Assembly (NCBI GenBank): GCA_024280585.1
Contig: JAJRPW010000109.1
Location: 1-30,793 of the forward strand
Direction: 5' to 3'
Source of the DNA: Alphaproteobacteria bacterium
GTDB taxonomy: Bacteria > Pseudomonadota > Alphaproteobacteria > Rickettsiales > UBA6187
DNA: 30,793 nt
Below the pieces are notes generated by a model. That model worked only from the letters and a program-made list of their open reading frames with translations, had not been told where the DNA came from and searched no databases. Shown piece by piece: positions 1 through 30,793 of this stretch (the stretch's first letter is position 1; the number at the start of each line of letters is the position of its first letter). A program made the translations under genes and the position numbers.

Positions 1-2
1 AC

Positions 3-2045
3 CCGGTAAGCTACGCTGCAGCTGCTGAAACGTATATGTCTCTTGCCCGAAAGTACTATTATGGGAATGGGGTAGAAAAAAATATGCGCAAGGCCTTGAG
101 CCTTTATCTGAAAGCGGCGGATACAGGAGCAGATACAAGCCCAAGCGCAGCAGAGGTTATCCGCGATTTTGCCGATATCAAGTTAGGTAAAGGCGTGGTC
201 GATTGTAAAGACACACCGGGATTTATCGCAAATAGAATCGGTTGTTTCTGGATGACCGCAGGCGTGGTTGAGGCAATGAATCTAGGGGTTTCCGTGGAAG
301 AGGCGGATTTGGTGATGGGCAGGCCGGTGGGAATTCCAAAAACCGGAATATTTGGCTTGTTGGATTTAATCGGAATCGACTTGATGCCGCTCATCGCTAG
401 CGAATTTAAAAAAACTTTGCCGAAAAAAGATGCGTTTTTGAAGATATATAAAGAGCCACCTCTGGTCAAAAAAATGATTAAAGATGGCTACACCGGTCGC
501 AAGGGAAAAGGCGGATTTTATAGACTAAATACTGACGGCGGCGGGCGCGTAAAAGAGGTTGTAGATTTGGAATCCGGGGAATATTCGGCGGCACAAAGGC
601 CAACTCTGGCGAGTGTTGAGGCGGCGCGGAAGGGGCTGCGGAATTTGGTTGAATATGACGATATAGGCGGTAAATACGCGCGCGCAGTTTTGCTGCAAAC
701 ACTTGAATATACGGCATCTTTGGTGCCAACAATTGCTGATGATATCACCGCAGTTGATGAAGCTATGCGACTGGGATATAACTGGAAATACGGGCCTTTC
801 GAGCTAATTGATCGGCTCGGCGCGGATGATATGGCCGGGCCAAAATGGCTGGCGACGCAACTGGAGACGGAGGGTAAAAAAGTCCCGGAAATATTAACCA
901 ATGCGGGCGATAATCCATTTTATAAAGCAGAGGAGACAAAACGTTCTTATTTAAGCGCAAAAGGTGAGTATAAAGATGTAAAAATCGATGCAAATGCATG
1001 GATGCTGGCCGATAAAAAAATGGGAAAAAAGCCAATTTTAAAGAATCCGTCAGCATCGCTTTGGGACATTGGTGATGGTATAGTTTGTCTTGAATATACC
1101 TCAAAAATGAACAGCGTTGATCCGATGATTTTAGAGATGATGATGAAATCAATCGAGCTGGTCACGCGGGAATATAAGGGATTAGTGATCGGGAATGATA
1201 GCGATAATTTCTGTGTCGGCGCAAATATTGGCATCTTGCTTTTCGCAGCAAACGTGGCGGCCTATAAGCAAATCCGAGAAATTATAAAACAGGGGCAAGA
1301 CACTTACATGGCTCTGAAATACGCGCCTTTCCCGGTAGTTACTGCGGTGAGCGGTATGGCGCTGGGCGGTGGCTGCGAGATTTTGATGCATTCAGACGCA
1401 GTACAAGCTCATATCGAAACATACACGGGGCTTGTAGAGGTCGGCGTAGGAATTGTTCCGGGCTGGGGCGGGTGTAAAGAGATGTTGCTGCGCAATATCG
1501 AAAAGCGCCGGAAGGATCAAAGTGCCGCAGCTAAATTAGGGCGGATGTTCAGTATGTTAAGCCCGATCAAAACACTTAATACGATGCCAGCAATTTCCAC
1601 CGCATTTGAAAATATTGCAACGGCGAAGGTGGCGAAGTCTGCCCATCAGGCACAATCTATGCTGATTTTAGAGGATAAAGACAGCATAACAATGAACCGA
1701 AAACGTCTTTTAAGTGATGCGAAAGCAAAATGTCTGGAGCTGTCCAAAAACTACGAATCGCCGGTGTCTCCGACGATTAGTCTGCCTGGGAAAACTGCGC
1801 GAACTGCGCTATATATGGCCATCAATAGCTTTGTTAAAAATGGCAAAGCGACGGCATATGATGAGGTGGTTTCGAAAGCCGTGGCCAAGGTTCTGAGCGG
1901 CGGAAAAACTGATATAACAAAGGAATTATCAGAACAGGATTTGCTCGATTTGGAACTGGACGTATTTATGGAATTAGTCAGAAATAAAGGAACTTTGAGC
2001 CGGTTGGAGCATATGCTTGAAACCGGAAAGCCGCTGCGGAATTAA
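3..2045 (+). CDS. fadN: 3-hydroxyacyl-CoA dehydrogenase/enoyl-CoA hydratase (FadN-type), 5'-partial, with a Sel1-like repeat in place of the NAD-binding N-terminus
   Basis: KGVVDCKDTPGFIANRIG, GIFGLLDLIGID and GYNWKYGPFE (3HCDH motifs), then a crotonase region NFCVGANI...ALGGGCEILMH...GLVEVGVGIVPGWGG. The frame is open back to position 3. Residues before ~nt 125 read as a Sel1 repeat (SLARKYYYGNGVEKNMRKALSLYLKAADTG). Confidence 0.88.
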   Translation, partial: PVSYAAAAETYMSLARKYYYGNGVEKNMRKALSLYLKAADTGADTSPSAAEVIRDFADIKLGKGVVDCKDTPGFIANRIGCFWMTAGVVEAMNLGVSVEEADLVMGRPVGIPKTGIFGLLDLIGIDLMPLIASEFKKTLPKKDAFLKIYKEPPLVKKMIKDGYTGRKGKGGFYRLNTDGGGRVKEVVDLESGEYSAAQRPTLASVEAARKGLRNLVEYDDIGGKYARAVLLQTLEYTASLVPTIADDITAVDEAMRLGYNWKYGPFELIDRLGADDMAGPKWLATQLETEGKKVPEILTNAGDNPFYKAEETKRSYLSAKGEYKDVKIDANAWMLADKKMGKKPILKNPSASLWDIGDGIVCLEYTSKMNSVDPMILEMMMKSIELVTREYKGLVIGNDSDNFCVGANIGILLFAANVAAYKQIREIIKQGQDTYMALKYAPFPVVTAVSGMALGGGCEILMHSDAVQAHIETYTGLVEVGVGIVPGWGGCKEMLLRNIEKRRKDQSAAAKLGRMFSMLSPIKTLNTMPAISTAFENIATAKVAKSAHQAQSMLILEDKDSITMNRKRLLSDAKAKCLELSKNYESPVSPTISLPGKTARTALYMAINSFVKNGKATAYDEVVSKAVAKVLSGGKTDITKELSEQDLLDLELDVFMELVRNKGTLSRLEHMLETGKPLRN

Positions 2046-2149
2046 GAAAGGTATGTTATAAGTTTATTGCTAAAATGCTTTGTTAGCGGTGTTTGGTGCC
2101 AGAAAGGGGGGGCGGATCCTCGGCTGGATTTTTAAGAAAAAGGTAAAAA

Positions 2150-3136
2150 ATGGCGATAAGAAAGAAGAATAGACCAAAATTGCCGAGATTATTTGTCGGT
2201 TTGACTGCTTTGTTGCTGGTCGCGGTGATCTGTTCGTTACTCGCTGATTTTTATTGGTTTTTTGAGCTGTTCAGTCATTTTGTTCCACAGTACGCGCTGG
2301 CTTCCTTGCTATTATTTGTAACTTTATTGATAAGTAAGAGGCGTGTTTGGGCAGTGGTGGCGTTGGCAATTTTTGCCGGACAGGCTTATAAAATGGCTCC
2401 AATGTTCAATAAAAATTTGGGAGAGATTGCTGAGTTCGAGCGTTATGATAGTGTGAATGTGTTACAATATAATGTTCATAGGGGAAATAAGAATGTCGAA
2501 CAGATGACGCGATGGATTATATCCATGAGCGAAGATGTTGATATTGTTGTGCTTTTGGAGGTTACAGAGCGTTGGGATGAGGCTTTAAAAAGGATAAGGT
2601 GGGCCTACCCGTATCATATTAAAAAGGAACTGCGAGGCGATAGGTCAATGGCGGTTTTCAGCCGACTATATATAGATGAATTGGAGATAAAAAACATTGG
2701 TGAAGACAAGGTTCCAATGGTAGTAATGCGCGGAGAAACAACAGGTTATGAGGTTCCATTTGTGTTGTATGGCATCCATCCACCACCGCCGATTTTGCCA
2801 AATTATGCAATGCGTAGAAATAATATTTTAATGTCAGCCGCAAAAAATATGGCAATGGAAAGTGCAAAATATAAAATGATAGTAGCTGATTTTAATACAA
2901 CAAGATTTTCACCTTGGTTTAAAAAAATGGTTAAAAAATCGGGGCTTAGAGATAGTAATGAAGGTGTTGGTTTAATAAGTACATGGCCACGATTTGTACC
3001 AGAACCATTCGGAATAGCAATAGATAATATTTTAATTTCCGATTCAATAAAAGTTGAGAAAAAAGAAACGGGACCGGCGATGGGATCGGATCATTTTCCG
3101 ATTATTACGAGTCTAAAATTTATGATTGAGGAGTAA
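2150..3136 (+). CDS. Membrane-anchored endonuclease/exonuclease/phosphatase (EEP) family protein
   Basis: N-terminal TM helices; VLQYNV, VLLEV, IVADFNTT, IDNIL and GSDHFPI catalytic motifs; RBS-like AGGT upstream. Confidence 0.88.
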   Translation: MAIRKKNRPKLPRLFVGLTALLLVAVICSLLADFYWFFELFSHFVPQYALASLLLFVTLLISKRRVWAVVALAIFAGQAYKMAPMFNKNLGEIAEFERYDSVNVLQYNVHRGNKNVEQMTRWIISMSEDVDIVVLLEVTERWDEALKRIRWAYPYHIKKELRGDRSMAVFSRLYIDELEIKNIGEDKVPMVVMRGETTGYEVPFVLYGIHPPPPILPNYAMRRNNILMSAAKNMAMESAKYKMIVADFNTTRFSPWFKKMVKKSGLRDSNEGVGLISTWPRFVPEPFGIAIDNILISDSIKVEKKETGPAMGSDHFPIITSLKFMIEE

Positions 3137-3139
3137 AAA

Positions 3140-4930
3140 ATGCCGCAATATCGTGCGCCAATTCGTGATTTTGAGTTTGTTCTGAAAGAGTTTCTGAACA
3201 TCGAAAAATATAAGGATTTAGAGGGTTTTGAAGAGGTGGATAATGATTTGATCAGCGCTCTTCTAAGCGAGGGGGCAAAATTATGTGAAGAAGTTTTATT
3301 TCCATTAAACCAATCTGGTGACACAGAAGGGGTTGAGTTTAAAAATGGAAATGTTAAGGTTCCTCAGGGGTTTAAAGAAGCTTATGAAACCTATACACAA
3401 AGTGGCTGGACGGCGCTTACATGTGACAAAAAATATGGCGGACAGGGATTGCCGGACGTGATGAATATGGCAATCAGCGAAATGATTTGCTCCGCTAATT
3501 TGTCATTTGGCATAACACCAGGCCTGACACATGGAGCCTATAACGCAATCCACATGCACGGAACAGAGAAATTAAAGAAGAAATATCTACCAAAAATGGT
3601 CGACGGAACCTGGACAGGTGTAATGTGCCTGACCGAACCACAATGTGGGACGGATTTGGGACTGGTTAGAACCACCGCAACCCCACATGGCAAAGGGGTT
3701 TATAAGATAAATGGCTCGAAAATATTTATCTCAGCGGGCGATCAGGATCTGACCGAAAATATTATCCATCTGGTGCTGGCAAAATTACCGGACGCACCGG
3801 ACGGAATCAAAGGAATTAGCCTGTTTGTAGTACCAAAAATTATGGTAAATGATGACGGAAGTTTGGGAGAGGCGAATAACGTCACTTGCGGCTCAATCGA
3901 GCATAAAATGGGAATTCATGCGTCACCAACATGCGTAATGAATTATGATAATTCAATCGGTTACCTGCTAGGCGAGGCGCATAAAGGTCTGCGCGCAATG
4001 TTCACAATGATGAATGAAGCGAGGCTATATGTGGGCGTGCAGGGACTGGGGCTGTCGGAGGTTTCGTATCAAAATGCAGCTGAATATGCGAAGGAGCGTT
4101 TACAGGGCAGGGGGCTAAAAGGCGCAAAATACCCCGATAAAGCAGCGGATCCGCTGGTTGTGCACCCGGATATCAGACGCATGCTGCTGACGATGAGAAG
4201 TTTTAACGAGGGCGCGCGCGCACTTGCAACTTTAACGGCACTGAAAATCGATGTGAGTAAAAAGCACCCCGATGAACAGGAACGACAGGACGCCGATGAC
4301 TTTGTACAAATGATTACTCCAATTTTGAAGAGTTACTTGACTGATGCCGGGTTTGAATCGACAAATCTGGGTATGCAGATTTTCGGCGGACATGGCTATA
4401 TAAAAGAATATGGTATGGAACAATACTCGCGTGATGCGCGAATAGCACAGATTTATGAAGGAGCAAATGGTATACAAGCGCTGGATTTGGTGGGAAGAAA
4501 ATTGCCGAAACATACGGGGAGGTATCTAAGGGCGTTCTTCCATCCGGCCGCAGAATTCGTCGAAAAACATAAAGAAAACAAAGAGATGGCGGAGTTTACT
4601 AAAGCACTGCATCAAGCTCTGGGAACAGGGCAGCAGGCGTCACTTTGGATAGCCGCAAATGGCATGGGCAACCCGGAGGAAGCGGCAGCGGGTTCGTCGG
4701 AATATCTGCGCCTGATGGCACTGGTGGTCTTCGCTTATATCTGGGCGCAAATGGCTGAAATATCGCTGAAAAAACTGGCGCAGGATACATCGGAAAAAGA
4801 ATTTTATGAGGCAAAACTTGCAACGGCACGGTTCTATATGCAAAAGATTTTGCCGCACAGTTATGGGCTGCTGGCCTCAATAGTCAATGGCGCAAAACCA
4901 GTGATGGCTATGAAGGAAGAGGCGTTTTAG
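3140..4930 (+). CDS. Acyl-CoA dehydrogenase (long form with C-terminal domain)
   Basis: MCLTEPQCGTDLG, KIFISAG, EHKMGIHASPTC, MFTMMNEARL, QIFGGHGYIKE and IYEGANGIQALDL motifs. Confidence 0.95.
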   Translation: MPQYRAPIRDFEFVLKEFLNIEKYKDLEGFEEVDNDLISALLSEGAKLCEEVLFPLNQSGDTEGVEFKNGNVKVPQGFKEAYETYTQSGWTALTCDKKYGGQGLPDVMNMAISEMICSANLSFGITPGLTHGAYNAIHMHGTEKLKKKYLPKMVDGTWTGVMCLTEPQCGTDLGLVRTTATPHGKGVYKINGSKIFISAGDQDLTENIIHLVLAKLPDAPDGIKGISLFVVPKIMVNDDGSLGEANNVTCGSIEHKMGIHASPTCVMNYDNSIGYLLGEAHKGLRAMFTMMNEARLYVGVQGLGLSEVSYQNAAEYAKERLQGRGLKGAKYPDKAADPLVVHPDIRRMLLTMRSFNEGARALATLTALKIDVSKKHPDEQERQDADDFVQMITPILKSYLTDAGFESTNLGMQIFGGHGYIKEYGMEQYSRDARIAQIYEGANGIQALDLVGRKLPKHTGRYLRAFFHPAAEFVEKHKENKEMAEFTKALHQALGTGQQASLWIAANGMGNPEEAAAGSSEYLRLMALVVFAYIWAQMAEISLKKLAQDTSEKEFYEAKLATARFYMQKILPHSYGLLASIVNGAKPVMAMKEEAF

Positions 4931-5095
4931 GGGGGAGCTTTGGATTAAAGGAAGGGTTGCAATAATGGATTTTACCTCTTCCGGTGGGGCAGTCCTGGCA
5001 TCGGGAAAATTTTGCCTTGCCTTTTCCCATAGTAGTTGTATAAATATAGTCCTGTTAATTAATAGTCTATCACTGGGTGGTGGCATAGGGGTATC

Positions 5096-5428
5096 ATGAG
5101 TAAAGGTAAGAAAACAGGTCAAGGTCAGAATCATGTAAGTAGTGCTTTACGGTACCTGGAGTTAAGGGGTGAGATCTTAGCCGCGGCAAAAGAACTCGAA
5201 AGTTAACCAGCCAATATTGAATGGAAAAAGCAACAGGAAAATATAAGGCGAGAGGAGCGGGTAGGCCTGAAACCGAAAGTAGACATAACAGGTTTTAAGG
5301 TATTAAAACTTAAAAGGTCCCGAAATGAAGAGCCTAGTATTGAAAGTGAAGGGTCCGATTCTAAATGGCAAGAGCAAGAGTTAGCTAGAGGTAATGAACA
5401 GCAGTCGAGCGCGAAACCACGGAGATAA
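5096..5428 (+). pseudogene. 110-codon frame broken by one TAA (5204-5206); small hydrophilic protein
   Basis: ATG 5096 preceded by GGGG; MSKGKKTGQ...KELES*, then the same frame continues PANIEWKKQQENIRREE...KWQEQELARGNEQQSSAKPRR* (TAA 5426-5428). Not in the ORF track. Confidence 0.4.
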
Positions 5429-5681
5429 ATATATAAATTTCCTGCATAAATACTAACTAATGACGGGTATTAGTGCTGTAAAAAATACTTTTTGTGAATG
5501 GGTAAATTGCTGCGTCTTGCAGGAGTGAGCAGACACTCCTTCCGGCGATAGACTTATGCACTTTGAACTCTGACAACTGATAACCAAGAAAAAATTGTGG
5601 AAAAGATAATCTCGTTCTTGTAATGGCGATTCGATGGGTGTATAACTGACCTCTTGTGGGAACTTATTCAAGGCGCGCTGC

Positions 5682-7865
5682 ATGGTTTTTAAAAAGCAAA
5701 AGATGAGTCTATACTCAAAAACCGCTATCACAACGGTGGTATTGGGATCTTTTGTGCTGGCGGCCAGTGACGCAAATGCCAGAAGCCTTCATCGACAAAA
5801 ACTTCCGTCAATTGAAATTAATTTCGAAGTGCTGGATTCGCTGCGCCAAAGTGAAGAATTTTCGATTTATAAGGAGCCGGTAGTTGAGGAGAAGGCTGAA
5901 ATAGTTGAGGAGGACGGCGCTGAGGAAGAGATTTTAGCAGTCTATCCGCCAGTGGAGAGCGAGTTGGTAGCTCCCACCCCCGTTAAGAAAGCTGCCAAAA
6001 AATTGCCAGAACAGTTAGAAGCTAAGAAAATTGCGAAAAAACCTAAGAAAAAATCACCTGCCGTGAAAAGAATTATTATCGCTGAGATTGAAGAGAAAAA
6101 ACCGTCGCAGAAATCCAGAACTGTGGTATATCGGAAAAAACCGCAGGTGATTCGGGAAGAAAAGGTCGTTTTGGAGCCAAAAAAACCTGTAGAAGTTAAG
6201 ATAAAAAAAGTTGTTGCCAAACCAAAAAAGGAAGAAAAACTGGCCAAAGCTGCAGCAGTTATAGAAAGTAAGCCGGTGGCCAAAGCCGCGGATAAGCTTG
6301 TTTCGCCTGTAAAAAAGCAGGATGTAGCCGTATCTAGGACCCCTCAAAATCCAGAAAAAGAAGAAGGGTTCCTGTCATCTTTCATACAAAAAATACCGTT
6401 TTTATCGGAACTAAATACAGATAAAGAAATAGAAGATGAGTTAAAAAATTTGCCGGAGAAAATTGGTGACTCGGTAGCAAAAAAATCTGAAAAAAAATTG
6501 CTGCTTCCGCCGGTATTACGTGCCGAATCAAAGCGTAAAATTCAGCAAGAAAAGGTGCGTTTCTTTGAAAATGTTCAAATAATTTTACCGAATAGAATCG
6601 ATGACATCGCCTCACTTACGTTGCCGATACCGACTTTTCGGCCTAAAATTTTAACACCGCAAGAAATAGCCATAAAATCAGACCCGATTTTAAAAGACAT
6701 AGTTGAAATAGAAAAACCTAAAGATAGCATCGGTAAAATAAAGGATTTGCTGACAAAAAACATACCCGAACCAGCCATTCCGAATGTAACAAAAATAGCT
6801 AGTATCGTTAATGTGCAACCAAAAAATACGTACATGGAAGAGATAATAGAGCTTCCACAAGAGGGAAAAAACTTTGTAGTAAGTGAGGTCGAATGGAAAA
6901 ATATATTAGATGCCGCTCGCCAAAAAGCAGAAAAAAAGCAGGCAAAACAAGATGTTGAGAAGGTGCAAGCTAAAATAGCACAAAATCAAAAAATTCCCGT
7001 CATAAAGGTGAAGAAGCAAAATTTATTGAAAGAAACCGCAAAAATTACAAAGCAGGAAAGGGGTTTTCTGGCCTCATTCATTGATATGATTCCAAAATTT
7101 GGCGCTGAGACAAAAAATCCTGGTAGCCCTAAAAAATTGGCAAAACGAGAGGTAATAGAACTAAGTGCTAGCGCAGGAATTGATGATCTTCTGGATATTG
7201 CAGAGGAAAGGAAAGTTGTAAATACAGCAAAAGAGACTCAAGAAAATTCTGAAAAACCGGTTGAAATAGCAAATGTTTCTGAAGTTGATATACCTAAAAT
7301 TCAAGAAAATATGCCGACAAAGCCTACCAATTTACTTAAAAATATTGTCGAATTTAATAAAAGAAAAATTGATGTAGCAAAAATTAGTGAGTCCAAAAAA
7401 TCCGTAAAAAAGACAGAAAAACCGCTCTTCCCCAAAATTAATATGGCGATTGCCGAACCGGTAAAGACGGTGGTTGAAATACCCAGTAGCTCTAAAAAAC
7501 CAAGAGAAATGATCGTTAAGAATAAAGTTGATATCAAAAAAAGCAATGCGGATTTTCTAAGTGTTAGTTTCGCCGACTCTCAACAAATTGAAATTTCTGA
7601 TTTCGATAAAGATCGAATAGCAGAATTAGTCCAAAAAGTTAAAAATAAAAATAGCCAGATCAGAATCATCAGTCATGCCGAGGGAATTGAAGGCCAGGCA
7701 AGCTCCGCAAGAAGAATTTCGCTGCAACGTGCAATAAATATCCGATCGCATATGATCCAATCCGGCCTGGAAAGTGTAAAAATTAATGTACAAGCCGTAG
7801 GAAACCGAAACAAAGATATAGATACGCCAAATAGCACAAGCATCTATGTTGTCGGGGCTTTTTAA
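5682..7865 (+). CDS. Exported Lys/Glu/Pro-rich protein with C-terminal OmpA-like domain
   Basis: Signal-peptide-like TAITTVVLGSFVLAASDANA (start may be ATG 5703); ~600 aa low-complexity stalk; C-terminal IRIISHA...SARRISLQRAINIRSHMIQSGL...INVQAVG. Confidence 0.75.
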   Translation: MVFKKQKMSLYSKTAITTVVLGSFVLAASDANARSLHRQKLPSIEINFEVLDSLRQSEEFSIYKEPVVEEKAEIVEEDGAEEEILAVYPPVESELVAPTPVKKAAKKLPEQLEAKKIAKKPKKKSPAVKRIIIAEIEEKKPSQKSRTVVYRKKPQVIREEKVVLEPKKPVEVKIKKVVAKPKKEEKLAKAAAVIESKPVAKAADKLVSPVKKQDVAVSRTPQNPEKEEGFLSSFIQKIPFLSELNTDKEIEDELKNLPEKIGDSVAKKSEKKLLLPPVLRAESKRKIQQEKVRFFENVQIILPNRIDDIASLTLPIPTFRPKILTPQEIAIKSDPILKDIVEIEKPKDSIGKIKDLLTKNIPEPAIPNVTKIASIVNVQPKNTYMEEIIELPQEGKNFVVSEVEWKNILDAARQKAEKKQAKQDVEKVQAKIAQNQKIPVIKVKKQNLLKETAKITKQERGFLASFIDMIPKFGAETKNPGSPKKLAKREVIELSASAGIDDLLDIAEERKVVNTAKETQENSEKPVEIANVSEVDIPKIQENMPTKPTNLLKNIVEFNKRKIDVAKISESKKSVKKTEKPLFPKINMAIAEPVKTVVEIPSSSKKPREMIVKNKVDIKKSNADFLSVSFADSQQIEISDFDKDRIAELVQKVKNKNSQIRIISHAEGIEGQASSARRISLQRAINIRSHMIQSGLESVKINVQAVGNRNKDIDTPNSTSIYVVGAF

Positions 7866-7870
7866 CAAAA

Positions 7871-8383
7871 TCAGCTAATAATACCCGGCTCGCGTTGAAC
7901 GTTTTTCTTACCAAGAGAATCAGCCAGAATATCAAGCCCCTCCTGAAATTTTATAAGATTACGGTTAATATTATGAGCCGCATATTGATTAAGACTCTTT
8001 TTGTAAGGCATTAAAAACGCTGGACGTATATTAAAAATACATAGATTGCAGATAATTTTTCTGGCACCGATCCTTTCTAAATCACTTATAGCGATCTCAT
8101 ATTCATTATAACGTGCAAAAATCCAAGCCTCATTATCTTGACGCATACAATCGCGCCCGGCCCTGTCAAACTGATACGCACCAACATCAGGCGAACCAAA
8201 ACGAAGCGTATAAAGCCAACGCAAACGAAGCCCGGCCTCATGCTGATAAACATCAATAAGCTCGCGCTTTAAGCATAAATCAAGCGGCTCAATAGTAGAA
8301 TCTTTGACCCTGCGCATTTGAAGCTCCTTGGTGCCATGATCAGTTTTTTCACGTATTATTTTAGGCCTTCCACGTTTTGCCAT
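7871..8383 (-). CDS. DUF6456-like protein, candidate GafA/GafYZ-type GTA regulator
   Basis: MAKRGRP...DHGTKEL, PLDLCLKRELIDVYQHEAGLRLRWLY and terminal EGLDILADSLG resemble the DUF6456 pattern as recalled; adjacent to the GTA cluster. Confidence 0.55.
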   Translation of the reverse strand: MAKRGRPKIIREKTDHGTKELQMRRVKDSTIEPLDLCLKRELIDVYQHEAGLRLRWLYTLRFGSPDVGAYQFDRAGRDCMRQDNEAWIFARYNEYEIAISDLERIGARKIICNLCIFNIRPAFLMPYKKSLNQYAAHNINRNLIKFQEGLDILADSLGKKNVQREPGIIS

Positions 8384-8396
8384 TTTAGAACCCTTT

Positions 8397-8795
8397 TTAC
8401 AATTTCAACATTTTTTTTAAATCTGAACATTGCTCAGATACCTTCTCCGCCTTATTCTTTGTAGCCCCGCGATGCTTTACTTTGCGCTTGTTTTTCCTGT
8501 TTGCCTCATAAATTTTTAAAGCCCGATAATGCCCACGCAAAACCATCTTAGAATCTAAGTCAGCGAATGAACAAACCAGCATAAAGTCTTGATTTTTAGG
8601 TGAAAACCAGGCAATCGTTTTTAGACGTTCAGACTTTTGTCGCGCATCAATCGGCTCTTTACTAATATCCAATATAGCCTGCATAATAACCGACTGCCAT
8701 AACGCACGTTCGGATATACAATCTCGAGCATTATAGTCAAACCTGTCTTCATCGCTGGTAGATTTTTTTTCTTTCAAATCGTAATTATTCGGCAT
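8397..8795 (-). CDS. Conserved phage/GTA-associated hypothetical protein
   Basis: ERALWQSVIMQAILD...WF...DFMLVCSFADLD motif; basic C-terminus; 13-bp gap to the DUF6456-like gene suggests an operon. Confidence 0.65.
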   Translation of the reverse strand: MPNNYDLKEKKSTSDEDRFDYNARDCISERALWQSVIMQAILDISKEPIDARQKSERLKTIAWFSPKNQDFMLVCSFADLDSKMVLRGHYRALKIYEANRKNKRKVKHRGATKNKAEKVSEQCSDLKKMLKL

Positions 8796-8963
8796 AACAA
8801 TACCCTATTAATAGTTGCATTTCTAGTTAGGATTGCAAGTATAGGTGTCTATTTGAGTAATATGCAAATATTTTTTTAATATTTTATAAAATAATTTAAG
8901 TCTTCCTTTTAACATCCTGTTATTTAAGTATAATTTTTTGTATAAAAAACTTGCTTTCTGGGC

Positions 8964-8992
8964 TTACATAAGGGTTTTTCTTCGTTTATAAT
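8964..8992 (+). promoter_or_regulatory. Sigma70-like promoter for the TerS candidate
   Basis: TTACAT(8964-8969)-17 bp-TATAAT(8987-8992), 38 nt upstream of ATG 9030. Confidence 0.5.
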
Positions 8993-9029
8993 GGTAATTA
9001 TAGGATGGAGAGTAATAGGGGGGGGGAGG

Positions 9030-9374
9030 ATGGCCGGAAAAAAGAGTCTAACGCAACAACATATGAAAAGCCTTGAAGAAAATAGACTTTTCATAACTAA
9101 CCTTATAAATCAGCTAGATAAGGTACTAAATAAAAATGAGTATGACGAAAATGAGTCAATTGAATGGAAGTATATCTGGGGAGAAAAAGAAAATGTGGTA
9201 TCATCCCTAAATAAATTAACAGGGCTGTTGCTTAAAATTATTACTATTGAACAGCAGCTTAATGAGAAAAGCTCTACTAAAACATTAAGTATAAAGAAAA
9301 AAGGTAGGATTCTTGACTCAACAGACAAAGAAATAATCAGAAGGTACGTAAAAAAATTCGGAAAAGCTTCATAG
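9030..9374 (+). CDS. Putative terminase small subunit / small helical GTA protein
   Basis: GGAGG directly before ATG 9030 (the track's 8991 start overlaps the -10 box); helical 114 aa ending LDSTDKEIIRRY; first + strand gene upstream of TerL. Function inferred from position. Confidence 0.45.
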   Translation: MAGKKSLTQQHMKSLEENRLFITNLINQLDKVLNKNEYDENESIEWKYIWGEKENVVSSLNKLTGLLLKIITIEQQLNEKSSTKTLSIKKKGRILDSTDKEIIRRYVKKFGKAS

Positions 9375-9482
9375 TGTTTTCCAAATTACAACAGAACCTA
9401 TAAAAGAAGTAAAATCAAAGCTTGTTAAAAGCTTTTTCTTAATCTAGAGTGAAGCTCAATCTCGTTAGGTAAGTGAGGATAT

Positions 9483-17837: not shown

Positions 17838-18470
17838 TTATATTTCACGCTGAGAGCCGTTATTTTTTCCATCAATTTTTTCCTGGAAAAATTTTGTTTT
17901 ATCCTGAAATTCTTTACGGGAATCTGCTTTTTTGGCGTTAGTCTCAAGAATTTCGATTTGATCGAAATAATGCCGAGAGTCACTTTGTAATAGAAATCCT
18001 GATAAAGGCGTGAACAAGCCTGGCAAGAAGGATATATGTGGTTCTGTAGTCTTTATTTGCCGCCCTCGACCTACAATAATGTCTTTATCTTCAATGGTAT
18101 ATTGTAGATCTTTGGTTCCATTAAATGCAGGAAGTGATTCATATTCATCGCCGCCGGAAAGCTGGCTGATATGAACTTCGTTTTGTGCAAAACCTTCTCG
18201 GTTAGCCGGTAAATCGTCGATTATGTATACTAAATCTTCCGCATATAGCAAATCAGTGCTGCTTTTTCTAAGCTGGCTTTGTTTAGCAGGTTTTCTTGGG
18301 GCTTTTGCGCTATGGGTTTCTTTGAGCGGCTCATTAATCGTGAATTTATTAAGGCGGGCATGGGATACAGGTGATAATACGCCAGAAGCGAAGGCGCTTA
18401 TTATAACACCGTTCGTTAATGCATTGTTCTTTAATTGATCAACACGAGTTGTTTTGTCGCCTACAGCCAT
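17838..18470 (-). CDS. Hypothetical protein, co-transcribed with the Tyr-repeat gene
   Basis: 210-aa ORF, 8-bp gap to the downstream gene, own promoter upstream; no family recognised. Confidence 0.65.
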   Translation of the reverse strand: MAVGDKTTRVDQLKNNALTNGVIISAFASGVLSPVSHARLNKFTINEPLKETHSAKAPRKPAKQSQLRKSSTDLLYAEDLVYIIDDLPANREGFAQNEVHISQLSGGDEYESLPAFNGTKDLQYTIEDKDIIVGRGRQIKTTEPHISFLPGLFTPLSGFLLQSDSRHYFDQIEILETNAKKADSRKEFQDKTKFFQEKIDGKNNGSQREI

Positions 18471-18488
18471 GATTTTCTTATTCCTAAA

Positions 18489-18503
18489 TTAATAACATTT
18501 TAA
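18489..18503. promoter_or_regulatory. Consensus CtrA box (TTAA-N7-TTAA)
   Basis: TTAA TAACATT TTAA in the divergent intergenic region; the AT-rich context makes a chance match possible. Confidence 0.4.
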
Positions 18504-18531
18504 TTATATCATAAAAATGTAACAAATGCAA
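18503..18531 (-). promoter_or_regulatory. Sigma70-like promoter of the 18470/17829 operon
   Basis: Minus strand TTGCAT-17 bp-TATAAT. Confidence 0.7.
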
Positions 18532-18579
18532 GTATTTGCTGCTTTTTTGTTACATAGCAAAACGTATCGGAGAAAAAAT

Positions 18580-19218
18580 ATGATTGAACAAATTGAAAAC
18601 AAACAAATGGACATCAGTTTCGCACTGAAAGCACTCGAAGAAGATGGAGTTTTTTCAGGTTATGCATCAGTTTTTGATGTGGTTGACAGCCAACGTGATG
18701 TCATAAAAAAAGGAGCTTTTTCCAACAGTATTCACGATAGAATAGATGGGGTAAAACTTCTTTGGCAACATCAAGTTGACCAGCCAATAGGTTGTTTTAC
18801 AAAGATAATTGAGGACTCGTACGGGCTTTTCGTCGAAGGGAAGTTATTGCTGGATGTCCAACGCGGCAAAGAAGCTTATTCATTGCTAAAATCTGGAGCT
18901 TTAAAGGGATTAAGCATCGGATATGCAGTAGTTGATGCGCATATCGACGATGAAGGCTTGATTCGTATCATCACTGAAGTTGATTTATTCGAAGTTAGTT
19001 TAGTAACATTCCCTGCAAATGAAGGCGCTAATGTCACCAACGTCAAAGGGAAATTGCCAAAAAGCACAAGAGAATTCGAAAAATTCTTGCGTAAGAGTGG
19101 TTTTTCACGTACACATTCTAAATCTATAGTTGCAAAGGGTTTTAAAGAGTCTTTACAGGACGACTTTTTTGAACTGGAAGAGTCAATAGCTAAATTGATC
19201 GAAATTATTAACAGCTAA
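18580..19218 (+). CDS. HK97-family prohead protease (RcGTA g4-like)
   Basis: GGAG RBS before ATG 18580; FSGYASVFDVVD, LLWQH, GLSIGY and LFEVSLVTFPAN. Confidence 0.95.
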   Translation: MIEQIENKQMDISFALKALEEDGVFSGYASVFDVVDSQRDVIKKGAFSNSIHDRIDGVKLLWQHQVDQPIGCFTKIIEDSYGLFVEGKLLLDVQRGKEAYSLLKSGALKGLSIGYAVVDAHIDDEGLIRIITEVDLFEVSLVTFPANEGANVTNVKGKLPKSTREFEKFLRKSGFSRTHSKSIVAKGFKESLQDDFFELEESIAKLIEIINS

Positions 19219-19230
19219 ATTCAGGAAATT

Positions 19231-19707
19231 ATGTCAACCAGAAACAGACTTACGGATATATTGTTAGATTATTGGGAAGAAGTAAGGGGTGATAGGAGAT
19301 ACCCCCCATTCGATGAGTTTGATAAAAAAAAACTCGGTAGCGTCTGGGATAATGTTTTTATAATTTCCGTAACCTATCTAACGGGCGGTACTCATCCGGT
19401 TTTTCATAATGAATATATTGGAAAAAATCTTGACCATGAATGGCTAAAAAATAATTCCGGGAAATATGTTCGAGAGCTTGTAGTTGGCATGCTCGATTCG
19501 GTATATGAAAAATATAACAATATTATCAATGGTTGCGAGCCTTTGTACGAAGAAAATGCTTTTCAAAATAAAGAGGGAAAAGCTTTGAAATACCGACAGG
19601 TTTTATTGCCATTTGGCGACCATGACGCAGGTGAGGTCACTCATATCGTAGGCGGAATGAGATTCATAGCAGATGATGAATTGGAAAAAATCGGCGGCGA
19701 TAAGTAG
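19231..19707 (+). CDS. PAS_5 (DUF1457-like) single-domain protein
   Basis: LLDYWEEVRGDRRYPPFDEFD...VWDNVFII...YRQVLLPFGD...VTHIVGGM. Confidence 0.8.
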   Translation: MSTRNRLTDILLDYWEEVRGDRRYPPFDEFDKKKLGSVWDNVFIISVTYLTGGTHPVFHNEYIGKNLDHEWLKNNSGKYVRELVVGMLDSVYEKYNNIINGCEPLYEENAFQNKEGKALKYRQVLLPFGDHDAGEVTHIVGGMRFIADDELEKIGGDK

Positions 19708-19733
19708 AATACAGAAGAATTATTTAATTTTTT

Positions 19734-19758
19734 ACCCTGCGGGATGCGGGTTTTTCTT
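19734..19758 (+). terminator. Rho-independent terminator-like hairpin 1 upstream of the capsid gene
   Basis: ACCCTGC-GGGAT-GCGGGT followed by TTTTCTT. Confidence 0.5.
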
Positions 19759-19774
19759 ATGGTGGTTATGTTTA

Positions 19775-19803
19775 AAAGTCTGGCGAGATGCCGGGCTTTT
19801 TTT
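19775..19803 (+). terminator. Rho-independent terminator-like hairpin 2 upstream of the capsid gene
   Basis: AAAGTCTGGC-GAGAT-GCCGGGCTTT (G-U pairs) with a run of 7 T. Confidence 0.6.
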
Positions 19804-19811
19804 GTTGTGGG

Positions 19812-19840
19812 GTCATCCCGCGGTCAAGCCGCAGTATGAC
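19812..19840. repeat. Short RPE/REP-like hairpin
   Basis: GTCATCCCGCGG-TCAAG-CCGCAGTATGAC. Confidence 0.55.
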
Positions 19841-19888
19841 GGAAAAAATAATCATCATTTTCATTTTTTAACCTAAAAGGAGCAAGTT

Positions 19889-21085
19889 ATGTCTATAACT
19901 GAAGTCAAAGCTCGTGTGGATCAATTAGGTTCCGCATGGGAGCAATTTAAAAAAGTAAACGATCAACGCCTTAAGGAAGTTGAGAATAAAGGGGCTTCTG
20001 ACCCTTTAACCGATCAACATTTAAACCGTGTTAATGCTAAATTGGATGAGTATAAAGAGCGTGTAAACAAAATGGAAGCAGCTCTTAGCCGCCCTAGTTT
20101 TGGTAGCGTATCTGGTTATAAATTTGAAGATTCAGCAGTAAGCGCACATAAAGAAGCTTTCTGCAACTACCTTAGAAAAGGTGTTGAAGGTGACTTGTGT
20201 AATTTGGAAACTAAAGCACTTTCTGCAGCTTCTGACCCAGATGGCGGATATTTAGTTTCTCCGCAAATCTCTGAAACTATCGTGAAAGCAATTTTTGAAA
20301 CATCACCAATGAGAAAAGTTGCAAACGTGCAAACCATCTCTTCCGATGCTTTGGAAATTCTGCAGGATAATTCAGAGGCGGTCGCTGGTTGGACTACTGA
20401 GTCCGGCGCGGTATCTGATACTGCAACTCCGACTTTGGCCAAGAAAAGTATTCCAGTTCATGAGCTTTATGCACAACCAAAAGCCACACAGAAATTAATT
20501 GATGACTCATCAGTTGATATCGAAGCTTGGCTGGCCGAAAAAATCTCTGATATTTTCTCCAAGAAAGAAAATACAGCGTTTGTTTCAGGCGACGGTGTGG
20601 GCAAACCAAGGGGCATATTGACTTATACTTCAGGCACTAGCTGGGGTGAAATCGAACAAGTTGCTTCTGGTTCTAACGGAGTTGCAACTGCTGATACAAT
20701 CATCGAATTATATTACTCATTGAAAGAAGATTATGCGGTAAATGCAAGCTTCTTGATGAATAGAGGTATGATTGAGGATATTCGTCAGCTAAAAGATACG
20801 ACTAACCAGTATCTATGGAATCCAGGCTTAGCTGTTGGCGCACCGGACACTCTTATGGGCGTTCCTGTGTTGCAAGCGGCTGATATGCCAGTTCCTGCAA
20901 CTGACAGCTTGTCTATCGCTGTTGGTGACTTCAAAGCAGCTTACCAAATCGTGGATAGAACCGGAGTTCGCGTGCTGCGTGACCCATTCACTGACAAACC
21001 GTTTGTTAAGTTCTACTCAACAAAACGAGTAGGCGGTGATGTGGTTAACTTCGAGGCTATCAAGTTGATGAAATTAGGTTCTTAG
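19889..21085 (+). CDS. HK97-fold major capsid protein (RcGTA g5-like)
   Basis: AAGGAG RBS; coiled-coil delta domain; DPDGGYLVSPQ, HELYAQPKATQKLIDD, FVSGDGVGKPRGIL and LRDPFTDKPFVKFYSTKRVGGDV. Confidence 0.97.
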   Translation: MSITEVKARVDQLGSAWEQFKKVNDQRLKEVENKGASDPLTDQHLNRVNAKLDEYKERVNKMEAALSRPSFGSVSGYKFEDSAVSAHKEAFCNYLRKGVEGDLCNLETKALSAASDPDGGYLVSPQISETIVKAIFETSPMRKVANVQTISSDALEILQDNSEAVAGWTTESGAVSDTATPTLAKKSIPVHELYAQPKATQKLIDDSSVDIEAWLAEKISDIFSKKENTAFVSGDGVGKPRGILTYTSGTSWGEIEQVASGSNGVATADTIIELYYSLKEDYAVNASFLMNRGMIEDIRQLKDTTNQYLWNPGLAVGAPDTLMGVPVLQAADMPVPATDSLSIAVGDFKAAYQIVDRTGVRVLRDPFTDKPFVKFYSTKRVGGDVVNFEAIKLMKLGS

Positions 21086-21103
21086 GTTGCCGGTAAAAAG
21101 ATG

Positions 21104-21132
21104 TTGATCAATGGCTTTATATAGTCTATTAT
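21104..21132 (+). promoter_or_regulatory. Sigma70-like promoter for a putative antisense RNA
   Basis: TTGATC-17 bp-TATTAT. Confidence 0.6.
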
Positions 21133-21138
21133 GGTAGG

Positions 21139-21265
21139 TAAGGGACAAAAAGGAGTATTTTCCTAACTGCCCCTCGTGTTTAGTGAAACTAATCTATGAG
21201 TTCGAGAACTCTTCTGACTAATTCCACCAACAGCGCGGCTATCTTTAGTAGCCGCGCTGTTTTAT
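21139..21265 (+). ncRNA. Putative ~125-nt antisense RNA (antitoxin candidate)
   Basis: Lies between the 21104-21132 promoter and the 21229-21265 terminator; complementary to most of the 30-aa ORF. Ends are estimated. Confidence 0.4.
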
Positions 21266-21281
21266 CTTGAAGTGGTTTCAT
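21189..21281 (-). CDS. 30-aa amphipathic peptide, type I toxin candidate
   Basis: AAGGAGGT RBS 5 nt before ATG; MKPLQDKTARLLKIAALLVELVRRVLELID*; upstream TTGATC-16 bp-TAATAT promoter and a structured ~115-nt leader. Below the ORF-track cutoff. Confidence 0.65.
   Translation of the reverse strand: MKPLQDKTARLLKIAALLVELVRRVLELID
21229..21265 (+). terminator. Rho-independent terminator inside the peptide ORF (opposite strand)
   Basis: Perfect 13-bp stem AACAGCGCGGCTA/TAGCCGCGCTGTT, 7-nt loop, ending in TTTT. Confidence 0.7.
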
Positions 21282-21533
21282 AAAAAACCTCCTTAAGAAG
21301 GGTTAATGAAATCCTGTACTTACAAGAACAACGGGCTTAAGTAGCCTTACCTATTCCCGCCATTCCTGGCAGGAGTCTTATGGTTTACCCATAAGACAGG
21401 ACTATATTAGCATTGTTTTATTGTTGATCAACATCTTTACTGTCTGTTGGAGGAAAAATTCTCAATGCACTATTGACTTGGCCGGCTAGTTTAAATAACC
21501 TTGTTCTAACGGAATTAGTTAGAGAGGCTATGA

Positions 21534-21992
21534 ATGAAACCAGTTAATGATAGCGCATTTGCAATGTGGCGGTGTTTAGTCGCATTCGCTTATATTGACG
21601 GAAAATTTACCGATGAAGAAAAAGAATTATTGGAATCTCACTTTGAGAATGTTGCTTTTAATCCAAAGCAACGCAAAATTATTAATAATGATTTTGAAAC
21701 AGGTGAGGTGAAATTCGATGAAATATACCCCCTTGTCACAAATAAACAAGATCGTATGAACCTGATTAATATCGGGCGGGTCTTGTTTTATTCGGACGGA
21801 GAGTTTTCCTGGCAGGAAAGAGATGCCATGGATAAACTACTCAGTGATTATATAGACGGAATGGATAAAGATGCTGTGCTTTATGAGGCAAAAGAACAAT
21901 TGCCCGATGAAGAGTTGTCAAAAATTCATAAAAACTCTGATAATCCAATCAAAGGTATAGTCGATTACATAGATGATTTTTTATCCTCATGA
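21534..21992 (+). CDS. TerB-like (DUF533-type) protein
   Basis: LVAFAYIDGKFTDEEKELL and a second copy LFYSDGEFSWQERDAM, the duplicated TerB-like acidic motif. Confidence 0.75.
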   Translation: MKPVNDSAFAMWRCLVAFAYIDGKFTDEEKELLESHFENVAFNPKQRKIINNDFETGEVKFDEIYPLVTNKQDRMNLINIGRVLFYSDGEFSWQERDAMDKLLSDYIDGMDKDAVLYEAKEQLPDEELSKIHKNSDNPIKGIVDYIDDFLSS

Positions 21993-22057
21993 CTGGTAAG
22001 TTGCCCGTTGATAGAGAGATTTTTTCTCCTTTTAATTTTTATAAAAAGGAGAAAATC

Positions 22058-22462
22058 ATGAATGATTTACATAATAACGTGAAAGCCGAAGTGGCTTTGA
22101 ATACGACTGCTATTTCGACTAATACTACCACTGTCGGTAATATTATTGATATGCAGGGTTACGGCTCGATTGAATTCATAATACAATCAGGCACTTTGAC
22201 CGATGGTACTTATACGCCATTAATCGAAGAAGGTGCTGTTGCTAACTTAAGCGATGCTGCCGCTGTTGCCGATGCCGATTTACTTGGAACTGAAGCTGCT
22301 GCAGTTTTTGCTGCAACCGATGATAATACAGTTAAAAAGCTTGGATATATAGGCAATAGCCGCTATATCAGGATTTCTATCGTATCGGCAAGTACTACTT
22401 CAGGCGGTACTTTATCGGCTGTTTCTGTAAAAGGAAATGCGGGCGATATGCCTGTGGCCTAA
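22058..22462 (+). CDS. Phage/GTA head accessory (decoration-like) protein
   Basis: AAGGAG RBS before ATG 22058; MNDLHNN...TTTVGNIIDMQGYGSIEFII.SGTLTDG; small Ala/Thr/Gly-rich beta protein of a type usually found just after capsid genes. Role inferred. Confidence 0.6.
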   Translation: MNDLHNNVKAEVALNTTAISTNTTTVGNIIDMQGYGSIEFIIQSGTLTDGTYTPLIEEGAVANLSDAAAVADADLLGTEAAAVFAATDDNTVKKLGYIGNSRYIRISIVSASTTSGGTLSAVSVKGNAGDMPVA

Positions 22463-22480
22463 AGGAAATGGTTGGTAAAT

Positions 22481-22507
22481 CCCTTCTCCCTTTGGGAGAA
22501 GGTTAGG
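22481..22507. repeat. BoxC-like palindrome, truncated by the adjoining MITE
   Basis: CCCTTCTCCCTTTGGGAGAAGGTTAGG. Confidence 0.65.
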
Positions 22508-22650
22508 TTCTGTTGTGAATTTTTCCATAGTAGCCTGCAAATGCCGATTTTCTGCGCTTGTTGTTTCTCAAGTACTTTTACGTACGTTGCGATACGGTTC
22601 TCAAAAACCAGCATTTTCGGCTCACTCTGGAAATTTCACAACAAAACCTA
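22504..22650. repeat. RPE-like MITE, ~147 bp
   Basis: TAGGTTCTGTTGTGAATTTTTCCA / TGGAAATTTCACAACAAAACCTA imperfect TIRs; central TACGTACG; the right end supplies the rcdA stop codon. Confidence 0.75.
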
Positions 22651-23079
22651 GGTAATATTCTTTTCTAGGTCGGACATAATCGAGTTTTCCATGCGTTTTA
22701 TACGACTATGAAGCAAAGAGCTTTTTTGCAGAAGCTGGTGAACTGTCTCGTTTAACGTGGCGTAAATTGAATCGTTATGGCTATATTCAGCTTCGAATTC
22801 AGCCATGCGAAATTCATCTCTCCTTATATCTTCGAGTGTTAATTCGCCCTGCTCAACAGCCTTACACATCAAAAGCCAACCCAGAACACTGGTAAGTTGA
22901 GTGGTAACAGTCGACATTGCAAGAGTGTAGGCAATACTGTCCTCGCGGCTTAATTGCAGCTTATCAATGCGACCCTTATTCTCGAAATAATCACGCGAAA
23001 AAATTAGGAGAGTTATTGTTTCCTTGTAACTCTTCTCCAAAAATCTAAACAAATTCTTACATTTATCATCGTGAGTCAT
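22648..23079 (-). CDS. rcdA: RcdA-like (DUF1465) ClpXP adaptor / regulator of CtrA degradation
   Basis: AYTLAMSTVTTQLTSVLGWLLMCKAVEQGEL and LLQKSSLLHSRIKRME align by eye to RcdA YATESMRLTTRLMQVASWLLVQRAVREGEM / LLQRSERLYERVRHLD. Confidence 0.75.
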   Translation of the reverse strand: MTHDDKCKNLFRFLEKSYKETITLLIFSRDYFENKGRIDKLQLSREDSIAYTLAMSTVTTQLTSVLGWLLMCKAVEQGELTLEDIRRDEFRMAEFEAEYSHNDSIYATLNETVHQLLQKSSLLHSRIKRMENSIMSDLEKNIT

Positions 23080-23250
23080 AATGTGCTCCTACCCTTTTAT
23101 TGTAACATAAATTTGGCAAAAAGTCTTGTTTTGCAGGGTTTTTTGAGGATTTAATCAACTAATGATTGGTTTTTTGGATAAGATATTCGATCGAAAATTG
23201 TATTAGGGGCGAATGTTGTATCTGTTGTAAGTAGATATGTATTTATTTTA

Positions 23251-23292
23251 TAACCCCTCACCCTAACCCTCTCCCCAAGCAGGGAGATGGGA
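23251..23292. repeat. BoxC-like palindrome
   Basis: TAACCCCTCACCCTAACCCTCTCCCCAAGCAGGGAGATGGGA. Confidence 0.8.
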
Positions 23293-23331
23293 TCAAACAG
23301 AGATTTATACAAAAAATTAATGAGGTAAAAA

Positions 23332-23733
23332 ATGGTTATTAAAAACCCACAACAGGTAAAAATTATGGAGTTGGCGGATGAAGTTCAGGCGCAATTCGAA
23401 GCAATTGGCAAGGATCTCAAAAATCAGATTATCGAGGATTTTAATAAAATTCTTGTAGGTGATTTGGAGGATATCAGAAAAATTATCCAAAAAATCGTCA
23501 AAGCGCAGCAAAAGAAACTGGCTGGAGATTTGAGGTTTGATTTAAATAGTCAGCTGGATAAAAAATTCGGAGAGAGCGTCCTGGGCGGAATATTAAAGGA
23601 AGTAGTCAATGTCGGAATAGGCGTTAATTCCGGCAAGGATAAGATCAGAACCCCGGATTTCAACCCATCTTTGAGCCAGTCTTTTTCGGATATTGGACGT
23701 TCAATAGCGCGCTCGCAGGTGAGAAATAGCTAG
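23332..23733 (+). CDS. Short helical protein, candidate minimal tape measure protein
   Basis: GAGGT RBS; helical coiled-coil-like body, then GGILK; C-terminus SLSQSFSDIGRSIARSQVRNS resembles the RcGTA-type tape measure C-terminus (SQ.QIAA.L.RA..RG.RN) as recalled. Confidence 0.45.
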   Translation: MVIKNPQQVKIMELADEVQAQFEAIGKDLKNQIIEDFNKILVGDLEDIRKIIQKIVKAQQKKLAGDLRFDLNSQLDKKFGESVLGGILKEVVNVGIGVNSGKDKIRTPDFNPSLSQSFSDIGRSIARSQVRNS

Positions 23734-23742
23734 GAGGGCAAA

Positions 23743-23925
23743 ATGACCTTAGTAAAAATGATCGAAACAAGAAAAGGCAGTGAAGATGGATTCACAGTTA
23801 AACAGTATCAGCGCGGCGAAATTTATGACATCCGAGAAGGGCTGGCGCGCTCGTTTTTCGCGGCCGGATTCGGAATAAAACCTACCAAAAAACAAGAGAA
23901 ATATTTCAACATAAAAAGGAGCTAA
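23743..23925 (+). CDS. Small conserved phage head-region protein
   Basis: GGAGG RBS; KGSEDGFTVKQYQRGEIYDIREGLARSF pattern; 3-bp gap to the connector gene. Confidence 0.6.
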   Translation: MTLVKMIETRKGSEDGFTVKQYQRGEIYDIREGLARSFFAAGFGIKPTKKQEKYFNIKRS

Positions 23926-23928
23926 AAA

Positions 23929-24471
23929 ATGGCTAATACACCAAGTTTAGTACGAACCATCGCGCCCGCAAGCGAACCTTTGACCCTAACGGAGGTCAAG
24001 GATTATTTACGAGTTTCAGACAATAATGACGATACGCTAATTACAAATTTGATAGAAACAGCGCGTGAAGCGGCAGAAAGATTCTTGCGCTCGTCACTAA
24101 TTAATCAAAGCTGGAAAACGTCATATGATGAATACACACCATCCAAAGTCAGATTGGCAATGGGACCCGCACAGTCGATCACTAGCGTTACAGTATTCGC
24201 GCGCGATGAAACACCGACTGTTATCTCGAGCGACACTTATTATCTAAGCGCAGGAAATATCAATCTAATGTTCGATGCGAATGTGGTGAGTCATAGAATC
24301 GAGATAACTTATGTGACAGGATATGGCAGCGCGGCAAGCAACGTTCCAGAACCGATAAGACAGGGAATGTTAGCGCATATCGCGGCTATATATGATGGGC
24401 GCGCAGGCAAAAATGCCGTGCCATCTCAAGCACTTGCGCTCTATTCTCCATATAAAACTTTAACTTTGTAG
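23929..24471 (+). CDS. Head-tail connector/adaptor (HK97 gp6, RcGTA g6-like)
   Basis: PASEPLTLTEVKDYLRV...DDTLITNLIETAREAAERF; YVTGYG...VPEPIRQGMLAHIAAIYDGR. Confidence 0.93.
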   Translation: MANTPSLVRTIAPASEPLTLTEVKDYLRVSDNNDDTLITNLIETAREAAERFLRSSLINQSWKTSYDEYTPSKVRLAMGPAQSITSVTVFARDETPTVISSDTYYLSAGNINLMFDANVVSHRIEITYVTGYGSAASNVPEPIRQGMLAHIAAIYDGRAGKNAVPSQALALYSPYKTLTL

Positions 24472-24590
24472 TATTTCCTATTTAATCTGGAACTTCGTCA
24501 TTCATCGGATTCAAAAAATTCACGTACTAAGTGTACGCTATAATTTTTTTTACCTCGAACTCCTAGTTCCAAAATAAATATAAAATACTA
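24469..24590. repeat. 122-bp MITE-like element, same family as the 10068 array
   Basis: TAGTATTT...GGAACT / AGTTCC...AAATACTA imperfect TIRs; central AAAATTCACGTACTAAGTGTACG; starts on the connector stop codon. Confidence 0.75.
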
Positions 24591-24622
24591 GTGCAACGTT
24601 AAAATAGCAACAAGGAGGCAGC

Positions 24623-24967
24623 ATGAAACAAGATTTAATAGGGCGGTTCCGCCATAAAATTACTTTCCAGTCAGAATCAGAATCAGCAGATTCCGGCGGT
24701 GGATATACGTTGTCCTGGACAAATGTAAGCACCGTCTGGGCAGAAGTAAAACCACTTGCAAGCTCAAGAACCAGCGCGGAAAGATTGCAAGCAGGGCAGC
24801 TGGAAGACAAGGTTATATATAAGGTCACAACACGCTATTTAAGCGGTATCACACCCAAAATGCGGATTTTATTCGGCACCAGAGTTTTCAATATCCGAAG
24901 CGTTATTAATTTAGGCGAAAAAGATGAATTACTGGAAATTATAGCCGATGAAGGAAGTGCTGTGTAG
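24623..24967 (+). CDS. Head closure / head-tail joining protein (SPP1 gp16, RcGTA g7-like)
   Basis: IGRFRHKITFQ...DSGGGYTLSWTNVSTVWAEV...ITPKMRILFGTRVFNIRSV. Confidence 0.93.
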   Translation: MKQDLIGRFRHKITFQSESESADSGGGYTLSWTNVSTVWAEVKPLASSRTSAERLQAGQLEDKVIYKVTTRYLSGITPKMRILFGTRVFNIRSVINLGEKDELLEIIADEGSAV

Positions 24968-25006
24968 TTCAGAGTACTGACCACTGATAAAAAAAGGAGA
25001 AAAATT

Positions 25007-30793: not shown

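What the first reader, a model, noticed from the sequence alone, without database searches (positions are those of the whole stretch)
21097..21438. Self-contained 342-bp type I toxin-antitoxin-like cassette whose terminal inverted repeats are its two promoters
Identical 15-bp inverted repeats (AAAGATGTTGATCAA) bound the element, and each contains the TTGATC -35 of an inward promoter. The minus-strand transcript has a ~115-nt leader with hairpins (perfect stem GTCTTATGG/CCATAAGAC at 21375-21397), a strong AAGGAGGT RBS and a 30-aa amphipathic peptide. The plus-strand promoter (TTGATC-17-TATTAT) would give a ~125-nt RNA ending at a perfect 13-bp terminator inside the peptide ORF. This matches type I TA organisation, which is little described in Alphaproteobacteria. 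It sits right after the capsid gene in a cluster with no visible holin, so it could be a stabiliser, a terminator block or a membrane-permeabilising release factor.
Basis: partly seen in the sequence, partly recalled or inferred. Interest (0 to 1): 0.78.

Follow-up and report, generated by a model that had tools for sequence, protein, structure and literature searches.

The report
New antisense-controlled small toxin-like gene cassette
The 342-base stretch after the capsid gene is a real two-gene cassette, a tightly folded mRNA for a 30-residue membrane-type peptide plus an opposing small RNA, and it belongs to an undescribed multi-copy family in Rickettsiales-like bacteria that has the layout of a type I toxin-antitoxin system, though toxicity is untested.

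Summary
The decisive new evidence is comparative. The 30-aa minus-strand ORF belongs to a family of 29-38-aa peptides. I collected 26 copies in 8 genomes of the same order, including a second copy in this genome and tandem arrays in one relative.

The whole cassette is conserved:
- a sense promoter and a hairpin at the mRNA 5' end;
- an ORF open in every copy;
- a convergent antisense promoter at a fixed position in 24 of 25 aligned copies;
- an antisense terminator hairpin inside the ORF, with compensatory changes at 10 of 12 pairs;
- a covarying long-distance pairing between the 5'UTR and the mRNA 3' end.

The mRNAs are extremely structured (window z = -9.2). The peptide is predicted to be a single amphipathic helix. 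Its nearest language-model look-alikes are TisB and DinQ, which is a weak lead only. No Pfam, NCBIfam, Rfam, PHROG, PADLOC or PDB family matches.

The 15-bp inverted repeat is real and non-random, but it is unique to this copy. It is two copies of one -35 region, not transposon ends. Other copies lie between housekeeping genes, so a role in the gene transfer agent is not supported. Toxicity and both RNAs remain untested. The scan has noted other type I-like families in Alphaproteobacteria, but not this one.

The parts
21424..21438 (-). Right arm of the 15-bp inverted repeat. It contains the -35 box TTGATC (21431-21426) of the sense (peptide mRNA) promoter.
21404..21412 (-). Sense promoter extended -10: TGC + TAATAT, 16 nt after the -35 box. 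The predicted transcription start is near G21397.
   Evidence: Read. Position matches the promoters of homologous cassettes (TAGACA-17-TATAAA in G046; TTGAT-16-TATTAT/TATGAT in G001).
21375..21397 (-). Hairpin at the mRNA 5' end: 9-bp perfect stem GUCUUAUGG/CCAUAAGAC.
   Evidence: The same hairpin (CTTATGn..nCATAAG and variants) sits at the same place in most homologs.
21355..21374 (-). Second 5'UTR helix, the CCUGCC...GGCGGG element. In homologs this motif also pairs with a distal CNGCAGG, forming a long-range helix.
21345..21353 (-). 5'UTR arm (UAGGUAAGG) of the long-distance pairing with the mRNA 3' end.
   Evidence: repeat I9, 9/9 complementary. The pairing covaries across the family.
21287..21294 (-). 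Shine-Dalgarno sequence AAGGAGGT. In the predicted fold GGAGG pairs with CCUUC (21301-21297), and AUGAAA pairs with UUUCAU (21311-21306).
   Evidence: A Shine-Dalgarno motif lies 5-9 nt before the ATG in nearly all homologs.
21189..21281 (-). 30-codon ORF plus stop codon: a predicted amphipathic single-helix peptide and putative toxin.
21229..21270 (+). Intrinsic terminator of the antisense RNA: 13-14-bp hairpin at 21229-21261 plus a T-rich tail. It is embedded in codons 7-18 of the ORF. It would also stop read-through from the capsid gene.
   Evidence: In the family, 10 of 12 pairs carry compensatory changes.
21181..21229 (-). Long hairpin covering the 3' half of the ORF and the stop codon: UGGUGGAAUUAGUC/GAUUAGUUUCACUA with an inner stem.
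   Evidence: By eye, an analogous TTGGAr...yTTCCAA pairing is present in the G046 copies.
21139..21269 (+). Predicted antisense RNA (putative antitoxin), about 130 nt. It has a 5' hairpin (21142-21172), a single-stranded middle and a terminator hairpin. It is fully complementary to ORF codons 5-30 and about 50 nt of the 3'UTR.
   Evidence: (z = -4.8).
21135..21143 (-). 3'-end arm (CCUUACCUA) of the long-distance pairing. It overlaps the start of the antisense RNA.
21127..21132 (+). Antisense promoter -10 box TATTAT.
   Evidence: T1, A2 and T6 of this hexamer are invariant in all 25 aligned cassettes. The promoter is found at a fixed position in 24/25.
21097..21111 (+). Left arm of the 15-bp inverted repeat. 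It contains the antisense promoter -35 box TTGATC (21104-21109).

Best explanation
The element is one copy of a previously undescribed family of type I toxin-antitoxin-like modules.

The sense transcript. A weak-to-moderate promoter on the minus strand makes an mRNA of about 260 nt. It starts with a protective 5' hairpin and carries a structured leader of about 116 nt. It encodes a 30-residue amphipathic alpha-helical peptide. In the predicted fold the ribosome-binding site and start codon are buried, and the 5'UTR pairs with the 3' end, closing the molecule into an inert form.

The antisense transcript. A strong, conserved promoter on the plus strand makes an RNA of about 130 nt. It is perfectly complementary to the last two thirds of the ORF and the 3'UTR, and it ends at a hairpin that lies inside the ORF.

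Inferred by analogy with known type I systems. The antisense RNA pairs with the mRNA and triggers its cleavage or blocks its activation. If the RNA is lost or out-titrated, the peptide is made, inserts into the inner membrane and depolarises the cell.

Status of the evidence. Shown in silico: the conserved ORF, both promoters, the terminator and the RNA pairings with covariation, and the multi-copy, tandem family. Inferred: expression of both RNAs, the mechanism of repression, the membrane target and toxicity.

The 15-bp inverted repeat is the same -35 region used by both promoters in this copy only. Its position after the capsid gene is one of many lineage-specific insertions in this gene transfer agent cluster.
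For: 1. Peptide family. tblastn and profile searches found homologous 29-38-aa ORFs in G046 (13 or more matches, several in tandem pairs about 335 nt apart), G045 (5), G001 (3), G011, G004, G100, G027 and a second locus of the window's own genome, C142:1731-1817. The start, Shine-Dalgarno motif and length are conserved (A1/A5).
2. Coding signal. Frame +1 is open in all 26 copies and no other frame is. Pairwise differences by codon position are 0.55/0.30/0.52, so position 2 is the most conserved, as expected for hydrophobic residues.
3. Antisense promoter. It is present in 24/25 cassettes with the -10 box at a fixed offset and 8-11 of 12 consensus matches. -10 positions T1, A2 and T6 are invariant.
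4. Antisense terminator inside the ORF. It has 12 pairs, 10 of them with double compensatory changes, followed by a T-rich tail. The stem changes alter the encoded residues (R/G, L/A/W), so the RNA structure itself is under selection.
5. Long-distance pairing. The 5'UTR/3'-end pairing is copy-specific: cognate pairs average 7.2 nt against 5.1 nt for non-cognate pairs (Mann-Whitney p = 2e-10). The helix CCUGCNG/CNGCAGG covaries.
6. Structure. The window mRNA folds at -111.9 kcal/mol with z = -9.2. The family mean z is about -9.5. The antisense RNA has z = -4.8. The SD and AUG are paired in the minimum-energy fold.
7. Peptide properties. AlphaFold2 gives one helix over residues 3-29 with pLDDT 88. 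The best 18-residue windows have Kyte-Doolittle 1.1-2.2 and a high hydrophobic moment, and all charged residues lie on one face. The nearest named ESM Atlas clusters are TisB and DinQ toxins at 0.82-0.85.
8. Distribution. It is patchy across 5 families of one order, with no hit in 400 genomes sampled from the rest of the class. This is typical of type I families.
Against: - There is no toxicity test.
- The hydrophobic segment is interrupted by charged residues and is not a classical transmembrane helix.
- No sequence family of known toxins or antitoxin RNAs matches. The ESM scores are below the 0.9 level at which they count as more than a lead.
- Across the family, the predicted pairing of the Shine-Dalgarno region (0.55) is no higher than the average for the whole mRNA (0.69), so translational locking is not demonstrated.
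- The mRNA has no canonical intrinsic terminator, so its 3' end is a guess.
- Copies were found through translated searches, which biases towards open frames.
- The paralogs within G046 are not independent observations.
Confidence: 0.7

Rival explanations
1. The cassette encodes a non-toxic small membrane or regulatory protein whose synthesis is tuned by a cis-antisense RNA. The architecture is real, but the module is not an addiction or toxin system.
For: All the structural evidence fits this reading equally well. The peptide is amphipathic rather than strongly hydrophobic. No toxin family matches.
Against: Tandem and dispersed multi-copy arrays are the hallmarks used to find type I toxins. 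So are a private antisense RNA in every copy, extreme mRNA folding (mean z about -9.5), a stronger antisense than sense promoter, and patchy phylogenetic spread. Benign small proteins are rarely amplified in this way.
Confidence: 0.2
2. It is a purely RNA-level element: a pair of structured convergent small RNAs or a repeated structured spacer. The short ORF would be a by-product of the conserved hairpins and is not translated.
For: Much of the conserved peptide core (ARLL..ALLL) is encoded by the two arms of the terminator hairpin, and stem covariation drives amino-acid changes. AAGGAGG is a poor predictor of genes in this genome.
Against: The frame is open in 26/26 copies despite about 41% mean column identity in the DNA. 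Length changes fall in multiples of three. The ATG and Shine-Dalgarno motif are aligned. Codon position 2 is the most conserved, and this holds in the C-terminal half outside the terminator hairpin as well.
Confidence: 0.06
3. It is ordinary spacer DNA: the plus-strand hairpin is simply the capsid-gene terminator, and the ORF, promoters and inverted repeat are coincidences. Alternatively it is a miniature inverted-repeat transposable element bounded by its inverted repeats.
For: Relatives also carry hairpins just after the capsid stop. The terminator would indeed stop capsid read-through. The 342-bp size and 15-bp inverted repeat look like a miniature transposable element.
Against: The whole cassette has 25 homologs elsewhere, none next to a capsid gene. 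The inverted repeat is absent from all other copies. The 15-mer occurs only at this locus. There is no target-site duplication. No match was found in plasmids or phages.
Confidence: 0.03

Closest known systems
TisB/IstR-1 and DinQ/AgrB (E. coli type I toxin-antitoxin systems)
   Same: The peptides are of the same size (29 and 27 aa against 29-38 aa here). Each forms a single helix in which a strip of alternating charges interrupts a leucine/isoleucine/valine-rich face; the TisB and DinQ descriptions are in PMC8309996. They are the nearest named clusters by protein-language-model features. Their primary mRNA is translationally inert.
   Different: There is no detectable sequence membership: Pfam TisB_toxin and DinQ give no hit. 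[quoted passage not shown] Here it is cis-encoded and overlaps the ORF 3' part. Those genes are LexA-controlled, and no LexA-type box was recognised here.
TxpA/RatA, BsrG/SR4, YonT, SprA1, SprG/SprF (3'-overlapping type I systems of Gram-positive bacteria)
   Same: The two RNAs are transcribed convergently, and the antisense RNA lies on the 3' side and overlaps the toxin ORF (organisation as summarised).
   Different: [quoted passage not shown] This family is in Rickettsiales-like Alphaproteobacteria. Here the antisense terminator lies inside the ORF 5' third. No Rfam antitoxin family matches.
Hok/Sok and AapA1/IsoA1
   Same: The mRNA is highly folded, with a 5'-3' long-distance pairing that closes the molecule and with a buried ribosome-binding site (from my knowledge of hok and aapA1 mRNAs; see also PMC6733600, listed). 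The AapA1 peptide is also 30 aa. The antisense RNA is nested within the mRNA. Copies occur in multiples.
   Different: In those systems the antisense RNA targets the 5' part of the mRNA. Hok is about 50 aa and has a leader ORF. There is no sequence similarity.

Membership tests
Type I toxin-antitoxin system (generic class) | A small ORF (under about 60 aa) encoding a hydrophobic or amphipathic membrane-type peptide | tested here: met
   29-38 aa; frame conserved in 26 copies; single helix at pLDDT 88; amphipathic.
Type I toxin-antitoxin system (generic class) | An antisense RNA gene with its own promoter and terminator, complementary to the toxin mRNA | tested here: met
   Promoter conserved in 24/25 copies at a fixed position. 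Terminator has 10/12 covarying pairs. This is sequence-level evidence only; expression was not observed.
Type I toxin-antitoxin system (generic class) | A toxin mRNA folded so that translation is prevented until it is processed | tested here: inconclusive
   z = -9.2; SD and AUG are paired in the window's minimum-energy fold; the 5'-3' pairing covaries. However, the family-wide pairing probability of the SD region (0.55) is not above the mRNA average.
Type I toxin-antitoxin system (generic class) | The peptide is toxic on expression and is neutralised by the RNA | not testable with these tools
   This needs induction and rescue experiments.
Type I toxin-antitoxin system (generic class) | Frequent multi-copy or tandem occurrence and narrow, patchy distribution | tested here: met
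   Tandem pairs in G046, 2 copies in the window's own genome, and 7 other genomes among 400 sampled from the order. None in 400 genomes sampled from the rest of the class.
TisB (PF13939) / DinQ (PF28061) toxin families | Sequence match to the family profile | tested here: not met
   hmmscan of 14 members against Pfam at E up to 10 gave no TisB or DinQ hit. There is only ESM feature similarity of 0.82-0.85.
TisB/IstR-1, DinQ/AgrB | A trans-acting antitoxin RNA encoded upstream that does not overlap the mRNA | tested here: not met
   Here the antisense RNA overlaps the ORF 3' part. The organisation of the known families is described.
Rfam antitoxin RNA families (Sok, IstR, RatA, SR4, Sib, Rdl, etc.) | Covariance-model match | tested here: not met
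   No family reaches its gathering score in the window. Only chance-level matches at E >= 0.2 were found in 20900-21700.
Miniature inverted-repeat transposable element | Terminal inverted repeats shared by the copies, target-site duplication, and many copies | tested here: not met
   The inverted repeat is only in the window copy. The 15-mer is unique to the locus. No direct repeat flanks the arms.
Phage holin / GTA lysis factor | Match to holin families, or consistent linkage to phage or GTA structural or lysis genes | tested here: not met
   No PHROG hit. Relatives' GTA clusters lack the cassette. Other copies flank dsbB, thiF, truA, asd, trkH, dprA and similar genes.

The most novel reading that the evidence does not exclude
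In this genome the cassette may have been co-opted by the gene transfer agent cluster. The identical, partly palindromic 15-bp sequence over both -35 boxes would be an operator for one regulator that switches the balance between toxin mRNA and antisense RNA. Read-through from the capsid gene would add antisense RNA. The TisB-like peptide would then serve as the missing membrane-permeabilising release factor of a cluster that has no visible holin.
Probability: 0.05. Interest if true: 0.85.

Novelty: new member of a known kind. Interest (0 to 1): 0.62.

Why it matters
[quoted passage not shown] My literature searches found no family reported for Alphaproteobacteria or Rickettsiales.

This family gives 26 natural variants with clear covariation for four RNA elements. 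It is therefore a ready-made comparative data set for how a toxin mRNA is locked and how a 3'-overlapping antisense RNA works in a Gram-negative lineage. That layout has so far been listed only for Gram-positive families.

It also shows a coding sequence and a transcription terminator co-evolving within the same 33 nt.

For genome annotation, it explains an unannotated, highly structured intergenic repeat in uncultured Rickettsiales-like genomes. The 1.84-billion-protein library held only 8 called members, and the two I looked up carry no functional name (one is labelled 'hypothetical protein').

Tried and rejected
- Nucleotide homologs of the cassette: none in 60 relatives. The one short hit lay inside a coding region and was chance.
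- Close relatives for base-level comparison: the nearest capsid protein in 5.8 billion proteins is 86% identical, so no same-genus DNA exists in the collections. Two of the three contigs I looked up had no DNA available.
- Idea that the 450-bp spacer is a decayed copy of the 134-aa gene that follows the capsid gene in relatives: rejected. That gene is intact at 22058-22462, and the spacer has no translated similarity to it.
- Pattern scan for the 5' hairpin: in genome contigs, only one of 16 hits carried the peptide, a record titled 'uncultured Rickettsiales bacterium'. In metagenome contigs, 0 of 34 did.
- Family libraries: Pfam, NCBIfam, PHROGs, PADLOC and PDB sequences gave no match.
- Plasmid and phage collections: no DNA match.
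- Search for a regulon using the 15-bp or 12-bp palindrome: no enrichment or clear sites elsewhere in the genome. The function of the repeat stays open.
- A U-turn (YUNR) motif in the hairpin loop is present in 17/23 copies, but it cannot be separated from the conserved Leu codons.

Full report
**Observation**

The region between the capsid gene (19889-21085) and the next gene (21534-21992) is 448 bp of non-coding DNA.
- A perfect 15-bp inverted repeat at 21097-21111 and 21424-21438.
- A plus-strand promoter TTGATC-17-TATTAT.
- A minus-strand TTGATC-16-TAATAT with a TG extension.
- The 9-bp hairpin at 21375-21397.
- AAGGAGG, six bases, then ATG, opening a 30-codon ORF at 21281-21189.
- A 13-14-bp perfect hairpin with a T-rich tail at 21229-21270 on the plus strand.

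The 15-mer occurs only at these two places in the 1.53-Mb assembly. No shuffle of the region out of 300 gave a separated inverted repeat that long. Rfam holds no matching family.

**Context**

The window carries a gene transfer agent (RcGTA-type) head-tail cluster: terminase, portal, prohead protease, capsid, connector, head completion, tail and baseplate proteins. Unrelated genes interrupt it.

In four genomes of the same family (capsid 76-86% identical), the capsid gene is followed directly by a conserved 134-aa gene. In the window that gene lies at 22058-22462. Between it and the capsid gene sit the cassette and a TerB-like gene. Other metagenomic relatives carry different insertions at the same spot. 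The cassette is therefore a lineage-specific insertion. No same-genus DNA exists in the collections; the best capsid match is 86% identical.

**The family**

A translated search with the 30-aa peptide in 300 genomes of the order gave nine matches in one genome (G046) and two in another (G045). Reading these loci showed complete ORFs of 31-34 codons, each with a Shine-Dalgarno motif and the shared core ARLL..ALLLLE.....LEL.

A profile search added copies in G001, G011 and G004 (the window's own family), in G100 and G027, and more in G045 and G046. An enlarged profile found a second copy in the window's own genome, on contig C142. I collected 26 copies in 8 genomes.

At E <= 0.001 there was no match in 400 genomes sampled from the rest of the class. 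Only 8 members had been called as proteins in a 1.84-billion-protein library, and the two I looked up carry no functional name (one is labelled 'hypothetical protein'). The one named record that carries a member is titled 'uncultured Rickettsiales bacterium'.

**The whole cassette is conserved, not only the ORF**

An alignment of 25 cassettes (A2) shows the following.

1. Antisense promoter. It lies at a fixed distance downstream of the stop codon. The -10 positions T1, A2 and T6 are invariant and the -35 TTGA/TTTA is nearly so. A consensus scan finds it in 24 of 25 copies with 8-11 of 12 matches. The window's TTGATC-17-TATTAT is this promoter.
2. Antisense terminator. The hairpin inside the ORF, followed on the antisense strand by a T-rich run, has 12 pairs, 10 of which show compensatory double changes. 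The stem variants change the encoded residues (AR/KG/EG on one arm, LL/AL/WL on the other), so the RNA structure itself is selected.
3. 5' hairpin. It sits immediately at the predicted start of the sense transcript. It is followed by a CCUGCNG element that can pair locally or with a distal CNGCAGG, and this pairing covaries.
4. Long-distance pairing. A 7-11-nt stretch in the 5'UTR is complementary to the sequence just beyond the 3'UTR hairpin. In the window this is 21345-21353 with 21135-21143, 9 of 9. The paired sequences differ from copy to copy but stay complementary. Cognate pairs average 7.2 nt against 5.1 nt for non-cognate pairs (Mann-Whitney p = 2e-10). The copies are related, so this p-value overstates independence.

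The sense promoter is weaker and more variable.

**Coding evidence**

The peptide frame is open in all 26 copies and no other frame is. Differences by codon position are 0.55, 0.30 and 0.52, the pattern expected when hydrophobic character (T at position 2) is preserved. Length differences fall in whole codons. There is some ascertainment bias, because copies were found by translated searches.

**RNA folding**

- The predicted window mRNA (21402-21136, minus strand) folds at -111.9 kcal/mol with z = -9.2. In that fold GGAGG pairs with CCUUC, AUGAAA pairs with UUUCAU, and the 5'UTR pairs with the 3' end.
- Across the family the mean z is about -9.5. Two copies in G045 look decayed.
- The antisense RNA (21139-21269) has a 5' hairpin, an open middle and the terminator, with z = -4.8.
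- Family-wide, the start codon is usually paired (0.76). The Shine-Dalgarno region is not more paired than average (0.55 against 0.69). Translational locking is therefore plausible but not shown.

**The peptide**

AlphaFold2 with the family alignment gives a single helix over residues 3-29 with mean pLDDT 88. The best 18-residue windows have Kyte-Doolittle means of 1.1-2.2 and high hydrophobic moments. In the window peptide all charged residues from R10 to D30 fall within a 160-degree arc.

This resembles the published description of TisB and DinQ, which are helices with a strip of alternating charges (PMC8309996). The nearest named ESM Atlas clusters for two family members are TisB and DinQ toxins, at 0.82-0.85, which the tool rates as a lead only. 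No profile library recognises the peptides.

**What the inverted repeat is**

Its arms are the -35 boxes of the two promoters, plus 7 bp upstream and 2 bp downstream of each. No other copy has more than 6-10 bp of complementarity between its two promoter regions. The repeat is therefore not part of the family design and not a transposon end, and there is no target duplication. It may be a shared operator or UP-like element, or the trace of one promoter copied onto the other. I found no other sites in the genome that would define a regulon.

**Relation to the gene transfer agent**

Other copies lie between dsbB, thiF, truA, asd, trkH, trbI, dprA, ETF-QO and threonine dehydratase genes. Relatives' clusters lack the cassette. 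The position after the capsid gene therefore looks incidental.

One side effect is that the antisense terminator would also stop read-through from the capsid gene, and such read-through would add antisense RNA.

**Comparison with known systems**

- By organisation it is closest to the 3'-overlapping families TxpA/RatA, BsrG/SR4, YonT, SprA1 and SprG. The T1TAdb paper lists these as all Gram-positive.
- By mRNA design (5'-3' closure, nested antisense RNA) it recalls Hok/Sok and AapA1/IsoA1.
- By peptide character it recalls TisB and DinQ.
- It is a sequence member of none of them.
- Literature searches found no type I family described for Alphaproteobacteria or Rickettsiales.
- Earlier notes of this scan report other, different type I-like families (20-22-aa peptides, 5'-overlapping RNAs) in uncultured Alphaproteobacteria.

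**Verdict**

The reading as a type I toxin-antitoxin-like cassette is supported as far as sequence analysis can take it. It is a new family of a known kind. Toxicity, both transcripts and the mechanism of repression are still to be shown.

Noticed in passing
G000 contig C142:1618-1967 (locus L063, about 1390-1740): A second, divergent copy of the cassette lies in the window's own genome, between a DsbB gene and a CxxCxxCC-domain gene. It has a 29-aa ORF, an internal hairpin and a consensus TTGACA-17-TATAAT antisense promoter.
   Followed up: partly
window 21086-22462: Gene order differs from relatives. They have capsid, then the 134-aa gene, then the TerB-like gene. The window has capsid, cassette, TerB-like gene (only about 35% identical to relatives' copy), then the 134-aa gene. 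The gap between the capsid gene and the 134-aa gene is an insertion hot spot: a 419-aa minus-strand ORF sits there in one metagenomic relative and a 417-bp gap in another.
   Followed up: partly
window 21989-22462: The listed 157-aa ORF is probably over-extended. The conserved 134-aa protein, found next to the capsid gene in all relatives and with no Pfam family, starts at 22058.
   Followed up: partly
window 21263-21296 vs 21519-21552: The peptide's ribosome-binding site, start and first six codons (MKPLQD) resemble, in inverted orientation, those of the neighbouring TerB-like gene (MKPVND): 25 of 34 bases (repeat I1). This could be chance, shared initiation-region constraints or a small inverted duplication.
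   Followed up: no
L034 373-734 (-) and L054 1385-1752 (-) (genome G045): Two family copies look decayed. One lacks a Shine-Dalgarno motif and has mRNA z = -1.2. The other lacks the antisense promoter and has z = -3.1.
   Followed up: no
L039 1345-1694 and L047 1348-1697 (genome G001): In these copies the ORF-internal hairpin is flanked by an A-run on one side and a T-run on the other. It could therefore terminate transcription in both directions, including the toxin mRNA itself (attenuation).
   Followed up: no
L015 (JGI contig Ga0452210_010728), 1099-4972: A truncated GTA-type capsid homolog (84% identical over 80% of the query) sits next to a Prim-Pol/PriCT_2/DUF3987 primase gene and many small ORFs. 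This looks like a mobile-element context rather than a GTA cluster.
   Followed up: no
window 21439-21533: A possible promoter for the TerB-like gene (TTGACT-17-TAACCT at about 21474-21502) lies just outside the cassette. The cassette and its neighbour are thus separate transcription units.
   Followed up: no
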